Source: Escherichia phage ECp13 | Sequence record: PP274704.1 | Reading direction: 5' to 3' (one strand) | DNA: 64,000 nucleotides | Part shown: one piece after another, positions 1-64,000 of the stretch | Layout: each line of letters starts with the position of its first letter | How positions within the stretch are numbered: the first letter of the stretch is position 1 | Position numbers and translations under genes: made by a program | Notes under the pieces: generated by a model | Database searches by the model: none | What the model saw: the letters and a program-made list of their open reading frames with translations, nothing else | What the model was told of the DNA's origin: nothing

Positions 1-378
1 TATTCTGACATTGACCCAGAAATGAAAATGGATTGGGACAAAGATGTTTCTAGATCCCTTGGATTAAGGTCAATTAAAAATAGCCTTTTAGGAATTATTA
101 CAACTAGAAAGGGGTCAAGGCCATTTGACCCAGAATTTGGATGCGATTTATCTGATCAGCTTTTTGAGAATATGACTCCTCTTACTGCTGATACTGTTGA
201 GCGTAACATTGAAAGCGCAGTAAGAAACTACGAGCCACGTATTGATAAATTAGCAGTTAATGTAATACCAGTTTATGATGATTATACTCTGATAGTAGAA
301 ATACGCTTTTCAGTCATCGATAACCCTGATGATATTGAGCAGATAAAACTGCAACTGGCTTCTAGTAACAGAGTATAA
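1..378 (+). CDS. 25: baseplate wedge subunit gp25, 5'-truncated by window edge
   Basis: In frame from nt 1 (YSDIDPEMKMDWDK...), stop at 376-378; recognised as the C-terminal part of T4 gp25 (132 aa in T4). Confidence 0.9.
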   Translation, partial: YSDIDPEMKMDWDKDVSRSLGLRSIKNSLLGIITTRKGSRPFDPEFGCDLSDQLFENMTPLTADTVERNIESAVRNYEPRIDKLAVNVIPVYDDYTLIVEIRFSVIDNPDDIEQIKLQLASSNRV

Positions 379-404
379 TGCTTCACGTATAAACGTGGTA
401 TAAT
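374..404 (+). promoter_or_regulatory. middle (MotA-box) promoter for uvsY
   Basis: TAATGCTTCA (376-385) then 13 bp then TATAAT (399-404), 40 nt upstream of uvsY ATG; matches MotA box plus sigma70 -10 architecture. Confidence 0.5.
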
Positions 405-444
405 GAATCTAAGTCCATCCAATAACAATTGAATAGAGAACAAT

Positions 445-858
445 ATGAGATTAGAAGATCTTCAAGAAGAATTGAAGAAAGATGTGTTTATAGATTCGAC
501 TAAATTACAGTATGAAGCAGCTAATAATGTGATGTTATATAGTAAATGGCTTAATAAGCATTCAAGTATTAAAAAAGAAATGCTTAGAATTGAAGCACAG
601 AAAAAAGTTGCTCTTAAAGCTAAATTAGACTACTACTCGGGACGAGGAGATGGTGATGAATTTAGTATGGACCGTTATGAGAAATCAGAAATGAAGACAG
701 TTCTATCAGCTGATAAGGATGTTTTAAAAGTTGATACTTCATTGCAATATTGGGGAATTTTATTGGATTTCTGTAGCGGAGCTCTTGATGCTATTAAATC
801 ACGCGGATTTGCTATTAAGCATATTCAAGACATGCGAGCATTTGAGGCTGGAAAATAA
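445..858 (+). CDS. uvsY: recombination mediator UvsY
   Basis: 137-aa ORF, MRLEDLQEELKKDVFIDSTKLQYEAANN...; length and sequence recognised as T4 UvsY. Confidence 0.92.
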   Translation: MRLEDLQEELKKDVFIDSTKLQYEAANNVMLYSKWLNKHSSIKKEMLRIEAQKKVALKAKLDYYSGRGDGDEFSMDRYEKSEMKTVLSADKDVLKVDTSLQYWGILLDFCSGALDAIKSRGFAIKHIQDMRAFEAGK

Positions 859-1082
859 TGAAATATAGCATTGATGATGCTTTTAATTATGAAGAAGAAT
901 TCGAAACGGAAATTCAATTCTTAATGAAAAAGTATAATCTCAAGCGTCAGGATATTCGTATCCTGGCCGACCATCCATGCGGTGAAGATGTACTTTATGT
1001 TAAAGGAAAATTTGCTGGATATCTTGATGAATATTTTTATTCTAAAGATATGGGCATTGATATGCATATGAGAGTTATATAA
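858..1082 (+). CDS. uvsY.-1: small protein, positional equivalent of T4 uvsY.-1
   Basis: 74-aa ORF with ATGA start/stop overlap with uvsY; position matches T4 uvsY.-1. Confidence 0.7.
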   Translation: MKYSIDDAFNYEEEFETEIQFLMKKYNLKRQDIRILADHPCGEDVLYVKGKFAGYLDEYFYSKDMGIDMHMRVI

Positions 1083-1110
1083 ATAGATATATAATTTAGA
1101 GGAGACAATC

Positions 1111-1278
1111 ATGTCAGATAAGATTTGTGTTGTCTGTAAAACTCCAATCGATTCTGCATTGGTTGTTGAAACAGACAAAGGTCCTGTACATCCTGGGCCT
1201 TGTTATAATTACATTAAAGAACTACCGGTTTCAGAAAGTTCGGAAGAACAATTAAATGAAACACAACTTTTGCTATAG
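1111..1278 (+). CDS. uvsY.-2: small Cys-rich protein, positional equivalent of T4 uvsY.-2
   Basis: 55-aa ORF (below track cutoff), MSDKICVVCKTPID...; GGAG RBS 6 nt upstream; CxxC motif. Confidence 0.55.
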   Translation: MSDKICVVCKTPIDSALVVETDKGPVHPGPCYNYIKELPVSESSEEQLNETQLLL

Positions 1279-1333
1279 TGTGACCTTTAGTCTATAGTTT
1301 TGGCCCTTCCTTTTTGGTTGGGCCTTTTTTAAT

Positions 1334-1576
1334 TTAAAAGCTTTCTTCTACTTCATCGTCTGAATCTTCTAATTCAGCTCTTTTTCCTGCCAAAGCATCT
1401 CTGACTGAGATGTCATCAGTATCTTTTAATTCAGTTTCTTTAACTCTTTTCTTATAATAAGCTTCAAGTTCTTCTAGACCTTCTATTGTTTGACAAGAGG
1501 CAATTTTACCCATAAATTCATCAATAGAAGCTTCATAAAGAAATTGTTTAAATTCTAGTAACATCTTTTTCTCCAA
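1334..1576 (-). CDS. uvsW.1: UvsW.1 small acidic protein
   Basis: 80-aa ORF directly downstream of uvsW on minus strand; T4 has UvsW.1 at this position. Confidence 0.75.
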   Translation of the reverse strand: MEKKMLLEFKQFLYEASIDEFMGKIASCQTIEGLEELEAYYKKRVKETELKDTDDISVRDALAGKRAELEDSDDEVEESF

Positions 1577-1589
1577 AGGGCCGAAGCCC

Positions 1590-3101
1590 TTATAAATTAA
1601 CTGTTTTCATTACGTAATTAAATTTTTCATCTGCATATCGCTGAATACGATCAATGCCGTGTTTTAAAAGATAGTTCAAATGAACGTATTTCTTTTTCGT
1701 ATTAGCAGATTTTGGCTTAACACCGCAATCATCTATGAGGTCCCAGACTGTTGCGATTGTTTTAGAACCGTGTTTACGTAATACGCGACCTATTGTTTGC
1801 AATACAATAATTTTAGATTTAACACCGTGTGCTAAAACAACGTGATGCAGATTTTTAACTGAAATACCAGTAGAAAATACACCATAACTAGCTACTATAA
1901 TTATTCCTTTACCGTTTTCAGCTAAGGTTTTCATTACATTGCGGGTTTCGGTATCAACTTCCCCTGATACGTAATAAACTTTATCGTATTCATTTTTAAT
2001 TAAATCGAAAATAGCTTTACCATGTGATACATGCTTAAACATGACAAAAGCGTTTTCATCTTTTTGTGCAAGCTTAATAGCTAATTTAGCGATCCATTTA
2101 TTTCTTTTACTGAGCCCAGTAATAATTTTTATTTCTTCTTGGTAAGTTTTTCCCTTTAATTTAGTAGTGAACTCATCGGGATAGCGAAGAAAAATACTAT
2201 TAATTTTTAACTCGGTTACTTGTCCATCTTCCATTAATTTAGAAGTAGTTACTGGCTTAAATATTTCACCAAACATTCCAACATACTGCATGATATTAGC
2301 TTTGCCATCACGTAATGAACCAGATAAACCGAATTTGAACATGCAGTTATTTAAACCTGATATGATAGATGAAATACTTTTTCCAGTAGCAAGATGACAT
2401 TCATCATTCATCATCATTCCAAACTGTGAGAACCATTCTTTCGGTTGTTTTACTACAGTTTGCCATGTACCAACAACGACTGGTGCATCATTTTTATATT
2501 TATCATCTTTTGATGCTCCACCGCCGATTTTCTTTATCATTGCATGACTGAATAAACGATAGTCAACAAAGTCATCAGCCATCTGAGTTGTCAGAGCAGT
2601 TGTTGGAACAATGATAAGAATTTTACCTTCATAATTTTCCAAATAATATCGAGCAAGCAAAGCTTGAATTAAAGATTTACCTGCGGATGTTGGAAGATTA
2701 AGAATTCTACGACGATTAACTAATCCTTCGAACACTGCATCTTTTTGATACCAGTGTGGTTCAATTCTTTTATTTCCTGAATAGATTTCTAATTTAGAAA
2801 GCCATTCATCAAAATCTTTTCTTGATAATTCTTCTTTTTCGTTAATCTGTGGGTCAATCCAGGCTTTATAGCCAAAGTTATCACAGAACTTTTTAATTTG
2901 CCCAACTAAGCCGAATGGAAGAAGGCGATTATAATCTAAAAGACGGATTCGTCCATCCCAGTGGCCATATTTGTACTTCGGATTAAAACGATACCCATCA
3001 GCTTCAAAGCTAAAGAAATCACGGAGTTCATGAAATGTACTTTCTTCACAATCAATTCTCACGTGACTAAAATCATAAAAATGTACTTTAATGTCAGTCA
3101 T
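1590..3101 (-). CDS. uvsW: UvsW DNA/RNA helicase
   Basis: 503-aa ORF; Walker A (NLPTSAGKS), DExH-like (MMMNDECH) and helicase C motifs; length matches T4 UvsW. Confidence 0.92.
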   Translation of the reverse strand: MTDIKVHFYDFSHVRIDCEESTFHELRDFFSFEADGYRFNPKYKYGHWDGRIRLLDYNRLLPFGLVGQIKKFCDNFGYKAWIDPQINEKEELSRKDFDEWLSKLEIYSGNKRIEPHWYQKDAVFEGLVNRRRILNLPTSAGKSLIQALLARYYLENYEGKILIIVPTTALTTQMADDFVDYRLFSHAMIKKIGGGASKDDKYKNDAPVVVGTWQTVVKQPKEWFSQFGMMMNDECHLATGKSISSIISGLNNCMFKFGLSGSLRDGKANIMQYVGMFGEIFKPVTTSKLMEDGQVTELKINSIFLRYPDEFTTKLKGKTYQEEIKIITGLSKRNKWIAKLAIKLAQKDENAFVMFKHVSHGKAIFDLIKNEYDKVYYVSGEVDTETRNVMKTLAENGKGIIIVASYGVFSTGISVKNLHHVVLAHGVKSKIIVLQTIGRVLRKHGSKTIATVWDLIDDCGVKPKSANTKKKYVHLNYLLKHGIDRIQRYADEKFNYVMKTVNL

Positions 3102-3130
3102 GTCTAAATACCGTGTAATAAATATATCTA

Positions 3131-3138
3131 TATTTATA
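3131..3138 (-). promoter_or_regulatory. late promoter (TATAAATA) for uvsW
   Basis: tatttata on plus strand reads TATAAATA on minus strand, 30 nt upstream of uvsW start codon (3101). Confidence 0.6.
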
Positions 3139-3151
3139 CTGAGGAAATATT

Positions 3152-3832
3152 ATGATAGATAAAGATTATATTGCAGAGCTGAAGGCTCTTGATGATAATA
3201 AAGAAGCTAAAGCTAAATTAGCTGAATATGCTGAACAGTTTGGTATAAAGGTCAAAAAGAATAAATCTTTTGATAATATCGTTAATGATATTGAAGAAGC
3301 TTTCCAGAAGCTCGCTAGTGAACCTATGCCAGAGACTGATGGGTTATCTATTAAAGACTTAATTGATGCTGCTGATGCCGCAGACGGATTAAAATATGAC
3401 GATGAAGAAGTCAATCCAGAGGCAGCACTTCTGATTGATTCTCCGGTTAAATCTGACATTAAAATTGAAGTAGTAGAAACGGATAAAATTCCTGAAAATA
3501 CCGATGTTTTGATTGAAGATACTCCTTTTGTTGAAGAAAAATTCGAACAGGCTGTAGCTGAGATTATTGAATCTGAAAAGCCGTCTGTATTTACTCTTCC
3601 GGAAAACTTTAGCCCAAATCTTCAGCTGATTGGAAAAAATCCAGGATTCTGCACTGTTCCTTGGTGGATTTACCAATGGATTGCTGAAACTCCGGATTGG
3701 AAATCTCACCCAACTAGTTTTGAACATGCGTCTGCTCATCAAACTTTGTTTAGCTTAATTTACTACATTAATCGTGACGGATCAGTTCTAATTCGTGAAA
3801 CACGCAATTCTTCTTTCGTAACATTAAAATAA
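3152..3832 (+). CDS. inh: inhibitor of prohead protease gp21 (Inh)
   Basis: 226-aa ORF, same length and position (between uvsW and hoc) as T4 Inh; no segE-like ORF intervenes. Confidence 0.8.
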   Translation: MIDKDYIAELKALDDNKEAKAKLAEYAEQFGIKVKKNKSFDNIVNDIEEAFQKLASEPMPETDGLSIKDLIDAADAADGLKYDDEEVNPEAALLIDSPVKSDIKIEVVETDKIPENTDVLIEDTPFVEEKFEQAVAEIIESEKPSVFTLPENFSPNLQLIGKNPGFCTVPWWIYQWIAETPDWKSHPTSFEHASAHQTLFSLIYYINRDGSVLIRETRNSSFVTLK

Positions 3833-3841
3833 GGATAACTT

Positions 3842-5260
3842 ATGGCTTTTACAGTTGATATAACTCCTAAAACACCTACTGGAGTTATTGATGAAACCAA
3901 GCAGTTTACTGCTGCACCAAGTGGTCAAACCGAAGGTGGAACTATTACCTATGCTTGGAGTGTAGATAATGTTCCACAGGATGGAGCTGAAGCAACTTTT
4001 GATTATGTATTAAAAGGACCTGCCGGTCAAAAGACTATTAAGGTGGTTGCAACAAATACAGTTCCAGAAGCTGATCCTGAAACAGCAGAAACTACGACAA
4101 CTATCACAGTTAAAAATAAAACACAAACAACTACCTTGGCAGTAACTCCTGCTAGTCCTCCAGCTGGAGTAATCGGAACAGCTGTCCAATTTACTGCTGC
4201 CTTAGCTTCACAGCCATCGGGCGCAACAGCCACGTATCAATGGCACGTTGACGGTTCTCCTGTAAGCGAAGCAACTTCTGCTACATTCAATTACACTCCT
4301 ACCACAAGTGGAGTTAAAAAAATCAAGTGCATAGCTCAAGTAACTGCGGCAGATTATGATGCACTGAGCGTTACTTCTAATGAAGTGTCACTGACAGTTA
4401 ATAAAAAGACGCAGACAACTACCTTAGCTGTAACTCCTAATAGTCCTTCAGCTGGAGTAATTGGAACCCCAGTTCAATTTACTGCTGCCTTAGCTTCTCA
4501 ACCCGATGGCGCAACTGCTACATATAAATGGTATGTAGATGATTCTCAAATTGGTGGAGAAACTAACTCTACATTTAACTATACTCCAACTACAAGTGGA
4601 GTAAAAAGAATTAAATGTGTAGCGCAAGTAACTGCAGAAAATTACAATGAAAAGGAAGTTACTTCCAACGAAGTGTCACTGACGGTTAATAAGAAGACAA
4701 TGAATCCACAGGTTGCATTGACTCCTCCTTCTATTAACGTTCAGCAAGATGCTTCGGCTACATTTACAGCTAATGTTACTGGAGCACCTGAAGCAGCACA
4801 AATTACTTATTCATGGAAGAAAGATTCTTCTCCTGTGGAAGGGTCAACTAACGTATACACCGTTGACACCTCATCTATTGGAAGTCAAACTATTGAAGTT
4901 ACTGCTGTCGTTACAGCAACTGACTATGACAGTAAAACAGTTAAAGCAACAGGCCAAGTTCAGGTGACTGATAAAGTTGCTCCGGAACCAGAAGGTGAAT
5001 TGCCTTATGTTCATCCTCTTCCACATCGTACTTCAGCTTATATCTGGTGCGGTTGGTGGGTTATGGATGAAATCCAAAAAATGACCGAAGAAGGTAAAGA
5101 TTGGAAAACTGAAGATCCAGATAGTAAATACTACCTGCACCGTTACACCCTTCAGAAGATGATGAAAGACTATCCAGAAGTTGATGTTCAAGAATCACGT
5201 AATGGATACATCATTCATAAAACTGCTTTAGAAACTGGTATCATCTATACCTATCCATAA
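3842..5260 (+). CDS. hoc: Hoc outer capsid decoration protein with four Ig-like domains
   Basis: 472-aa ORF with repeated ~96-aa Ig-like modules (TTLAVTP...VQFTAALASQP...FNYTPTTSGVK...VSLTV) plus conserved C-terminal capsid-binding region; T4 Hoc is 376 aa. Confidence 0.85.
   Translation: MAFTVDITPKTPTGVIDETKQFTAAPSGQTEGGTITYAWSVDNVPQDGAEATFDYVLKGPAGQKTIKVVATNTVPEADPETAETTTTITVKNKTQTTTLAVTPASPPAGVIGTAVQFTAALASQPSGATATYQWHVDGSPVSEATSATFNYTPTTSGVKKIKCIAQVTAADYDALSVTSNEVSLTVNKKTQTTTLAVTPNSPSAGVIGTPVQFTAALASQPDGATATYKWYVDDSQIGGETNSTFNYTPTTSGVKRIKCVAQVTAENYNEKEVTSNEVSLTVNKKTMNPQVALTPPSINVQQDASATFTANVTGAPEAAQITYSWKKDSSPVEGSTNVYTVDTSSIGSQTIEVTAVVTATDYDSKTVKATGQVQVTDKVAPEPEGELPYVHPLPHRTSAYIWCGWWVMDEIQKMTEEGKDWKTEDPDSKYYLHRYTLQKMMKDYPEVDVQESRNGYIIHKTALETGIIYTYP
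4118..4693 (+). repeat. tandem duplication (2 x ~288 bp) inside hoc encoding two near-identical Ig-like domains
   Basis: Units ~4118-4405 and ~4406-4693 align at roughly 80% nucleotide identity by eye; protein repeats KTQTTTLAVTP...SNEVSLTVNKKT. Confidence 0.8.
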
Positions 5261-5264
5261 TCAT

Positions 5265-5290
5265 AAGGGCTTCGGCCCCTTTCTTCATTT
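5265..5290 (+). terminator. stem-loop (UUCG tetraloop) with U-rich tail after hoc
   Basis: GGGC-ttcg-GCCC followed by cctttcttcatttt, 7 nt after hoc stop. Confidence 0.4.
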
Positions 5291-5348
5291 TGAAAGCACA
5301 CAAAACACACTCATAAAATGATGTATATAATGGCACCAACTCGATAAC

Positions 5349-5564
5349 ATGAGATTGATTATGAGAACTGAGGTTGTGGTGTTTACACTCCATGAGTCTG
5401 GAAAGTCATTCATTGAAATTGCTCGTGAATTGAACTTACAGGCAAAAGAAGTGGCTGTATTATGGGCTCGAGCTATGACTGCTAAGAATAAATTTGAGAC
5501 TCGAGAAAAAGTTGTCTATAGAAAAAGACATATTAATAAAAAGGTGAAAAATGGAACAGTATGA
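5349..5564 (+). CDS. 24.3: small HTH-like protein, positional equivalent of T4 24.3
   Basis: 71-aa ORF; SGKSFIEIARELNLQAKEVAVLWARA resembles a helix-turn-helix. Confidence 0.6.
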   Translation: MRLIMRTEVVVFTLHESGKSFIEIARELNLQAKEVAVLWARAMTAKNKFETREKVVYRKRHINKKVKNGTV

Positions 5565-5829
5565 TCTTTATGAAAATGAATCTTTTGCTAATCAATTACG
5601 AGAAAAAGCACTTAAAAGCAAACAGTTTAAGCTAGAGTGTTTTATTAAAGATTTTTCAGAACTTGCTAATAAAGCAGCTGAACAAGGTAAAACATATTTT
5701 AGTTATTATTGCACTGCTCGCGATAAATTGATTACTGAAGAAATTGGTGATTGGCTGAGAAAAGAAGGATTTAGCTTTAAAGTCAATAGTGATCAGCGTG
5801 ATGGTGATTGGTTAGAAATTACATTTTGA
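5551..5829 (+). CDS. 24.2: hypothetical protein, positional equivalent of T4 24.2
   Basis: 92-aa ORF overlapping upstream gene; conserved position upstream of rnlB. Confidence 0.6.
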   Translation: MEQYDLYENESFANQLREKALKSKQFKLECFIKDFSELANKAAEQGKTYFSYYCTARDKLITEEIGDWLRKEGFSFKVNSDQRDGDWLEITF

Positions 5830-5838
5830 GGATTAATT

Positions 5839-6843
5839 ATGTTTAAAAAGTATAGCAGTCTTGAAAATCATTACAATTCTAAATTTATTGAAAAACTTTA
5901 TAGTTTAGGATTGACTGGTGGCGAATGGGTAGCTCGTGAAAAGATTCATGGCACAAATTTCTCATTAATTATTGAGCGTGATAAAGCAACTTGTGCTAAA
6001 CGTACTGGTCCTATTCTTCCTGCTGAAGATTTCTTTGGGTATGAAATTATTTTGAAGAATTACGCTGATTCCATTAAAGCAGTACAAGATATTATGGAAA
6101 CTTCAGCAGTTGTATCTTATCAAGTCTTTGGCGAATTCGCTGGACCTGGCATTCAGAAGAATGTCGATTATGGTGATAAAGATTTTTATGTATTTGACAT
6201 TATTGTTACTACCGAAAGTGGTGATGTGACTTATGTCGATGATTATATGATGGAATCATTCTGCAATACATTTAAATTTAAAATGGCTCCACTTTTAGGT
6301 CGCGGTAAATTTGAAGAGCTTATTAAATTGCCAAATGATTTAGATTCTGTCGTCCAAGATTATAATTTTACAGTAGACCATGCTGGATTAGTTGATGCAA
6401 ATAAATGCGTTTGGAATGCTGAAGCAAAAGGCGAAGTATTTACCGCTGAAGGATATGTATTGAAACCTTGTTATCCTTCTTGGATGCCTAATGGCAATCG
6501 CGTAGCTATCAAATGCAAGAACTCTAAATTTAGTGAAAAGAAAAAGTCTGATAAGCCTATTAAAGCTAAAGTTGAGTTGTCAGAAGCTGATAATAAATTG
6601 CTGGGAATTTTAGCTTGTTATGTTACACTGAACCGAGTAAATAACGTTATTTCTAAAATTGGCGAAATTGGTCCAAAAGATTTTGGAAAGGTGATGGGAC
6701 TAACGGTTCAAGATATTTTGGAAGAAACTTCTCGTGAAGGTATTACTCTAACTCAAGCGGATAATCCTTCTTTGATTAAGAAGGAATTAGTTAAAATGGT
6801 ACAAGATGTACTTCGTCCGGCTTGGATTGAATTGGTAAGTTAA
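5839..6843 (+). CDS. rnlB: RNA ligase 2 (Rnl2)
   Basis: 334-aa ORF with nucleotidyltransferase motif I KIHGTN; length and position match T4 RnlB. Confidence 0.9.
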
Positions 6844-6877
6844 ATAAAAAGGGACCTTTCGGTCCCTTTGTTTTATT
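6844..6877. terminator. bidirectional intrinsic terminator between convergent rnlB and gene 24
   Basis: GGGACC-tttc-GGTCCC hairpin flanked by A-run upstream and T-run downstream, exactly between the two stop codons. Confidence 0.65.
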
Positions 6878-8156
6878 CATCAATGATAATTTTTGGTAGC
6901 TTAACACCTAATAAAACAGACAAATCTGAACGACCCGCCATTTTATCCATGTCTCCACCATCAATTACTCTTGCTTCTTTTTCATCTTTTGCTACAGTGT
7001 AAGGATTTGCAGATAAAGCATATCTAACTAATAAACCGATAGATGGCTGCAAACTTTCTGGATCAACTACAACTTTAAATGCACCTACATGTTCAGGGTC
7101 ATCTAAGTCAAGACCTTCTGTATACGGAGCATAGAAAATTGACCCAACAATTTCTTTTTCACCGATATTTTCTACTACGCCAACGATTACATAATCTAAT
7201 GGGCTGTTGGTATCGCAATAAAGCGGTAAACCATTAGCTAAGAACCCGTAGGCATTTTGTGAAAGATATTTGTCATCTTCTGGTTTATGTTTTAACCAAC
7301 CTGATGCAGCAAGAATTGCAGCGGCACGAGCTGAAGCAACACAGAATGTTGCAGTATAAGTTGATTCTTTTTGGATATGCGAAACCATTTCACATACCAT
7401 TCGGTATAATGAACGACCAGCTTCAGGTGCAGATGCATAACTCAAATCAATGAATCCAGTATCAGTAATTCCTGTAACTTTATAGCGTTTTGACACTGTA
7501 ATCAAAGACTGCAGAATATCTTTATTGATTTCATCTGCCATTTCGGTTGCAAGCAAATCTTCCAAGAAATTAGGAGCATCGAATCCATTTGCTTCTAAAT
7601 CTTGTGCTAATTCAACTGTGATGCCAGTTTTAAGTTTACGAGATTTAACCGCGGTTTGCCATTTATTAATCTGGAATCTAGCATCCGCAATTTCACTATC
7701 AGAGCTTTCAAATTTGCTTGTTACTGCAGCATCAGAAAATAGACGAACCTTTAAAAGAACAATTGCAATCTGAAGAGCTAATTCTAAATCGCTTTCTTCA
7801 ATATCAGCAAATGGTGTATCTTCTAATACTTTATAAACGATATTATTATATTTGAATAAATCGCCTTTATTGAGAGTTAATTTAGACTCTTCTGTTAATT
7901 CTGTGATTTGTTCTCGGTCTACATACCCAGCTTCGCCGGCGTAAGTAGCACCAGTTTTAAATGTAAATTCGTTATCTGGGTTAAGGTATTTGATACCATA
8001 AAAAGCAGCAACAGGTTGATTAGTTCTTTGCGTTGCTACAATGTCAGAATATATTAATTTAGTGGTAGCGCGAGTCAAAGCAACGAGATTTGGGCGACCG
8101 ATTGAGTTGCTATTCGTTGTGGTTGATTCGCGCAGAAGTTCGTTGATTTTAGCCAT
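6873..8156 (-). CDS. 24: head vertex protein gp24
   Basis: 427-aa ORF, same length as T4 gp24; gp23-like fold residues; adjacent to gene 23. Confidence 0.92.
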   Translation of the reverse strand: MAKINELLRESTTTNSNSIGRPNLVALTRATTKLIYSDIVATQRTNQPVAAFYGIKYLNPDNEFTFKTGATYAGEAGYVDREQITELTEESKLTLNKGDLFKYNNIVYKVLEDTPFADIEESDLELALQIAIVLLKVRLFSDAAVTSKFESSDSEIADARFQINKWQTAVKSRKLKTGITVELAQDLEANGFDAPNFLEDLLATEMADEINKDILQSLITVSKRYKVTGITDTGFIDLSYASAPEAGRSLYRMVCEMVSHIQKESTYTATFCVASARAAAILAASGWLKHKPEDDKYLSQNAYGFLANGLPLYCDTNSPLDYVIVGVVENIGEKEIVGSIFYAPYTEGLDLDDPEHVGAFKVVVDPESLQPSIGLLVRYALSANPYTVAKDEKEARVIDGGDMDKMAGRSDLSVLLGVKLPKIIIDE

Positions 8157-8183
8157 TGCGCTTTCCTTTTGGTTTATATGATT

Positions 8184-8191
8184 TATTTATA
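8184..8191 (-). promoter_or_regulatory. late promoter (TATAAATA) for gene 24
   Basis: tatttata on plus strand, 28 nt upstream of gene 24 start (8156). Confidence 0.65.
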
Positions 8192-8204
8192 CCATAAAAA
8201 CAAC

Positions 8205-8226
8205 TAAAGGGACCCGAAGGTCCCTT
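8205..8226 (-). terminator. hairpin terminator/attenuator downstream of gene 23
   Basis: GGGACC-cgaa-GGTCCC palindrome at 8209-8224, followed on minus strand by a T-rich run. Confidence 0.55.
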
Positions 8227-8239
8227 AAATCGTCAAAGA

Positions 8240-9805
8240 TTAGATACCTTTAACATATACACGGCGGAAGTAAGCGTTTTTACCAAGGCTATTCAGAATA
8301 GAAGGCATACCGCTCTGGATGCGAGAAGCCGGAGCCTGAGCAGCGGATTCTGCAAATGGGTTGATACCGATACCGTAACGAGTTTTGAATCCCATTACTG
8401 GTTGGAAGTTCTTCGGATCGGAACCACGCAGCGGAGTCAGAGCTACATATGGAGCGTAGTAAATACCAGCATCCATTTCGTTCGGACCTTTATAACCTAC
8501 AGTGAAATAATCCTGTTTAGCATACTGGTCGATATATACACGGTATTTACCACCCAGAACACCAGCAAATACTGACTTAGTAGTATCAGTGTTAAAGCCG
8601 GTAGCCAGACCCTGTGCAGCATAAGAAATGCCAGTATCAACTGAAGCCAGAACGTTAACTACGTTACGGGAAGCGATAATGAAGTTACCTTCACCACGAC
8701 CGGTCTGACGAGCAATTTCAACTGCTTCTTTGTCAATCTGGAACAACAGAGCTTTAAAGGATTCACCCGCCCAGCGAGCACCACGAATATCAATCGGATC
8801 CTGGAAGTCAAACACACCAGCTTTAGAACCCGGAGTCAGGGTCATACCAGATTTACCAACCTGAGCTGAGTAGTTAATCCAATCAACAACTTCACGGTTG
8901 ATTTCCAGCATGATTTCGGTAGCCAGAATACCAGACAGTTCAGCATCAGCATCCATACCGTGAACAGCGCGGAGGTCTTGTGCTAATTCGATAGAGTAAG
9001 CAGCTTTCAGCTGGCGAGATTTAGCTTCGATAACTTGTTTATCGATACGGAAGCCCATTTCATTCCATGGGTTATCGGTAGAACCGTTGAAACCTTCCTG
9101 AAGTTCAGCGATAGAAGTAGCCATACCTTCAGCGATTTCTACCAGTACACCAGCTTCCATTTGTTTCTTAATTTCAGCATCTAATTTAGCTGCATCATCC
9201 GCAGTAGAACTAATTGTTACTTGAGCAGAAGCTTGCAGATACACAGTACCAGTGTCCTGGAAGAAGTGAGTATAGATATCACCTACTGTAGTTTGTGTAC
9301 TAGCAGCCAGAGCTGGGAATTTCTTAGCAGCACCCTGACCAGAGAACATTGCATCTGGACCATACATTGGGTGGAATGCTTCTTTAGCACCGGCAGCGAT
9401 TGGGTCTTTACCATATACTGCACGCAGTGCGAATACCTGGCCAGTCGGGCTGTTCATCGGCTGAACACCGCAAATGTCGAAAGCAATCAGGTTAGGAATA
9501 GCACGACGTACCATACCCATAACAGCTGGGCCAATCTGAGTTACTGCGCCAGAAGTCTGACCTGCAGCGATGTTGGTAGCATTGTAACCGTGGTCACCAC
9601 CGATTTCAGCTTCTGTTAAGAAAGAACCGAATGCCTGAGCAATTTTTTCGTCTTTATATTCCGGAGCTGTCTGGAAATCTTTTTCCTGGTTTTCAAAGAT
9701 TTTAGCGATAATCGCTTGTTTGCTATTAGCAATTTCCGGTAAACCTTCACCTTCCAGTAATGGCTTCCATTTGTTCAAAAGTTCAGCTTTAGTTTTGATA
9801 GTCAT
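8240..9805 (-). CDS. 23: major capsid protein gp23
   Basis: 521-aa ORF, length identical to T4 gp23; host-like GC-richer codon usage typical of this highly expressed gene. Confidence 0.95.
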   Translation of the reverse strand: MTIKTKAELLNKWKPLLEGEGLPEIANSKQAIIAKIFENQEKDFQTAPEYKDEKIAQAFGSFLTEAEIGGDHGYNATNIAAGQTSGAVTQIGPAVMGMVRRAIPNLIAFDICGVQPMNSPTGQVFALRAVYGKDPIAAGAKEAFHPMYGPDAMFSGQGAAKKFPALAASTQTTVGDIYTHFFQDTGTVYLQASAQVTISSTADDAAKLDAEIKKQMEAGVLVEIAEGMATSIAELQEGFNGSTDNPWNEMGFRIDKQVIEAKSRQLKAAYSIELAQDLRAVHGMDADAELSGILATEIMLEINREVVDWINYSAQVGKSGMTLTPGSKAGVFDFQDPIDIRGARWAGESFKALLFQIDKEAVEIARQTGRGEGNFIIASRNVVNVLASVDTGISYAAQGLATGFNTDTTKSVFAGVLGGKYRVYIDQYAKQDYFTVGYKGPNEMDAGIYYAPYVALTPLRGSDPKNFQPVMGFKTRYGIGINPFAESAAQAPASRIQSGMPSILNSLGKNAYFRRVYVKGI

Positions 9806-9823
9806 TTGTGTTAACCTTTAAAA

Positions 9824-10633
9824 TTAGAAACGAGATGCGACTTTCGCATATACACTTACAATATCTTCTGCACCAGGTGCAGCTTTATCTTCTACAGCTT
9901 CAGTGACGAAATTCAGTCCGGCTGCTTCAGTATCAGGAGTATTTATACTCTCAGTAATAGTGCTTTCATCTTTATTAGATTTCTTCACCATTTCTACGAT
10001 GGCACTCAATTTACTTGAGAATGCATCTGAATAATCCATACCTTCGACCAGAGCAGAGACTTTTTCTTTTTGAGACTCAGTCAGATCTTTAGTACTTTCG
10101 CTCAATGCCACTTCACGCTGCACATAATTAATATATGCGTCGCGCATATTGAGTTCTTCGAACAGACGAGCTGATTCTTCTTTATGTTCTTGCAGCTCTT
10201 CTTCCATTTCAGCTACAACATCAACTGATTCTTCTGGAACAACAACGTTGTGTTCAACAAAGAGCTCTTTTAATCCACCAAGCATGGATTCAAACAGTTC
10301 GGCTTTGATGCCTTTATCAACTGCTAATTTATTTTCAGCGAGCCATTCTTTTGCAAGATGGTCGATGAATTTAGAAGCTTGCTCAGCGATTTTCTTCTCA
10401 GCTTTTTCTTCGGCTTCTTCTTTATTTTTTTCTACTTCTTCTTCTGCTTTTTCAGCAATTTTAGCGATATGAGATTCAGCTAATTTAACGGCGTGCTGCT
10501 TGACGGTAGCTTCGAATACAGTGCCGAAAGTTTCTTTTGCTTCCGGAGAAATATTAACTGATTCGAAAATACTATCAAGAGCAACGGAAGCATCAATTTT
10601 TTGCGCTTCAGCAATCAGTTGTTCTTTAAGCAT
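9824..10633 (-). CDS. 22: prohead core scaffold protein gp22
   Basis: 269-aa acidic coiled-coil ORF; length and position match T4 gp22. Confidence 0.9.
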   Translation of the reverse strand: MLKEQLIAEAQKIDASVALDSIFESVNISPEAKETFGTVFEATVKQHAVKLAESHIAKIAEKAEEEVEKNKEEAEEKAEKKIAEQASKFIDHLAKEWLAENKLAVDKGIKAELFESMLGGLKELFVEHNVVVPEESVDVVAEMEEELQEHKEESARLFEELNMRDAYINYVQREVALSESTKDLTESQKEKVSALVEGMDYSDAFSSKLSAIVEMVKKSNKDESTITESINTPDTEAAGLNFVTEAVEDKAAPGAEDIVSVYAKVASRF

Positions 10634-10660
10634 TTTGTAGTCCTGTTGTTTAGATAATAA

Positions 10661-10668
10661 TATTTATA
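10661..10668 (-). promoter_or_regulatory. late promoter (TATAAATA) for gene 22
   Basis: tatttata on plus strand, 28 nt upstream of gene 22 start (10633). Confidence 0.6.
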
Positions 10669-11302
10669 ACGCTTTTTTCATGGCCTCTGCGAGAGCCATA
10701 TAGGCGTCATCGGCACTTGTATCGGCTTCCGCCGTCTGTGATTCGGTAATTTCCTTAGGAGTTACCCATGCATCTGGAGCACTTGGACCCCATACTGCAT
10801 CAACACCTACAGTTAATTTGAATCCTTCGTTTACGATACGATAACCTTTATTTGTGTCAGTCAATGAACCTAATCCACGAGAAGAAACTCCTGGAATCCA
10901 TCCGGCACGAATATTAGCTGCTAATTTATCTCCAGGACCATGGTCACCTTCAATAACACGAGCTCGTCCGTATACGTCATTTCCTTTCCACCACATATCT
11001 TCTATAATGATAGCGGCTTGCATCGGGTCAACATTAGCGCGTGGAGGATGATTTAATTCTCCGAGAGCTTGTTTAGTTAAAACTTGCTCATTGATATAGT
11101 CTTTTACCGCTTTTTCTAATATGCGTTTTGGATAAAGACGTTTATTTCTATTGACGACTTCCGCTTGCATGAATATTCCTTCGATGTATAAACCAGGTTT
11201 TAAACCGAGGTCTTTTCCATCATGAGATTCAAGCATTGGCACGCCATCAATAATTTCGCCAGGTTGACCCCAAGTTTCAATTAGTAATTGGGGTTCATTC
11301 AT
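10664..11302 (-). CDS. 21: prohead protease gp21
   Basis: 212-aa ORF, same length as T4 gp21; between 68 and 22. Confidence 0.9.
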   Translation of the reverse strand: MNEPQLLIETWGQPGEIIDGVPMLESHDGKDLGLKPGLYIEGIFMQAEVVNRNKRLYPKRILEKAVKDYINEQVLTKQALGELNHPPRANVDPMQAAIIIEDMWWKGNDVYGRARVIEGDHGPGDKLAANIRAGWIPGVSSRGLGSLTDTNKGYRIVNEGFKLTVGVDAVWGPSAPDAWVTPKEITESQTAEADTSADDAYMALAEAMKKAL

Positions 11303-11727
11303 TAGCTTAATCCTAATGCTTTACGGCGTTTAAGAGCTTTTTTACGCTTACGCTGAGCACGAGATTGACCTGCTGGATTGGCAATCTTCGTTTTGGTAGC
11401 TTTGCGAGCAATTTGTCTACGTTTTGCTTTAGACAGCCCGGTGGTTTGAAATGCATTACGTTCACGCGTTTTGCGGTCTTTGGTACGTGTAATTTCACCA
11501 CGAGCAGAAACATGTTTAACGATGAATTCATTTAGCGGCATATCTTCATTAATAGAAGCTAATGCAATCGCTAAATCAGTTTCATCATCAAGCATATTCT
11601 CGACAATTGTATTTATATCGTCTTTATTTAAAGCAGAAGACAATTCGTCAAAGCGACCCTGTGCTTCAGGAATAAGTGCTTCGACATTCTCGAGAACCAA
11701 TTCATGAGTTTCAGGGATCAGAAGCAT
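11302..11727 (-). CDS. 68: prohead core protein gp68
   Basis: 141-aa ORF with basic C-terminus; length matches T4 gp68. Confidence 0.85.
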
Positions 11728-11974
11728 TATTCATCATCCTCGTCTTCGTCAGAGTCTTTGTCTTTTTTGTCGTCTTTATCATCGCTATCTTCATCATCCT
11801 CGTCTTCGTCATCATCCTCATCATCAGGTTCTTCACCTTCGATTAAGAAATTGCGAGCGATAGCGATTTTTTCTTCTTTAATTAAATCAATCGTTCTTGC
11901 AGCCATGGCTTCAGCAAATAATTTACGAGCGGCTACGAGGTCGTTTGATTTAATAGCTTCAATTAAACCTTCCA

Positions 11975-11975
<1 letters not shown>
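11727..11975 (-). CDS. 67: prohead core protein gp67
   Basis: 82-aa ORF ending in a long Asp/Glu tract; matches T4 gp67 position and character. Confidence 0.85.
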
Positions 11976-13600
<1,625 letters not shown>

Positions 13601-13632
13601 TTAAGCAGGATGGGGATTTCTCCCCATTCATT

Positions 13633-14124
13633 TTATTCCCAATAATCGAGAGCGAGAGTTACTTCAAAGGTTTGGATTTCATTGTTTGAATCCCAATCTA
13701 ACTGAAGTTCACCCACGTTAGTAGGCCACAGGCCTTTAATTTCGACTTCTTTTGTTACAGTTTTAGCGTCACGAGCATATTGGCGAACAACAGCGCTCTT
13801 TTTATACTCTGCTGGTTTTCCACCAGTAATTTCGTTCCCCTGCCCAGCGGCAATGCTTTGCCAATCAACAAACTTCTGACGAGCATCATGTGCCTCATCG
13901 TTCATTACTGTAACAGTCCAGTCATCGAATGTACGATCGCCTGCTACGTTAATTTTACGGTTCATAAATCCGACTGGAATTTTTTCTACAATACCAGCTG
14001 GTAAAGCAGTGGCTTTACATTGAAACGTAAAATTTTGTCCAAGATAAGAAATTTCTACTTGGAATAAGTTAGGTCGAGCAAAATCACCAGATTCAAACGC
14101 TCGTGTTACATCATCTACAAACAT
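13633..14124 (-). CDS. 19: tail tube protein gp19
   Basis: 163-aa ORF, length identical to T4 gp19. Confidence 0.92.
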   Translation of the reverse strand: MFVDDVTRAFESGDFARPNLFQVEISYLGQNFTFQCKATALPAGIVEKIPVGFMNRKINVAGDRTFDDWTVTVMNDEAHDARQKFVDWQSIAAGQGNEITGGKPAEYKKSAVVRQYARDAKTVTKEVEIKGLWPTNVGELQLDWDSNNEIQTFEVTLALDYWE

Positions 14125-14138
14125 ATTAGCCTCTGTAG

Positions 14139-14146
14139 TATTTATA
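14139..14146 (-). promoter_or_regulatory. late promoter (TATAAATA) for gene 19
   Basis: tatttata on plus strand, 15 nt upstream of gp19 start codon. Confidence 0.65.
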
Positions 14147-14196
14147 TCCCTATGTTTAACCTAGGCATATAGAATTAAAGAATTAAGGATATAGTG

Positions 14197-14204
14197 TATT
14201 TATA
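14197..14204 (-). promoter_or_regulatory. second TATAAATA motif preceded by hairpin, just downstream of the HNH ORF
   Basis: tatttata at 14197-14204; GGCCTG-ccgaaa-CAGGCC hairpin at 14206-14223 lies between the HNH stop and this motif. Confidence 0.45.
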
Positions 14205-14230
14205 TGGCCTGCCGAAACAGGCCTTTAGAA

Positions 14231-14848
14231 TCATTCTAGTAAATCCCAAAGATCTACACTATTTCTTTTTGATTTTTCTCGGTTAGATTCCCAAGTGATT
14301 ATTTCTAAATTATTAATACCGCCAATTATTTCAGCAGGAATTAAATTATCAAAACCGTATTTGATAGATACCTTATGATCAAGTTGGTAAGCACCTTTTG
14401 TACCGCACACTCCTATTTTATCAGCATTTGGCCATTTTGACCAAATTTTCTTATGCTTACGAGTTTCTTTATATACCAATGAAATATATTCACGCATTTC
14501 AGATTTATTTGGGTTCCATCTTGGATGATTTACGCCATGCATACATTCTACTGTTTTTCCTTTATTCGCGGAACCATATGAATTATTGCGCATTTTATCT
14601 TTATGACGGCAATCACGACAAATATCAGTGTTTCTTCCAATGCGTTGGTTATATTCAATTCCACATTTATCGCAACGGCATTTTACATACGCGGTATTAC
14701 CTTTAATGTCTTCAACTTTAACATCAATTTCATAATACCTAAATCCATGTTTAACCGCTCCAAGAGGTGTTAATTTATAACCCTTTGATTGATAATGTTT
14801 AAAATTTGATGGTACAATTTTCACTTTAACAAACTTAGAAATAATCAC
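14231..14848 (-). CDS. freestanding HNH-family endonuclease with N-terminal Zn-ribbon (putative homing endonuclease)
   Basis: 205-aa ORF with GTG start and GAGGAA RBS; CxxC...CxxC region (CRCDKCG...CRDCRH) then HNH/HNN-like core (YQLDHKVSIKYGFDNL...GGINNLEIITWESNREK); AT-rich relative to flanking genes 18 and 19. Confidence 0.7.
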   Translation of the reverse strand: MIISKFVKVKIVPSNFKHYQSKGYKLTPLGAVKHGFRYYEIDVKVEDIKGNTAYVKCRCDKCGIEYNQRIGRNTDICRDCRHKDKMRNNSYGSANKGKTVECMHGVNHPRWNPNKSEMREYISLVYKETRKHKKIWSKWPNADKIGVCGTKGAYQLDHKVSIKYGFDNLIPAEIIGGINNLEIITWESNREKSKRNSVDLWDLLE

Positions 14849-14859
14849 TTGTTTCCTCG

Positions 14860-14880
14860 AGAATAGGGCCGAAGCCCCAT
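14860..14880 (-). terminator. hairpin after gene 18
   Basis: GGGC-cgaa-GCCC palindrome between gp18 stop (14887) and the HNH RBS. Confidence 0.4.
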
Positions 14881-14886
14881 AATCAA

Positions 14887-16866
14887 TTAACCTGCAAGAC
14901 CAGTTAACTCATCGAAGTCTGCACCAGTAGCAGTTGCGACGAAATTCAAAGTAATATAATTTATACTGCGCGCCGGTTGGATGTAGAATGTTGCAACAAA
15001 CTCATTTCTATCAATTACTGACGGAGTGTTATTTGTTGTATCGCAAACTACACGATATTCATAAATTCCACCGAGAGCTTTAATTCCCTGCAAGTACTGG
15101 GAAGTTTCTGTGCGGAATGATGAACGAGTAAACGCGTTGTTTAATTCGAACAAACGATATTTTGAACTACGTCCGATATTCGTTTTCAACATATTAAACA
15201 GACGACGAACGTTAATACGATCAAATGGAGAAGGAACAGAAGTAGCTGTTTTATCACCATATAATACGTAACCATCACCACCTGTACCAGTTACTGGGTT
15301 GATAGCTTCTTGATATAAACGGTCGCGCTGAGCTTGGCGAGTTTCAATAGCAAGTTTAATAACGTTCAAAATTTGGCCACGATTATAACCAGCTGGAGAC
15401 ATCCAAGTCTGAGAAATGTTATCTGTTCTTGCGCATAAACCAGCAATATCAGCTGCTAATGGAACCCAACGATTTACATCATTATATTTGTCATACTGAT
15501 ACTTGTAGTTACCATCAATTGCTGCGTAGGTTGAACTGATATTAAAGTTATTATCAGTGTATGAACCTGCTGCGGTTCTCCAGTTGACTAAGTTATCAAC
15601 AGCACGAGTTACAGGAATTCCAACTACAGTTTCACGCGGTGGCGAGCACAGTACTAAGCAATCTTGGCGAGCATCCCCAATTGAAACGACGTGTTTTTGG
15701 ACAGTAGATGCTGTTTCTAAAGATTCACCGGCGCAAGAACCCGCAATAAACAACTGAACATCAACAGATTCGCGGTCAGCAAAGAAGTCCCAAGCTTCCA
15801 TCAAATCTCCTGCTGTTACTTCAGCATTTGACGATAATCCACCAGACAGAGTTAAAATTCCAGAGAAGCCTTCTGGCCAGTTTTGTGCAGTTGCAAAAAT
15901 ATATTCTGAACCGCCTTTTGCGAAAAAGTCATCAATGTAGATGTTACTATCGTAAATATCTTTTTCACCACGTTTTGTTGAAAGAACAACGCTTTGAACA
16001 ATAGCATCATTGCGACGAACTATAATAGCGTATTGTGAATCAGTTTGTGGTCCATATCCAAACACTGCTTTGGCAGTAGATGCACGTGTTCCGCCACCTG
16101 GATAAATCGGCAGTAATGCAGAAGCCCCTTTTGCGTAGTCAGCTTTAGATACAATTTCAATTTCAATTTTATCGCCCAACTCGCCTGGATAAAGAGCTAC
16201 TACTCCTGGAATTCCATATTTTTCGAGATTTGCCTGAAAGTCAACAGCTGTCATAGCAGCTTCGGCATTTTCAATTTCAGCTAATAAAATACCAGAATCA
16301 GTAATAATTTTTCCAAGAGTTATTACTGCAGCTAAACCAGATGAAGACGAAGAAATTTCCGCGGTCCAGTTAGAACCTAATTCTGGATATTCGCCTACTT
16401 CTTTCGCTTTAGCGATAATTTTTGCGGTAGGAATATTAATTTTCTTAATTTTTCCATCAGCATCTACTTCGGTAACTTTACATTCTGTTTCAACATCTTC
16501 TGAAACATACTTAACCGTGATTTTATCTCCAACCGCGTAGTTACTACCTGGTGTAGAAATAGTGTATTCAATATTACCGGCAATCGGAGATGAGTTTTTA
16601 GCGGTATCTCTATCGACAGCACGCACAACTCGCAAATCATTTCCGTATTGTAAGAAATTCATTGCAGACATAAAATAGTCAGCAGTTTCAGCTGTAGGTT
16701 GACCAAAAGTATTAACTAAATCTACTTCATTTGTAACCTGTTTAATTTGAAAAGCAGGACCCCACTGGAATTTACCGGCCAAAGCTGCTGTACCAGTAGA
16801 GTTATTAACCACGGTGCTTTGAACCGTAGTTTCTTTGAGCTCAATGCCCGGAGATAATAAAGTCAT
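14887..16866 (-). CDS. 18: tail sheath protein gp18
   Basis: 659-aa ORF, length identical to T4 gp18. Confidence 0.95.
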   Translation of the reverse strand: MTLLSPGIELKETTVQSTVVNNSTGTAALAGKFQWGPAFQIKQVTNEVDLVNTFGQPTAETADYFMSAMNFLQYGNDLRVVRAVDRDTAKNSSPIAGNIEYTISTPGSNYAVGDKITVKYVSEDVETECKVTEVDADGKIKKINIPTAKIIAKAKEVGEYPELGSNWTAEISSSSSGLAAVITLGKIITDSGILLAEIENAEAAMTAVDFQANLEKYGIPGVVALYPGELGDKIEIEIVSKADYAKGASALLPIYPGGGTRASTAKAVFGYGPQTDSQYAIIVRRNDAIVQSVVLSTKRGEKDIYDSNIYIDDFFAKGGSEYIFATAQNWPEGFSGILTLSGGLSSNAEVTAGDLMEAWDFFADRESVDVQLFIAGSCAGESLETASTVQKHVVSIGDARQDCLVLCSPPRETVVGIPVTRAVDNLVNWRTAAGSYTDNNFNISSTYAAIDGNYKYQYDKYNDVNRWVPLAADIAGLCARTDNISQTWMSPAGYNRGQILNVIKLAIETRQAQRDRLYQEAINPVTGTGGDGYVLYGDKTATSVPSPFDRINVRRLFNMLKTNIGRSSKYRLFELNNAFTRSSFRTETSQYLQGIKALGGIYEYRVVCDTTNNTPSVIDRNEFVATFYIQPARSINYITLNFVATATGADFDELTGLAG

Positions 16867-16894
16867 TTTTAATCCTCTTTAATATGCTTTAATA

Positions 16895-20035
<3,141 letters not shown>

Positions 20036-20076
20036 GATTTCTCCTAATCTGGGCTTTAATTAGTTTATAATATTTA

Positions 20077-21778
<1,702 letters not shown>

Positions 21779-21809
21779 TTAAAAATCCTTTGGGCCTTGC
21801 GGCCCCATG

Positions 21810-23267
21810 TTATGCTGGTGATAAAAAGGTAGAAAGTAATACCCATTCGCCGTCTTTACGAACGTAAGCTTGACCATCTTTTGGAGCTTCAGGAATATAA
21901 CCTGCTTCCTGTAAAGTCTGAACATCCGCCTGTAATGAAGATACATTACTTTTAATACTACGCATTTCTTGATTAATAGAAGAAATGTTAGTTTCATTAG
22001 CTTTTATTGAATTAGTTAATCCACGTTCTTCGACAGTTGAACCATTTGGATTTGTTCCATTTACTAATTTATTTAATGTTACAACCTGTCCTTTAATTCC
22101 GGAATTGTTATTACCAATTTCAACTTGCAAGTTTTGAACATCATTATTCAGTCTATTAACGGAAGTTTCAACAGTTGAAACTCTATTTAAAAGAGACCCA
22201 GGAGGAGAAGGTTGTCCACCGCTAGAATCAGTTCCAACAATTTGGTTTAACCACGAAACGTTTGCTCGTAGTCCAGATGAAGTGTTTTCACCTACAATTC
22301 CATTTAAAGACTCAATAGAGGTAGTATTATCTTTAATTTGACCTTTAATACTAGAAGGAATATCATCTGAGCCAATTGATGTTTCAATGACAGTTAATCG
22401 CTGTTTAACACCTCCGCTTTTATTTAGCTCATCAGTTAAAGCTGAAATTTCTCGTGTATTAGTGTTAACATCTGTGATTATTGAAGTATTTCCTGGATAT
22501 CCAATAGAAGTTTTGATAGATTTAATTTCGGAATTAAGATTAATTTGTGATTGATCTAAATTATGCACACGTGAATATATACTTTCACTAAATGAAGGTG
22601 GTCTTTGTCCTAATTCCTGTCTAAGATTTCCTACTTCGATTGTAAGCGAACCTACATCAGATTCAATAAATTTTTCTTCTAAATCACTTAGACGTATTCC
22701 TTGGGAAGTTATAGCATCTGTGTTATTAATAATACGATGCTTCATTCCCGTGCTGGTATTTCCTACAACAGGAAGACCATTAATATCTTGTCCAGCATAT
22801 TGTCCTAGTTCCCTTTTAATCCACAACAAATCATTTCTAATCGTTCTATAAACTGAATTTGCTTGCGAATTAAATGGGCCAATATCAGAAAGAATATTGT
22901 CAACCGTAGTATTTGTACCATTTAATATATCAGTATGTTCACTTGTGAGCGTCTTTAAACTTGATATATCATTTTTATTAACGCTGATTTGTGACAGTGC
23001 TTCTATATCTCCAGATACATCCAAAATGCCTTGAATTGTTTTAATATCTTCCTGAGATGTTTCAACAGCATCTTTAAGAATTCCTATATTTTCATCAAGA
23101 ACCTCAACATTTTTAAACACGGAAACAGTTGGTCTATTCATTGATCCATCGTTTCCATACTTAGTACTAGCTCCTAGTATTTCTTCACCATTTTTAATCC
23201 ATGAAATACGTTCCTGACCTTCGCCAGGAACGCTATCAACAAAAGGTAACTCTTTTAATTCAATCAT
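21810..23267 (-). CDS. wac: fibritin (whisker antigen control)
   Basis: 485-aa ORF of serine-rich coiled-coil segments, foldon-like C-terminus ([27 protein letters not shown]); T4 wac is 487 aa. Confidence 0.9.
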
Positions 23268-23276
23268 TTGTAATCC

Positions 23277-24827
23277 TTAGTAATGAATTTTAATAATATA
23301 GTTTAATGATATATTCCATGGTCTAGTTTCATAACCAATTAATCCTTCACGATTAAGTGTACCAAGGGCATCTCTCGGTCCACCTAATTCAAATCCATCA
23401 TTAGTGAAGTATGAAGCATTATCCCAGTCGGCATATTTTCTAGTTCCAAGATATCCTTGATAAACGGACGCGCCAAATGGAGCTTCATGTCTTTGGTATT
23501 CTCCCCAGCCACCAGCATGTTTATGGTATGACATTTGTTGTGCCTGAACACCACCAACATGCATTCCGTCACATCCTACACCAAGTCTATCCTTCCCATA
23601 ACCATCTTGTCCGCGTTGATTTAAAATATGACCACCTGTGCCAGCTCCTCTGACGAAAAGACCTCGCATATCAGGAATGCCAGGATTATTCCAATCACCA
23701 CCAAATCTTGTTCCAACTGTGTTTCTATAATCAGGATATTGATCTCCTGACACGGTTCCACCATGGCACATAATCCAACCTGGAGGTGCAGAATCACCCG
23801 CAAACATCATAATAGTTCCAACTGGAACCCTTTCAGACGCATATCTTTCAGTGGCAACGGGTTGATCGCCATTTTTCCACATACCGCCGCGTGACCAAAT
23901 TCCATTTGCTGTAAGATGGTCTAAATTTAAAGAACCGTTAATAGTTTGTCCACCGCGAGTATTAATTACATCTGCGTTCCATGCTAATGCTCCAGAGCCA
24001 TCACCTTCGGGGGCAATACCGGCTTGCGTCGTTAATTTTACTACACCGCGCATAGAACCAGTAGCTCCTCGACCATTTAATGTTTCGCCTGTTACTGCAA
24101 CATCTCCCAAATTACTGTTAATTTCTGACTGCGTTCCTAAACGTATAACACCCTTATATTCTTGTGTTGCAACAGAATTCATAAAGGTATATGGGGAAAT
24201 TGCATATCCTTCGCGGAGAGTTCCTTGACGAGTTTGCGCAACAGTAGATAATTGAACTACACCTCTCACAGATTCTGATGCAGTATCTTCGGAAGGAGCT
24301 ATTTGTGAAATTAATTTTATTGCAAGTTTTTGCGTTTTTAATGGAGTCATTGCCGTAGTATCATCAACTCCAGCTAAAGCTGCAGGTGTAGATGATATTT
24401 TAATAACCCCGTTTGATGACTCAGACGAATATCTATTTTGGAATACATCGTCAGTATGGTATTTCAGTTTTTGCGGCGTTATTGATGAATTATTATCTGA
24501 GCCTTCTAAAGTTTCTTCATTTGTTGAATAGCGCGTTAAACCATATTTAGTTTCAGTAGCATTTGGATACAATAATCTTGTTGCTAATGTAGCGGGTGTA
24601 ACGATTTTAGAATTATTAGTTCCATCTAAAACTTCTTGCTCTGACGCAATCATTGCTATTCCTTTAACTTCCATAGTTGCATCAGGAATACCATTTACGC
24701 CAATATTACTTATTTTTGATAATGCAGACTGCACTGTCGTAACAGTGTCAGGAAAATTCGATCCTACTGGATCGAATTTAACATATTTTGATTCATTTGA
24801 TACGTGCTGATATGTATTGTTATTCAT
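23277..24827 (-). CDS. 12: short tail fibre protein gp12
   Basis: 516-aa ORF between wac and gene 11; T4 gp12 is 527 aa. Confidence 0.88.
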
Positions 24828-25483
24828 GCTATTCTCTCAAAATAATAAAATACTGTAGGTTGTGTGTGACTATCTAGCGTGACAGTTTGCGCACCCAATA
24901 ATTGCCAAGTTCCATATCCGGGCTTAGAAGGAGAAATTATTTCTTGTTTGAAAGTAATTCCTTTATCAGAGTATTGTTCTAAGATATGTTCTTGGTTATC
25001 TAAATACTTAACTTGTATTTTATTTCCTATGGTAGGATGGTCTTCAAATGAATCAATTGCAATAAATTTTGCAACCATTTCCTGTAGAGCTGTTCTAACG
25101 GCACTTGTGAATTCGATTGAAGTCATTCCATTAGTAGCTTTAACAGGAATGCCAAACATGTTAACAATAACTGGGTCACCTGGTTTGGCTGAAGTATCAT
25201 TGACAGTTCCTTCAAATGACCAATAGTCTGTTTGCTGCACGCCAGTAGGAGATACGCCGCTTATATTAACTAATACAGCTCCAACTTGTTGCTCTGCCAT
25301 ATTTCTAACATCATTAATAGCTGATTCGACATTTGGGTCATAAAAACCTTTTGCTATTTGTGAAATTGTTACAGCGCCGACCGGTTGATTATTCATAACC
25401 GAAATATCATTTTTCTTAGTTCTAAAACCGAGAAAATCTGCTAAGCGGGAAATGACTCCCGCTTTATTATTAAGTAAACTCAT
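24824..25483 (-). CDS. 11: baseplate wedge/short-fibre attachment protein gp11
   Basis: ORF to 25501; ATG at 25483 (MSLLNNKAG...) gives 219 aa, the T4 gp11 length, with TAATG overlap to gene 10. Confidence 0.88.
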
Positions 25484-27288
25484 TATGCAATCCTTATCCA
25501 ACGATATACAGTAATAGACGGTTGAATATTACTAATATTAGCAGGAGGAGTATGTGAAGAGTTTGTTGTTGCGTAATCTTCACGATATTTTGTATATATA
25601 GGACCAGTTTCATCTGGGTCATATTGGCAACCTCCAATAATAACCGATCCATTTTCGTCTTCAATTAAAACTCTTTCGTCGGTTTTAGTTGCAGGAAGAT
25701 TTGCGTTTTCAAGCGTTACTGATGTTGTTCCAACCGTTCCACCTGCCGTATGTGAAGGATTTCCGCTAGAATCTAAATCATTATTGTTTAAAGCAAAGTT
25801 TGGATCCGTAACATCATCATTCCATCCTACTAAAACTTGTCCTTTACCAAATAATTTCCATGAACCAAATCCCATATAAGTCACCGGATTATTTGGGTTT
25901 ATAGCATTTTCATAAATTGAACCAACAGGATAAATGCTGTCGAAAATAGATGATATTGAATTATACGTTCTAGTATAAGAATCAACTTTTTCAACATTTG
26001 GCCAACCGATTTTATCAAAATCTGTTAAGGCCACATCACCAGTAACTTCAGTAGATGATCCTTTACTAACATAGCGGTCATCAGTCAATTCAATAATGTC
26101 ATCTTTTTCTAAAAGAGTTCCTAAATCGTTATTGAACCATGTTATAACGATAATGTCACCGGATTCAAATTTTCTATCAAATAAAAGACTGATAGGTTTT
26201 CCGTCTTCATATTCTATAGAATAATCGGTGTTTGATTCTTTCCATTCGCCACCAAGAGATATACATCCTTCTTGCGTATCTGAATTAGCGCCTTCGCACA
26301 AAAACAGAGGATATCCAGCTGTTCCAGCCTGCTGCTGTAAAATTCCATTAAAACGAACCTCAAGAGAGTTCGGATTAATGGGTTCACCAGGAATTAATCC
26401 AAATGCAGAAAATGGAATTGATTTCATCGCCGATAAATCAGTAACATAAATGCTTCCTTCTAAAGAAGTCTTTGATGTTAGTTTTGAATCCAGTACTTTT
26501 ATTTGGCGTCTTGTATATGAACTTCTCCATTGTGATACACCATCCATAAATGTTTCAATTTGAACAGTGTCACCAATATTACAAGGCTGTCTTAATCGAA
26601 TATTAAATCCATCAAGAGGAACTAATTCGCCTTCATTTTCGCCCGGAGAGCCAAAGTCACTGTTTTCGCTAAATACATCGCCGTAATACAATTCGTTACC
26701 ACGATGTTTTACTCTGATGTTATTGACATTATAACTAGTTCCACGGAAAATATCTAAAAAGTCAGTTTGTCCTTGAACTTCAACTAAAAATTCTTTGCGA
26801 GCTACATTACTAATATCTGAACTAATAATTTTATCAATTTGCTTATTTTTGACATACTCCCAGCGTCCTGGAGCGCAATAAACGAGCTCTAAATCACTAA
26901 ATTGAATATTAATTTCAACTGACGATGACGACCCTTTAATTGTATCTCCGGAAGCAGCTACTAAAGTAACTGGATTGATGTTCCATGTAGCGAATACGTC
27001 TCTAGCTCTAATTACCTTGTTGTAATCATTAACAGTTCCTTTAGGAAGTTGTAGTGTTACTCTCCCAGACGAAGTATTAATAGCGTATGATTTTCCCCAT
27101 TCTGCCGTTAGTGTTTGCCCAGATGAAGCATTATAAGTTTTCCAGGCACCGGCTGAATATGGAACATTCCCATCACCAAGCTCATAATAAAGTTCATCAA
27201 AGTTTTCATTTATTTTTATACCACCTTTACGCAGGTAGTCACCGGTACCATCATCAACAACATTACCGATATTAATATTTTGTTTCAT
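25483..27288 (-). CDS. 10: baseplate wedge protein gp10
   Basis: 601-aa ORF; T4 gp10 is 602 aa. Confidence 0.9.
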
Positions 27289-28154
27289 TATTGAGCCACC
27301 CCGATTTTCTGCGTAGCGATAACTTTAACTGCTGCTCTCATACCGACAGTTGAAGAACTTATAGTCGCCGTTACATAATTTTCTTTAATACTAAATGTAA
27401 TATTAGCGATTTCGTCTTCTTCGGTTTCATTCCCAACCCGCATGACAGCATATTCAGAAGAAATGACCGTTGAATTAACAGTATCTACAAGAATATTTAT
27501 TTCTGCCGTTTTAATTTTTCTTCCATCTACCGATTGACAAGTAACTAGCAATTTAGCCATATTGTATTCAGTACGATGAAATAATGGAATGTCAACTGAT
27601 CCAGATGTAGAAATATTCCATGTACCTTCGGCAGGTGATTCCTTTTGGCCAAACATACTTTCAATAGAATAATTCCAAACTGACGTAGAATTATCAGATG
27701 AAATACAGCGCAAAGTAACTTTACTATATGGACTAGTTACTACTAAATTACCTGAAACACCTTTTATTGAATCAATCGCTTGAATCGTTAAAGGATTAGT
27801 AACTGATATAGATCCATTTGAGTTAATAAATTCAACGCAGTCACCAAGTTCGCCTCTTTCAATGATAACTTTAACACCTACAGTAGAGGTATCAATATCA
27901 TGCCTAGTGCCAACTTTTACTGGAGTTGCGTACTCTGCAATAGAGTGTTTTTGATAATATCCAGTAGCATGAATAATTTGGCCATCTGCTCCGGTGCCAT
28001 TTGCTACTGCCATTTTGCGCTGATCGCCAAACGCATTATAAATTGCGTTAAAATCACTATTAATTTTATTACCACCGTCGAATAAGATATCACCAGTAGA
28101 AGCGTTACCAATTTCGCCGGTATCAATCAATTTCTTTGGTTCTTGAATGAACAT
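27288..28154 (-). CDS. 9: baseplate wedge protein gp9 (long tail fibre socket)
   Basis: 288-aa ORF, T4 gp9 length. Confidence 0.9.
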   Translation of the reverse strand: MFIQEPKKLIDTGEIGNASTGDILFDGGNKINSDFNAIYNAFGDQRKMAVANGTGADGQIIHATGYYQKHSIAEYATPVKVGTRHDIDTSTVGVKVIIERGELGDCVEFINSNGSISVTNPLTIQAIDSIKGVSGNLVVTSPYSKVTLRCISSDNSTSVWNYSIESMFGQKESPAEGTWNISTSGSVDIPLFHRTEYNMAKLLVTCQSVDGRKIKTAEINILVDTVNSTVISSEYAVMRVGNETEEDEIANITFSIKENYVTATISSSTVGMRAAVKVIATQKIGVAQ

Positions 28155-28178
28155 AGCGGTTTCCTTATGAGTTTATAG

Positions 28179-28186
28179 TATTTATA
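28179..28186 (-). promoter_or_regulatory. late promoter (TATAAATA) for gene 9
   Basis: tatttata on plus strand, 25 nt upstream of gp9 start. Confidence 0.65.
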
Positions 28187-28190
28187 AAGA

Positions 28191-28216
28191 AAAAGGGAGC
28201 CCATGGGCTCCCTTAA
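28191..28216 (-). terminator. hairpin terminator after gene 8
   Basis: GGGAGCCC/GGGCTCCC palindrome followed on minus strand by TTTT; lies between gp8 stop and the gp9 promoter. Confidence 0.55.
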
Positions 28217-28217
28217 T

Positions 28218-29222
28218 TTAAAATGTAAACAGAATATTGATTTCTTCTGTTTGATCCATTGCCATGATAATAGGTGGCCTATTTTCCATATAAATCATTT
28301 CGCCCGAATGCCTCATTAAATCTTCCGGATCATAATAATCCTTTTCAGCTTTAACGTTTGGGTCATTTGGATGAACTTTAGCTTCAAGAGGATTGGTGAT
28401 TATTGATATTTGTCTAAATCCTTTATTTCCCGGTAATGCAGCATCAGGAAAGTAAACTGAATCTAAATATGCTTTAAAACGGATAGTATTTGCCTTAACG
28501 CGATAAATTAATCCAAAATCATCTTGTTGCCATGTGAGATTATCTTCATACCCCCATCTAGCCGGGTCTTCTTTTAATTCCTCAGGCCAAGGAACCACGA
28601 TATATTCATTCGTGCATCTATTTATAGATACATCAGGCGGAATCTCAAAAAGATATTCCCAAACATATCCGTCTCCGGGTTCGATTGTTCCTTCAGCGTC
28701 TCCTCGACCTTCAGGAGGAGTCATTGACCTAACAGAAGGAGTCCATTTTCCACCTAACTTAAGACATTCATCCTTATTAGTTAAAGATGCTATTGAACAC
28801 GTTCCGGTATCAGGAACATCTAAACAACGATATACTAACCAGCCTGCGCCTGATTCAGTAGCGTTGTAAGGAGCTGAGTTACACACTACAATATCGTTAA
28901 TTCTAAATGTGTATGGATCCGGATATCTCGTATCTCCCCAATCTCTACGAGGAATAACTGCATCAAGCATAGATGGAAGAACCTTTACGGTTCCCATCAT
29001 ATGAGTCCACATGTCAGTTACACCCAATACAGAATCAGTTGGATAAGGTGGAGCAAAGCCCACCTCATTTTCATTTGATGACCACGGTTCTGATCTTCCA
29101 AATGTGATAAAGATAGTGTTTTTATCCGGACCACTCCCAATTGAATTATAAAAATTCAACATTTTTTCTGTTCTAAATTTTGAAGTAACTATCGCACGAT
29201 AGATAACACTTGAATCATTCAT
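28218..29222 (-). CDS. 8: baseplate wedge protein gp8
   Basis: 334-aa ORF, T4 gp8 length. Confidence 0.9.
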   Translation of the reverse strand: MNDSSVIYRAIVTSKFRTEKMLNFYNSIGSGPDKNTIFITFGRSEPWSSNENEVGFAPPYPTDSVLGVTDMWTHMMGTVKVLPSMLDAVIPRRDWGDTRYPDPYTFRINDIVVCNSAPYNATESGAGWLVYRCLDVPDTGTCSIASLTNKDECLKLGGKWTPSVRSMTPPEGRGDAEGTIEPGDGYVWEYLFEIPPDVSINRCTNEYIVVPWPEELKEDPARWGYEDNLTWQQDDFGLIYRVKANTIRFKAYLDSVYFPDAALPGNKGFRQISIITNPLEAKVHPNDPNVKAEKDYYDPEDLMRHSGEMIYMENRPPIIMAMDQTEEINILFTF

Positions 29223-32200
29223 CTATTTTAACCTGTGTTGGATTTTCAGGGTCTCTTGGATTTCCTATATTATCTTTTAGACGTTTATTAACTAAATCTC
29301 TAAATTGTGCAAATGTTGTTCCAGATGCATCAAATAAAGGACTCATTAATTTGCGTCGTTCAGACGGCAATTGACCTTGAAATATTGAATTGTTATTTTC
29401 AGCATTATAGTCATCAGGAAGAGGATATTCTACGCCAGCCATTGGGCCAGGTTCATAAATTGCTTCGCCTGTTACCGAATCATGCTCAATTTCACCAGTC
29501 GGAGTCAATTTAGCTACTCTATCAGCATATTCGGTAGGCAATCCAGAATCCCATTTGTAGTTTTTGTATTTATTAATTATAGTCTCTGTATGTTTAAGAG
29601 TTAAACCAACATTAATAAACATCGTTAAAAGGGTAATTGCTATAAATCCAAATCCTACTGGATGAACAAAACGAATAACGTCAGATTTCCAGCGGGAAGA
29701 AGGCAAATTGGATTTAATTTTCATTACATAATATGATCGACTTCTATTAATATAGTCTATATTATTTTGAAGCAAATCCTTTCCTTTAACTCCACGAATA
29801 ATTTCGCCTTCAAAACTAGGAAGTCTTTCTGCTTTAACTTCTTGACCAGCAATTAATCTTCCCAAAAGATTATGAATAGTTACGGTCCATTGCAATTTAC
29901 CATTAGAATAGCTTCTTTCTATATAAGTAACATTACATCTTCCTGTAGCTGTATAAATCGTTTGTCCTACTAAGTCTTCAGTCAAAGAATCAGATTGAAC
30001 GATTATATCATATTCAGTACCAGCCCCAGATTCAATTTCAATTTCAACCTCTTCATTATAAAGAACTTTAAAAAGAAATTTGTATGATGCTTCAATTCCT
30101 TTAGTAGAATAAAAATCATAGCTACGTGATTCGAAAAATCTTGCAACAGCATCACGTTTGTCAGCATTTAAATAAATGTTTCTTTTATATATCTCTGACC
30201 ACAAATATTCCCATGCATGCTCTTCTCGTGGATATTTGTTACGAATTAAATTTCGTAAATTGTTATACTGAGTTCCATATCCATCAGAAAGATATTGAAT
30301 ATATGCTTCGCAAAATGCTTCAAAATTCGAATCCTGTAACAAATAAGAATCAGGCATCATTGTGCCAATCAATGGTCTTAAATCAGGGTCAGCTAATCCA
30401 CTCTCTTCTTCAGGCGACCAAGGAGTTTCATGTTCTTGGTTTTGTAAAAATGCTTTTAAAAATACTCCAGTTGGCTTCCAAATAATTTCGACAGTGTCTC
30501 TAACACGATAGTTAAAATCGTAGTAAGAAATTATTTCGCCGGAGGCTTTATAGAAAAGCATCCCAGATGCATATTTTTTAAATCCAGTGAATTTAACATT
30601 TGGCATTACTATAGTGCAATCGCCGTCATCCCAGTATTCATGAACTAATCTATCTGGAGATGTTTCTGGAAAATTTTCAATAACTTTAGTGTATTTTAAA
30701 TCAGCATAAACTACTACAGCTCTATCAGAGTTGTTTATCCAACAACGTGTGTTAGATTTTTTAGACCAGTTAAAGAATGGTTCTGCGTAGTATTTCATTG
30801 GCTGAGGCGTAAAAGTTTCCCAATCAGATTTTTCATCTGCTATAAATGCCATCATATGATAATGCTTATCAGCTAACCATTCACGAGGAAATTCATATTT
30901 AACGGCACCAATTAACTGATATTTTGCTGCAGTTTCAGAGTCATTAACAATATTATCACTTAAAAACTTAAAATTACTCGAAGATAGCGAAACTAATTTA
31001 CCGTCAGTTGACATATTCGCATACCCTGGTTGAATACGTCTTCTTTCTTCTTCAGTGTTGCCAAAAACTCTTTTCCATGTTTTTGTGTCATGATTTAAAA
31101 CATATATTCCTTTATCAGCAGAATCAATTATTTTTGATGTTCTAGGATTAGCATTTACTGTTTCAACTTCACCAATAATAAGAGCAAAAACTTTATCACC
31201 GATAGAATCCATTTTATAGCATACTGCTTTAGGATTTCCAGTTATAGTCATTGTATCAGGTTCAAAAAGCCTTTCCGAATATGTTGGAGATAATGGATCA
31301 GAATCTATAGGTGCATTACTCGTTTTTATGTATCTAACTTTGTCTCTGGCGACAACGTAAATGTAATCATCGGTGCAAGTAATAGCTTCTGCAATGCGAT
31401 ATACATTCGCTGGTAAAGTCGCGTAAGTGGCAAAAATTTCTACATCAAATCCTAAATGTAATTGGTCGCCAAGTTTAGCGAATGTTATATCCTGCGAACT
31501 AAATCTGACATCGTCAGCTGACCATCTAACATCAGTAGATTTGCGGCCATAGAAAATCTTGTCGTATCCTAGAACGTATGTTGTGTTCGCAGATTGGTAA
31601 TATACTGTCTTAGATAAAGGATATCCTACGCGGTCATTGAAGAGCTTTACAGCTTTCCAGGTTTGTCCTTTATCATTGGATACTTTAACTACAGGCTGAT
31701 AGCGCTCAAAAAGATATAGAACCCCTTCTGATTCCATCAAATAAACTCGGTTAATATCCTTACATACTTGCTGAATAGAACCCTGTATTTCATGATACTC
31801 ATTTTCACCAATAATAAAATTACTTATTGATGAAACGTCAACATATGATGGGCTGAATTGGAATGATTCATTCATCAATGCAGCCATTATAGTGTCATTA
31901 TTAAAATTAACATAGTTAGAATTATTAAGAGTAAATTTTTCCTGAATGAATTTATTGGCTAATTGCATTTCAATCATGTTTTGAAATGTATAAGCATTTG
32001 TAGCAAAAGTTTCAAACTCTTCGGTATAAATCCAATCAGACTGCTCAAAATCTTGTGCAGCTGTAGCCACTCTAATAATGTATGATGTCAATGGGTCAGC
32101 ATCGTCAAAAAAGAAGCTGTTATTTGCAGTATATCCTAAGTTAATCCAACGATATTGATCACTCGGGAGATTTTCCCCCGAGTCTGTTTTTGTCTCAGCG

Positions 32201-32313
32201 ATTTCTACAAAATAGTAGAAATTAGCACCAACGTCATCCCAGCGTACTTGCACCTGATTTGCGGATAACTTGGAAATTCTGAGACTAGTGACTGAAGGTG
32301 CTTTTACTGTCAT
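29215..32313 (-). CDS. 7: baseplate wedge protein gp7
   Basis: 1032-aa ORF, T4 gp7 length. Confidence 0.93.
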   Translation of the reverse strand: MTVKAPSVTSLRISKLSANQVQVRWDDVGANFYYFVEIAETKTDSGENLPSDQYRWINLGYTANNSFFFDDADPLTSYIIRVATAAQDFEQSDWIYTEEFETFATNAYTFQNMIEMQLANKFIQEKFTLNNSNYVNFNNDTIMAALMNESFQFSPSYVDVSSISNFIIGENEYHEIQGSIQQVCKDINRVYLMESEGVLYLFERYQPVVKVSNDKGQTWKAVKLFNDRVGYPLSKTVYYQSANTTYVLGYDKIFYGRKSTDVRWSADDVRFSSQDITFAKLGDQLHLGFDVEIFATYATLPANVYRIAEAITCTDDYIYVVARDKVRYIKTSNAPIDSDPLSPTYSERLFEPDTMTITGNPKAVCYKMDSIGDKVFALIIGEVETVNANPRTSKIIDSADKGIYVLNHDTKTWKRVFGNTEEERRRIQPGYANMSTDGKLVSLSSSNFKFLSDNIVNDSETAAKYQLIGAVKYEFPREWLADKHYHMMAFIADEKSDWETFTPQPMKYYAEPFFNWSKKSNTRCWINNSDRAVVVYADLKYTKVIENFPETSPDRLVHEYWDDGDCTIVMPNVKFTGFKKYASGMLFYKASGEIISYYDFNYRVRDTVEIIWKPTGVFLKAFLQNQEHETPWSPEEESGLADPDLRPLIGTMMPDSYLLQDSNFEAFCEAYIQYLSDGYGTQYNNLRNLIRNKYPREEHAWEYLWSEIYKRNIYLNADKRDAVARFFESRSYDFYSTKGIEASYKFLFKVLYNEEVEIEIESGAGTEYDIIVQSDSLTEDLVGQTIYTATGRCNVTYIERSYSNGKLQWTVTIHNLLGRLIAGQEVKAERLPSFEGEIIRGVKGKDLLQNNIDYINRSRSYYVMKIKSNLPSSRWKSDVIRFVHPVGFGFIAITLLTMFINVGLTLKHTETIINKYKNYKWDSGLPTEYADRVAKLTPTGEIEHDSVTGEAIYEPGPMAGVEYPLPDDYNAENNNSIFQGQLPSERRKLMSPLFDASGTTFAQFRDLVNKRLKDNIGNPRDPENPTQVKIDE

Positions 32314-34292
32314 TGTGATATAGGCTCCAAATCGATAGTTAAGTATTGTGGACGTAAGTCATTTTCAAATACAATCAGTGAACCGTCGCGAGTAAAGATA
32401 ACATCATCGGTTGGGTCAGAATATAATTCAATAGTCTGAACTTCAAATTTTTCAGATGTTAAATTAATTTTAGCGATATTCCAATAAATCACATCAGCTG
32501 GATAATTTATTTCACCGATAACATAGTATTTGTCGCGTCCATCAGAATTTGCTAATTTGTTAAAATCGTTGCCTGTATATGGCTGAATGTTTTCATTTTC
32601 TGTAACATCGCCAGAAGCAAATGGACCAATAATAACTTTACCAATTCCTTTAGAATCTCGGTCTGTTGATACTATGCGAACGTCATATAATACATCTTCT
32701 TCTAAACCAGTATCAGGATTTACAACCTTTCGTCCAGAATTAAATGAAAACGTATTAGATTCCATAGAACGGTCTTTTATTTGATTATTGTATTTAATAC
32801 CTGCTTCAGGCGTTTTATAGAAGTTTTGTACTTCACGAACAATTTGAATTGTCGCTGATGAACCAATGATAGAATGATCTGCATCATCTACATATGTCAA
32901 CATCTTAGATTTAGCGAAAGATGAGTTAAAAATTTCTACATCTTCGGTATAATAACGATCAATTTTATCAATTATTTGACCTTCGAGCCACTGCTCAGAT
33001 TCTTGCAGCTTATTTAAAGCATATGTGACTTTTAAATTAGTCTTAATAAAAAGATAATTAGGAGAAATAATTGATGGCGTAATAGGAGCTAAATTATAGT
33101 CTTTGAGATAATTTTTAATATCTTCGCGCTGTACAGTAGTTAAATATAGCCCTGATTTAGGTTTAGCGGCAATAAATGCATAACCAGGTTTAGTAGAATC
33201 AGTGAACGTCTGAACTGCTTGAATAATAGAACCAAATCTCTCTGAAACGAATGTATCATAATCAGTCGCAGTTACGCAGCGTTGCTGGGTTTCGCGTTTA
33301 ATAGTACCCAATTCGCGAATACGTTCAATATCTTCTGGATCGCCACCGCCATCTGCCCCAACAAAATCCGGGTCATCGTTTGGATTTTCATTAATATTGA
33401 TGACAGTTATATTTGTCAATGTATCTGCGTATGAAAATCCGACTGCGCCATTCGCATCTGCACCGTTAGTACTGATGTACTCAATAACAATCGTAGAGTT
33501 CTGGGTAGGTTTAAGACCTCCAATATAATTAGCAGTCAATGCTCCTTCTGCCGCATTAACAGAAATCTCACCTTCACCAAAATAAAACTCAGTATTTCCA
33601 TCAATAGTTTCACGCATGTAGTAAATTGTCGATGTAGAACCAGCATGAACCATTGACTTTCTTGTCCAGTTAATCCATTCTGCTCCATCAACGTATAGTT
33701 TAACTTGATTTCTATCTATATTTTTGTCATAAATGATAATAGGTGTTAATTTATCATAGATGATTTCAGTTCTTACTATACGCCCCTGGGCTAATTTTAA
33801 ACGCGGAAAATATTGGTTATTTTTATCACGAATAGCAATAACATCTTCGGTAGATACAAAGTTGTAAGGATTAACGGAAGTATCCTTTGCATATGCTAAA
33901 AAGCGAGTACCACGAGGAATAGTAATGTAATTTCTATTCAATGCGTCTGTGCAAGTTAGCATAATTTCAGTTTGAGCAGCTGATTTTGAAGTAGGTAAAT
34001 ATCCATTATCTTGTGCAGCTTGAACTACTGAACTACGCAAATTAGCAGTACGCATAAAGCTTTCGTACAAGGCAGCATTACCAAACTGCTGAATGTATAA
34101 TGTATTATAAGCCAAAAGGTCGCACAGAACGTTTAATCTTGAGCCTTCAAAATCATAATCCAAAAATTCATTTTGGCCATTAAGCCATTCAATGAGGTTT
34201 TGTTTTATTTCAGCAAATGTACCCCCGACGAATATCTCGGGAATAGCATTTGCTGTTCTTGTTAATTGATAATTTACAGGGGTATTTGCCAT
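32310..34292 (-). CDS. 6: baseplate wedge protein gp6
   Basis: 660-aa ORF, T4 gp6 length. Confidence 0.93.
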   Translation of the reverse strand: MANTPVNYQLTRTANAIPEIFVGGTFAEIKQNLIEWLNGQNEFLDYDFEGSRLNVLCDLLAYNTLYIQQFGNAALYESFMRTANLRSSVVQAAQDNGYLPTSKSAAQTEIMLTCTDALNRNYITIPRGTRFLAYAKDTSVNPYNFVSTEDVIAIRDKNNQYFPRLKLAQGRIVRTEIIYDKLTPIIIYDKNIDRNQVKLYVDGAEWINWTRKSMVHAGSTSTIYYMRETIDGNTEFYFGEGEISVNAAEGALTANYIGGLKPTQNSTIVIEYISTNGADANGAVGFSYADTLTNITVININENPNDDPDFVGADGGGDPEDIERIRELGTIKRETQQRCVTATDYDTFVSERFGSIIQAVQTFTDSTKPGYAFIAAKPKSGLYLTTVQREDIKNYLKDYNLAPITPSIISPNYLFIKTNLKVTYALNKLQESEQWLEGQIIDKIDRYYTEDVEIFNSSFAKSKMLTYVDDADHSIIGSSATIQIVREVQNFYKTPEAGIKYNNQIKDRSMESNTFSFNSGRKVVNPDTGLEEDVLYDVRIVSTDRDSKGIGKVIIGPFASGDVTENENIQPYTGNDFNKLANSDGRDKYYVIGEINYPADVIYWNIAKINLTSEKFEVQTIELYSDPTDDVIFTRDGSLIVFENDLRPQYLTIDLEPISQ

Positions 34293-34300
34293 TTTAAATC

Positions 34301-34594
34301 CTATTTAATGAATACTTTAGATGATGCCTGAGCCACAGTATCACCGCATGATATTGGATCAGCCATTTGAACAGCTTTCTTTCCAGTGACATATACCTTA
34401 GAAGTTCTAGGTTGTGTCACTCCGCCATGTGTTTCATATGGCTTTTTAATTTCTGTGTGTTCTGTAATTGGATCACCTGCTACGAGAACAGCAATTCCTC
34501 CAGTGAATACTTTACTTTGTGTAGCATTCACAACTGTTGGAGGCCATGCTTCATGGCCGGCAGTAACACACTTATCATAACTTAATCCTGACAT
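34301..34594 (-). CDS. 5.4: PAAR-repeat spike tip protein gp5.4
   Basis: 97-aa ORF, T4 gp5.4 length; immediately upstream of gene 6. Confidence 0.85.
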
Positions 34595-35152
34595 TTATGG
34601 CCTCTCATACACGTAGCTTCTCAATTTATTAGCCCAACGACTCCAATTTCCAACTATAGTTTTTGTGTAATTTTTAACAAGAGTTTTTCTTATTGGAGCT
34701 GGAGGATCAGTTGGTTCAGTGGTATCAGAAGATGACCTAGAATTACTGCCAGAACCTCCAGATTCACTTTGTTCTTGGTAGTCATATATTAATGTTACTT
34801 CGTAAGTGAATGTCTTCTGGAGGTTTTGAGGAGCTTTCCATAAATATAACTGAGTATTAGAATCAGTTGGAAGGCCTTCCCATGAAGCAGCAGTTTTAAA
34901 TTCATCATCTAAACGATATTTCAATGCGTCATTTCCAAATCCAAATACAGATTCATACGTTCCATATAAACGATTTTCTTCTACTAAAACCCCAGGAGTT
35001 TCTTCGTAACTAGTTATATTTATAGATACTAACGTTTCACCTGTTTCTAATTGAGCGGTAAAGGTGACGTCGATAGAAGAACCTTCCATGGATTCTCCTA
35101 AATCAGCGCTCATTGGAAGTATATTAGCCAATGTCAATCCTCGATCCATCAA
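34595..35152 (-). CDS. 5.1: hypothetical protein, positional equivalent of T4 5.1
   Basis: 185-aa ORF directly downstream of gene 5. Confidence 0.7.
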
Positions 35153-36851
35153 TTGTGTATTGACCAGATGAAATAGAACTCATAGATGCCATTTTTTCTG
35201 TCCAATCGCCACCAACGTCCCAATCAACTGTCCCAGCAACTTTCCAAGAAAGATTTCCATTTACTGTATTAGTCTGATTTCCTTCAACTAAAGTGGTAGC
35301 ATCTCCTTTAACTGTAATGTCAGCATTACCTTCAACTACAATAGTAACATTACCTTTGACTAGGATAGTTCCATTACCTTCAACCGTCTTAGTTTCATCG
35401 CCACGCACAAATATTGTATTGCTTCCATCTATTTGGTGGAGACGATTATCCATGTTGTAATAAATTTCTGATCCACCGACGTTAGTCTTTTTATCGCCAG
35501 CTACCAAAAAATTACCATCAGCATTTGTTATATCATACAAATTATCAACAGTTTTTCTTGTTCTTCTTCCTGACGGTGATACTTCCTCATATGTTCCAGT
35601 CGGATGAACTAATCTGTATCGTTCTTGCCCAGGGGTATCATCAAACTCCTGAATATGACCGCTTTCAGTTTCCATTGTATGAACATACGGATATTCGCCT
35701 TTATATGAAGAAACAGGTTCTTTAAATAAAATTCTCGAATCATTCGGAATAGGAGGGTCAGCTGGATCAGAAGACTTTGCTACAGTAGCAGCCATTGCTG
35801 ACAAAGACCTAGCCGGTGTTTTCACTTCAATACCGTATGATTCCAAATTACCCGTAAGAATAATCATGGTAACACGGGATGCACGGCCTTTTGTTTGTTG
35901 ATACCACAATGAATCACGACCAGCTTTATATGCTTTTTCCCAATCTCCGGCTAACATAGCAGTTAACATTGTGTTAAATTTAGCTACACCACCAACACCC
36001 ATCTGAAATGCCATATTTTCTAATGCCATTTGACGAGAACGATTAACTGCTTGCCAAACTGGGCCAACTTTAGAATGTGATTTAATGTCACGTTGCATAT
36101 CAGCCAAATCACGTTCAAATAAAGTTACCGCTTCTTCCATTGTAATAGAACCTGGATTTCCGGTAATTTCACGACCAACTTGTTTTGATAAAACTTTATT
36201 AATTTGAGTCATATCACGAACTGGCTGCTTCATGATAAGATGACCAATACCAATTGTCGGATATCCTTCAGTATCCCAATAAACTTTTAGTCTTAATCCT
36301 TCATCACGGCGAAGCATTTCAGCCATTGACATATTTGGATTATCATCAGTTGGAATCTCTGATAGCGGTCTATCATCGGGATTTATCGCAGTGTCTAGAT
36401 TACTGTCTTGGATAATATTAGAAGACGAATCATATCCTACTTCTCCGCCTTGGTTTAATACGTTAGTATCATTTCCTAGACGTCTAGGATACTGTCCAGT
36501 CGGGTCAGAAAATCCTTCAAGTCTATTCGGTTTTTCGCGAACTATTCCACCATACGTGCCAAGGACAATTCCGTTAGTTTTCCATTTGTCTAAAAAATGA
36601 CCATAAACTCTAGTTCCTTCTACCGGACCAGTAACGGAGCCTCCAATTCCAGACATTGCTGCAGAAGTTATAGGTTGAATAACTGACATCCATGGTAATT
36701 TATCAGTTGGAATACCCATTACATCGCCTTGTGCTCTTTGAGGTGGATGCAGACCAACTACACGAACACGAACACGACCTAATTTTAATGGGTCCATTCT
36801 ATCTTCAACAACACCAACAAACCAATTAAGGTTATTACTTATCATTTCCAT
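35124..36851 (-). CDS. 5: baseplate hub subunit and tail lysozyme gp5
   Basis: 575-aa ORF, T4 gp5 length; T4-lysozyme-like domain (LRLKVYWDTEGYPTIGIGHL) and C-terminal beta-helix repeats (VxG repeats). Confidence 0.95.
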   Translation of the reverse strand: MEMISNNLNWFVGVVEDRMDPLKLGRVRVRVVGLHPPQRAQGDVMGIPTDKLPWMSVIQPITSAAMSGIGGSVTGPVEGTRVYGHFLDKWKTNGIVLGTYGGIVREKPNRLEGFSDPTGQYPRRLGNDTNVLNQGGEVGYDSSSNIIQDSNLDTAINPDDRPLSEIPTDDNPNMSMAEMLRRDEGLRLKVYWDTEGYPTIGIGHLIMKQPVRDMTQINKVLSKQVGREITGNPGSITMEEAVTLFERDLADMQRDIKSHSKVGPVWQAVNRSRQMALENMAFQMGVGGVAKFNTMLTAMLAGDWEKAYKAGRDSLWYQQTKGRASRVTMIILTGNLESYGIEVKTPARSLSAMAATVAKSSDPADPPIPNDSRILFKEPVSSYKGEYPYVHTMETESGHIQEFDDTPGQERYRLVHPTGTYEEVSPSGRRTRKTVDNLYDITNADGNFLVAGDKKTNVGGSEIYYNMDNRLHQIDGSNTIFVRGDETKTVEGNGTILVKGNVTIVVEGNADITVKGDATTLVEGNQTNTVNGNLSWKVAGTVDWDVGGDWTEKMASMSSISSGQYTIDGSRIDIG

Positions 36852-37425
36852 AAGATTTCTCCATTATACGTATAAGGTCGTTCATAAATGAATTGATGTC
36901 TGATTTTGCTATTATTTTTATTTGACGAAGTTTTTCATTTTCAAGAACAGCAGCTTCATACGTATCGACCGCAGCAAGTGCTCCTTCATATTGAGGATAT
37001 TTTCTAGCTTTATCGCCTTTGTCATACCAAACATATGGATTATCATCATATGATACTAAATTATAAAATTTTTCACCGTTTTCATTCACATGATATACTA
37101 TTTGGTCTCCACCTACGTTTTTGTATTTTTGTATAGATGCTTGATAAGCAGCTTCTTGCGAAGTAATCCATCCATAATACGGATCATAATTATCATTACA
37201 CATCAATAAAACCCAATACAACTGTGGATTTCCATATATAGCATTTGCTAATTCTTCCGGGCGTGGTGAACCTTTAATATAATAAGTGCGTAAGCGGTAT
37301 CCCGCAAGAGCACGTTTGAAATAGTCTTTATAGTTTCTAAAAATATCTGTCATAGGAATAGTCGGCGCGTTTTTATTCACCGTTTTGGCCGCATATTCAA
37401 TCGGATCAAAAAATGTAAAGAGCAT
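36835..37425 (-). CDS. 53: baseplate wedge protein gp53
   Basis: 196-aa ORF, T4 gp53 length. Confidence 0.9.
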   Translation of the reverse strand: MLFTFFDPIEYAAKTVNKNAPTIPMTDIFRNYKDYFKRALAGYRLRTYYIKGSPRPEELANAIYGNPQLYWVLLMCNDNYDPYYGWITSQEAAYQASIQKYKNVGGDQIVYHVNENGEKFYNLVSYDDNPYVWYDKGDKARKYPQYEGALAAVDTYEAAVLENEKLRQIKIIAKSDINSFMNDLIRIMEKSYGNDK

Positions 37426-37438
37426 GGGCCCTCCTGTT

Positions 37439-37446
37439 TATAAATA
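37439..37446 (+). promoter_or_regulatory. late promoter (TATAAATA) for gene 4
   Basis: TATAAATA on plus strand, 27 nt upstream of gene 4 ATG (37473). Confidence 0.65.
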
Positions 37447-37453
37447 TATTATC

Positions 37454-37461
37454 TATTTATA
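37454..37461 (-). promoter_or_regulatory. late promoter (TATAAATA) for gene 53, divergent from the gene 4 promoter
   Basis: tatttata on plus strand, 29 nt upstream of gene 53 start (37425). Confidence 0.65.
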
Positions 37462-37472
37462 AGGAGAATCCA

Positions 37473-37925
37473 ATGGCATATTCTGGAAAATGGGTTCCTA
37501 AAAATATATCAAAATATAGAGGTGACCCTAAAAAAATTACGTATAGATCAAATTGGGAAAAATTCTTTTTTGAATGGTTAGATAAAAATCCAGAAATTAT
37601 TGCATGGGGTAGTGAAACAGCAGTAATTCCTTATTTTTGTAATGCAGAAGGGAAAAAACGTAGATACTTCATGGATATTTGGATGAAAGATTCTTCTGGA
37701 CAAGAATTTTTTATTGAAATAAAACCTAAAAAAGAAACACAACCACCAGTTAAACCAGCACATCTAACAACTGCAGCGAAGAAAAGATTTATGAATGAAA
37801 TTTATACATATTCCGTTAATACTGACAAATGGAAAGCAGCACAAGCTTTAGCTGAAAAGCGTGGAATAAAATTTAGAATTCTAACAGAAGATGGATTACG
37901 AGCTCTTGGCTTTAAGGGGGCATAA
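37473..37925 (+). CDS. 4: head completion protein gp4
   Basis: 150-aa ORF, T4 gp4 length. Confidence 0.9.
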
Positions 37926-38749
37926 TGGCTATTTTTCAAATAATTAATGAAAGCACTCCCCAAGTTCCAAAGGTTAAGCAATCATTAAACGAAAAGAAAT
38001 GGATTCAGATAGGTCTTGAATACAGAAAGGCCAAAGCAAAAGGAATGACAGGAAAGCAATTTGCCGAAGAAAGAGGAATCAAATACTCTACGTTTACTTC
38101 AGCAATGTCAAAATATGCTTCAGGAATTAAAACAGCTGAAAAGATTCAAAAGCTTGAATCAAAACCAATGAATAAACTCAATAAGCAAGAAAGACAACTG
38201 CTTATGATAAATTCATTCAGGCAAACATTGCGTGATAAAATTCGTAATGAAGGTGCAGCAATTAATAATAAAACCAGAAAGTGGTTTGCTGAAACTATTA
38301 AGCAAGTAAAAGGACATAAGGTTGTTCGCCCGCAGCCTGGACGAATATATGCTTTTGCTTATGATGCTAAACACAAGGAAACTCTTCCTTACTGGGATAA
38401 ATTTCCTTTGATAATTTACCTTGGTTTAGGTAAACATAATTTAATGTACGGGTTGAACTTGCACTATATTCCACCTAAAGCTCGTCAGCAATTTTTAGAA
38501 GAGCTTTTAAAGCAATATTCAAATACACCTACTATTACTAATAAAACGAAATTAAAAATTGATTGGAGTCAAGTGAAAGGATTTAGGGGTGCAGACCAAA
38601 TGATTAAGGCATATATACCCGGTAATATTATGGGTAGCCTTGTTGAAATCGCCCCGAAAGACTGGGCGAACGTTGTGTTAATGCCACTTCAGCAGTTCGT
38701 TTCAAAAGGAAAACGTTTCTCTGCAAACAAAGTCTGGTCAAATATCTAA
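37925..38749 (+). CDS. 2: DNA end protector protein gp2
   Basis: 274-aa ORF, T4 gp2 length. Confidence 0.9.
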
Positions 38750-38855
38750 TTCTATTATCTTCCATTCTTTTCTATTGTTTGTTCTAATTGGAATTGAATG
38801 GAAGGGACTTAGACCCATTATACCACCAACATTTATAAAGCATTATGAGGAATAT

Positions 38856-39386
38856 ATGTCGCAAGCATTGCAACAAATTTTTAACCAAGCAAATACAACT
38901 AACTTTGTAGTATCAATACCACATAGTAATACTACATCTGCTTTTACTTTAAATGCTCAATCAGTTCCTATTCCGGGAATTAGAATACCTGTTACTGATA
39001 CCGTGACTGGGCCGTTTGGACTAGGCAGAGCACAACGTCCAGGAGTTACATTTGAGTACGATCCACTCATCGTGAGATTTATAGTTGACGAAGAGCTTAA
39101 GTCGTGGATAGGAATGTATGAATGGATGCTAGGAACTAGTAACTATCTTACAGGCGAAAATACTGCCCAAAAAACAGGTCCTGAATACATTACGCTTTAC
39201 ATTTTAGATAATAGTAAAACTGAAATCGTGATGTCAATAAATTTTTATAAGCCTTGGGTTTCTGACCTGTCTGAAGTAGAATTTAGCTACACGGAAGATT
39301 CAGACCCAGCTTTAGTATGCACAGCAACGATTCCTTATACGTATTTTCAAGTAGAAAAAGATGGCAAAATTATAGCAGAAGTTTAA
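38856..39386 (+). CDS. 3: tail completion and sheath stabiliser protein gp3
   Basis: Track ORF starts at 38775 from a non-ATG codon; ATG at 38856 (MSQALQQIF...) with GAGGAA RBS gives 176 aa, the T4 gp3 length. Confidence 0.88.
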   Translation: MSQALQQIFNQANTTNFVVSIPHSNTTSAFTLNAQSVPIPGIRIPVTDTVTGPFGLGRAQRPGVTFEYDPLIVRFIVDEELKSWIGMYEWMLGTSNYLTGENTAQKTGPEYITLYILDNSKTEIVMSINFYKPWVSDLSEVEFSYTEDSDPALVCTATIPYTYFQVEKDGKIIAEV

Positions 39387-39393
39387 TGCTTCA

Positions 39394-39420
39394 GTTTCAT
39401 GTGTTATAATCTTAACTAAA
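39394..39420 (+). promoter_or_regulatory. middle (MotA-box) promoter for gene 1
   Basis: TAATGCTTCA (39394-39403) then 11 bp then TATAAT (39415-39420), 16 nt upstream of gene 1 ATG; same 10-mer as the uvsY MotA box. Confidence 0.5.
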
Positions 39421-39435
39421 TTTGAGGAGAAACAT

Positions 39436-40160
39436 ATGAAACTAATCTTTTTAAGTGGTGTAAAGCGCAGTGGAAAAGATACTACTGCAGATTTTATCAT
39501 GAATAATTATTCTGCAGTTAAATATCAACTTGCTGGTCCTATTAAAGATGCATTGGCTTATGCATGGGGTGTATTTGCAGCAAACAATGATTATCCTTGC
39601 TTAACTCGTAAAGAGTTTGAAGGAATTGATTATGATCGTGAGACTAATTTAAATCTGACTAAATTAGAAGTAATTACGATTATGGAACAAGCATTTTGCT
39701 ATCTTAATAGTAAAAGCCCAATTAAAGGTGTGTTTGTTTTTGATGACGAAGGAAAAGAATCGGTTACTTTCGTAGCATTTAACAAGATTGCTGACGTTAT
39801 AAATAATATTGAAGATCAATGGTCAGTCCGTCGTCTGATGCAAGCCCTAGGTACGGATTTGATTGTTAATAACTTCGACCGCATGTATTGGGTAAAATTA
39901 TTTGCTTTAGATTATCTTGATAAATTTAACTCAGGTTATGATTATTATATCGTTCCTGATACTCGTCAAGATCATGAAATGGATGCGGCTAGGGCGATGG
40001 GTGCTACAGTAATTCATGTAGTTCGTCCTGGTCAAAAATCCAATGATATGCATATTACAGAAGCTGGATTGCCAATTCGTGATGGCGATTTAGTAATTAC
40101 AAACGATGGTTCTCTTGAAGAACTTTTTTCTAAAATTAAAAATACACTAAAGGTACTATA

Positions 40161-40161
<1 letters not shown>
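39436..40161 (+). CDS. 1: deoxynucleoside monophosphate kinase gp1
   Basis: 241-aa ORF with P-loop (GVKRSGKDT); T4 gp1 length. Confidence 0.92.
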
Positions 40162-40854
<693 letters not shown>

Positions 40855-40869
40855 TAATTTCACAAAGTT

Positions 40870-40899
40870 GTTTACATGCTGATGAGGTAGTGATACTAT
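40870..40899 (+). promoter_or_regulatory. early sigma70-type promoter
   Basis: GTTTAC (40870-40875), 18 bp, TACTAT (40894-40899) with TG upstream; 31 nt before the IP-like gene start. Confidence 0.6.
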
Positions 40900-40929
40900 T
40901 ATCTCATCAAAATTAATTAGGAAAATAAA

Positions 40930-41187
40930 ATGAAAACTTTCAAAGAGTTTGCTACAAAAACCACTATCACTGAATCTTCTCACGGTATGGAAGTAAAGCT
41001 TGGAATGGCTTTAGCTGAAGCTGAGCGTCTTTTCTCTCGTATTAAAGAACTTGCTGCTGCAGTCGATCCTTCATCTTTTAAAGGAGACCAAACTAAAGTT
41101 AAAGCACTTTTAGCATTATGCTCCGATGCAGGAGAAATTGCTAAAAATGGTTCTAAGATGAAGAAACGATTAGAAGATTTAAAATAA
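40930..41187 (+). CDS. internal-protein-like small protein with capsid-targeting-like N-terminus
   Basis: 85-aa ORF at the T4 ipI position; MKTFKEFATKTTITE resembles the T4 IP targeting sequence (MKTYQEFIAE) with an I-x-E gp21-type cleavage motif. Confidence 0.6.
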   Translation: MKTFKEFATKTTITESSHGMEVKLGMALAEAERLFSRIKELAAAVDPSSFKGDQTKVKALLALCSDAGEIAKNGSKMKKRLEDLK

Positions 41188-41199
41188 TTTCACAAAGTT

Positions 41200-41229
41200 G
41201 TTTACATAGGGTTTTAGTTGTGATACTAT
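41200..41229 (+). promoter_or_regulatory. early sigma70-type promoter (repeat copy of 40870-40899)
   Basis: GTTTAC, 18 bp, TACTAT; embedded in a 32-bp exact direct repeat of the copy upstream of the IP-like gene. Confidence 0.6.
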
Positions 41230-41257
41230 TACCCTATCAACTACCGAGGAGAATAAA

Positions 41258-41443
41258 ATGAAACGTTGTGAATTAATTCGAAATGTTGCTATTGCAATTT
41301 CTGCTTCCGCTTTTAGTTTTTCAATGTTTGTTGGATTTATATGCGGATTATTGACTACAGCAGAAAATGTGTTTTCACTTGTAGTAGCATTTTTAATTGG
41401 TTTAATTGCTATCGTTATGGATAAAATTTCTAAAGGTGAATAG
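41258..41443 (+). CDS. small membrane protein (2 predicted TM helices)
   Basis: 61-aa hydrophobic ORF with GAGGAG RBS. Confidence 0.55.
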   Translation: MKRCELIRNVAIAISASAFSFSMFVGFICGLLTTAENVFSLVVAFLIGLIAIVMDKISKGE

Positions 41444-41444
41444 A

Positions 41445-41825
41445 ATGTACAAAGTGTATGCGGATTATCAGGCTAATCCATCTGAAAAGCCAGGTTGTCA
41501 AATTGGATGGGCTCATGATACTTTGCTTGAAGCAGTAGATGCTGCTCAAAAATTGGGATATAAATATGTAGAGATTGTTCAACCGTCAGGAAAAGTTATT
41601 ACTCTTGAAGAGTTCAATAACATTAAACCAAACTTTTTACTTTTTGCAGGTGATAATTATTATCCTCGTGGTGGATATGCTGATTTAATAGCGAAAGCCG
41701 CTACCGAAGATGAACTCCGTGACATTATCAAAGAAAATGAAAACAAACCGATGTATGGTTCTAATCGCTTTGATTGGTGGCAAATTGTAAATGCCAATAC
41801 GCACACTATTGTTGATGAAGGTTGA
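41445..41825 (+). CDS. hypothetical protein
   Basis: 126 aa from ATG 41445 (RBS AAGGTGA 7 nt upstream), immediately after the upstream stop. Confidence 0.55.
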   Translation: MYKVYADYQANPSEKPGCQIGWAHDTLLEAVDAAQKLGYKYVEIVQPSGKVITLEEFNNIKPNFLLFAGDNYYPRGGYADLIAKAATEDELRDIIKENENKPMYGSNRFDWWQIVNANTHTIVDEG

Positions 41826-42118
41826 TAATGATTCTTTATGCGAAAGTATCATCCATTGAAAATGGATATAAATATGATCAAGAAGCAGCTAAAGCCTTGA
41901 TTGATGATTATGGCGTTTTAACATATTTTGAAGTTGAAAAGGTTTACATTGGCCGTTCATCTTCTCAAGTTAAATTAGTAAAGGAAGACCGTACATTTAA
42001 TACAGTAAATTTTGATTTCTTTATTGAAACAGAAAAAGGTCCTCTTGAATATGATATTTTCAAGAATCCTTTGGGTCTTGAATGTATTAAATATACTTAC
42101 ATTAATGCAGCGTGGTGA
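41822..42118 (+). CDS. hypothetical protein
   Basis: 98-aa ORF, ATGA overlap with upstream gene. Confidence 0.5.
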   Translation: MIMILYAKVSSIENGYKYDQEAAKALIDDYGVLTYFEVEKVYIGRSSSQVKLVKEDRTFNTVNFDFFIETEKGPLEYDIFKNPLGLECIKYTYINAAW

Positions 42119-42120
42119 AA

Positions 42121-42636
42121 ATGAATATTTGTTTAGGTACTACAATTCCGCAGGGCTACGTAATTGATGTCACTACCTGGGAAAATGATGGTGACAACTA
42201 TAAAACTAAAACACTGTTTGACGTAGAAGAGCATGAAATCTTACAATTTCAGTATCTTTTAAAGAAGTTTAAAAGCAGATATTCTAGTACTAAAATTGAG
42301 CGCTATTGTGGTAATGGTTTGTTCAGCGAGCAATCTCTTTTTATTTATGAATACTTGGTTGAAGGACTGTTCTCAGACCAGCTTTATCCAGAATTCATTA
42401 AAAAGGTCTTTCGCATAGAAGTTGATCTTGGTAATAAATCTGAAGAAGATGAAGAACGTGTATTTGACTTATTCTTTGTGAATGGTAATAAAGTGCTTGA
42501 AGGACTTATTAATATTTTAGGTAATGCTTCTGAGTATTATGATTATGATTTTTTGCGTGTAGTTGAGAGTGTTAAATACTCTTATATAGAAGAAGAAATT
42601 GTTTTGCCGACAGTTAAAATGTTTAATTTGCTTTAA
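42121..42636 (+). CDS. hypothetical protein
   Basis: 171 aa from ATG 42121 (track starts at a GTG at 42112); acidic segments. Confidence 0.5.
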   Translation: MNICLGTTIPQGYVIDVTTWENDGDNYKTKTLFDVEEHEILQFQYLLKKFKSRYSSTKIERYCGNGLFSEQSLFIYEYLVEGLFSDQLYPEFIKKVFRIEVDLGNKSEEDEERVFDLFFVNGNKVLEGLINILGNASEYYDYDFLRVVESVKYSYIEEEIVLPTVKMFNLL

Positions 42637-42720
42637 GAATTATTTGTTATTATTAACTCATATCGCACTGATTAATACCCTCTATCATCAAGGGTTCTTG
42701 TTTGAGAGCCTTTGTTAATA

Positions 42721-42781
42721 ATTTTGGTAGAGCGCCTGATTTGGGATCAGGAGGTCCAAGGTTCAAATCCTTGTATGGAGA
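42721..42781 (+). pseudogene. tRNA-Pro(UGG) 3' fragment (5' acceptor and D-arm missing)
   Basis: Intact anticodon arm (CCTGA-tttggga-TCAGG, anticodon TGG), variable loop, T-arm (CAAGG-ttcaaat-CCTTG) and 3' acceptor TATGGAG; no complementary 5' acceptor or D-stem upstream. Confidence 0.5.
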
Positions 42782-42783
42782 CT

Positions 42784-42883
42784 GGAGGCGTGGCAGAGTG
42801 GTTTAATGCACCGGTCTTGAAAACCGGCAGTCGCTCCGGCGACTCATACTAGGTCGTAGGTTCGATCCCTACTGCCTCGACCA
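42784..42883 (+). tRNA. tRNA-Ser(UGA), type II with long variable arm, CCA encoded
   Basis: Acceptor GGAGGCG, D-arm GCA-gagtggtttaa-TGC, anticodon arm CCGGT-cttgaaa-ACCGG (anticodon TGA), variable stem GTCGC/GCGAC, T-arm GTAGG-ttcgatc-CCTAC, 3' TGCCTCG-A-CCA; immediately follows the Pro fragment as in the T4 Pro-Ser pair. Confidence 0.6.
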
Positions 42884-43051
42884 AACAAGAAACCGGGTCG
42901 CTACCGGTAAGTCGTCGGACTGATGTTCCCTGGAGTATAGTTCCTCCCACAGTTTTACTGTGTTCTGGTTCTTTACTATCACAGCTGAAACGGCGCACCG
43001 AATTATCGATTCGAGGAAATATCTTTGCCGTAAGCCGAGTAGCGTTTTTGA

Positions 43052-43143
43052 CGGAACGTTCGGATATGGTCGAGATATGGCCTTTTAAAAATATTGAGTA
43101 GCGTCAACTGCTTAATAACCGGGTTCGAATCCCGGCGTTTCGT
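43052..43143 (+). ncRNA. tRNA-like element (acceptor stem plus canonical T-arm), possible stable small RNA or degenerate tRNA
   Basis: CGGAACG (43052-58) pairs with CGTTTCG (43136-42); T-arm CCGGG-ttcgaat-CCCGG; no canonical anticodon arm; lies in a 630-bp ORF-free stretch. Confidence 0.3.
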
Positions 43144-43195
43144 ACAAACACTTGCCTTAGCAGGTGGAACCCCGACAAGGTTGCCGCAAGGCTTA

Positions 43196-43222
43196 GCCCC
43201 GACCGAAAGGTTGGGGCTTTTT
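43196..43222 (+). terminator. intrinsic terminator closing the tRNA/small-RNA region
   Basis: CCCCGACC-gaaa-GGTTGGGG hairpin followed by CTTTTT. Confidence 0.65.
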
Positions 43223-43224
43223 AG

Positions 43225-43232
43225 TATAAATA
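43225..43232 (+). promoter_or_regulatory. late promoter (TATAAATA) for the IP-like gene at 43273
   Basis: TATAAATA on plus strand, 41 nt upstream of the ATG. Confidence 0.55.
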
Positions 43233-43272
43233 TAGTAGTATATTAAATCCACGAATTAAAACAGGAAATAAG

Positions 43273-43746
43273 ATGAAATCATATGCTCAATTTTTAAATG
43301 AAGCGGTGTTAAATGAAGCATCTAGCACCGAAATTCAAGCCGTCGCAAAAGCAGCCATTGCAGCGGGTAAATATTCCTATAAAGATGCTTCTGACGAATC
43401 ACGATTCCAATTTGCTCGCGACATGAAAGCAGAAGGATTTACGGGAAATGCGGTTAGTATGGCCTGGAAAAGTCTAGTTGCTACTGGCGCTGCTTTTGCA
43501 AAGGCTTCGGGTAAACCTGCTCCTAAAGCAGATCCTAAAGCTGCACAAGAAAAAAATATCGTTAAAGGAATTATCGCTAAATATGAAGCTATCCTTAAAG
43601 AGCTTTTAGTAATCAAAACCGAAGGCCAAAAGTTAGCCCGTGCTTATAGTTTCAAAGATAATCCACATGTTCACTCTCTTGAGTATGTTGAAGACATTCA
43701 AAAAATTATTAAAGACCGCATTTGGTCTGCTAAACAAATCAAATAA
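43273..43746 (+). CDS. internal-protein-like protein with capsid-targeting-like N-terminus
   Basis: 157-aa ORF; MKSYAQFLNE-A resembles the 10-residue T4 IP targeting sequence ending in an L-x-E cleavage motif; late promoter upstream. Confidence 0.6.
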   Translation: MKSYAQFLNEAVLNEASSTEIQAVAKAAIAAGKYSYKDASDESRFQFARDMKAEGFTGNAVSMAWKSLVATGAAFAKASGKPAPKADPKAAQEKNIVKGIIAKYEAILKELLVIKTEGQKLARAYSFKDNPHVHSLEYVEDIQKIIKDRIWSAKQIK

Positions 43747-43755
43747 CATTCTTAA

Positions 43756-43782
43756 CCCCGACCAAAAGGTTGGGGCTTTTTG
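43756..43782 (+). terminator. intrinsic terminator (second copy of the 43196 hairpin)
   Basis: CCCCGACC-aaaa-GGTTGGGG followed by CTTTTT, 10 nt after the IP-like stop. Confidence 0.65.
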
Positions 43783-43914
43783 GTATCTAGGCCTTTCTGG
43801 ACCTCTCTAGGCATCATTTAGTTTATACCCTTTATAATATATTATCCTATCTTTTAATTGCCCCTCCCTGCCCTAGAATTCCCTAAAAATTTTTAAAAAT
43901 TTTTTCACAAAACT

Positions 43915-43944
43915 ATTTACATCCCTGTTCTTCCATGGTACTAT
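43915..43944 (+). promoter_or_regulatory. early sigma70-type promoter (conserved module TGGTACTATACAACTATCAACT)
   Basis: TTTACA at 43916-43921, 17 bp, TACTAT (43939-43944). Confidence 0.6.
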
Positions 43945-43988
43945 ACAACTATCAACTACTGATACAGAAAAACAACTTGGAGAATGAA

Positions 43989-44252
43989 ATGGATAATTAC
44001 GGCGAACTGTTCAACTTCTTTATGAAATGCGTTTCAGAAGATTTCGGTCGTACAGTGAATGATATTAAAGTTATCGGTCCTGACCATCCGATGTTTGAAA
44101 CTTACGCAGTAATGGGTAATGAAGACGGACAGTGGTATACTGTAAAGGTTGTGATTAACATGTTCACAGCAGAAGGTTATGTTAAACTGTCTTCTAAAGT
44201 TTACCACGATAACGACGAAATCGCAGAAGAATATTTCAATAATATGAAATAA
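43989..44252 (+). CDS. hypothetical protein
   Basis: 87 aa from ATG 43989 (GGAGA RBS 9 nt upstream); track ORF starts further upstream at 43935. Confidence 0.5.
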   Translation: MDNYGELFNFFMKCVSEDFGRTVNDIKVIGPDHPMFETYAVMGNEDGQWYTVKVVINMFTAEGYVKLSSKVYHDNDEIAEEYFNNMK

Positions 44253-44282
44253 GTTTACATAGGCTCATGATTGAGATATTAT
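44253..44282 (+). promoter_or_regulatory. early sigma70-type promoter
   Basis: GTTTAC (44253-44258), 18 bp, TATTAT (44277-44282). Confidence 0.55.
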
Positions 44283-44308
44283 GAGCCTACAATTTGAGGA
44301 AAACCGTT

Positions 44309-44839
44309 ATGTCTCTTTATACCGAACTGAATGAAACTTCCGAAAAATCTTTTGATGATATCTTATCAATAATGCAAAAACAGGTATTAGAACAGCTTAG
44401 TGAAGCCGCAAGCAATGGGCACAAGGCTTGTCGAGTCCAAAGCCCACATCGCCGCATGTATGAACGCCCTCTTATTAATTGGCTAGAAAGCGAAGGTCTT
44501 ACAGTTAAGATTTGCCCTGCTAAATTTGATGTCCCACGTATTCTTAATATTTACTGGGATAAACCGGCTGAGAAATCGGTTGAGAAAAGTGACCCTTGGG
44601 TTGTTAATGTAAAAACATGTGACAGTGGATGCTCACTTGAGGTGTCTGCTGTAATTAAAGGCACTCATGGTGAAAAATCATGGGGTTGGCCTAGTAAAGA
44701 TAAAGAAATCGTGTTAAGTGTAAAAGCTACTAGTATTAGTACTCCTATAGCTAAAAGCATTATCGCCGCCGCCGTTGAAGAAGCTGAACGAATTTGTAAA
44801 ATTAAAAATAGTTTACATCTCTTAAATAGTATGATATAA
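44309..44839 (+). CDS. hypothetical protein
   Basis: 176 aa from ATG 44309 (RBS GAGGAA); track ORF begins at a TTG at 44294. Confidence 0.5.
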   Translation: MSLYTELNETSEKSFDDILSIMQKQVLEQLSEAASNGHKACRVQSPHRRMYERPLINWLESEGLTVKICPAKFDVPRILNIYWDKPAEKSVEKSDPWVVNVKTCDSGCSLEVSAVIKGTHGEKSWGWPSKDKEIVLSVKATSISTPIAKSIIAAAVEEAERICKIKNSLHLLNSMI

Positions 44840-44881
44840 TTCTTCCACAGATTTTATTTTTAATCAACCTAAGGAAATACT

Positions 44882-45475
44882 ATGAACACACTGAAGAAAA
44901 TTGTTGAATTTATTCGCACTAAACTTGGTTCTGCTATGGCTAAAAATCTATCTGTTGAAGAACAGTATACTGCTGCAGCAGCAAAACTGCTTGATAAAAT
45001 TAAAGATCTAAAAACTGCTTCTGTTAAATCTATTAATGAAGAAAAACGTATTCGTGAACTTATTGTCGAAAAGAATCGACAGGCCGAATCAAAAGAGCGT
45101 GAAATTCGTAAACTTCTTTCCGAAGGTCAAGATGTAACAATGCATGCTAAACTCGGTTTACTATATCGTCGAACAGCTGAGCAGTTGACTACTAAGGCTG
45201 ACGGTTATGCTGAAATGCGAATTGAAATCGCCAAGAAAGTAGTTGAGTTAGATGATGCTCGCCAAGAACTTGCAGTTAAATTGGAATATATCCGTGAAAC
45301 TCGTGCAGCAAATGCCCTTGGAATTAGTACTGCCGATGATGTAGTTGAAATTGCAGCACTGACTAAGGTTGATATTGAAGATACTCTTGCTCGAGTTGAA
45401 ACCTTTAACGGTAATATTTCTGGGGTTGAAACTACCTCTGCCGATGTTCAGGAATACATTAATTCTCTGAAATAA
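44882..45475 (+). CDS. coiled-coil protein with PspA/IM30-like architecture
   Basis: 197-aa ORF; N-terminal amphipathic segment then long heptad-rich helices; local resemblance to E. coli PspA (for example LARVETF versus PspA ARFESFE). Confidence 0.45.
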
Positions 45476-45516
45476 TGATAAGGGGCTTCGGCCCCTTATA
45501 CTTGGAGTAAATAGGA

Positions 45517-46131
45517 ATGAAAATGAAAATGCAAAGTGATTTCAATTCAATGTTTGAAGAGTTCCAAAGACAGGTTGATGTTCCAGATCAATTACTAAAT
45601 GCTCTTAAGCGTATGGCAGAAGGACGTAATTACTATTGGGGGTCTTCATATGAAACTGATGAAAGCCTTTCCGGAAGATTTTCTAGAGGTAAAAAGTCTT
45701 TAATACGTCCTGGAATACTCATTAACAGTATTGAATCAATTCATTCATTGACATGTGATTTTGATGTTGAATTTACTGATTTCATTTCTCCTGAATGGAC
45801 AGTTTGTTATTTAAATGACGATTATGATTATCTTGGCGTTTATAGTTTAAGTGACGCATGGTTTAAACGTAATTTACAAAAGTCAAATTTGTTCTATATT
45901 GATACTACGGTAAAATTTCAGGGAAAGAAATATTTCTTTACTCTTATAATTGATTCTGAAACAAAGCATGAAAATAAACGTATTCTTAGTAAAAAGAATA
46001 TCTTAACTATTGTTGATGATCTTTTTGATAAATTCGTGGAAAATCCCAATTTTGAAAGCGATTTATTATTAGAAAAATTTGTTAAGGAATGTAGAGAATA
46101 TGTCAAAGCCATCACTATACCTTCCAAGTAA
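45517..46131 (+). CDS. hypothetical protein
   Basis: 204-aa ORF with GGAG RBS. Confidence 0.5.
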   Translation: MKMKMQSDFNSMFEEFQRQVDVPDQLLNALKRMAEGRNYYWGSSYETDESLSGRFSRGKKSLIRPGILINSIESIHSLTCDFDVEFTDFISPEWTVCYLNDDYDYLGVYSLSDAWFKRNLQKSNLFYIDTTVKFQGKKYFFTLIIDSETKHENKRILSKKNILTIVDDLFDKFVENPNFESDLLLEKFVKECREYVKAITIPSK

Positions 46132-46492
46132 ACCTGTGAAGTATGAATTAAAGCGTCAGATAATTTCTACTGATGTGTTAATAGGTCCTGTGGTAGCTGT
46201 ATCATTTGTGATTTTGCTGATTGCTGGAATGGTTATAGACGTTATGACTGATATTGAATCTGGTGTAATATTTGGAGCAACACTAATTCTTCCATTGGTA
46301 GTTCCGTTTTTATTAGTACCTGTAAATTGGGTAGGATACTGGTATCAAGGAAGACACTATCGTAAACGCGTACGCGAATGGAAAGCTCAGTGTAAAAAGA
46401 TTAAAAAGGAACACCAGCTTAAACTTGATATGTATGAATTTAATGAAATTATGAAATTTGTTAAGGAATCACGATGCAAAAGCCAAAACTAA
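46100..46492 (+). CDS. small membrane protein (2 TM), paralog 1 of 3
   Basis: 130 aa from ATG 46100; two hydrophobic helices; C-terminal motif KFVKESRCK shared with the next two ORFs. Confidence 0.5.
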   Translation: MSKPSLYLPSKPVKYELKRQIISTDVLIGPVVAVSFVILLIAGMVIDVMTDIESGVIFGATLILPLVVPFLLVPVNWVGYWYQGRHYRKRVREWKAQCKKIKKEHQLKLDMYEFNEIMKFVKESRCKSQN

Positions 46493-46836
46493 ATAAAGTT
46501 AAATATTCGTTTCCTGAGGCACTATTAATTCTTGCCGTATCAGCATTTGTAGCTCTTGCAGGTAGTCTTATTGGATTAATGATTGACTGTATTATTTTAA
46601 ACATCGACGGCCCAGTAATTATAGAAGAGGTTTGGAGTGAACTTCGTTATACTATAGCGATTTCATTATTTTCATTCTTTGGTACCATGTTATATTTTCA
46701 TTATGATAATTTTAAAATAAATTGGCAAAGAAAAAAGGATTACAAAATACAATTAAAGGAATATAATAGCTACATGTCTTATATTGAAAATGAATCAATG
46801 AAAGAGTTTGTGAGTGATTGTAGGAAAATCAAATGA
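46474..46836 (+). CDS. small membrane protein (2 TM), paralog 2 of 3
   Basis: 120-aa ORF; two hydrophobic helices; C-terminal EFVSDCRKIK. Confidence 0.5.
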   Translation: MQKPKLNKVKYSFPEALLILAVSAFVALAGSLIGLMIDCIILNIDGPVIIEEVWSELRYTIAISLFSFFGTMLYFHYDNFKINWQRKKDYKIQLKEYNSYMSYIENESMKEFVSDCRKIK

Positions 46837-47321
46837 TTTTAAAAACTCGCTGGTATGATTTAGATGATGGGGACGATGGCATTTCATTTGATAGAGTTGA
46901 CTGGAGCGGCTGTTCTGAAGATACAAAGAAACGATTAATTAGGGAGTTTAGAATGGGATATCAAGCAGTTAAGCCATCTACTGTAACAGATGATAAATTC
47001 GTGTGTATTCAAAATGGCCGTGCTAAGTTAACGAATGCTGATTGGTTTACAGGCAAGAATATGCTTTTATGGTATATCATTAGTCTTCCTGTGTCATCAT
47101 TCGTATTTTATTTCTTTGGAAAAAATCCAATGGATAGAATAGGAGATTGGGCTCTTTTTACTCTGCTTGTTAATATTTTTATAACAGCAGTAATATCAGG
47201 AATATGGTGCGTGTTCATTGAAATGCCATGGCGGTTACGTAGGCAGCAAAAGATTTTTGATGAAAAGAAATATACCCAAAATTTAAATAACTTTATCACT
47301 GAATGCAGGAAATTAAAATGA
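46833..47321 (+). CDS. small membrane protein (2 TM), paralog 3 of 3
   Basis: 162-aa ORF; two hydrophobic helices; C-terminal NFITECRKLK. Confidence 0.5.
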   Translation: MILKTRWYDLDDGDDGISFDRVDWSGCSEDTKKRLIREFRMGYQAVKPSTVTDDKFVCIQNGRAKLTNADWFTGKNMLLWYIISLPVSSFVFYFFGKNPMDRIGDWALFTLLVNIFITAVISGIWCVFIEMPWRLRRQQKIFDEKKYTQNLNNFITECRKLK

Positions 47322-47758
47322 AAACACTATCAGCTGGTATTATCTTTATGACAGAAGATAAAGATTTATTTATGGGACGAGTTACTGGTTCTCGTAAACC
47401 TGGAATGATGGCACATCGCTGGGATATTCCAAAGGGCCGTGTAGAAAGTTCTGATTTGAATGCACTGGAAGCTGCAAAAAGAGAATGCTCAGAAGAGACT
47501 GGTTTTATCGATTATAATTCAGACCTTCTAGAAGACCTAGGTGTATTTAAATATTCTAGTAATAAAGACTTACAGTTATTTTATTATACGATTCCAGTAG
47601 AGCATGAGATGTTTAGAAATTGCCATTGCGAGTCTTATTTTGAAAATAAAGATGGTGTTATGATTCCAGAGATGGATGCTTTTGCCCTTATTCCTCGTAC
47701 TCAGTGGCAATATGTGATGGGTCCTTCACTTTACCGAATAATGAACAGCCTCTTTTAA
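47303..47758 (+). CDS. nudE: Nudix hydrolase NudE
   Basis: Nudix box GRVESSDLNALEAAKRECSEETGF; directly upstream of e as T4 e.1/nudE; start may be the ATG at 47318. Confidence 0.85.
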   Translation: MQEIKMKTLSAGIIFMTEDKDLFMGRVTGSRKPGMMAHRWDIPKGRVESSDLNALEAAKRECSEETGFIDYNSDLLEDLGVFKYSSNKDLQLFYYTIPVEHEMFRNCHCESYFENKDGVMIPEMDAFALIPRTQWQYVMGPSLYRIMNSLF

Positions 47759-48289
<531 letters not shown>

Positions 48290-48293
48290 AGTT

Positions 48294-48323
48294 GTTTACT
48301 TTCTCCTAGAATTGTGATAGTAT
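48294..48323 (+). promoter_or_regulatory. early sigma70-type promoter for denV
   Basis: GTTTAC (48294-48299), 18 bp, TAGTAT (48318-48323); 25 nt upstream of denV ATG. Confidence 0.55.
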
Positions 48324-48348
48324 ATTAACAGTTACTTGGAGGGATAAA

Positions 48349-48765
48349 ATGACTCGTATTAATTTGACTTTAGTATCTGAACTTGCTGATCAACATTTAA
48401 TCGCAGAATACCGTGAACTGCCGCGTGTTTTTGGTATAGTTCGTAAACATGTTGCAAATGGTAAGCGGGTTAAAGATTTTAAAATATCTTCCGAGTTTAT
48501 TTTAGGTTCTGGTCATGTCACGTTCTTTTACGATAAGTTAGAATTTTTGCGAAAGCGTCAATCAGACATTATAACGGAATGCTTAAAACGTGGGTTCAGT
48601 ATAAAAGATACTGAAGTTCCTGACATCAGCGATATTCCAGCAGAATGGAAAAATGATTATAATCCATGCAAATCAGCTATTAAATTGAGCCAACAACGAC
48701 TCGATGAAAAAATTTTAATGAAGCCATACTGGTATAAATACTACGGTAAAACTATTTACATTTAA
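48349..48765 (+). CDS. denV: endonuclease V (pyrimidine dimer DNA glycosylase)
   Basis: 138-aa [31 protein letters not shown]...; length and sequence recognised as T4 endonuclease V. Confidence 0.92.
48733..48740 (+). promoter_or_regulatory. late promoter (TATAAATA) inside 3' end of denV, serving the downstream IP gene
   Basis: TATAAATA 35 nt upstream of the IP ATG at 48775. Confidence 0.55.
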
Positions 48766-48774
48766 AGGAAACAC

Positions 48775-49248
48775 ATGAAAACATATCAAGAATTTATCAC
48801 TGAAGCAGCTATTAATTCTCAAATTATCGCTGAATCTTTTATTGATCTTTTGAAATTTAAAAAAGGTCAAAAAATCACTGCTGTATTGGATGATGGTACA
48901 GAAGTTGAGATGGATGTACAGGGATATAATTATGCAGTAGATGGAAAACTGTATAATAAATCTCATGCTAAATTTGATTCATTTGACGATTTTGTTAATA
49001 CAGTTGAAGATGAAAAAACTCGTAGATCCATTGCAACTGGCGACGCTAAGGTTCTTATGGCACATGGTCATGAACGTATCCGCGCGAAGCAGAATAAAAT
49101 GGGTGAAGATAATTTTGCATTAGTTGGTTATCAATCTGGTAAACAAACTTATGGTTATCAGCGTACTGCTACCATGTATAACAAAAATGGTAAAATCGCT
49201 TTCGTGAATAGCAAAGGTTCTATTCAGTACGTCAAATCATTCAAATAA
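48775..49248 (+). CDS. internal protein (IPII/IPIII-type) with canonical capsid targeting sequence
   Basis: 157-aa ORF starting MKTYQEFITE-A, matching the T4 IP targeting sequence and gp21 cleavage site. Confidence 0.75.
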   Translation: MKTYQEFITEAAINSQIIAESFIDLLKFKKGQKITAVLDDGTEVEMDVQGYNYAVDGKLYNKSHAKFDSFDDFVNTVEDEKTRRSIATGDAKVLMAHGHERIRAKQNKMGEDNFALVGYQSGKQTYGYQRTATMYNKNGKIAFVNSKGSIQYVKSFK

Positions 49249-49401
49249 GCAAATAAGAAATATGGGAACAAGCTGGACCTCATGATTCTATGAGGGATTC
49301 CCGCCAACCTGTAATAAGGTCGAGCCCGAGTGCGGTAATGGGTAAATACAGAAATGGACAATTCATGCGCCATGGAATGGCCCAAATTTAGAGAGAATAA
49401 A

Positions 49402-49941
49402 ATGAGAACATTTTTAACTGGTCCTTATCTATCCCTGATGAATGCTTTTACATACCATTCTGATGCTAGAGTAGAAGAAATTTGTAAAAACGATTATATC
49501 CTACCATTTGAAGACTTACTCAAACAGTATTGCACACTTCGACTAGATGGTGGACGTCAATCCGGTAAATCAACTGCTGTGACTAACTTTGCTGCTAATT
49601 GGCTGTATGATGGTGGAACAGTTATTGTTCTTTCTAATACTTCAGCTTACGCTAAAATTTCTGCAGGCCACATTAAAAAAGAATTTTCTCGTTATTCTAG
49701 TGACGATATTCGATTCCGCTTATTTACTGATTCTGTCCGTAGTTTTGTTGGTAATAGAGGCAGCAAGTTCAGAGGTTTATCGCTTTCGCGGATTTTGTAT
49801 ATAATCGATGAGCCGGTTAAATCTCCCGATATGGATAAAATTTACGATATTCATATTGAAACTGTACAATACTGTTGCAATAGTAAATGTTGCACTGGTG
49901 GTATTACTCGTCCGCAGTTTTTCGTAATCGGAATGCAATGA
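49402..49941 (+). CDS. small P-loop NTPase
   Basis: 179 aa from ATG 49402 (RBS AGAGAGA); Walker A GGRQSGKST and Walker B-like LYIIDEP. Confidence 0.55.
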   Translation: MRTFLTGPYLSLMNAFTYHSDARVEEICKNDYILPFEDLLKQYCTLRLDGGRQSGKSTAVTNFAANWLYDGGTVIVLSNTSAYAKISAGHIKKEFSRYSSDDIRFRLFTDSVRSFVGNRGSKFRGLSLSRILYIIDEPVKSPDMDKIYDIHIETVQYCCNSKCCTGGITRPQFFVIGMQ

Positions 49942-50267
49942 TGACAGACACACAGCTTTTCGAATATCTTTATTTTTCGCCAAAAACTATTAAAAATAAA
50001 TTGGTGAATCATTTTGAAATTTTGGCAAATAACAACGTCTTGAGCGAATTTTATCCTAAGCAATACAAATTACAAAAAGGTGTATTCAAAGGATGCAGAG
50101 TTTTGTGTACTGCTCCTAATGCAAGATTAATGAATAAAATTCCATATTTTACCATGGAATTTATTGATGGACCTTTTAAAGGACTAATCACCCAAAGTTT
50201 AATGGCATATGATTCTGAGCCATTTTTAATTAAAGAACAGTCTTGGATAAATTTATTTTCTAATTGA
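49938..50267 (+). CDS. hypothetical protein
   Basis: 109 aa from ATG 49938 (ATGA overlap with upstream stop). Confidence 0.5.
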   Translation: MMTDTQLFEYLYFSPKTIKNKLVNHFEILANNNVLSEFYPKQYKLQKGVFKGCRVLCTAPNARLMNKIPYFTMEFIDGPFKGLITQSLMAYDSEPFLIKEQSWINLFSN

Positions 50268-50273
50268 GGTTAT

Positions 50274-50636
50274 ATGAAAGCATATCAAATTCTTGAAGGC
50301 ACACATAAAGGTACTATTTATTTTGAAGATGGTATTCAAGCACGAATTATTGTTTCTAAAACCTTTAAAGAGGACTCTTTTGTAGACCCAGAAATTTTCT
50401 ACGGTTTGCACACCCGTGAAATTGAAATTGAACCACAGCCTACAGTTAAAATTGAAGGTGGTCAGCACCTGAACGTTAACGTTCTGCGTCGTGAAACTCT
50501 GGAAGATGCAGTTAAGCATCCGGAAAAATATCCGCAGCTGACCATCCGTGTATCCGGTTATGCAGTTCGCTTTAACTCTCTGACTCCGGAACAGCAGCGC
50601 GACGTTATCGCTCGTACCTTTACTGAGAGCTTGTAA
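50274..50636 (+). CDS. autonomous glycyl-radical cofactor (GrcA/YfiD-like)
   Basis: 120-aa ORF; C-terminal half carries the glycyl-radical motif [25 protein letters not shown] and matches E. coli GrcA as recalled; T4 encodes a homolog (Y06I) between regB and denV; 3' half uses host-like codons (CTG, CGT, CCG). Confidence 0.8.
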
Positions 50637-50857
50637 TGGCAAAGATAATTATTGAAGGTTCTAAAGATGTGTTAAATGCTTTCGCCGAATGGTTTAGTAA
50701 TTCAGGCGAACAGCAATTTAATGAAGCGTGGACCATGGGTGATATTGATGGAATTTATCCTACGACAGAAATTTCTGTTCAAGGATATGGCATTCATGAA
50801 CCTATTCGTTTAGTTGAATATGATTTATGTACTGGTGAGGAAGTCAAATATGATTGA
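50636..50857 (+). CDS. hypothetical protein
   Basis: 73-aa ORF, ATGA-type coupling to upstream gene. Confidence 0.5.
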   Translation: MAKIIIEGSKDVLNAFAEWFSNSGEQQFNEAWTMGDIDGIYPTTEISVQGYGIHEPIRLVEYDLCTGEEVKYD

Positions 50858-51116
50858 AGATATTAAAGGTTATAAGCCACATACTGAAGAGAAAATTGGT
50901 AAAGTGAATGCTATCAAAGATGCTGAAGTTCGTTTAGGACTTATCTTTGACGCTTTATACGATGAATTCTGGGAAGCACTGGATAATTGTGAAGACTGTG
51001 AATTCGCGAAGAATTATGCTGAAAGCCTCGATCAGTTAACTATTGCTAAAACGAAACTCAAAGAAGCCAGTATGTGGGCTTGTCGTGCTGTGTTCCAACC
51101 AGAGGAAAAATATTAA
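50850..51116 (+). CDS. hypothetical protein
   Basis: 88 aa from ATG 50850 (RBS GAGGAAG). Confidence 0.5.
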
Positions 51117-51394
51117 TGGCTCAATTAAGCGCAGGGTTTGGTTATGAGTATTATACTGCCCCTCGTCGTGTATCTGTTGCTCCTAAGAAAATTCAAAGTC
51201 TTGATGACTTCCAGGAAGTAGTCCGTAAAGCTTTCCAGGACTATGCGCGTTATCTTAAAGAAGATTCACAGGACTGTCTAGAAGAAGATGAAATTGCTTA
51301 CTATGAGCAGCGTCTTGAACAGCTTAAAAACCTACATGAGGTTCGTGCAGAAGTTACAAAGTCTATGAATAAATTGATTAGATTTAAAGAATAA
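51116..51394 (+). CDS. hypothetical protein
   Basis: 92 aa from ATG 51116 (RBS AGAGGA; TAATG overlap). Confidence 0.5.
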
Positions 51395-51396
51395 CT

Positions 51397-51426
51397 GTTT
51401 ACTTTTCCTCTTGACTGTGGTATAAT
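51397..51426 (+). promoter_or_regulatory. early sigma70-type promoter for regB
   Basis: GTTTAC (51397-51402), 18 bp, TGG-TATAAT (51421-51426). Confidence 0.65.
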
Positions 51427-51453
51427 TTTTCTATCAGTTAAGAGGAGAATAAC

Positions 51454-51915
51454 ATGACTATCAATACAGAAGTTTTTATCCGTCGAAATAAGCTTCGTCG
51501 TCACTTTGAGTCGGAGTTTCGTCAAATTAACAATGAGATTCGTGAGGCATCAAAAGCAGCAGGAGTCTCATCGTTTCATCTAAAATATTCTCAGCATCTT
51601 CTTGATCGTGCAATTCAACGGGAGATTGATGAGACATATGTTTTTGAATTATTCCACAAAATAAAAGACCATGTTTTAGAAGTTAATGAATTCCTGAGTA
51701 TGCCTCCGCGTCCTGATATTGACGAGGATTTTATTGATGGGGTTGAATATCGTCCTGGACGTTTAGAAATCACAGATGGAAATCTTTGGCTTGGATTTAC
51801 GGTTTGTAAACCTAATGCGAAGTTCAAAGACCCGTCGCTTCAATGTAGGATGGCAATTATCAACAGTCGTCGTTTACCAGGAAAGGCTTCTAAAGCAGTA
51901 ATTAAAACTCAATGA
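51454..51915 (+). CDS. regB: RegB sequence-specific endoribonuclease
   Basis: 153-aa ORF MTINTEVFIRRNKLRRHFESEFRQINNEIREASK...; length and sequence recognised as T4 RegB. Confidence 0.9.
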   Translation: MTINTEVFIRRNKLRRHFESEFRQINNEIREASKAAGVSSFHLKYSQHLLDRAIQREIDETYVFELFHKIKDHVLEVNEFLSMPPRPDIDEDFIDGVEYRPGRLEITDGNLWLGFTVCKPNAKFKDPSLQCRMAIINSRRLPGKASKAVIKTQ

Positions 51916-51922
51916 GGTAAGC

Positions 51923-52468
51923 ATGAGAAAAGCACTACTCGCTGGTCTATTGGCCATTTCTATGATGGCACATAGCTCCGAGCATACTTTCAGTAATGTC
52001 CAACTCGATAACATGCGTTACGCATATCAATTCGGGGAACAATTTTCTAAGGATGGAAAATATAAAACACACAAAAATATCCACAAGAGCGGATTAGGTC
52101 ATATAATGGCTGCTATTTTATGGCAAGAAAGCTCTGCCGGAGTTAATTTAAAATCTAAACCAAAGCATCATGCCTACGGAATGTTCCAAAATTATTTGCC
52201 GACCATGCGAGCAAGAGTTAAGGAACTTGGTTATAATATGACCGATGCTGAAATAAAAAGAATGTTGAATAAACGGTCCAATTCAGCTTCCTGGGCGTAC
52301 ATTGAACTTTCTTATTGGTTAAATATACATAAGGGAGATATAAGAAAGGCGATATCCTCTTATAATTCGGGATGGAACGTTAAAGCAGGTTCTAAATATG
52401 CTTCTGAAGTCCTAGAAAAGGCTAATTACCTTAAAAATAATAAACTTTTGGAAATAGTAAATGACTAA
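51923..52468 (+). CDS. secreted lytic-transglycosylase-like protein (positional equivalent of T4 vs.1)
   Basis: 181-aa ORF with signal peptide (MRKALLAGLLAISMMAHS) and SLT-like motifs (WQESS...YGMFQ...YNSG). Confidence 0.65.
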   Translation: MRKALLAGLLAISMMAHSSEHTFSNVQLDNMRYAYQFGEQFSKDGKYKTHKNIHKSGLGHIMAAILWQESSAGVNLKSKPKHHAYGMFQNYLPTMRARVKELGYNMTDAEIKRMLNKRSNSASWAYIELSYWLNIHKGDIRKAISSYNSGWNVKAGSKYASEVLEKANYLKNNKLLEIVND

Positions 52469-52802
52469 AATTTTGGTTTTATGTATAGGATTAATTTCAT
52501 TTTCTGCGTTAGCAGATACATCATATACTGAAATTAGAGAGTATGTAAATCGTACTGCCGCGGATTATTGCGGGAAAAATAAAGCATGCCAAGCTGAATT
52601 TGCACAGAAATTAATATATGCATATAAAGACGGAGAAAGAGATAAATCAAGCAGATATAAAAATGATACATTGTTAAAACGATATGCTAAAAAATGGAAT
52701 ACCTTAGAATGTTCAGTTGCGGAGGAGAAAGATAAAGCCGCTTGTCATTCAATGGTTGACCGTTTGGTAGATTCTTATAATCGAGGATTGAGTACTAGAT
52801 GA
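52461..52802 (+). CDS. small secreted protein (positional equivalent of T4 vs)
   Basis: 113-aa ORF with N-terminal signal peptide and four Cys residues. Confidence 0.55.
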   Translation: MTKILVLCIGLISFSALADTSYTEIREYVNRTAADYCGKNKACQAEFAQKLIYAYKDGERDKSSRYKNDTLLKRYAKKWNTLECSVAEEKDKAACHSMVDRLVDSYNRGLSTR

Positions 52803-53278
52803 TTGTAAAATATATCAAGGGCGATATTGTCGCCCTATTTCTTCAAGGTAATATTATTGCGCACGGGTGTAATTGCTTCCACACAATGGGCTCTGGCGTA
52901 GCGGGTCAATTAGCAAGAGCCTATCCCAAAATTTTAGAAATAGATAAAACTACTACCGAGTACGGTTCTCGCGATAAATTAGGCGATATGTCTGTTGTTT
53001 TTAAACATAGTCCTACGGGATTTGGTATATGCTATAATTTGTATACGCAATACGAACCGGGTCCTAATCTTGATTATGGTGCTTTAGTAAACTGCATGAT
53101 AGAATTAAATCTACAGGCAGAAACCCTTTTGTTTAAACCAGTAATTTACATTCCACGCATAGGTTGCGGTATTGCTGGTGGTGATTGGGACAAGGTTTCT
53201 AAATTAATCGACATGTTTACTCCTGATATTGATTTAATAGTGGTGGATTATGAAAGTACATTACCCGCATCCGTTTGA
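52799..53278 (+). CDS. macro-domain protein (predicted ADP-ribose binding or hydrolase)
   Basis: 159-aa ORF; macro-domain signature elements KGDI..., NIIAHGCNCFHTMGSGVAGQL, IPRIGCGIAGGDW. Confidence 0.65.
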   Translation: MIVKYIKGDIVALFLQGNIIAHGCNCFHTMGSGVAGQLARAYPKILEIDKTTTEYGSRDKLGDMSVVFKHSPTGFGICYNLYTQYEPGPNLDYGALVNCMIELNLQAETLLFKPVIYIPRIGCGIAGGDWDKVSKLIDMFTPDIDLIVVDYESTLPASV

Positions 53279-53462
53279 TCCTAAAAACAGAGTGGAAATT
53301 ATTCGTCAATGGGAACGCATTTGCCGTACTAAATGCCCAATTAATAGTCCACATGATGTAAATAAAGACTATATTGGAACATTCGTTGAATATACCTTTA
53401 TTGATAAGAAAGGTCGTAAACAGCACGTAGAAGAATATTGCTTAAAGGTTACATGGTTATGA
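53250..53462 (+). CDS. hypothetical protein
   Basis: 70-aa ORF overlapping the macro-domain gene 3' end. Confidence 0.45.
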   Translation: MKVHYPHPFDPKNRVEIIRQWERICRTKCPINSPHDVNKDYIGTFVEYTFIDKKGRKQHVEEYCLKVTWL

Positions 53463-53665
53463 GCCAAACTAGTATTCTTAAAAATGCACACTGCGAAAAG
53501 TGTGAATGGCCAGTTGTTTTTGCTTTATGTAATGATGAAATGGCTTGTGATTTCGATTATTGGTGCTATTGTTCTAATAAAGGATGCATCAATCATAAAG
53601 GTGAAGGATTTTATTCGGGATTTTATCCTTATCCTGATTTCGTTAAAGAAGGTAAACCGAAATGA
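53453..53665 (+). CDS. small Cys-rich protein (putative zinc-binding)
   Basis: About 70 aa with 10 Cys (CEKCEW...CNDEMACDFDYWCYCSNKGC); start at 53453 or 53459. Confidence 0.5.
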   Translation: MVMSQTSILKNAHCEKCEWPVVFALCNDEMACDFDYWCYCSNKGCINHKGEGFYSGFYPYPDFVKEGKPK

Positions 53666-53835
53666 ATAGTTTTGAGTTACAATATGAAGTGTTACGTGAA
53701 CTTGATAATTTAATTGAACTCGCTGTTAATAAAGGTTTTGCCATTGGAATCGGTCAAAAAGATACTGATCATTTAACTATGGAAATATTTAAGCAAAAGC
53801 GAATTATTTTAAAACTCCTGGAAATTAATATATGA
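53662..53835 (+). CDS. small hypothetical protein
   Basis: 57-aa ORF (below track cutoff) with ATGA coupling at both ends. Confidence 0.4.
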   Translation: MNSFELQYEVLRELDNLIELAVNKGFAIGIGQKDTDHLTMEIFKQKRIILKLLEINI

Positions 53836-54017
53836 GTCTGAGTAAAGAACAAAAAGATAAATTGTTTGAGCTTATCCATGAACTTCTAGATGAGCATACA
53901 GAAGCAAACACCTTTTATGATGAATACGGTCCGCTATCTCCCGAACAGCAAGAAGAATTTGCTGATCGGTTTGATAAGAAAGAAAATGAATTAATAGCTT
54001 ATGTGAATACGCTTTAA
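53832..54017 (+). CDS. small acidic helical protein (member of a repeated ~60-aa family)
   Basis: 61-aa ORF MSLSKEQKDKLFELIHELL... Confidence 0.5.
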   Translation: MSLSKEQKDKLFELIHELLDEHTEANTFYDEYGPLSPEQQEEFADRFDKKENELIAYVNTL

Positions 54018-54026
54018 GAAGGTGAT

Positions 54027-54608
54027 ATGGCGAGTTTAATTTTTACTTATGCAGCAATGAATGCTGGAAAATCTGCTTCTCTTTTGACTGCTGCGCATAA
54101 TTATAAAGAACGCGGAATGGGTGTATTAGTTCTTAAGCCTGCTATTGATACTCGCGATTCTGTCTGTGAAGTCGTTTCTCGCATTGGAATTAAACAGGAA
54201 GCGAATATTATTACGGATGATATGGATATTTTTGAGTTCTATAAATGGGCTGAAGCACAAAAAGATATTCATTGCGTATTTGTAGATGAAGCTCAGTTTT
54301 TAAAAACTGAACAGGTGCATCAATTAAGCCGAATTGTTGATACATATAATGTTCCTGTTATGGCTTATGGGCTAAGGACCGATTTCGCTGGAAAATTATT
54401 TGAAGGTTCTAAAGAACTTTTGGCGATTGCAGATAAACTTATTGAACTAAAAGCAGTTTGTCATTGCGGTAAAAAAGCGATTATGACAGCTCGATTAATG
54501 GAAGATGGAACACCAGTTAAAGAAGGCAATCAAATCTGTATTGGTGATGAAATTTATGTTTCTTTGTGTAGAAAACATTGGAATGAATTAACTAAAAAGC
54601 TCGGTTAG
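54027..54608 (+). CDS. tk: thymidine kinase
   Basis: 193-aa ORF with P-loop (AMNAGKS) and C-terminal Cys cluster; T4 Tk length. Confidence 0.92.
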   Translation: MASLIFTYAAMNAGKSASLLTAAHNYKERGMGVLVLKPAIDTRDSVCEVVSRIGIKQEANIITDDMDIFEFYKWAEAQKDIHCVFVDEAQFLKTEQVHQLSRIVDTYNVPVMAYGLRTDFAGKLFEGSKELLAIADKLIELKAVCHCGKKAIMTARLMEDGTPVKEGNQICIGDEIYVSLCRKHWNELTKKLG

Positions 54609-54650
54609 TGCAAAAGTTATAAATAGGTTTATCTAACTAAAGGGGTATAT

Positions 54651-54863
54651 ATGCTACAATTAACTGAAAAGCAACTTCGCAATCTTACTGTTCTTCAATT
54701 AGATGAAATTCGTAGGGAAGTTGGAAATATCATTTCAGCTTTGCGTCGAGAAGTATCACTCAACCAATCTCCGGCAGACTATACTAGATTGCGAAATTTT
54801 GAAAAATACCTTGATAAAGTTAAGGCCGTGCATCGGCATAAAGTAAATACAGGACAAAAATGA
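54651..54863 (+). CDS. rI.-1: small protein, positional equivalent of T4 rI.-1
   Basis: 70-aa ORF between tk and rI. Confidence 0.6.
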
Positions 54864-54875
54864 TAGGAGGCCTTT

Positions 54876-55169
54876 ATGGCCTTAAAAGCAACGGCACTAT
54901 TTGCCATGCTAGGATTAGCGTTTGCTTTATCTCCACCAATTGAAGCGAATGTCGATCCTCATTTTGATAAATTTATGGAATCTGGTATTAGACACGTTTA
55001 TATGCTTTTTGAAAATAAAAGCGTAGAATCATCTGAACAGTTCTATAGTTTTATGCGAACGACTTATAAAAATGACCCGTGTTCTTCCGATTTTGAATGT
55101 ATAGAGCGAGGCGCGGAGATGGCACAATCATACGCTAGAATTATGAACATTAAATTGGAGACTGAATGA
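54876..55169 (+). CDS. rI: lysis inhibition regulator RI
   Basis: 97-aa ORF with N-terminal signal-anchor (MALKATALFAMLGLAFALSPPIEA); T4 RI length. Confidence 0.88.
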   Translation: MALKATALFAMLGLAFALSPPIEANVDPHFDKFMESGIRHVYMLFENKSVESSEQFYSFMRTTYKNDPCSSDFECIERGAEMAQSYARIMNIKLETE

Positions 55170-55552
55170 AATTCAGCGACTTTTCACAAAGTGGAAAACC
55201 TTCAAAGGCAGATGAATACTTAGGTTTATTAATGGCTGCACAAGCTTATTTTCATTCTGCACATTTTGAAACTAAAAGTTATGCTAGACACAAAGCATAC
55301 GATTTTATTTTCTCTGAGTTGCCAGATTTGATTGATAAATTTGGTGAGCAATATTTGGGGTATTCTGGTAGAAAATACACGCCTTCTATTCCAGATGCCA
55401 GTAAACTTCCTACCGACACAATTAAAATGATTGATCGCATACTAGACCAATCTAACAGCATTTATAAAGAAATGCCTCCAGCCATTCAAAGCACGATAGA
55501 TGATATTACTGGGATGTTTTACCAGAGTAAATATCTTCTTTCCCTCGAATAA
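55166..55552 (+). CDS. rI.1: hypothetical protein, positional equivalent of T4 rI.1
   Basis: 128-aa ORF overlapping rI stop. Confidence 0.6.
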
Positions 55553-55556
55553 CATT

Positions 55557-55580
55557 AGTCTCCTTCGGGAGACTTTTTTC
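55557..55580 (+). terminator. intrinsic terminator after rI.1
   Basis: AGTCTCC-ttcg-GGAGACT hairpin followed by TTTTTT. Confidence 0.7.
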
Positions 55581-55589
55581 ATTTTACCG

Positions 55590-55619
55590 GTTTACTTTCC
55601 ATTTGAGCTGTGATACTAT
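55590..55619 (+). promoter_or_regulatory. early sigma70-type promoter
   Basis: GTTTAC (55590-55595), 18 bp, TACTAT (55614-55619). Confidence 0.6.
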
Positions 55620-55647
55620 ACAACCATCGGATAAAGAGGAGAACATC

Positions 55648-55836
55648 ATGAAAATTGAAGCACTCAATCAAGAAGGAAATATCTACGTCATCATTAATGG
55701 TGATTTTTTCGTCAACATGGATGAAGTTACTAGTGAAGAACTTGTAGAACTTCTTAAGAAACGCTATAGTATGTGTGATGAAGCTGCGACTCATATGGCG
55801 TGTGCAATATTTTCTCTTTCATATGTGGTGGAATAA
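55648..55836 (+). CDS. small hypothetical protein
   Basis: 62 aa from ATG 55648 (RBS AAGAGGAG). Confidence 0.5.
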
Positions 55837-56018
55837 TGATTAGTATTGAACAAGCAGATAAAATTAAAGAATTGGTAGCTTTAATTCGCAAAGCAGATGA
55901 GGAACGCATTAACTTTGCCTTATCAGGTATTGAAGAATTTGAAGCTAAAGTTGATAATGCTTTAGAAGCGTTAGATATGTTTCTTGATGAAATTATCGAT
56001 CATAATACGAGAGTTTAA
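55836..56018 (+). CDS. small helical protein (repeated ~60-aa family)
   Basis: 60 aa from ATG 55836 (TAATG overlap), [17 protein letters not shown]... Confidence 0.5.
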   Translation: MISIEQADKIKELVALIRKADEERINFALSGIEEFEAKVDNALEALDMFLDEIIDHNTRV

Positions 56019-56020
56019 GT

Positions 56021-56215
56021 ATGCTAACACGTGAACAGTTTGAAAAAATCATTAAATTAGCACGTGATGTTGAAATAGATTCATACCAATTGGCAGTTGA
56101 GCATTGTGAAGGATACTCATACGATGGTATAGAAGCAGCTAAAAAGGATTTGGATAAATCCAAAGCTAAGTTAGTTCAATATCTTGAAATGATTAGGTGG
56201 AATAATGAAAACTGA
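56021..56215 (+). CDS. small helical protein (repeated ~60-aa family)
   Basis: 64-aa ORF MLTREQFEKIIKLARDV... Confidence 0.5.
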   Translation: MLTREQFEKIIKLARDVEIDSYQLAVEHCEGYSYDGIEAAKKDLDKSKAKLVQYLEMIRWNNEN

Positions 56216-56378
56216 AAAGCAGATGTTTTTAATGAAGCTAATTGAAGAATATGCTAATGCAGTTTCTGACTATGAGTATTCTGCTAGGGAAAGAGGTACA
56301 GCTTTCGCAAAGGAAGAAATGAAAATCATGGTTGATGCTCACACAAAGCTTCAGAATTTTATTGAAAACGTCATTTAA
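56205..56378 (+). CDS. small helical protein (repeated ~60-aa family)
   Basis: 57-aa ORF (below track cutoff), MKTEKQMFLMKLIEEYANAV...; RBS AGGTGG. Confidence 0.45.
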   Translation: MKTEKQMFLMKLIEEYANAVSDYEYSARERGTAFAKEEMKIMVDAHTKLQNFIENVI

Positions 56379-56380
56379 TT

Positions 56381-56410
56381 GTTTACAAGTTGGCAAGGTT
56401 ATGGTATAGT
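56381..56410 (+). promoter_or_regulatory. early sigma70-type promoter
   Basis: GTTTAC (56381-56386), 18 bp, TATAGT (56405-56410). Confidence 0.55.
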
Positions 56411-56542
56411 AATCTTGTCAACTGCCAAGGAGAAGAGAATGAAAGTTTTGTTTGTTGTGTATGTGATGATTCAATATAATTATCCAATGTTTACTTATAA
56501 TCTGGTGAACAACATTATTGATATTATTCAAAGGAGTATGTA

Positions 56543-56728
56543 ATGACAAGTGAGCAGGCTTTTAAATTAAGAGAATTAATTGAGATGTATAGTAAAGCTG
56601 TTCATACATCAACAGTTATTGATGAATCAGCTTTCTCTGGATATGCTAACAAGATTAAATATAAAACTCTTATGGAAGAAGCTAAAGTAAATCTTGATTC
56701 TTATATTGAAACTTTAATTGGTGAATAA
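56543..56728 (+). CDS. small helical protein (repeated ~60-aa family)
   Basis: 61-aa ORF MTSEQAFKLRELIEMYSKAV... Confidence 0.5.
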   Translation: MTSEQAFKLRELIEMYSKAVHTSTVIDESAFSGYANKIKYKTLMEEAKVNLDSYIETLIGE

Positions 56729-56729
56729 T

Positions 56730-56996
56730 GTGAGCTTTCCGAAATTAGAAGTAGGTGATTTAGTCTTAACAAAATTGTGGAATGATGCTCAATCAGTAGA
56801 AATCTGCCAATATCGTGGAGCAACAGGTAATTTGATGTACACGATTTATAATCCAGAAATTTTGTTAGAGTGTCATTTGGAACGCTTTATAAAAGACACT
56901 GATAGTATGCCTTATAGTGTATCGATTGTGCGTAAATCTGATACAAAGGAATACTCTAAAATTTTAGAACAAATTTATGTCAGTAAAAAGGATTAA
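56730..56996 (+). CDS. hypothetical protein (non-ATG start)
   Basis: Track ORF from TTG 56718; GTG at 56730 with GGTGA RBS is the likelier start, about 88 aa. Confidence 0.4.
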   Translation: MSFPKLEVGDLVLTKLWNDAQSVEICQYRGATGNLMYTIYNPEILLECHLERFIKDTDSMPYSVSIVRKSDTKEYSKILEQIYVSKKD

Positions 56997-56997
56997 T

Positions 56998-57531
56998 ATG
57001 AAACGATTAGTATTAGAAGTTAGTCCACTTTTTGGCGAATTGGCTATAGAAAAAGTAAATAATATGTATCGTTTGACGCAAGAAGACGATATGCTATATT
57101 TTACGCCCAGTGAAATCATTCATTTAACCCAAATTGAATATCCTTATACTGATAAAATAGTAAGCATTAATGATGAGCACAAAATTCATTTTTATTCTTC
57201 ATGCCCAGGATTTAATATTAAAAGTGAGTCAATGTGTTTATCAGTTATCCATTGGGATAGTTTTATAGATAAGATTAAATATTTTTATTATTCTAATGAA
57301 AGAAAACATAGTTTAAAATGGTTTAAAAATTGCAATGCTATTATTACTAACGCTTGCAATCAGAATGATGAAACTGTTTTAAATGTGTCAAAATGCTATG
57401 AAGATGGAGATGTCTTAACTATTCGTCAAATTGACGATTTTCGATCGCATATTGTCACATTTACCAAAGACGAAGCTATTGCGCTAAAGACTTATCTTGA
57501 TTCTGTCATTCCAACTATGATTTCAAAGTGA
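56998..57531 (+). CDS. hypothetical protein, paralog A
   Basis: 177 aa from ATG 56998 (RBS AAAAGGA); C-terminus ...KDEAIALKTYLDSVIPTMISK. Confidence 0.5.
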   Translation: MKRLVLEVSPLFGELAIEKVNNMYRLTQEDDMLYFTPSEIIHLTQIEYPYTDKIVSINDEHKIHFYSSCPGFNIKSESMCLSVIHWDSFIDKIKYFYYSNERKHSLKWFKNCNAIITNACNQNDETVLNVSKCYEDGDVLTIRQIDDFRSHIVTFTKDEAIALKTYLDSVIPTMISK

Positions 57532-57537
57532 GGAAAT

Positions 57538-58059
57538 ATGTTTATTTCAAGTGGAAGTGGTTTAATTCGCGTTGAATTTAAAAATGACATCTTCTTTATT
57601 CAAGGAGATGATATTATTAAAATGAGTTATGATGAAATTAAGAAAATTTGTAATGCTCTTGAAAATCATGGAAAGGTGAATGCTGTCATTGATATTGGCG
57701 ATTTATGGGTGACACTTTATGAAGTATCCGAAGGATTTAACATTGAAGATGAAAATAACATTTTAGCTATTGATAAAAGAAGTGATTTGTTTGATGTGTT
57801 AAAAGTTTATGAACAGTCAAACGGTGGAAGAAAAGCTGCATTGATTTATCAAAAACCACATTCATGTGGAACTGCTTCAATCATTTCAGATATTGAAGAT
57901 GAAACTGATACTTATATGTGTGTTTTAAAAGCTGGTGGTGACCGTCATCCGGATTTTATTTCTATTCGTCAAAACAATGGAGAAATTTCATTATCAAAAT
58001 CAGAAGCTGAAGCTATGATTAAGTATTTAACAACTGTTACACCTTCAATGAAAGGATGA
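57538..58059 (+). CDS. hypothetical protein, paralog B
   Basis: 173-aa ORF; C-terminus ...KSEAEAMIKYLTTVTPSMKG parallels the upstream ORF. Confidence 0.5.
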   Translation: MFISSGSGLIRVEFKNDIFFIQGDDIIKMSYDEIKKICNALENHGKVNAVIDIGDLWVTLYEVSEGFNIEDENNILAIDKRSDLFDVLKVYEQSNGGRKAALIYQKPHSCGTASIISDIEDETDTYMCVLKAGGDRHPDFISIRQNNGEISLSKSEAEAMIKYLTTVTPSMKG

Positions 58060-58541
58060 TTATAACTATGGTTATTAATGAAAACTCTTGGCACTTTAAA
58101 ATTTACTCGGCATTTAATAGCACATGGAATCGTCCAAAAACGTTATGTGCTTATTTTTGGAAAACGTTTCTCCCGGTATTAGCGGTTTCAATTGTTGGAT
58201 TTGCAACTTTAACAGGTGCTGCAATCATTGGCCAAGAAATTTTAATTAAATTCTTTGTCTTTAGTAGTCTATGGACATTAGTTCCGGCTTCAATTGGTAT
58301 AGGTATTTTAGCATTATCGGTCATGGTTCTTATTGCTGTCGGGGCGGTAATTGGTCCTTCTTGGTTGTTAGACAAATATAACGACCGAAAGCTCAATAAA
58401 GAAATTGAGCTCATTGTACAAAACGAAGAACGAATCAAAAATGGACTTGAGCCTATTCAACCCAAGAAATCTATTATCGTCGAATTTTTAAAAGCGCGTA
58501 AAGCTAAAGTATGTCCTGTTATTGAATATAAGGCTGAATGA
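58056..58541 (+). CDS. membrane protein
   Basis: 161-aa ORF with two or three hydrophobic helices and a charged C-terminal tail. Confidence 0.5.
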   Translation: MIITMVINENSWHFKIYSAFNSTWNRPKTLCAYFWKTFLPVLAVSIVGFATLTGAAIIGQEILIKFFVFSSLWTLVPASIGIGILALSVMVLIAVGAVIGPSWLLDKYNDRKLNKEIELIVQNEERIKNGLEPIQPKKSIIVEFLKARKAKVCPVIEYKAE

Positions 58542-59551
58542 TGAAAACAGTAATGAAAAGCTATTTTGGTAGTCATCTTTATGGAACTTCTACTCCAGAA
58601 TCTGATGTAGATTTTAAAGAAATCTTTGTTCCTCCTGCTCGCGATATTCTTATCGGAAATGTTAAAGAGCATATGAGTAAAAACACTAACAACACATCAT
58701 CTAAAAACACTAAAGATGATATTGACCATGAACTATACAGTCTTAAATATTTCTTTAAATTAGCTGCAGATGGTGAAACTGTAGCATTGGATATGCTCCA
58801 TACTCCACCTGAACTAGTGGTTAAATCAGATTTGCCTGATGTATGGAAGTTTATTCAAGACAATCGTTCTCGTTTTTATACGACTAACATGAAATCCTAT
58901 TTAGGATATGTCCGCAAGCAAGCTTCTAAATACGGTGTTAAGGGTTCTCGTTTGGCCGCATTGCGTGATGTATTGAAAGTAGTTAATCAAATCCCCGATC
59001 AGTGGGTTGATTATCAAGAAGGAATCCCTGATAGACTTCGTCGTACTAAGGTAGAAGATATCAAACACAGACTCCCTGAAAATGAGTTCTGTGAATGGGT
59101 ATTCCATAATCATGAGAAAACAGGCCCACAAACGTTCTACACTGTGTTGGGTCGTAAATATCAGACAACACTTTCTCTTATTGAACTTAAGCAGTCACTG
59201 AACAAATTAGATGCTGAATACGGCGAACGCGCTCGTAAGGCTGAAGCGAATGAGGGCATTGACTGGAAAGCTCTGAGTCATGCTTGTCGTGGTGGACTCC
59301 AACTATTGGAAATTTACAAAACAGGTGACTTAGTTTATCCACTTCAAGACGCTCCATTTATTCTCGACGTGAAGCTGGGTAAACACCCATTTAAAACTGT
59401 TCAAGAGTTTTTGGAAGATGTGGTCGATCAAGTAGAAGCAGCATCCATTGAAGCTTCTAAGAACGGTATGCAGCAAAAAGTAGACATGGGTTTCTGGGAT
59501 GACTTCCTTGAGAGGGTTTATCTTGAAAACCATCGAAGTTATTATAAATGA
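58538..59551 (+). CDS. nucleotidyltransferase-fold protein (Pol-beta superfamily motif)
   Basis: 337-aa ORF; N-terminal YFGSHLYGTSTPESDVDF matches the G[GS]...D.D minimal NTase motif. Confidence 0.55.
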   Translation: MMKTVMKSYFGSHLYGTSTPESDVDFKEIFVPPARDILIGNVKEHMSKNTNNTSSKNTKDDIDHELYSLKYFFKLAADGETVALDMLHTPPELVVKSDLPDVWKFIQDNRSRFYTTNMKSYLGYVRKQASKYGVKGSRLAALRDVLKVVNQIPDQWVDYQEGIPDRLRRTKVEDIKHRLPENEFCEWVFHNHEKTGPQTFYTVLGRKYQTTLSLIELKQSLNKLDAEYGERARKAEANEGIDWKALSHACRGGLQLLEIYKTGDLVYPLQDAPFILDVKLGKHPFKTVQEFLEDVVDQVEAASIEASKNGMQQKVDMGFWDDFLERVYLENHRSYYK

Positions 59552-59553
59552 TA

Positions 59554-59580
59554 GGGAGCCTTCGGGCTCCCTTTTTATTT
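59554..59580 (+). terminator. intrinsic terminator after the NTase-fold gene
   Basis: GGGAGCC-ttcg-GGCTCCC hairpin followed by TTTTTATTT. Confidence 0.7.
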
Positions 59581-59600
59581 CAAAATTTTTTCACAAAACG

Positions 59601-59630
59601 GTTTACAAGCATAAAGCTTTATGGTACTAT
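59601..59630 (+). promoter_or_regulatory. early sigma70-type promoter (conserved module)
   Basis: GTTTAC (59601-59606), 18 bp, TACTAT (59625-59630); shares TGGTACTATACAACTATCAACT with the 43915 and 61040 promoters. Confidence 0.6.
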
Positions 59631-59664
59631 ACAACTATCAACTGATACGGATTTGGAGAATAAA

Positions 59665-60633
59665 ATGAAAACTGTAACTATCAATAAGGGTATCTACTTC
59701 GGTAAAGAAATCTCTGGAACTTTTGAGCTCTTAGGCGAATGGTTCCCAGATAATGCTCCGGTAGATGCACAAGGAGATGGTAAAGTTTTTGTTGAAATTG
59801 ACGGTAAACGTCGCGGTGTTTGGGTTTACAAATCAGATATTTCATATGATGGTGTAAAGGTTGAAGAAGTTAAAGAATCGTATGAAGATATGAAAACCCG
59901 CATTAATAAAAGATTTAATGTTATGGGAATGATGACGAATGGTATTATTAATGGAAATATTCGTTCATTGATTATCTCTGGTGCAGCAGGTATTGGTAAA
60001 ACGTATTCTTTAGATAAAGCTTTAAATAAAGCAAATGATATTGGATACATTGAATATAAAAGTATTAATGGTAAAATCTCTGGTATTGGTCTTTATGAGC
60101 AGCTTTGGAATAATCGTGAAGAGAATTCTGTCCTTTTGATTGATGATGTGGATGTTTTCTCTGATATGGACATTCTTAATCTTCTAAAAGCCGCTCTGGA
60201 CACCGGAGAGACCCGTAAAGTCTGCTGGAGCACTGCGTCTTCTTACTTAGAAGAAAAAGGCATTGAGCGTGAGTTTGAATTTAAAGGAACGATTGTTTTT
60301 ATCACAAACGTTGACATTGACCGCGAATTAGACCGTGGTACTAAACTTGCTCCACATTTACAAGCATTAGTGTCCCGCTCGGTTTATTTGGATTTGGGTG
60401 TTCACACTAATGAAGAAATTATGGTCAGGGTTGAAGATGTTATTCTTTCAACTGACATGATGCAAAAGCGCGGTCTTTCTGATGAAGAAACTTATAAAGC
60501 ATTATCATGGATGAAAGTTAATGTTAATCGTTTACGCAATGTTTCACTGCGTACTGCTCTTTATCTTGCTGACTTTATTATGACCGACAAAAACGGTTGG
60601 GAAGAAATCGCTGAGGTTACTCTTCTGAAATAA
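59665..60633 (+). CDS. AAA+ family ATPase
   Basis: 322 aa from ATG 59665 (RBS GGAGAA); Walker A GAAGIGKT, Walker B VLLIDDVD, sensor-like FITN. Confidence 0.6.
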   Translation: MKTVTINKGIYFGKEISGTFELLGEWFPDNAPVDAQGDGKVFVEIDGKRRGVWVYKSDISYDGVKVEEVKESYEDMKTRINKRFNVMGMMTNGIINGNIRSLIISGAAGIGKTYSLDKALNKANDIGYIEYKSINGKISGIGLYEQLWNNREENSVLLIDDVDVFSDMDILNLLKAALDTGETRKVCWSTASSYLEEKGIEREFEFKGTIVFITNVDIDRELDRGTKLAPHLQALVSRSVYLDLGVHTNEEIMVRVEDVILSTDMMQKRGLSDEETYKALSWMKVNVNRLRNVSLRTALYLADFIMTDKNGWEEIAEVTLLK

Positions 60634-60734
60634 TTCATAAGAGGACTTCTATGACAAAAAGGCAGTTCAGAAATAGATTATATGGACTGCCATTAAAAAG
60701 ATGACTAGAATTAAACTGGTGAATGGAGGTAGTG

Positions 60735-61037
60735 ATGTTATACTCAAAGGCTCGTGAAATTTACGAAACTAAAATTAAAGAAGCAGTATTTCAGTTCGCA
60801 ACAACGATGCGATGGACAAATGATTGGGAGTATTCAAAAAATCATAAGAAGCCCATGGTGGCAAGAAAGGCTCATATGTTAGTGTTAATAGACCGTGAGC
60901 AGATTAAAGCCCGAGAAGCCCTCCAGAATCACAAAAAGGCTGCCTTTGAATGGTTTATGGATAACACTGCTCCTGAGACCAAGAAAGCAGTGAGCGCCTG
61001 GTTCAGTGGAAAAAATTGTGAAAGAAGTTTCTTTTAG
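60735..61037 (+). CDS. hypothetical protein
   Basis: 100 aa from ATG 60735 (RBS GGAGG at 5 nt). Confidence 0.5.
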   Translation: MLYSKAREIYETKIKEAVFQFATTMRWTNDWEYSKNHKKPMVARKAHMLVLIDREQIKAREALQNHKKAAFEWFMDNTAPETKKAVSAWFSGKNCERSFF

Positions 61038-61039
61038 TG

Positions 61040-61069
61040 GTTTACAAGACTATTCCTCTGTGGTACTAT
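61040..61069 (+). promoter_or_regulatory. early sigma70-type promoter (conserved module)
   Basis: GTTTAC (61040-61045), 18 bp, TACTAT (61064-61069). Confidence 0.6.
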
Positions 61070-61097
61070 ACAACTATCAACTACGGAGGAACAGAAA

Positions 61098-61625
61098 ATG
61101 AACGCTAAAGATATTTTCAACTTGGTAAATTATAACGATGGTAAATTTAAATCTGAAGCACAAAGCAAGTTCTTTAATGACATCTCAATCGGAGGTGAAA
61201 TCACTGTTGATGGAGGACAAATTTACAAATCCCGTTGGAATTGGATCGTTATTATCGATGAGATCGGTATTGTAGAAATTTACAAGAATACGAATAAAAA
61301 TCGTACATTACACTGGTCTCGTGATACTAACGAACAGCACAAAAAGGATAAAGCATCTAAATTATCTCGTGTAACTCAAGAAGATATTGAGTTCATCAAG
61401 AAAGATATTTTAATGTATGATAACTTAATTGCTGAAGAGCAAGCTGTTATTGATAAATTTGACGAGATTAAAGCTTCTCGTGAAATTCCTGATTTTATGA
61501 AAGAATCAGTAAATGAACGATACTCTCTCATTTCAGAGCGTATTGAAACTTACAAAAAGCAAAGAGCTGAACGCCAAAATACTCTTCGGAAGTTTGAAGA
61601 ACGGTTAAAGACGGTACTCGCATAA
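61098..61625 (+). CDS. hypothetical protein
   Basis: 175-aa ORF with RBS GGAGGA. Confidence 0.5.
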   Translation: MNAKDIFNLVNYNDGKFKSEAQSKFFNDISIGGEITVDGGQIYKSRWNWIVIIDEIGIVEIYKNTNKNRTLHWSRDTNEQHKKDKASKLSRVTQEDIEFIKKDILMYDNLIAEEQAVIDKFDEIKASREIPDFMKESVNERYSLISERIETYKKQRAERQNTLRKFEERLKTVLA

Positions 61626-61680
61626 CCGCTTTATACCAAGGATGGTATAATGGTTCTAAGCCCTTATAATTGAGATTATT

Positions 61681-62082
61681 ATGAAACAGTTGATAATTAA
61701 AAGATTGAATTTATTGATATGTTGTTTATGTGTAGTAGTTGCATATGGTTATTACGCAATTAATGATTATATGCACTATAAAGATTATGATGTTACTGTA
61801 GTTAATACCATTACAGGAATACAAGGAAAAGGGTCTAGTTTATCGTTTATTGCCGTATATGAACTTAAAGACGGCTATAGATTTAGTGAATATATTTCCC
61901 CAGAGATGTATTCTTCAATAGAAAAAGGTGATAATATTACTGTAAGTTTACGTCCTTTCGACGTAAAACAGACGTGGTTTGATAATATTGTTTGGTTCTT
62001 TGGAATGGCATTAGTTCAGTCTATATGCGGTACTTATATAGTCTGTTCAATCTTATTTAGTGTAATTAGTAAAATTGAGTGA
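61681..62082 (+). CDS. membrane protein
   Basis: 133-aa ORF with N-terminal and C-terminal hydrophobic helices. Confidence 0.5.
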   Translation: MKQLIIKRLNLLICCLCVVVAYGYYAINDYMHYKDYDVTVVNTITGIQGKGSSLSFIAVYELKDGYRFSEYISPEMYSSIEKGDNITVSLRPFDVKQTWFDNIVWFFGMALVQSICGTYIVCSILFSVISKIE

Positions 62083-62089
62083 GGAAAAT

Positions 62090-62980
62090 ATGTCAGTAGT
62101 AATTAATAATGTCAATGCAGTAATTAAATCTTTAGTTAATAAAAAAATGATGAATGAATGGACTGTATTTCGCAGTGCAGAGCCAGATAAATTTTTTCAT
62201 AGATTTAACCCAACTTTGGATTTGAATGTTATCGACAGAGATGTTCATGCTGAAATTTTAGATAAGTTTAAAGTTGATATTGGATTTGGATTAGAAAAAC
62301 ATTTACAGCGAACAAATGGATCTGGAATGAGTTTATCTAATCGCATTATGAAAGCCCTTAATAAAATTGGAGCATTGTCTCGTATTAATGCAAGTGAAAT
62401 CCTTCGTAATTATAATAAAGGATATGACCTTTATGGTCGACTGATGCCAAAATTATCATTCGATCAAATGATTACGGATTTGTGGGAAAATCAAAGACGA
62501 TTATTAGCATTAGGCGCTCGATTAGCTAAAGGTCTAGATAAACAAATGATTTTTAAGACCAATAATACAGAAGACCTTAAATGCTTTAAATTTAGTACTC
62601 GTGGCATTGATTATTATATCAGAGCTCACTCTACAGATTATGTCAATATGGGGCATCATCTCTGTTTAGCTTTTGAAGTTTTAAAAGAAGCTGGAACATT
62701 AGAATATTCATCTGGGGCAAAATGTCCTATTGGTTCAAGTTGTATTTTAATTTATCGCCCGGATGAATCCAGTTCAACTACATTGCCTACGAAACCTGTA
62801 CCAGTTCGTAGTAACGAAAAACATTCTGAACAAATTGATTATTTTAATAAACAGATTGAAGAGCTGAATATTTCTATTCAACAATATGATGATGAAATTT
62901 TCAGACTATCTGGACTGAGTAGTAAAGCTAAATCTGAGCGTGAAAAGTTAATTAAAATTGTCGATTTACTTAAATCTTAA
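62090..62980 (+). CDS. hypothetical protein with C-terminal coiled coil
   Basis: 296 aa from ATG 62090 (RBS GAGGAAA); track ORF starts at a TTG at 62075. Confidence 0.5.
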   Translation: MSVVINNVNAVIKSLVNKKMMNEWTVFRSAEPDKFFHRFNPTLDLNVIDRDVHAEILDKFKVDIGFGLEKHLQRTNGSGMSLSNRIMKALNKIGALSRINASEILRNYNKGYDLYGRLMPKLSFDQMITDLWENQRRLLALGARLAKGLDKQMIFKTNNTEDLKCFKFSTRGIDYYIRAHSTDYVNMGHHLCLAFEVLKEAGTLEYSSGAKCPIGSSCILIYRPDESSSTTLPTKPVPVRSNEKHSEQIDYFNKQIEELNISIQQYDDEIFRLSGLSSKAKSEREKLIKIVDLLKS

Positions 62981-62988
62981 GGAATACC

Positions 62989-64000
62989 ATGAAAACTCGT
63001 TCTCAAATTGAAGATATGGTTCGTACTGCCAGCGATACTCGTAATGTTATGACATTTTTGTGCGAAAATAATTTAGACCCTGATAAAGTTAATCGTGCTA
63101 TTCATCACTTTAAATATCTAAATAGCAGTGAATGGGTGAGTAATTTTAGTAAAGCGGGGTATATTACACAAATGACGGCTCGTGAGCAGCTCACAGATTT
63201 TTGTAAAACTATTGATTATAAAAATCCTCTATTTGTTCAAGGCGTTGGTCAAAGTAAGGTCGATTTATCGTCTGGATTTTTTAATCCAAATCATTATCGT
63301 ATTGAATGGAGATTTATTGCTCTATTCCGTAAACAATTAAAGCAAATTTTATCAACTGCGAGTCGATTAAAAGGTTCTGATATTAACTTAAAGAACCTGA
63401 AATTTGATGGTTATACTCTTCAGATGGAAGTAAGACCATTAAAAGAAAATAACAGAACTGCGCGAATTAGCTTTAAACCTAATACAAAAAATTCTCTTTC
63501 AATTTGCGAATGCCTTAAATCACAGTTGACAGAAGCATTTAAGTATATGGATGTTGTTGCCGCTGTTCAGTCTAAGATTTTACCTCGTTTTGAGCGATTT
63601 AAATTAGACACAACAACGTATGAACTTGATATGTTCGTTTCATTTAAATACGATTTTTTGAGAAAGGACGAAATCCCGCAAGAGAAAAAGCAGGAAGTGC
63701 AAGATATCTTAAATTTATCCAATTACTCATCAAACGATCCTAAATTTTGGATGTATAGCTCAGGTAATAAGGATGCATGGAAATTCAATAAAGCGAATTT
63801 TCTTCCTATTGAAAATCCGAGTCTTAAACCTGTTGAAAAATGGCACGCCGATGCGATTGAGAATTCTCTTAAAGCAGTAGATGATGAACTCGTTAAAGCA
63901 ACTAATGAAGTGTTAGAAGCTGAAAAGATGCTAGAACAAGCTCAGTCAAGGGTTCAAAATCTGACAAAGCAACGTTCTAAACTGAACAATGCACTAAATG
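62989..64000 (+). CDS. hypothetical protein with C-terminal coiled coil, 3'-truncated by window edge
   Basis: Open frame from ATG 62989 (RBS AAGGAA) to the window end with no stop, more than 337 codons; absent from the ORF track because no stop is in view. Confidence 0.5.
   Translation, partial: MKTRSQIEDMVRTASDTRNVMTFLCENNLDPDKVNRAIHHFKYLNSSEWVSNFSKAGYITQMTAREQLTDFCKTIDYKNPLFVQGVGQSKVDLSSGFFNPNHYRIEWRFIALFRKQLKQILSTASRLKGSDINLKNLKFDGYTLQMEVRPLKENNRTARISFKPNTKNSLSICECLKSQLTEAFKYMDVVAAVQSKILPRFERFKLDTTTYELDMFVSFKYDFLRKDEIPQEKKQEVQDILNLSNYSSNDPKFWMYSSGNKDAWKFNKANFLPIENPSLKPVEKWHADAIENSLKAVDDELVKATNEVLEAEKMLEQAQSRVQNLTKQRSKLNNALN

Follow-up and report, generated by a model that had tools for sequence, protein, structure and literature searches.

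Five diverged paralogues of the DUF7438 small-protein family on the two sides of the tk-rI block in a T4-like phage genome

The DUF7438 genes and their surroundings

The window analysed here, that is, the whole 64-kb stretch of DNA, is a Tequatrovirus (T4-like) genome. The first-pass annotation of this DNA had described five small ORFs with related N-termini; all five were present exactly where it had placed them, on the + strand and with a length of 57-64 aa, and their N-termini were letter for letter those that it had quoted (Table 1). Four of them correspond to T4 tk.2, mobD.4, mobD.3 and mobD.2a, and the fifth is a gene absent from T4; as DUF7438 genes the five form two clusters, one on each side of the tk-rI.1-rI-rI.-1 block. 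Compared with T4, the window is without Tk.1, carries an intact mobD.2a and has an extra copy at 56543. The encoded proteins are all of about 60 aa, cytoplasmic and acidic.

Table 1. DUF7438 genes and predicted transcription signals in the window
Feature	Position	Strand	Description
DUF7438 paralogue 1	53832..54017	+	61 aa; T4 tk.2 orthologue, directly upstream of tk; net charge -10
Terminator-like hairpin	55557-55574		Just before the 55590 promoter; from a terminator scan
Likely early promoter upstream of mobD.5	55590..55619	+	GTTTAC(T), 17-nt spacer, TGnTACTAT; read from the sequence
DUF7438 paralogue 2	55836..56018	+	60 aa; T4 mobD.4 orthologue; net charge -8
DUF7438 paralogue 3	56021..56215	+	64 aa; T4 mobD.3 orthologue
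DUF7438 paralogue 4	56205..56378	+	57 aa; intact form of T4 mobD.2a
Sigma-70-like promoter match	56382..56410	+	TTTACA, 17-nt spacer, TATAGT, with TG; precedes mobD.2 and paralogue 5
DUF7438 paralogue 5	56543..56728	+	61 aa; without T4 counterpart

Paralogue 1 (Pfam PF24219 E 2.9e-19; phrog_653) was 69% identical to T4 tk.2 in nucleotide sequence and 54% identical to T4 Tk.2 in protein sequence, and its protein identity to Dhakavirus alleles reached 90-92%, with a dN/dS of 0.08-0.26. The ATG of paralogue 2 (PF24219 E 6.1e-13) overlaps the stop codon of mobD.5 (TAATG), and its product shared 97% amino acid identity with T4 MobD.4 (dN/dS 0.11). Paralogue 3 (E 1.5e-17) shared 95% with T4 MobD.3 and showed a dN/dS of about 0.3 against its Dhakavirus orthologue; its end is overlapped by 11 nt by the start of paralogue 4 (E 3.5e-16; phrog_2758). 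In the T4 record NC_000866 mobD.2a consists of two fragments, each matching the family profile, and in another T4 stock the gene has 57 aa (bioRxiv 10.1101/2025.11.20.689424, supplement file 7). Lastly, paralogue 5 (E 1.5e-14; phrog_4859) has an ATG overlapping the stop codon that ends the 34-aa mobD.2 ORF; the alignment to T4 ends at 56554, and the PYPS2T orthologue of this protein shares 95% amino acid identity with it.

The promoter upstream of mobD.5, whose exact position in the window we infer, would likely drive mobD.5, mobD.4, mobD.3 and mobD.2a; a transcript from a mobD.5 promoter has been reported for T4 (PMC1702504). The element at 56382 was the best match of the consensus scan, with 10 of 12 positions; this is a match to the consensus only, and the number of matches in the region was not above that in shuffled sequences.

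A possible sixth member had been proposed at 54651 under the name rI.-1. This ORF is in fact T4 rI.1, and the proposal had to be abandoned: the ORF had no PF24219 match, was missing from the family-profile match lists running to E = 10 and E = 5, gave an hhalign P of 0.35 and matched phrog_1826 at E 1.6e-37. Profile searches revealed no further DUF7438 member in the 64-kb window, and the small helical neighbours rI.1, mobD.5 and a 57-aa ORF at 53662 did not score against the family. Likewise, a scan of the whole T4 genome yielded no additional clear member, PseT.1 being only borderline, and PDB chains, PADLOC and NCBIfam, when searched by sequence, gave no matches.

Two product names attached to these proteins were also rejected. 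The label "helicase loader", carried by the 56543 ORF through phrog_4859 and some GenBank records, had no loader match in Pfam, NCBIfam or PDB sequences; it occurs only as a database label, and the T4 helicase loader, gp59, has 217 aa and is encoded elsewhere. The label "MobD molybdopterin-guanine dinucleotide biosynthesis" found no MobA/MobB-type match in Pfam or NCBIfam, and most likely arose through a mix-up with mobD, the T4 gene symbol for a homing endonuclease. Both misleading names are spreading through databases.

Relationship among the five proteins

Sequence comparisons confirmed that the five ORFs are diverged paralogues of one small-protein family, Pfam PF24219 (DUF7438), which itself includes T4 Tk.1, Tk.2, MobD.3, MobD.4 and MobD.2a, and whose proteins are spread by PHROGs over phrog_653, phrog_2758 and phrog_4859. 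All five matched the Pfam model at E 3e-19 to 6e-13 and 49.4-69.6 bits, against a curated gathering threshold of 25 bits, and every match spanned model positions 1-56/57 of 57; T4 Tk.1 and Tk.2 also scored above the threshold. The family is already known: the exact sequences of the five proteins are in public databases, some as "DUF7438 family protein". In our literature search we found no paper naming DUF7438, and the family genes appeared in main texts only within lists.

The proteins share an N-terminal motif, (S/T)-x-E-Q-x-x-K-(L/I)-x-x-L-(I/V), and a C-terminal motif, L-x-x-(Y/F)-(L/I/V)-x-x-(L/I), with weighted column frequencies of 0.87 for E, 0.78 for Q, 0.72 for K, 1.0 for L/I, 0.96 for L and 0.91 for the C-terminal L. 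The (S/T)-x-x-(E/Q) portion of the N-terminal motif is a common helix-capping pattern.

This generic N-cap is one of the points in favour of a rival explanation, namely that short amphipathic helical ORFs, unrelated by descent, converged on a helix cap followed by a heptad pattern, or that the ORFs have no function at all. Direct pairwise similarity is indeed weak (phmmer 4-10 bits) and cannot by itself decide the question; hhalign between orthologue-only profiles gave in-register and mostly non-significant alignments (P 3e-4 to 0.27, up to 0.27 for several pairs), because each orthologue group is shallow. In addition, the Pfam matches arise partly by construction, since the PF24219 model probably contains all five groups. 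Against convergence, BLAST clustering resolved five clusters corresponding to the five orthologue groups, and a profile made from four of these groups, run against the 696 ORF segments of the window, ranked the left-out ORF above every other non-training segment in each of the five cases (E 4e-6 to 0.044). Only 0-4 of 3000 composition-preserving shuffles reached the real score, so that the similarity goes beyond composition. Iterative searches in a database with about 5,700 other ORF segments as decoys recovered all five ORFs from four of the five single-sequence starts, the sole outsider being T4 PseT.1, which joined one run at the last iteration. Sequences bridging the groups exist, short DNA similarities between the copies are still in register, and rI.1, mobD.5 and the 57-aa ORF, which are small and helical too, stay outside the family. 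The idea of functionless ORFs is further contradicted by dN/dS values below 0.5 and by the detection of proteins. We therefore regard this rival explanation as very unlikely.

Fold, distribution and selection

The prediction that these proteins are helical held for both of the models made. For paralogue 1, the Tk.2-like member, modelled with AF2 from the family alignment, the model was an antiparallel two-helix hairpin (helices 5-32 and 37-60) with a pLDDT of 92. The AF2 model of paralogue 3, the MobD.3-like member, built from a shallow alignment of its own group, was also all-helical; its confidence was low (pLDDT 56), and it therefore provides no independent confirmation of the fold. BFVD models of family members superpose with a TM of 0.7-0.8. 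Together, the five orthologue groups, the single Pfam family, the common size, the in-register DNA similarity, the variable copy number described below and one confident hairpin model bear out the suggestion that a single scaffold was duplicated and diversified.

The two-helix hairpin is a generic fold and says nothing on function. The best Foldseek matches in the PDB were to the DHp helical hairpin of HK853, with 23-25% identity over about 60 columns; the match was not significant (E 0.19, TM about 0.48), and there was no HisKA Pfam match at an E limit of 1. A link to two-component signalling, through histidine-kinase DHp hairpins or hairpin kinase inhibitors such as Sda, is speculation. The generic structural matches, more than 1,500 in number, also included Rop (ColE1 repressor of primer), which is a dimer of helical hairpins. 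By analogy, DUF7438 hairpins might dimerise into a four-helix bundle and, by binding structured RNA, influence early mRNA or sRNA interactions. However, no relationship to Rop is detectable in sequence (hhalign probability 0.2%; no Pfam Rop match at an E limit of 1), and net charges of -8 and -10 in two members are unfavourable for RNA binding, making a Rop-like role very improbable.

The same charges invite another explanation, a narrower form of the host-inhibitor idea in which very acidic members would act as DNA mimics that block host DNA-binding proteins (such as nucleoid proteins, restriction enzymes or RecBCD). The known DNA mimics of phages are likewise small and acidic; the DUF7438 proteins are small and made early, and the Tk.2-like and MobD.4-like members, as well as T4 Tk.1 (net charge -10), would fit. 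In contrast, the charge of the five proteins ranges from -2 to -10, with three of them at only -2 to -3, and the structure matches include no solved DNA mimic. We consider DNA mimicry improbable, if slightly less so than the Rop-like role.

Conservation is uneven along the hairpin. Conservation was higher in the half proximal to the termini than in the loop half (entropy 1.91 vs 2.37; Mann-Whitney p 0.0014), and the Tk.2-like protein of the window was identical to T4 Tk.2 at 70% of positions in the former and at 28% in the latter. Each protein contains 19-22 large hydrophobic residues, arranged in a wide a/d/e stripe.

Across Tevenvirinae the number of DUF7438 copies varies from 1 to 6 per genome, with gain and loss, and alleles have been exchanged between genera. 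Our sample, which included the tk neighbourhoods of seven other phages, placed a member directly upstream of tk (about 10 nt away or overlapping) in Tequatrovirus, a Mosigvirus-like phage, Dhakavirus and Jiaodavirus; in one Dhakavirus a homing endonuclease is inserted between the two genes. This position in four genera could suggest a role internal to the phage instead of one directed at the host. The hairpins would then be accessory subunits that bind and tune proteins of the phage itself, for instance Tk, the dNTP-synthesis complex or the rI/rI.1/rI.-1 lysis-inhibition module. That the second DUF7438 cluster comes after rI.-1, and that rI.1 and rI.-1 are reported as lysis-inhibition accessories (PMC2962797), agrees with such a role. 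Adjacency is nevertheless weak evidence, because T4-like genomes are syntenic throughout. Moreover, tk is 99-100% identical despite wide variation in copy number and alleles, which is unexpected for a fixed subunit; Gualtarvirus, Krischvirus and Pseudotevenvirus have both tk and rI but no detectable member nearby; and remote members occur as single copies in unrelated phage contigs whose gene calls show no tk or rI family. On balance, accessory subunits of the phage's own machinery seem unlikely to us.

The orthologues are under purifying selection, with dN/dS values of 0.08-0.5. Since the gene-wide averages lie below 1, they do not point to an arms race.

A possible role in host takeover

According to the supplement of an earlier study, T4 MobD.3 and MobD.4 are early both as RNA and as protein, and Tk.1 and Tk.2 combine early RNA with middle protein (PMC9697503). 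In T4 the segment nrdC.11-mobD.3 can be deleted (PMC9825161). In supplement file 7 of the T4 transposon-library preprint, tk.1, tk.2, mobD.2a, mobD.3 and mobD.4 are each scored as non-essential on a laboratory host, and the family genes have q = 1.0 in one HIDEN-SEQ comparison table (bioRxiv 10.1101/2025.11.20.689424); the main text of that preprint does not mention them. They are also unlisted in the text part of the CRISPRi-ART preprint supplement. Among the neighbours are tk.4 (AdfM) and nrdC.1, whose anti-defence activity, against DarTG2 and Septu respectively, is proven. Tk.4/AdfM and NrdC.1 have in common with the DUF7438 genes the genome arm and an early, dispensable and variable neighbourhood, but belong to unrelated folds and families, Tk.4 being a macro domain. 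The original suggestion that such proteins inhibit host proteins is plausible, as it would fit early expression, dispensability and the anti-defence neighbourhood; the literature credits no DUF7438 member with a target or an interaction, nor with toxicity or a conditional phenotype.

We propose that the DUF7438 proteins would act as binding modules and not as enzymes. A lone hairpin cannot bury some 20 large hydrophobic residues in 60 aa and the wide a/d/e stripe, so that it probably pairs either with a second hairpin, giving a four-helix bundle (homo- or heterodimer), or with target helices. The half proximal to the termini, which contains both motifs and is conserved across the paralogues, may constitute the shared scaffold or interface, and the loop-proximal half, variable in sequence and in length, would set specificity. 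Our preferred reading, to which we assign a probability of roughly 0.4, is that these are partly redundant early accessory proteins that may bind and modulate host proteins or components of anti-phage defence, each paralogue having its own specificity. The missing single-gene phenotypes would then follow from redundancy and host specificity.

A bolder version of this reading, which we put forward as rather doubtful, is that of a modular family of hairpin inhibitors, in which a conserved base would dimerise or dock, a fast-changing and recombining tip would redirect every copy to another host or defence protein, and the 1-6 interchangeable members would make up a redundant counter-defence kit. 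If true, the silence of single knock-outs would be accounted for.

No large lytic phage is better studied than T4, yet about half of its genes are still without a function. Single-gene screens may miss the DUF7438 family because of redundancy. Given its five to six copies, early production, purifying selection and exchange between genera, the family is a sensible candidate in a search for new host-takeover or counter-defence activities, and its genes share the genome arm in which AdfM and an anti-Septu factor were discovered.

Five paralogues of one small-protein family

All five small ORFs that the first-pass annotation had grouped as helical paralogues were recovered, with their N-termini exactly as quoted there, and each matched the full Pfam model PF24219 (DUF7438), with E-values from 3e-19 to 6e-13; in PHROGs, they are spread over three families. 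The family is already catalogued as DUF7438 and identical sequences are present in public databases, while no paper in the literature mentions it. As the Pfam model was probably built with these same groups, evidence of homology independent of Pfam was sought. Direct pairwise comparison of the five ORFs gave weak scores. Searching a database with the five-sequence alignment brought up 118 proteins, which formed exactly five BLAST clusters, each matching one window ORF. Comparison of the orthologue-group profiles with hhalign, shallow as these are, gave in-register matches with P from 3e-4 to 0.27 (reversed-profile controls, P >= 0.05). When one group was left out, the omitted ORF was always the best match to the profile of the other four out of 696 ORF segments of the window (E 4e-6 to 0.044), and only 0 to 4 of 3000 composition-preserving shuffles matched the real score. 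Iterative searches from single sequences converged on all five ORFs from four of the five starts; their database was enriched in members found by the family profile, and it also contained about 5,700 further ORF segments, drawn from the window, the complete T4 genome and other phages, among which the only non-family recruit was T4 PseT.1, in the last iteration of one run. Short in-register DNA similarities also persist between copies.

The leave-one-group-out, shuffle, iterative and DNA-register results thus reveal similarity beyond composition, and support the duplication and divergence proposed previously. Convergence, or ORFs without function, would fit the weak pairwise scores, but set against these results and the dN/dS values among orthologues (0.08-0.5) it is the least probable of the explanations considered. 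The window contains exactly five members; the suggested sixth, at 54651, does not belong to the family and is rI.1, previously mislabelled as rI.-1.

Wrong product names are spreading for the proteins encoded at 55836-56215 and 56543-56728. The T4 gene symbol mobD is the most likely source of [quoted passage not shown], and phrog_4859 and several RefSeq phages bear the label "helicase loader"; neither name was supported by any profile search.

Gene order and copy number

The region matched 592 T4-like phage records and is 97.8% identical to Yersinia phage PYPS2T. Gene names were assigned from the T4 annotation and a blastn alignment to T4.

Genes of the region and their relation to T4
Feature	Position	Strand	Remarks
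vs	52461	+	T4 counterpart
tk.4 orthologue, macro domain	52799-53278	+	Pfam E 1.3e-7; just upstream of first DUF7438 cluster
tk.3	53250	+	T4 counterpart
Two ORFs (Cys-rich Phage_zn_bind protein and phrog_3452 protein)	53450-53665 and 53662-53835	+	both absent from T4
tk.2-like gene	53832-54017	+	DUF7438 paralogue 1
tk	54027	+	T4 counterpart
rI.1	54651	+	T4 counterpart
rI	54876	+	T4 counterpart
rI.-1	55166	+	T4 counterpart
mobD.5	55648	+	T4 counterpart
mobD.4	55836-56018	+	T4 counterpart; DUF7438 paralogue 2
mobD.3	56021-56215	+	T4 counterpart; DUF7438 paralogue 3
mobD.2a	56205-56378	+	T4 counterpart; DUF7438 paralogue 4
mobD.2	56439	+	T4 counterpart
DUF7438 paralogue 5	56543-56728	+	absent from T4
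Phage_tudor ORF, 92 aa	56718-56996	+	PF24144, E 1.5e-38; absent from T4
Two MobD.1-type genes	56977-57531 and 57538-58059	+	Pfam T4_y05I_N and T4_y05I_C in each

The T4 set comprises Tk.1, Tk.2, MobD.4, MobD.3 and a MobD.2a split by a frameshift in NC_000866, with no further clear member in the whole T4 genome. The window differs from T4 in the absence of Tk.1, an intact MobD.2a and the extra copy at 56543. In NC_000866 mobD.2a is annotated with 38 aa, and its two frames (T4 57996-58177; 3997-4178 of the T4 piece L001) each match the family profile. Since the gene is intact both in the window (57 aa) and in a second sequenced T4 stock (174 nt in the HIDEN-SEQ annotation), the reference contains a frameshift or a sequencing error. 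T4 PseT.1 (75 aa; T4 134908-135135, or 23409-23636 of the T4 piece L015) lies outside the window; it has a DUF7438-like N-terminus, MISWHQFEHLKGLI, and the C-terminus LHDYIQSLV. Support for its membership is borderline, with a family-profile E of 0.012, an hhalign P of 0.05 and no Pfam match; PseT.1 may be a remote relative whose loop is longer.

In place of T4 tk.1, two unrelated ORFs occupy 53438-53835: that of the Cys-rich protein (PF23895, E 3.5e-29) and a 57-aa ORF of phrog_3452. The Phage_tudor ORF overlaps the end of paralogue 5, and the two seem to have arrived together. The adjacent MobD.1-type genes are paralogues that have diverged to 27% identity (E 2e-9); in T4 only one copy is present, with the mobD homing endonuclease after it, a gene missing from the window.

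Around tk, copy number differed between genera: a Mosigvirus-like phage had two copies, Dhakavirus two or three and Jiaodavirus a single one, and no copy was found in Gualtarvirus, Krischvirus or Pseudotevenvirus. When 1.84 billion representative proteins were searched exhaustively with a profile, only 28 clusters came up. A few remote single copies lie in small-ORF arrays on metagenomic phage contigs of 37-64% GC. The Tk.2 allele of the window shares 90-92% identity with Dhakavirus alleles and only 54% with that of T4, next to a tk block with 96.6% nucleotide identity to T4; this arrangement indicates allele exchange between genera. The very start of tk is a mosaic junction, where nucleotide identity to T4 rises from 69% to 96.6%.

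Predicted fold and possible role

For the 53832 protein, AlphaFold2 with the family alignment predicted an antiparallel hairpin of two helices (5-32 and 37-60; pLDDT 92). The MobD.3-like protein, modelled from a shallow alignment of its own group, was all-helical at low confidence (pLDDT 56), and this model does not independently confirm the hairpin. Conservation centres on an N-terminal, (S/T)-x-E-Q-x-x-K-(L/I)-x-x-L-(I/V), and a C-terminal, L-x-x-(Y/F)-(L/I/V)-x-x-(L/I), segment, which in a hairpin would pack against each other. Conservation is significantly higher in the termini-proximal half than in the loop half (p 0.0014); a comparison of the window protein with T4 Tk.2 gives identities of 70% and 28%, respectively. 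Each protein has 19-22 large hydrophobic residues and is acidic, with a net charge of -2 to -10; that the most acidic members are DNA mimics is improbable. Rop-like RNA binding is less probable still, as no sequence link to Rop was found. Neither was one found to any solved structure, and PADLOC and NCBIfam models did not match the five proteins.

In T4, the RNAs for MobD.3, MobD.4, Tk.1 and Tk.2 are all early; the two MobD proteins are early as well, the two Tk proteins middle (PMC9697503 supplement); a promoter was reported upstream of mobD.5 (PMC1702504). In a transposon library, every T4 member proved non-essential (bioRxiv 10.1101/2025.11.20.689424 supplement), and nrdC.11-mobD.3 can be deleted (PMC9825161). 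The same genome arm carries tk.4, named AdfM in a 2025 preprint and an anti-DarTG2 factor, and the anti-Septu gene nrdC.1. Partners within the phage, such as Tk and dNTP enzymes or the lysis-inhibition module, are an unlikely alternative to host targets.

In summary, DUF7438 is a multi-copy family whose members are diverged, expressed, selected and dispensable; both models are all-helical, and the confident one is a hairpin. We propose, with a probability of about 0.4, that its members are non-enzymatic binding modules acting redundantly on host or defence proteins, in which the conserved base would provide the scaffold and the variable tip would determine specificity, the surplus hydrophobic surface being buried, probably through four-helix-bundle pairing or target docking.

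Follow-up and report, generated by a model that had tools for sequence, protein, structure and literature searches.

The window analysed here, a 64,000-nucleotide stretch of Escherichia phage ECp13 (PP274704.1), comes from a T4-like coliphage of the genus Tequatrovirus. The 1.6 kb around the two genes under study are 94-97% identical to many Tequatrovirus genomes, and the flanking genes (tk, rI.1, rI, rI.-1, the small mobD.x ORFs, nrdC.11 and nrdC.10) are collinear with T4 at 95-97%. The two genes are adjacent on the plus strand: ORF A (56998..57531, 177 aa) runs from an ATG at 56998 to a TGA at 57529-57531, and ORF B (57538..58059, 173 aa) from an ATG at 57538 to a TGA at 58057-58059. ORF A has an alternative in-frame ATG at 56977, which would yield 184 aa, but an AAGGA sits 5 nt before 56998. 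For ORF B, a GAGG was read directly within the 3' end of ORF A. Upstream, a Phage_tudor (PF24144) ORF (56718..56996, plus strand), whose start is likely the GTG at 56730, ends 1 nt before ORF A. Downstream, a membrane-protein gene of 161 aa (58056..58541, plus strand; PHROG 944) begins with an ATG that overlaps the ORF B stop (ATGA) and is followed by nrdC.11 (58538..59551, plus strand), which encodes a nucleotidyltransferase of the RlaP family and is the final gene of the unit.

This tight order of tudor, A, B, membrane protein and nrdC.11 lies between two terminator-like hairpins, one at 55557-55574 that opens the transcription unit and a GC hairpin followed by a T run at 59553..59572 (plus strand) that closes it. 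The spacing of ribosome sites and of stops and starts (AAGGA, GAGG and the ATGA overlap) indicates that the genes are packed as one co-transcribed block. No late-promoter motif TATAAATA was present between 54626 and 64000, the closest being at 54618, upstream of rI.1. An Rfam scan of 54000-61000 returned no matches, and two small antisense ORFs on the minus strand (56964-57119 and 57969-58094) were disregarded as being without support.

Several other features of this neighbourhood were recorded. Five ORFs of 57-64 aa on the plus strand (53832-54017, 55836-56018, 56021-56215, 56205-56378 and 56543-56728) match Pfam DUF7438 (E=6e-13 to 3e-19) and form a second, larger paralog family nearby, the group of T4 tk.1 and mobD.2a-mobD.5. 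The fifth copy (56543-56728) has no T4 counterpart, and some records wrongly call it 'helicase loader'. A 445-bp segment (56555-56999), comprising the end of this DUF7438 ORF and the Phage_tudor ORF, is likewise missing from T4, as it is from RB32 and ECML-134, but AV122, teqhad and a metagenomic relative have it. A 29-nt direct repeat with 76% identity (56691-56719 and 57494-57522) links the C-termini of the fifth DUF7438 ORF (NLDSYIETLI) and ORF A (YLDSVIPTMI), probably by chance. Beyond the unit, the mechanically called nrdC.10 ORF (59548-60633, 361 aa) begins in the hairpin at 59553-59572; since T4 nrdC.10 is 325 aa long, the true start is probably an internal ATG (MKTVTINKG...). In addition, orthologs of mobD.1 and mobD.4 carry the label 'molybdopterin-guanine dinucleotide biosynthesis protein MobD' in public records (RefSeq T4 included), and those of nrdC.10 and nrdC.11 the label 'thioredoxin'. 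No such family was matched here, and both product names look like propagated gene-name collisions.

ORF A is the ortholog of T4 mobD.1 (UniProt P39240, Y05I_BPT4), the namesake of its Pfam family. The two genes are 90.8% identical by blastn over window positions 57000-57556 (557 nt), within flanks that are collinear at 95-97% from tk to mobD.2 on one side and from nrdC.11 onward on the other. T4 MobD.1 is classed as early from its transcript and also from its protein, which has been quantified by mass spectrometry (PMC9697503, supplements 4-6). Furthermore, the nrdC.11-mobD.3 fragment was lost from a viable genome-reduced T4 (PMC9825161), so mobD.1 is dispensable in the laboratory. Our literature search found mobD.1 in a review table only, and searches with the accession, locus tag and Pfam identifiers gave no relevant paper.

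ORF B is the ortholog of RB32ORF097c and a deeply diverged paralog of mobD.1. It shares 94.2% amino-acid identity with RB32ORF097c and keeps the same seat between mobD.1 and the membrane ORF. GenBank notes in the RB32 record (NC_008515) describe RB32ORF097c as 'similar to mobD.1' and RB32ORF096c as 'replaces mobD'; the paralogy of A and B has thus been on record since the RB32 deposit of 2006. ORF B has no counterpart in T4, where the segment corresponding to 57557-58536 (B and the 161-aa membrane gene) is replaced by mobD, a free-standing HNH homing-endonuclease gene seated where the window has these two genes. A review gives the mobD insertion site as nrdC.11/mobD.1 (PMC2988022).

The earlier note on this DNA had described the two ORFs as paralogous neighbours of similar length, and this description holds, with exact coordinates (177 and 173 aa) and an alignment over the full length of both proteins. 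The pairwise comparison that it proposed as a check is significant: BLASTP aligns residues 8-174 of A with 3-171 of B at 27% identity and 49% positives (E=2e-9), a similarity well beyond chance that covers the whole protein and not the C-termini alone. Both proteins carry the same two Pfam domains in N-to-C order, each above its gathering cut-off. T4_y05I_N (PF24449; cut-off 24.9 bits) matches residues 4-100 of A (134.4 bits, E=2e-39) and residues 2-95 of B (116.0 bits, E=1e-33), and T4_y05I_C (PF24448; cut-off 27 bits) matches residues 105-174 of A (75.1 bits, E=6e-21) and residues 102-171 of B (82.5 bits, E=3e-23). Both also match PHROG 1502 (A, E=4e-81; B, E=6e-66). We consider it nearly certain that A and B have the identities given above and are paralogous members of one narrow phage family.

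Conservation between the two copies rises towards the C-terminus, from 20% identity (N domain) through 32% (C domain) to 41% (last helix). The C-terminal sequences quoted in the earlier note are present as written in both ORFs and belong to the best-conserved element of this full-length homology. The helix, the signature of the family, is TKDEAIALKTYLDSVIPTMISK in ORF A (57460..57528, plus strand; helix 157-173 of the model) and SKSEAEAMIKYLTTVTPSMKG in ORF B (57994..58056, plus strand; helix 154-170), and its motif K-x-E-A-x-x-[LM]-x-x-Y-L-x-x-V-x-P-[ST]-M occurs as KDEAIALKTYLDSVIPTM in A and KSEAEAMIKYLTTVTPSM in B. In an alignment of 29 family members that takes in distant relatives and stand-alone C-domain proteins, four columns are invariant, three of which are the E, Y and L of this helix; the P of its ..P[TS]M ending is near-invariant. 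The proposed divergence of the N-terminal regions was borne out in part: the N domain is the more diverged, but the N halves are still homologous. Since both match T4_y05I_N, the pair does not consist of a shared C-terminus on unrelated N-termini.

Structure prediction, another check proposed for the pair, gave a layout common to A and B. AlphaFold2 models built with family alignments have a mean pLDDT of 77 for ORF A (84-93 in the N domain, 51-77 in the C domain) and 86 for ORF B, and DSSP assigns both the order E-E-E-E-H, E-E-E-E-H, then E-E-E-E-E-H. The predicted fold thus comprises three beta-sheet-plus-helix modules (b4-a, b4-a, b5-a), the last helix being long. Modules 1 and 3 are detectably related by descent: hhalign aligned module 1 with the C domain at 90% probability with a score of 31, compared with 8.0 +/- 1.7 (maximum 12.6) for 60 column shuffles and 8.8 for a reversed control, and the common pattern reads ..h.h.Q.DD.h.h[ST]..E...h... 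The same program gave no signal for internal repeats between modules 1 and 2 or between module 2 and the C domain (probability ~1%).

Comparison with solved structures yielded little. A PDB sequence search with the family profile returned two chance matches only (E ~0.5), and a Foldseek search of the PDB with both models gave nothing below E=1e-3, the best match having E=5e-3 and TM 0.18 and all matches TM <0.36. The top-ranking folds (Ctf4, the Pob3/Rtt106 PH domains, sliding clamps and the Polo-box; TM<0.25) were taken as noise. Against BFVD, nine matches had E<1e-3. Seven of them clearly belong to the family, whole or in fragments, and the remaining two are a Hyperionvirus protein and an entry without a name (11-13% identity, TM 0.26-0.37).

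These results bear on the Pfam family label, 'putative transcription factor', and on the reading of A and B as nucleic-acid-binding regulators comparable to Whirly, PUR-alpha or MRP-type single-strand binders. The repeated beta-beta-beta-beta-alpha topology of such proteins is seen in the N domain of both models (b4-a-b4-a), three modules of which the third also occurs alone recall the three PUR repeats, and Foldseek matched, if weakly, MRP1/MRP2 (E=0.12-0.15) and a phage 'Whirly transcription factor' (E=0.09). However, no fold match fell below E=1e-3, the TM scores of these weak matches were 0.15-0.26 (0.15-0.19 for MRP1/2), no match of this kind was listed within the top 50 for the better model, and the PDB sequence search found no relative. 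Furthermore, all 12 members compared are acidic, with net charges down to -30, an unusual property in proteins that bind DNA or RNA. We regard a regulator of this kind as improbable.

The family itself is narrow. An exhaustive HMM search over 1.84 billion representatives recovered only 28 clusters, which marks it as specific to T4-like phages; several of these clusters are proteins of 67-87 aa with the C domain alone. Within the phage collection, genes at least 80% identical to ORF B were found in 433 records and to ORF A in 413, distant A-type genes (<60% identical) in 313, and T4-type mobD (at least 95% identical) in 47. From these counts, which are per gene and not cross-tabulated per genome, it appears that Tequatrovirus phages commonly carry A plus B, with T4 as the exception. 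Inside this genus, identity among A orthologs and among B orthologs is mostly >90%.

Comparison of gene content across relatives, also suggested in the earlier note, revealed phages with A and B, with A only, with a B-type gene only and with an A/B hybrid. Gaprivervirus VR7 and Mosigvirus p000v have one copy, followed by an ORF of ~150-157 aa in the membrane-gene position and then nrdC.11; ORF A is 45% identical to the lone Mosigvirus copy and 36% to the lone Gaprivervirus copy. In ESh25 (L003 2998-3540) and G4507 (L011 952-1494), a different upstream allele, A', precedes a normal B. A' is 47-48% identical to A and 69% to the Mosigvirus copy, suggesting that genera have exchanged alleles here. 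A metagenomic relative with ~81% nucleotide identity carries the tudor ORF and then a lone B-type gene, 57% identical to B. Shigella phage SP21535 (L004 2980-3519) has one hybrid gene whose N part comes from A and whose C part comes from B. This hybrid was formed by a 531-bp deletion between the paralogs at the 10-nt microhomology GATGAAACTG, found at 57367..57376 in ORF A and at the partner site 57898..57907 in ORF B (both plus strand), and represents a collapse of the pair by unequal recombination; the hybrid protein (P0011) occurs on six contigs. Fragmented copies were also found, in three pieces in T2 and as split N and C fragments in ECO4 and fPS-90.

The conserved order of a y05I-family gene, an ORF of ~150-160 aa and nrdC.11 in Tequatrovirus, Mosigvirus, Gaprivervirus and the metagenomic relative could mean that A and/or B work as one module together with the membrane protein encoded downstream and the nucleotidyltransferase NrdC.11. 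The stop-start overlap of B with the membrane gene and the absence of both genes from T4 point the same way. Gene order in T4-like phages is conserved in general, though, so that synteny is weak evidence here; T4 retains A and nrdC.11 although B and the membrane gene are gone, and the joint loss of the latter two is a single replacement event. Such a module seems rather unlikely, slightly more so than a nucleic-acid-binding role.

The variants also constrain the origin of the pair, which the earlier note had ascribed to tandem duplication. Paralogy stands, but duplication in place followed by divergence does not follow from it: B is only 25-29% identical to all A-type copies compared, across three genera and the metagenomic representatives. 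Taken with the 45% and 36% identities of A to the copies of other genera and with the B-only relative, this places the A/B split as ancient and much older than the genus. To judge from the sequences, the adjacency could reflect an old duplication with later losses, or recombination joining two diverged alleles. In the second case, phages whose alleles of a single locus had long diverged would have recombined, setting the two alleles side by side. The similar distance of B from every A-type copy compared, the relative that keeps only a B-type gene in the same position, the occurrence in the A slot itself of two alleles, that of the window (A) and that of ESh25 and G4507 (A'), each with the same B behind it, and the homeologous recombination inside the locus documented by the SP21535 hybrid are all in line with such an event. 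Old duplication followed by differential loss accounts for the same pattern, however; no phage was found with a B-type gene at another place, and the sequences are short and saturated, so that a tree cannot be rooted from them. We hold recombination of two alleles to be a candidate, at less than even odds.

Both copies are kept by purifying selection. Nei-Gojobori dN/dS values among Tequatrovirus orthologs ranged from 0.02 to 0.39 in A-type pairs and from 0.07 to 0.24 in B pairs, with summed dN over summed dS at 0.14 for ORF B. The broken copies in T2, ECO4 and fPS-90 might suggest that one member of the pair is a decaying, functionless duplicate. Against this, dN/dS is well below 1 for both genes, both reading frames are unbroken in the window and across hundreds of genomes, and both AlphaFold models are well folded, which makes decay of either copy highly improbable.

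What the two proteins do may be approached through their common properties. All 12 members compared have a low pI (4.1-5.8) and a negative net charge (-3 to -30; T4 -3, A -6, B -10, VR7 -30). An NCBIfam search gave no matches, nor did a search of A, B and four neighbours against PADLOC-DB (anti-defence/defence) at E<=1. Acidity, early expression, dispensability, turnover in copy number and alleles, and a seat in the variable host-takeover region together fit small protein-binding accessory factors better than a 'putative transcription factor', although acidity speaks for protein binding only indirectly. We therefore propose, tentatively, that A and B are early accessory factors that act by binding a host or phage protein partner; taken by itself, this mechanism is somewhat less probable than not. 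A and B would be soluble, acidic, non-essential early accessory proteins whose action most likely proceeds via a protein partner (host or phage) and not via nucleic acid. The near-invariant amphipathic C-terminal helix (K-x-E-A-x-x-L-x-x-Y-L-x-x-V-I-P-T-M), being common to both paralogs and to the stand-alone C modules, stands out as the candidate for a shared interaction surface, and it may serve in binding or in dimerisation. The diverged N domains could give each paralog its own specificity, and the retention of two copies may have broadened or split the target range. Broadened or split targets are usual for host-takeover and counter-defence genes in the T4 variable region. For the whole explanation, the identities of A and B together with a protein-binding accessory mechanism, we estimate a probability of roughly 0.55.

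A more specific form of action can be imagined, in which A and B pair via their C-terminal modules into a strongly acidic hetero-dimer, with a fold that has no solved relative, which would act early in infection as a decoy or DNA mimic aimed at a nuclease or defence system of the host. PUR repeat III is a pairing (dimer) module. If the acidic decoy dimer were real, the allele turnover in the A slot and the changes in copy number would reflect an arms race; we consider it quite unlikely, more so than the other functional readings discussed above.

The pair as such is common and already annotated, with curated families in Pfam and PHROG and hundreds of deposited T-even genomes. Its value lies in offering a clean example of how the variable early region of T4 evolves, by ancient paralogs, allele swapping, microhomology collapse and homing-endonuclease replacement. 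It also points to an expressed, conserved family of early proteins without a solved structural relative.

Among known systems, T4 MobD.1 is the closest to ORF A, with 86% amino-acid and 91% nucleotide identity and an equal position; it shares the two-domain architecture with ORF B, which is only 27-28% identical to it. The three-gene arrangement RB32ORF098c / RB32ORF097c / RB32ORF096c (NC_008515) equals that of the window (mobD.1, B and the membrane ORF), although the Phage_tudor ORF and the fifth DUF7438 ORF found ahead of ORF A in the window are missing from RB32. The stand-alone T4_y05I_C proteins (PHROG 7763 and 10804; for example in Yersinia phage fHe-Yen9-01 and Erwinia phage Cronus) have the C module and the signature helix in common with the pair, but at 67-87 aa they are without the N domain, unlike A and B. 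The beta4-alpha binders PUR-alpha, Whirly and MRP resemble A and B in layout only, with no significant match, and A and B differ from them in being strongly acidic.

Follow-up and report, generated by a model that had tools for sequence, protein, structure and literature searches.

The 64,000-nt stretch of Escherichia phage ECp13 analysed here (PP274704.1; the window) ends in two adjacent large open reading frames, ORF1 of 296 aa and ORF2 of at least 337 aa running off the end, which raised the question of what these proteins are and whether they form a duplicated or functionally paired set, as an initial annotation had suggested. Both proved to be real genes (62090-62980 and 62989 to past 64000). 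Identity and synteny placed the window end among the nrdC accessory genes of a T4-like phage (Tequatrovirus), in the order nrdC.10,.9,.8,.7,.6,.5 and, past the window,.4,.3,.2,.1 and nrdC, which bears out the proposed location in an nrdC-proximal early region; the nrdC.6/nrdC.5 synteny is shared with T4, pSs-1 and vB_SsoM_113. On the plus strand, ribosome-binding sites read from the sequence precede both genes, GAGGAA for nrdC.6 (62081..62086, overlapping the nrdC.7 stop) and AAGGA for nrdC.5 (62979..62983, overlapping the nrdC.6 stop), and the 8-nt spacing of the two genes makes their co-transcription probable. A consensus scan also returned a promoter-like site upstream of nrdC.8 (TTTACA, 17 nt, TG-TACTAT; 61041..61069, plus strand) as a candidate early promoter of an nrdC.8-.7-.6-.5 transcription unit, although the evidence is weak because such sites totalled 24 against 20.1 in shuffled sequences and were thus not enriched.

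ORF1 is an intact nrdC.6 ortholog (62090..62980, plus strand, 296 aa). The ORF listing gives a longer frame from a TTG (62075..62980), but we assigned the start to the ATG at 62090 because the GAGGAA Shine-Dalgarno precedes it and all homologs begin MS(V/Q)(V/A)IN. The protein showed 97% identity to T4 NrdC.6 (NP_049704) over aa 1-259, sits between nrdC.7 and nrdC.5 as T4 NrdC.6 does, and matched PHROG 2257, annotated as unknown function, over its full span of 1-296 (E 6.3e-151); this match and the conserved site downstream of nrdC.7/nrdC.8 identify it as a NrdC.6 family member. The 105 homologs came exclusively from T-even-like phages and correspond to the precomputed Pfam family PF26899, while the local Pfam and NCBIfam libraries returned no match to ORF1, which therefore lies outside DUF7235 by the Pfam criterion. 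Conservation and the AF2 model (mean pLDDT 74) delimit a conserved helical core at aa 86-160 (62345..62569, plus strand; LSRxNAxxILxNYNKGYDLYGR and NQRRLLALGARLAxGxDKQMxFKTN), a variable beta-beta-alpha-beta-beta domain at aa 166-222 (62585..62755, plus strand; E166-171, E174-179, H187-200, E205-210 and E218-222) and a C-terminal coiled coil at aa 242-296 (62813..62977, plus strand), which follows a PVPVRSNEKH motif. Inter-genus identity was 64-71% in the core and 56-71% in the coiled-coil region, against ~20% in the flanking N-terminal and beta regions (~21% for the beta domain). NrdC.6 of the T4 reference NC_000866 differs in that, after a 1-bp deletion, an out-of-frame tail takes the place of the coiled coil (275 aa), whereas the window, pSs-1 and re-sequenced T4 (MT984581) all encode the intact 296-aa protein; the reference frameshift reflects either strain variation or an error in sequencing. 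The argument from this reference that NrdC.5 works without the NrdC.6 coiled coil was dropped, since NrdC.6 of MT984581 is intact at 296 aa.

ORF2 is the nrdC.5 ortholog, of which the window holds codons 1-337 of 340 (62989..64000, plus strand, open at the window end). Its ATG lies at 62989, 1 nt before the start that a naive reading would give. The window lacks just the last 3 codons and the stop, since the gene is 340 aa long in the closest relative, pSs-1 (L002:5990-7012). ORF2 was 94% identical to T4 NrdC.5 (NP_049703) over 337 aa, with equal length and an equal genomic position between nrdC.6 and nrdC.4, which together establish the orthology, and it matched Pfam DUF7235 (PF23882) over model positions 1-304 of 307 at 410.1 bits (gathering score, 30 bits). 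Thus, the view that neither protein carries a recognisable motif stood for ORF1, for which PHROG 2257 was the sole match, but failed for ORF2, which has DUF7235, T4 NrdC.5 and its anti-Dsr1 genetics. The AF2 model of NrdC.5 was of low confidence (mean pLDDT 61), with a better block (pLDDT 66-91) at aa 144-219 forming a beta-beta-alpha-beta-beta domain (63418..63645, plus strand; E144-149, E157-162, H169-185, E190-201 and E209-219). The C-terminal coiled coil begins at aa 282 after a KPVEKWH motif and is truncated by the window end at aa 337 (63832..64000, plus strand). A NrdC.5 profile search of 1.84 billion representative proteins recovered 15 proteins at E <= 0.001, reaching a Marfa-type single-copy protein (P0202) through the tail and no NrdC.4, NrdC.3 or NrdC.6 member at that threshold; NrdC.5 is therefore a narrow family at the sequence level. 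The tail part of DUF7235 also matched proteins of Klebsiella phage Marfa (47 bits) and Enterobacter phage IME523 (31 bits) as well as P0191, in which the NrdC.5 tail follows an N-terminal region of unrelated sequence; tblastn of this foreign part against the phage collection gave zero matches.

The heptad-rich C-terminal coiled coils noticed at the outset were confirmed in both proteins. The final ~55 residues form an unbroken heptad repeat in each case: ORF1 aa 242-296 followed a single register with a/d positions NHIFILIYILSARLVL (0.75 hydrophobic), and the NrdC.5 tail, aa 282-340, did likewise with a/d positions EAILVLAVALAVLRLLL (0.88 hydrophobic), with 0 of 1000 tail shuffles matching in either protein. 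We required of a coiled coil 4-5 or more unbroken heptads, hydrophobic at a/d and located in a predicted helix, and both tails had ~8 heptads in one register inside AF2-predicted helices (242-274 and 278-295 in ORF1; a single helix, 282-336, in ORF2). Scored more crudely, with a heptad sliding window over the whole protein, ORF1 did not exceed shuffles, so that support for its coiled coil comes from the tail-specific test and the AF2 helices. The two tails agree in length and register, and both place a conserved Arg in the core.

The duplication proposed for the two genes is not visible by direct comparison. BLASTP of ORF1 against ORF2 was not significant (E 2.2), so the recommended pairwise alignment gave no direct sequence similarity, and hhalign of the NrdC.5 and NrdC.6 family alignments in local, global and low-mact settings, and with a merged C3+C4+C5 profile, was likewise not significant (E 0.02-0.2, with 0.02-0.12 as the best values). 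When 424 six-frame ORFs from the window and three loci were searched with a NrdC.3/4/5 HMM, NrdC.6 ORFs ranked as the top non-members (E 0.13-2.6), which is suggestive at the sequence level but not proof. The connection came through the single-copy proteins of Marfa (YP_009850271) and IME523 (QEA10564), which lie in the same neighbourhood as the T-even genes, upstream of an nrdC.2 homolog, but as one gene instead of an array and at 22-35% identity to the window proteins. The Marfa/IME523 profile (X) aligned by hhalign with NrdC.5 (98%, E 1.5e-13), NrdC.4 (95%), NrdC.3 (92%) and NrdC.6 (73%, E 3e-5, 215 columns); NrdC.3-NrdC.4 scored 97%, NrdC.4-NrdC.5 77-86%, and IME523 alone against NrdC.6 90.6% over 58 columns of the tail. 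BLASTP of the IME523 protein against VR7 NrdC.6 gave 24% identity over 192 aa (E 8e-7), and Foldseek matched the NrdC.6 model to the IME523 protein at E 2.7e-8 and probability 1.0. Both window models also matched predicted Straboviridae structures of Mineola, Cronus, PM2 and PS2 in BFVD (probability 0.99-1.0), with Foldseek TM-scores of 0.3-0.5 that are not strong, though expected for flexible multi-part models. The two models had a common topology of helix, two strands, helix, two strands, disordered linker and long C-terminal helix, and this secondary-structure order and the shared BFVD matches point to a shared fold, read with the pLDDT of 61 of the NrdC.5 model in mind. Taken together, nrdC.6 looks like a distant paralog of nrdC.5 within one tandem gene family, its homology being transitive through the bridging proteins and supported, but not beyond doubt, by these comparisons; the suggested duplication is thus supported as ancient paralogy and not as a recent event.

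The duplicated set also proved larger than two genes. T4 NrdC.4 and NrdC.3, which adjoin the window downstream, have ~310-335 aa, the same motif order as ORF1 and ORF2 and a C-terminal heptad tail ending hLK, although their identity to the window proteins is at or under the limit of pairwise detection. The core motifs of NrdC.6 recur in the same order in NrdC.5, NrdC.4, NrdC.3 and the Marfa and IME523 proteins. These observations support nrdC.6-.5-.4-.3 as a syntenic tandem array of one putative superfamily specific to T4-like phages, which would have expanded in T-even phages and stayed as a single copy upstream of nrdC.2 in more distant T4-like phages. The predicted common build starts with a variable N-terminal helical region and a conserved helix pair with LSRxxA...L.NF and LL..A.RL..G.D motifs, continues with a small variable beta-beta-alpha-beta-beta domain and a disordered linker, and would end in a conserved PVE..H motif and a ~50-residue coiled coil finishing in hLK. 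NrdC.8 was considered as a further, shorter member; it had no hhalign match, and the sole hint was that the NrdC.5 model hit a KPV15 protein of 175 aa in Foldseek.

Adjacency and order of nrdC.6 and nrdC.5 were kept in Tequatrovirus, Gaprivervirus, Dhakavirus and Mosigvirus, and members of the array were often frameshifted, fused or duplicated. Rearranged members included a NrdC.5::NrdC.3 fusion (P0161) and an internal duplication of NrdC.6 (P0001), while among decayed ones NrdC.4 is split in L009 and the RB69 reference has NrdC.5 with a frameshift. Accessory counter-defence genes tend to show such frameshifts, fusions and duplications, and we read the mosaic conservation between genera, together with the frequent decay and rearrangement, as an arms-race signature.

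What one member of the array does has been determined genetically in T4. The early, nonessential gene nrdC.5 counters the SIR2 NADase defence Dsr1: deletion of dsr1 from ECOR17 restored infection by a T4 deletion clone, and nrdC.5 supplied alone in trans from a plasmid let the same clone plate on MG1655 with dsr1 (Srikant, Guegler and Laub 2022, PMC9391042). Dsr1 is triggered by the major capsid protein, with its TPR domain as the sensor (preprint PMC12803255). Clear homology to a characterised T4 housekeeping protein, named in the initial annotation as what would count against its reading, was not found, because the known function is accessory counter-defence. We therefore considered what kind of protein could act in this way. 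No catalytic domain was found in either protein with Pfam and NCBIfam, nor any NAD-salvage or ADPR-processing domain of the NARP1, NARP2 or NARP3 type, and neither sequence nor fold searches found PDB relatives (best fold match E 0.01, TM < 0.3); matches to H-NOX, BcsD and designed proteins were judged noise. The invariant residues are mainly hydrophobic or basic. As far as can be seen from sequences and models, NrdC.5 and NrdC.6 are not enzymes. Mimicry of virion proteins found no support either, since tail-completion and tail-terminator proteins were matched too weakly by the NrdC.5 model in Foldseek (E 0.02-0.07).

We favour, at a probability of roughly 0.6, the reading that the proteins of the NrdC.3-6 family are made early and inhibit host defence sensors as oligomers, without enzymatic activity, with NrdC.5 directed against Dsr1. 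ORF2 would then be a stoichiometric inhibitor made early with the same anti-Dsr1 activity as T4 NrdC.5, although substitutions at 19 of 337 positions mean that its specificity could differ. NrdC.5 would bind Dsr1, probably at the TPR sensor, ahead of triggering by the late major capsid protein, and the coiled coil would oligomerise the inhibitor. NrdC.6 may do a like job against a different host defence, with its variable N-terminal and beta modules as recognition surfaces. Such binding is proposed by analogy with DSAD1 of Bacillus phage SPbeta, which is reported to inhibit the defence sirtuin DSR2 by direct binding. The likeness to NrdC.5 is one of functional analogy alone, both being phage proteins that neutralise a SIR2 NADase defence with a virion-protein sensor; DSAD1 acts on DSR2, which is triggered by the tail tube protein, whereas NrdC.5 acts on Dsr1, triggered by the major capsid protein.

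Among the alternatives, it is conceivable, if unlikely, that NrdC.6 shares ancestry but not function with NrdC.5 and instead acts early in host takeover or regulation, for instance by modulating a host enzyme. Its central motif keeps an inter-genus identity of 64-71%, against 25-30% at most in NrdC.5, and this high conservation may point to a host target that is itself conserved and possibly housekeeping. However, the gene lies in a nonessential accessory block in which the one characterised gene works in counter-defence. Of the four modules of NrdC.6, moreover, two are hypervariable, and a natural variant with an internal duplication exists.

We consider it improbable that NrdC.6 and NrdC.5, perhaps with NrdC.4 and NrdC.3, are subunits of a hetero-oligomer joined by their coiled coils, which is the functional pair of the original proposal. 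The conserved adjacency and order across the four genera named above, the tails alike in length and register with a conserved core Arg, and the tight gene packing with probable co-transcription would all fit such a complex, but NrdC.5 expressed alone from a plasmid sufficed to rescue the deletion clone on Dsr1 cells (PMC9391042), which argues against an obligate pair. Moreover, Marfa and IME523 have one member each, and single members have been lost, split or fused in natural genomes.

It is also improbable that the bodies of the proteins are non-homologous and share a mobile C-terminal coiled-coil module acquired by recombination, any other likeness being due to chance or a simple alpha/beta topology. 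Coiled coils easily give spurious profile matches; the strongest cross-family signals do lie in the tail, as in the 58-column alignment of IME523 with NrdC.6, the DUF7235 matches of Marfa and IME523 are limited to the last ~70 residues, and P0191 joins a NrdC.5 tail to an unrelated N-terminal region. Against this stand the 215 columns aligned between the Marfa/IME523 profile and NrdC.6 and the 192-aa BLASTP match of IME523 to VR7 NrdC.6, which includes the LxLGxRLxxG...FKT motif; the motif order is identical in all families, Foldseek alignments exceed 300 columns at probability 1.0, and the order of secondary structures before the linker is the same in both models.

Similarly doubtful is an indirect action of NrdC.5 on Dsr1, by shielding or chaperoning the capsid protein, changing NAD+ metabolism or altering the timing of infection, for although the published evidence on NrdC.5 is purely genetic (PMC9391042) and other phages defeat Dsr1 by rebuilding NAD+ through NARP3 (PMC13464706), NrdC.5 has no similarity to NAD-salvage enzymes or other catalytic domains, its gene is early while the capsid protein is late, and the defence-sirtuin precedent of DSAD1 and DSR2 is reported to be one of direct binding.

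Beyond the favoured reading of the NrdC.3-6 proteins as inhibitors of defence sensors, we would venture, as a speculation with rather low odds, that nrdC.6-.5-.4-.3 encodes a set of diversifying oligomers that block sensors, each paralog neutralising a different host immune receptor. These receptors may be distinct TPR sensors of the Avs7/Dsr1 class, which recognise the major capsid protein and are fused to varied effectors, and the conserved coiled coil could provide avidity or permit mixed oligomers. In that case NrdC.6 would join the anti-defence proteins as a new one whose class of target is defined.

The experimental footing of the family is the function of NrdC.5, already known in T4 as one of the few inhibitors of a SIR2/NADase defence, of which ORF2 is the ortholog. 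If NrdC.6, NrdC.4 and NrdC.3 share the NrdC.5 architecture, an orphan gene would become a family with a conserved scaffold and variable modules, providing three candidate anti-defence genes in the best-studied phage, with specificity predicted to lie in the N-terminal and beta modules and assembly in the coiled coil. The family reading, if true, would also account for the frequent deletion, fusion and frameshift of this block in T-even genomes.

The last 3 kb of the window was 97.4% identical to Shigella phage pSs-1 and had matches in 698 T-even-type phage records, which identified the window, by sequence, as Tequatrovirus DNA. In annotated relatives and T4 the gene order is mobD, nrdC.11, nrdC.10, nrdC.9, nrdC.8, nrdC.7, nrdC.6, nrdC.5, nrdC.4, nrdC.3, nrdC.2, nrdC.1, nrdC. 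ORF1 (62090-62980, + strand, 296 aa) is the nrdC.6 ortholog, 97% identical to T4 NrdC.6 over the first 259 residues, and ORF2 (62989 to the window end, + strand, 337 codons) is the nrdC.5 ortholog, 94% identical to T4 NrdC.5. The pSs-1 counterpart of ORF2 is 340 aa long, so ORF2 lacks just three codons and the stop inside the window. The listed ORF1 start, TTG 62075, was rejected in favor of ATG 62090 as the true start, given the GAGGAA preceding this ATG and the MS(V/Q)(V/A)IN sequence opening every homolog. Only 8 nt separate the two ORFs, and the ORF2 ribosome-binding site overlaps the ORF1 stop codon.

GenBank records under the match widely label NrdC.3 to NrdC.11 homologs "thioredoxin", apparently a mislabelling propagated from neighboring nrdC; the homologs checked here had no match to a thioredoxin domain. 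Upstream, the nrdC.10 homolog (59548-60633, + strand) is listed as a 361-aa ORF against 322–325 aa in annotated homologs; the listed start precedes a strong terminator-like hairpin at 59553-59572. The Walker-A-like motif GAAGIGKT in its product points to a probable ATPase. The 175-aa nrdC.8 product (61098-61625, + strand) also ends in a helical, charged tail (…QRAERQNTLRKFEERLKTVLA), where the heptad signal was weaker (8/1000 shuffles), and a Klebsiella phage KPV15 protein of 175 aa matched the NrdC.5 model (Foldseek E 5e-3). NrdC.8 is possibly a short NrdC.3–6 relative, but hhalign found no link to that family.

The initial annotation had described two adjacent ORFs with heptad-rich C-terminal coiled coils, and these coiled coils proved genuine. 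In both proteins the final 55–59 residues follow a single heptad register, with a/d residues NHIFILIYILSARLVL in NrdC.6 (hydrophobic fraction 0.75) and EAILVLAVALAVLRLLL in NrdC.5 (0.88), values reached by 0/1000 shuffles in each case. AlphaFold2 predicted helices at 242-274 and 278-295 in the NrdC.6 tail and one helix at 282-336 in that of NrdC.5. A cruder heptad scan over the whole protein did not distinguish NrdC.6 from shuffles.

The absence of recognized motifs, also claimed initially, held for ORF1, which had no match in local Pfam or NCBIfam libraries and a profile match only to PHROG 2257 (a family of unknown function), but not for ORF2, which matched Pfam DUF7235 at 410 bits. Both families were confined to T4-like phages: 105 relatives of NrdC.6 and 56–87 of NrdC.5 were found among 5.8 billion proteins, and an NrdC.5 profile search among 1.84 billion recovered only 15 representatives. 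The synteny nrdC.8-nrdC.6-nrdC.5-nrdC.4 is kept in Tequatrovirus and Gaprivervirus and at the remaining T-even-type loci that were examined; in RB69 (Mosigvirus) the order is nrdC.8, nrdC.6, nrdC.5, then nrdC.3. Between genera, the central helices of NrdC.6 were 64–71% identical and its tail 56–71%, against about 20% for the N-terminal region and about 21% for the beta domain, making the protein a sequence mosaic of conserved and variable parts.

Pairwise alignment of the two ORFs, suggested in the initial annotation as a check, detected no similarity by BLASTP (E 2.2), and profile-profile comparison of the family alignments gave no direct link (E 0.02–0.2). Downstream, nrdC.4 and nrdC.3 are similar in size to nrdC.6 and nrdC.5 and also end in heptad tails. 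By hhalign probability NrdC.3 and NrdC.4 are clear paralogs (97%), and NrdC.4 and NrdC.5 probable ones (77–86%, E about 1e-5, roughly 235 columns). More distant T4-like phages carry one related gene immediately upstream of the nrdC.2 homolog, as in Klebsiella phage Marfa (315 aa) and Enterobacter phage IME523 (335 aa). A profile built from these two proteins matched NrdC.5 with an hhalign probability of 98% (E 1.5e-13), NrdC.4 with 95%, NrdC.3 with 92%, and NrdC.6 with 73% (E 3e-5, 215 columns), and in BLASTP against a small database the IME523 protein matched phage VR7 NrdC.6 (E 8e-7, 24% identity over 192 aa). All families share, in the same order, (F/L)xKxGxLSRxxAxxxLxN(F/Y), LLxxAxRLxxGxD, P(V/I)ExxH, and a tail end (Q/E)RxKL...hLK with Arg at a heptad core position.

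The order of secondary-structure elements was identical in the AlphaFold2 models of NrdC.6 (mean pLDDT 74) and NrdC.5 (61): a helix ahead of the beta domain (124-145 and 105-128, respectively), two strands (166-179; 144-162), a helix (187-200; 169-185), two further strands (205-222; 190-219), a disordered linker (227-241; 225-281), and the C-terminal helix (242-295; 282-336). In Foldseek searches of predicted viral structures the NrdC.6 model matched the IME523 protein (E 2.7e-8, probability 1.0) and proteins of ~300–370 aa from T4-like phages of Pectobacterium, Acinetobacter, Citrobacter, Erwinia, Yersinia, Klebsiella, and Serratia; the NrdC.5 model shared four of its entries (Mineola, Cronus, PM2, and PS2). 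No solved relative of either protein was found by sequence or fold. Alternatively, only the tail module might be common and the bodies not homologous: the Marfa and IME523 proteins exceeded the DUF7235 threshold via their tails, and IME523 alone matched NrdC.6 (hhalign probability 90.6%) over the last 58 columns. The similarly sized and tailed nrdC.4 and nrdC.3 paralogs, the single-copy bridging genes, and the common order of predicted elements argue for shared ancestry. Paralogy of NrdC.6 and NrdC.5 is thus likely (probability roughly 0.8), not proven, since Foldseek TM-scores were 0.3–0.5 and the models were linked through shared matches rather than direct superposition. The initial interpretation was thus partly right: the suggested duplicated set would be an ancient duplication, and one comprising more than two genes.

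Family members are often damaged or rearranged. A 299-aa protein (P0161; longest contig 167,058 nt) is a natural in-frame NrdC.5::NrdC.3 fusion with nrdC.4 deleted, joining NrdC.5 aa ~145–267 to NrdC.3 aa ~135–308 at a short stretch common to both partners (FNKVN/FNTQVNMLFKH), indicating that the paralogs recombine with each other. In NrdC.6 of Shigella phage Sf25 (P0001, 378 aa) an internal stretch of about 82 residues (IRAHSTDY...KQIEEL) is duplicated in tandem, nrdC.4 is split into ORFs of 193 and 158 aa in an IMG/VR T-even genome (L009, 7950-8982), and the RB69 reference (L020, 5001-5903) has a frameshifted nrdC.5 whose C-terminus is out of frame relative to other Mosigvirus copies (P0197). 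A 173-aa protein (P0191; ENA contig L022, 803 nt) carries a coiled-coil tail of the NrdC.5 type (DUF7235, 48.6 bits) behind 119 unrelated N-terminal residues for which the phage collection gave no match; shuffling of the tail module or a chimeric assembly could account for it. In the T4 reference (L003, NC_000866, 8067-8894, minus strand), a 1-bp deletion in nrdC.6 (window equivalent 62866-62869; GCTGAATATT to GCTG-ATATT) shifts the frame to 275 aa with loss of the coiled coil. Because NrdC.6 is an intact 296-aa protein both in the window and in a re-sequenced T4 (MT984581), a sequencing error or strain variant probably underlies the reference annotation ("31.7 kDa protein").

A published function already exists for one gene of the two, nrdC.5. 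A T4 clone with accessory genes deleted lost plating on E. coli ECOR17 and plated again once dsr1, encoding a SIR2 NADase defence, was removed; plasmid-borne dsr1 protected MG1655 against this clone, and T4 NrdC.5 in trans was sufficient to overcome Dsr1 (Srikant, Guegler and Laub, eLife 2022, PMC9391042). According to a 2026 preprint (PMC12803255), phage major capsid protein triggers the TPR sensor of Dsr1 from E. coli, as it does that of Avs7. ORF2 would overcome Dsr1 as T4 NrdC.5 does, and presumably acts by binding and not as an enzyme, since we found neither a catalytic domain or motif nor NAD-salvage similarity. Made early and presumably oligomerised through its coiled coil, it may block Dsr1 ahead of the appearance of the late capsid protein, with the TPR sensor as a plausible site. 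Our literature search found no paper on the NrdC.5 mode of action, and an indirect action is a competing explanation to this predicted direct binding. NrdC.6, as a likely paralog, would probably neutralise another host system via its variable modules; a role outside defence is the alternative, and a full-text search found no paper addressing this protein. That the pair instead form an obligate hetero-complex is a further rival reading, against which the sufficiency of NrdC.5 in trans argues. What is new here is the likely placement of NrdC.6 with NrdC.5 in one family and the modular architecture proposed for that family.
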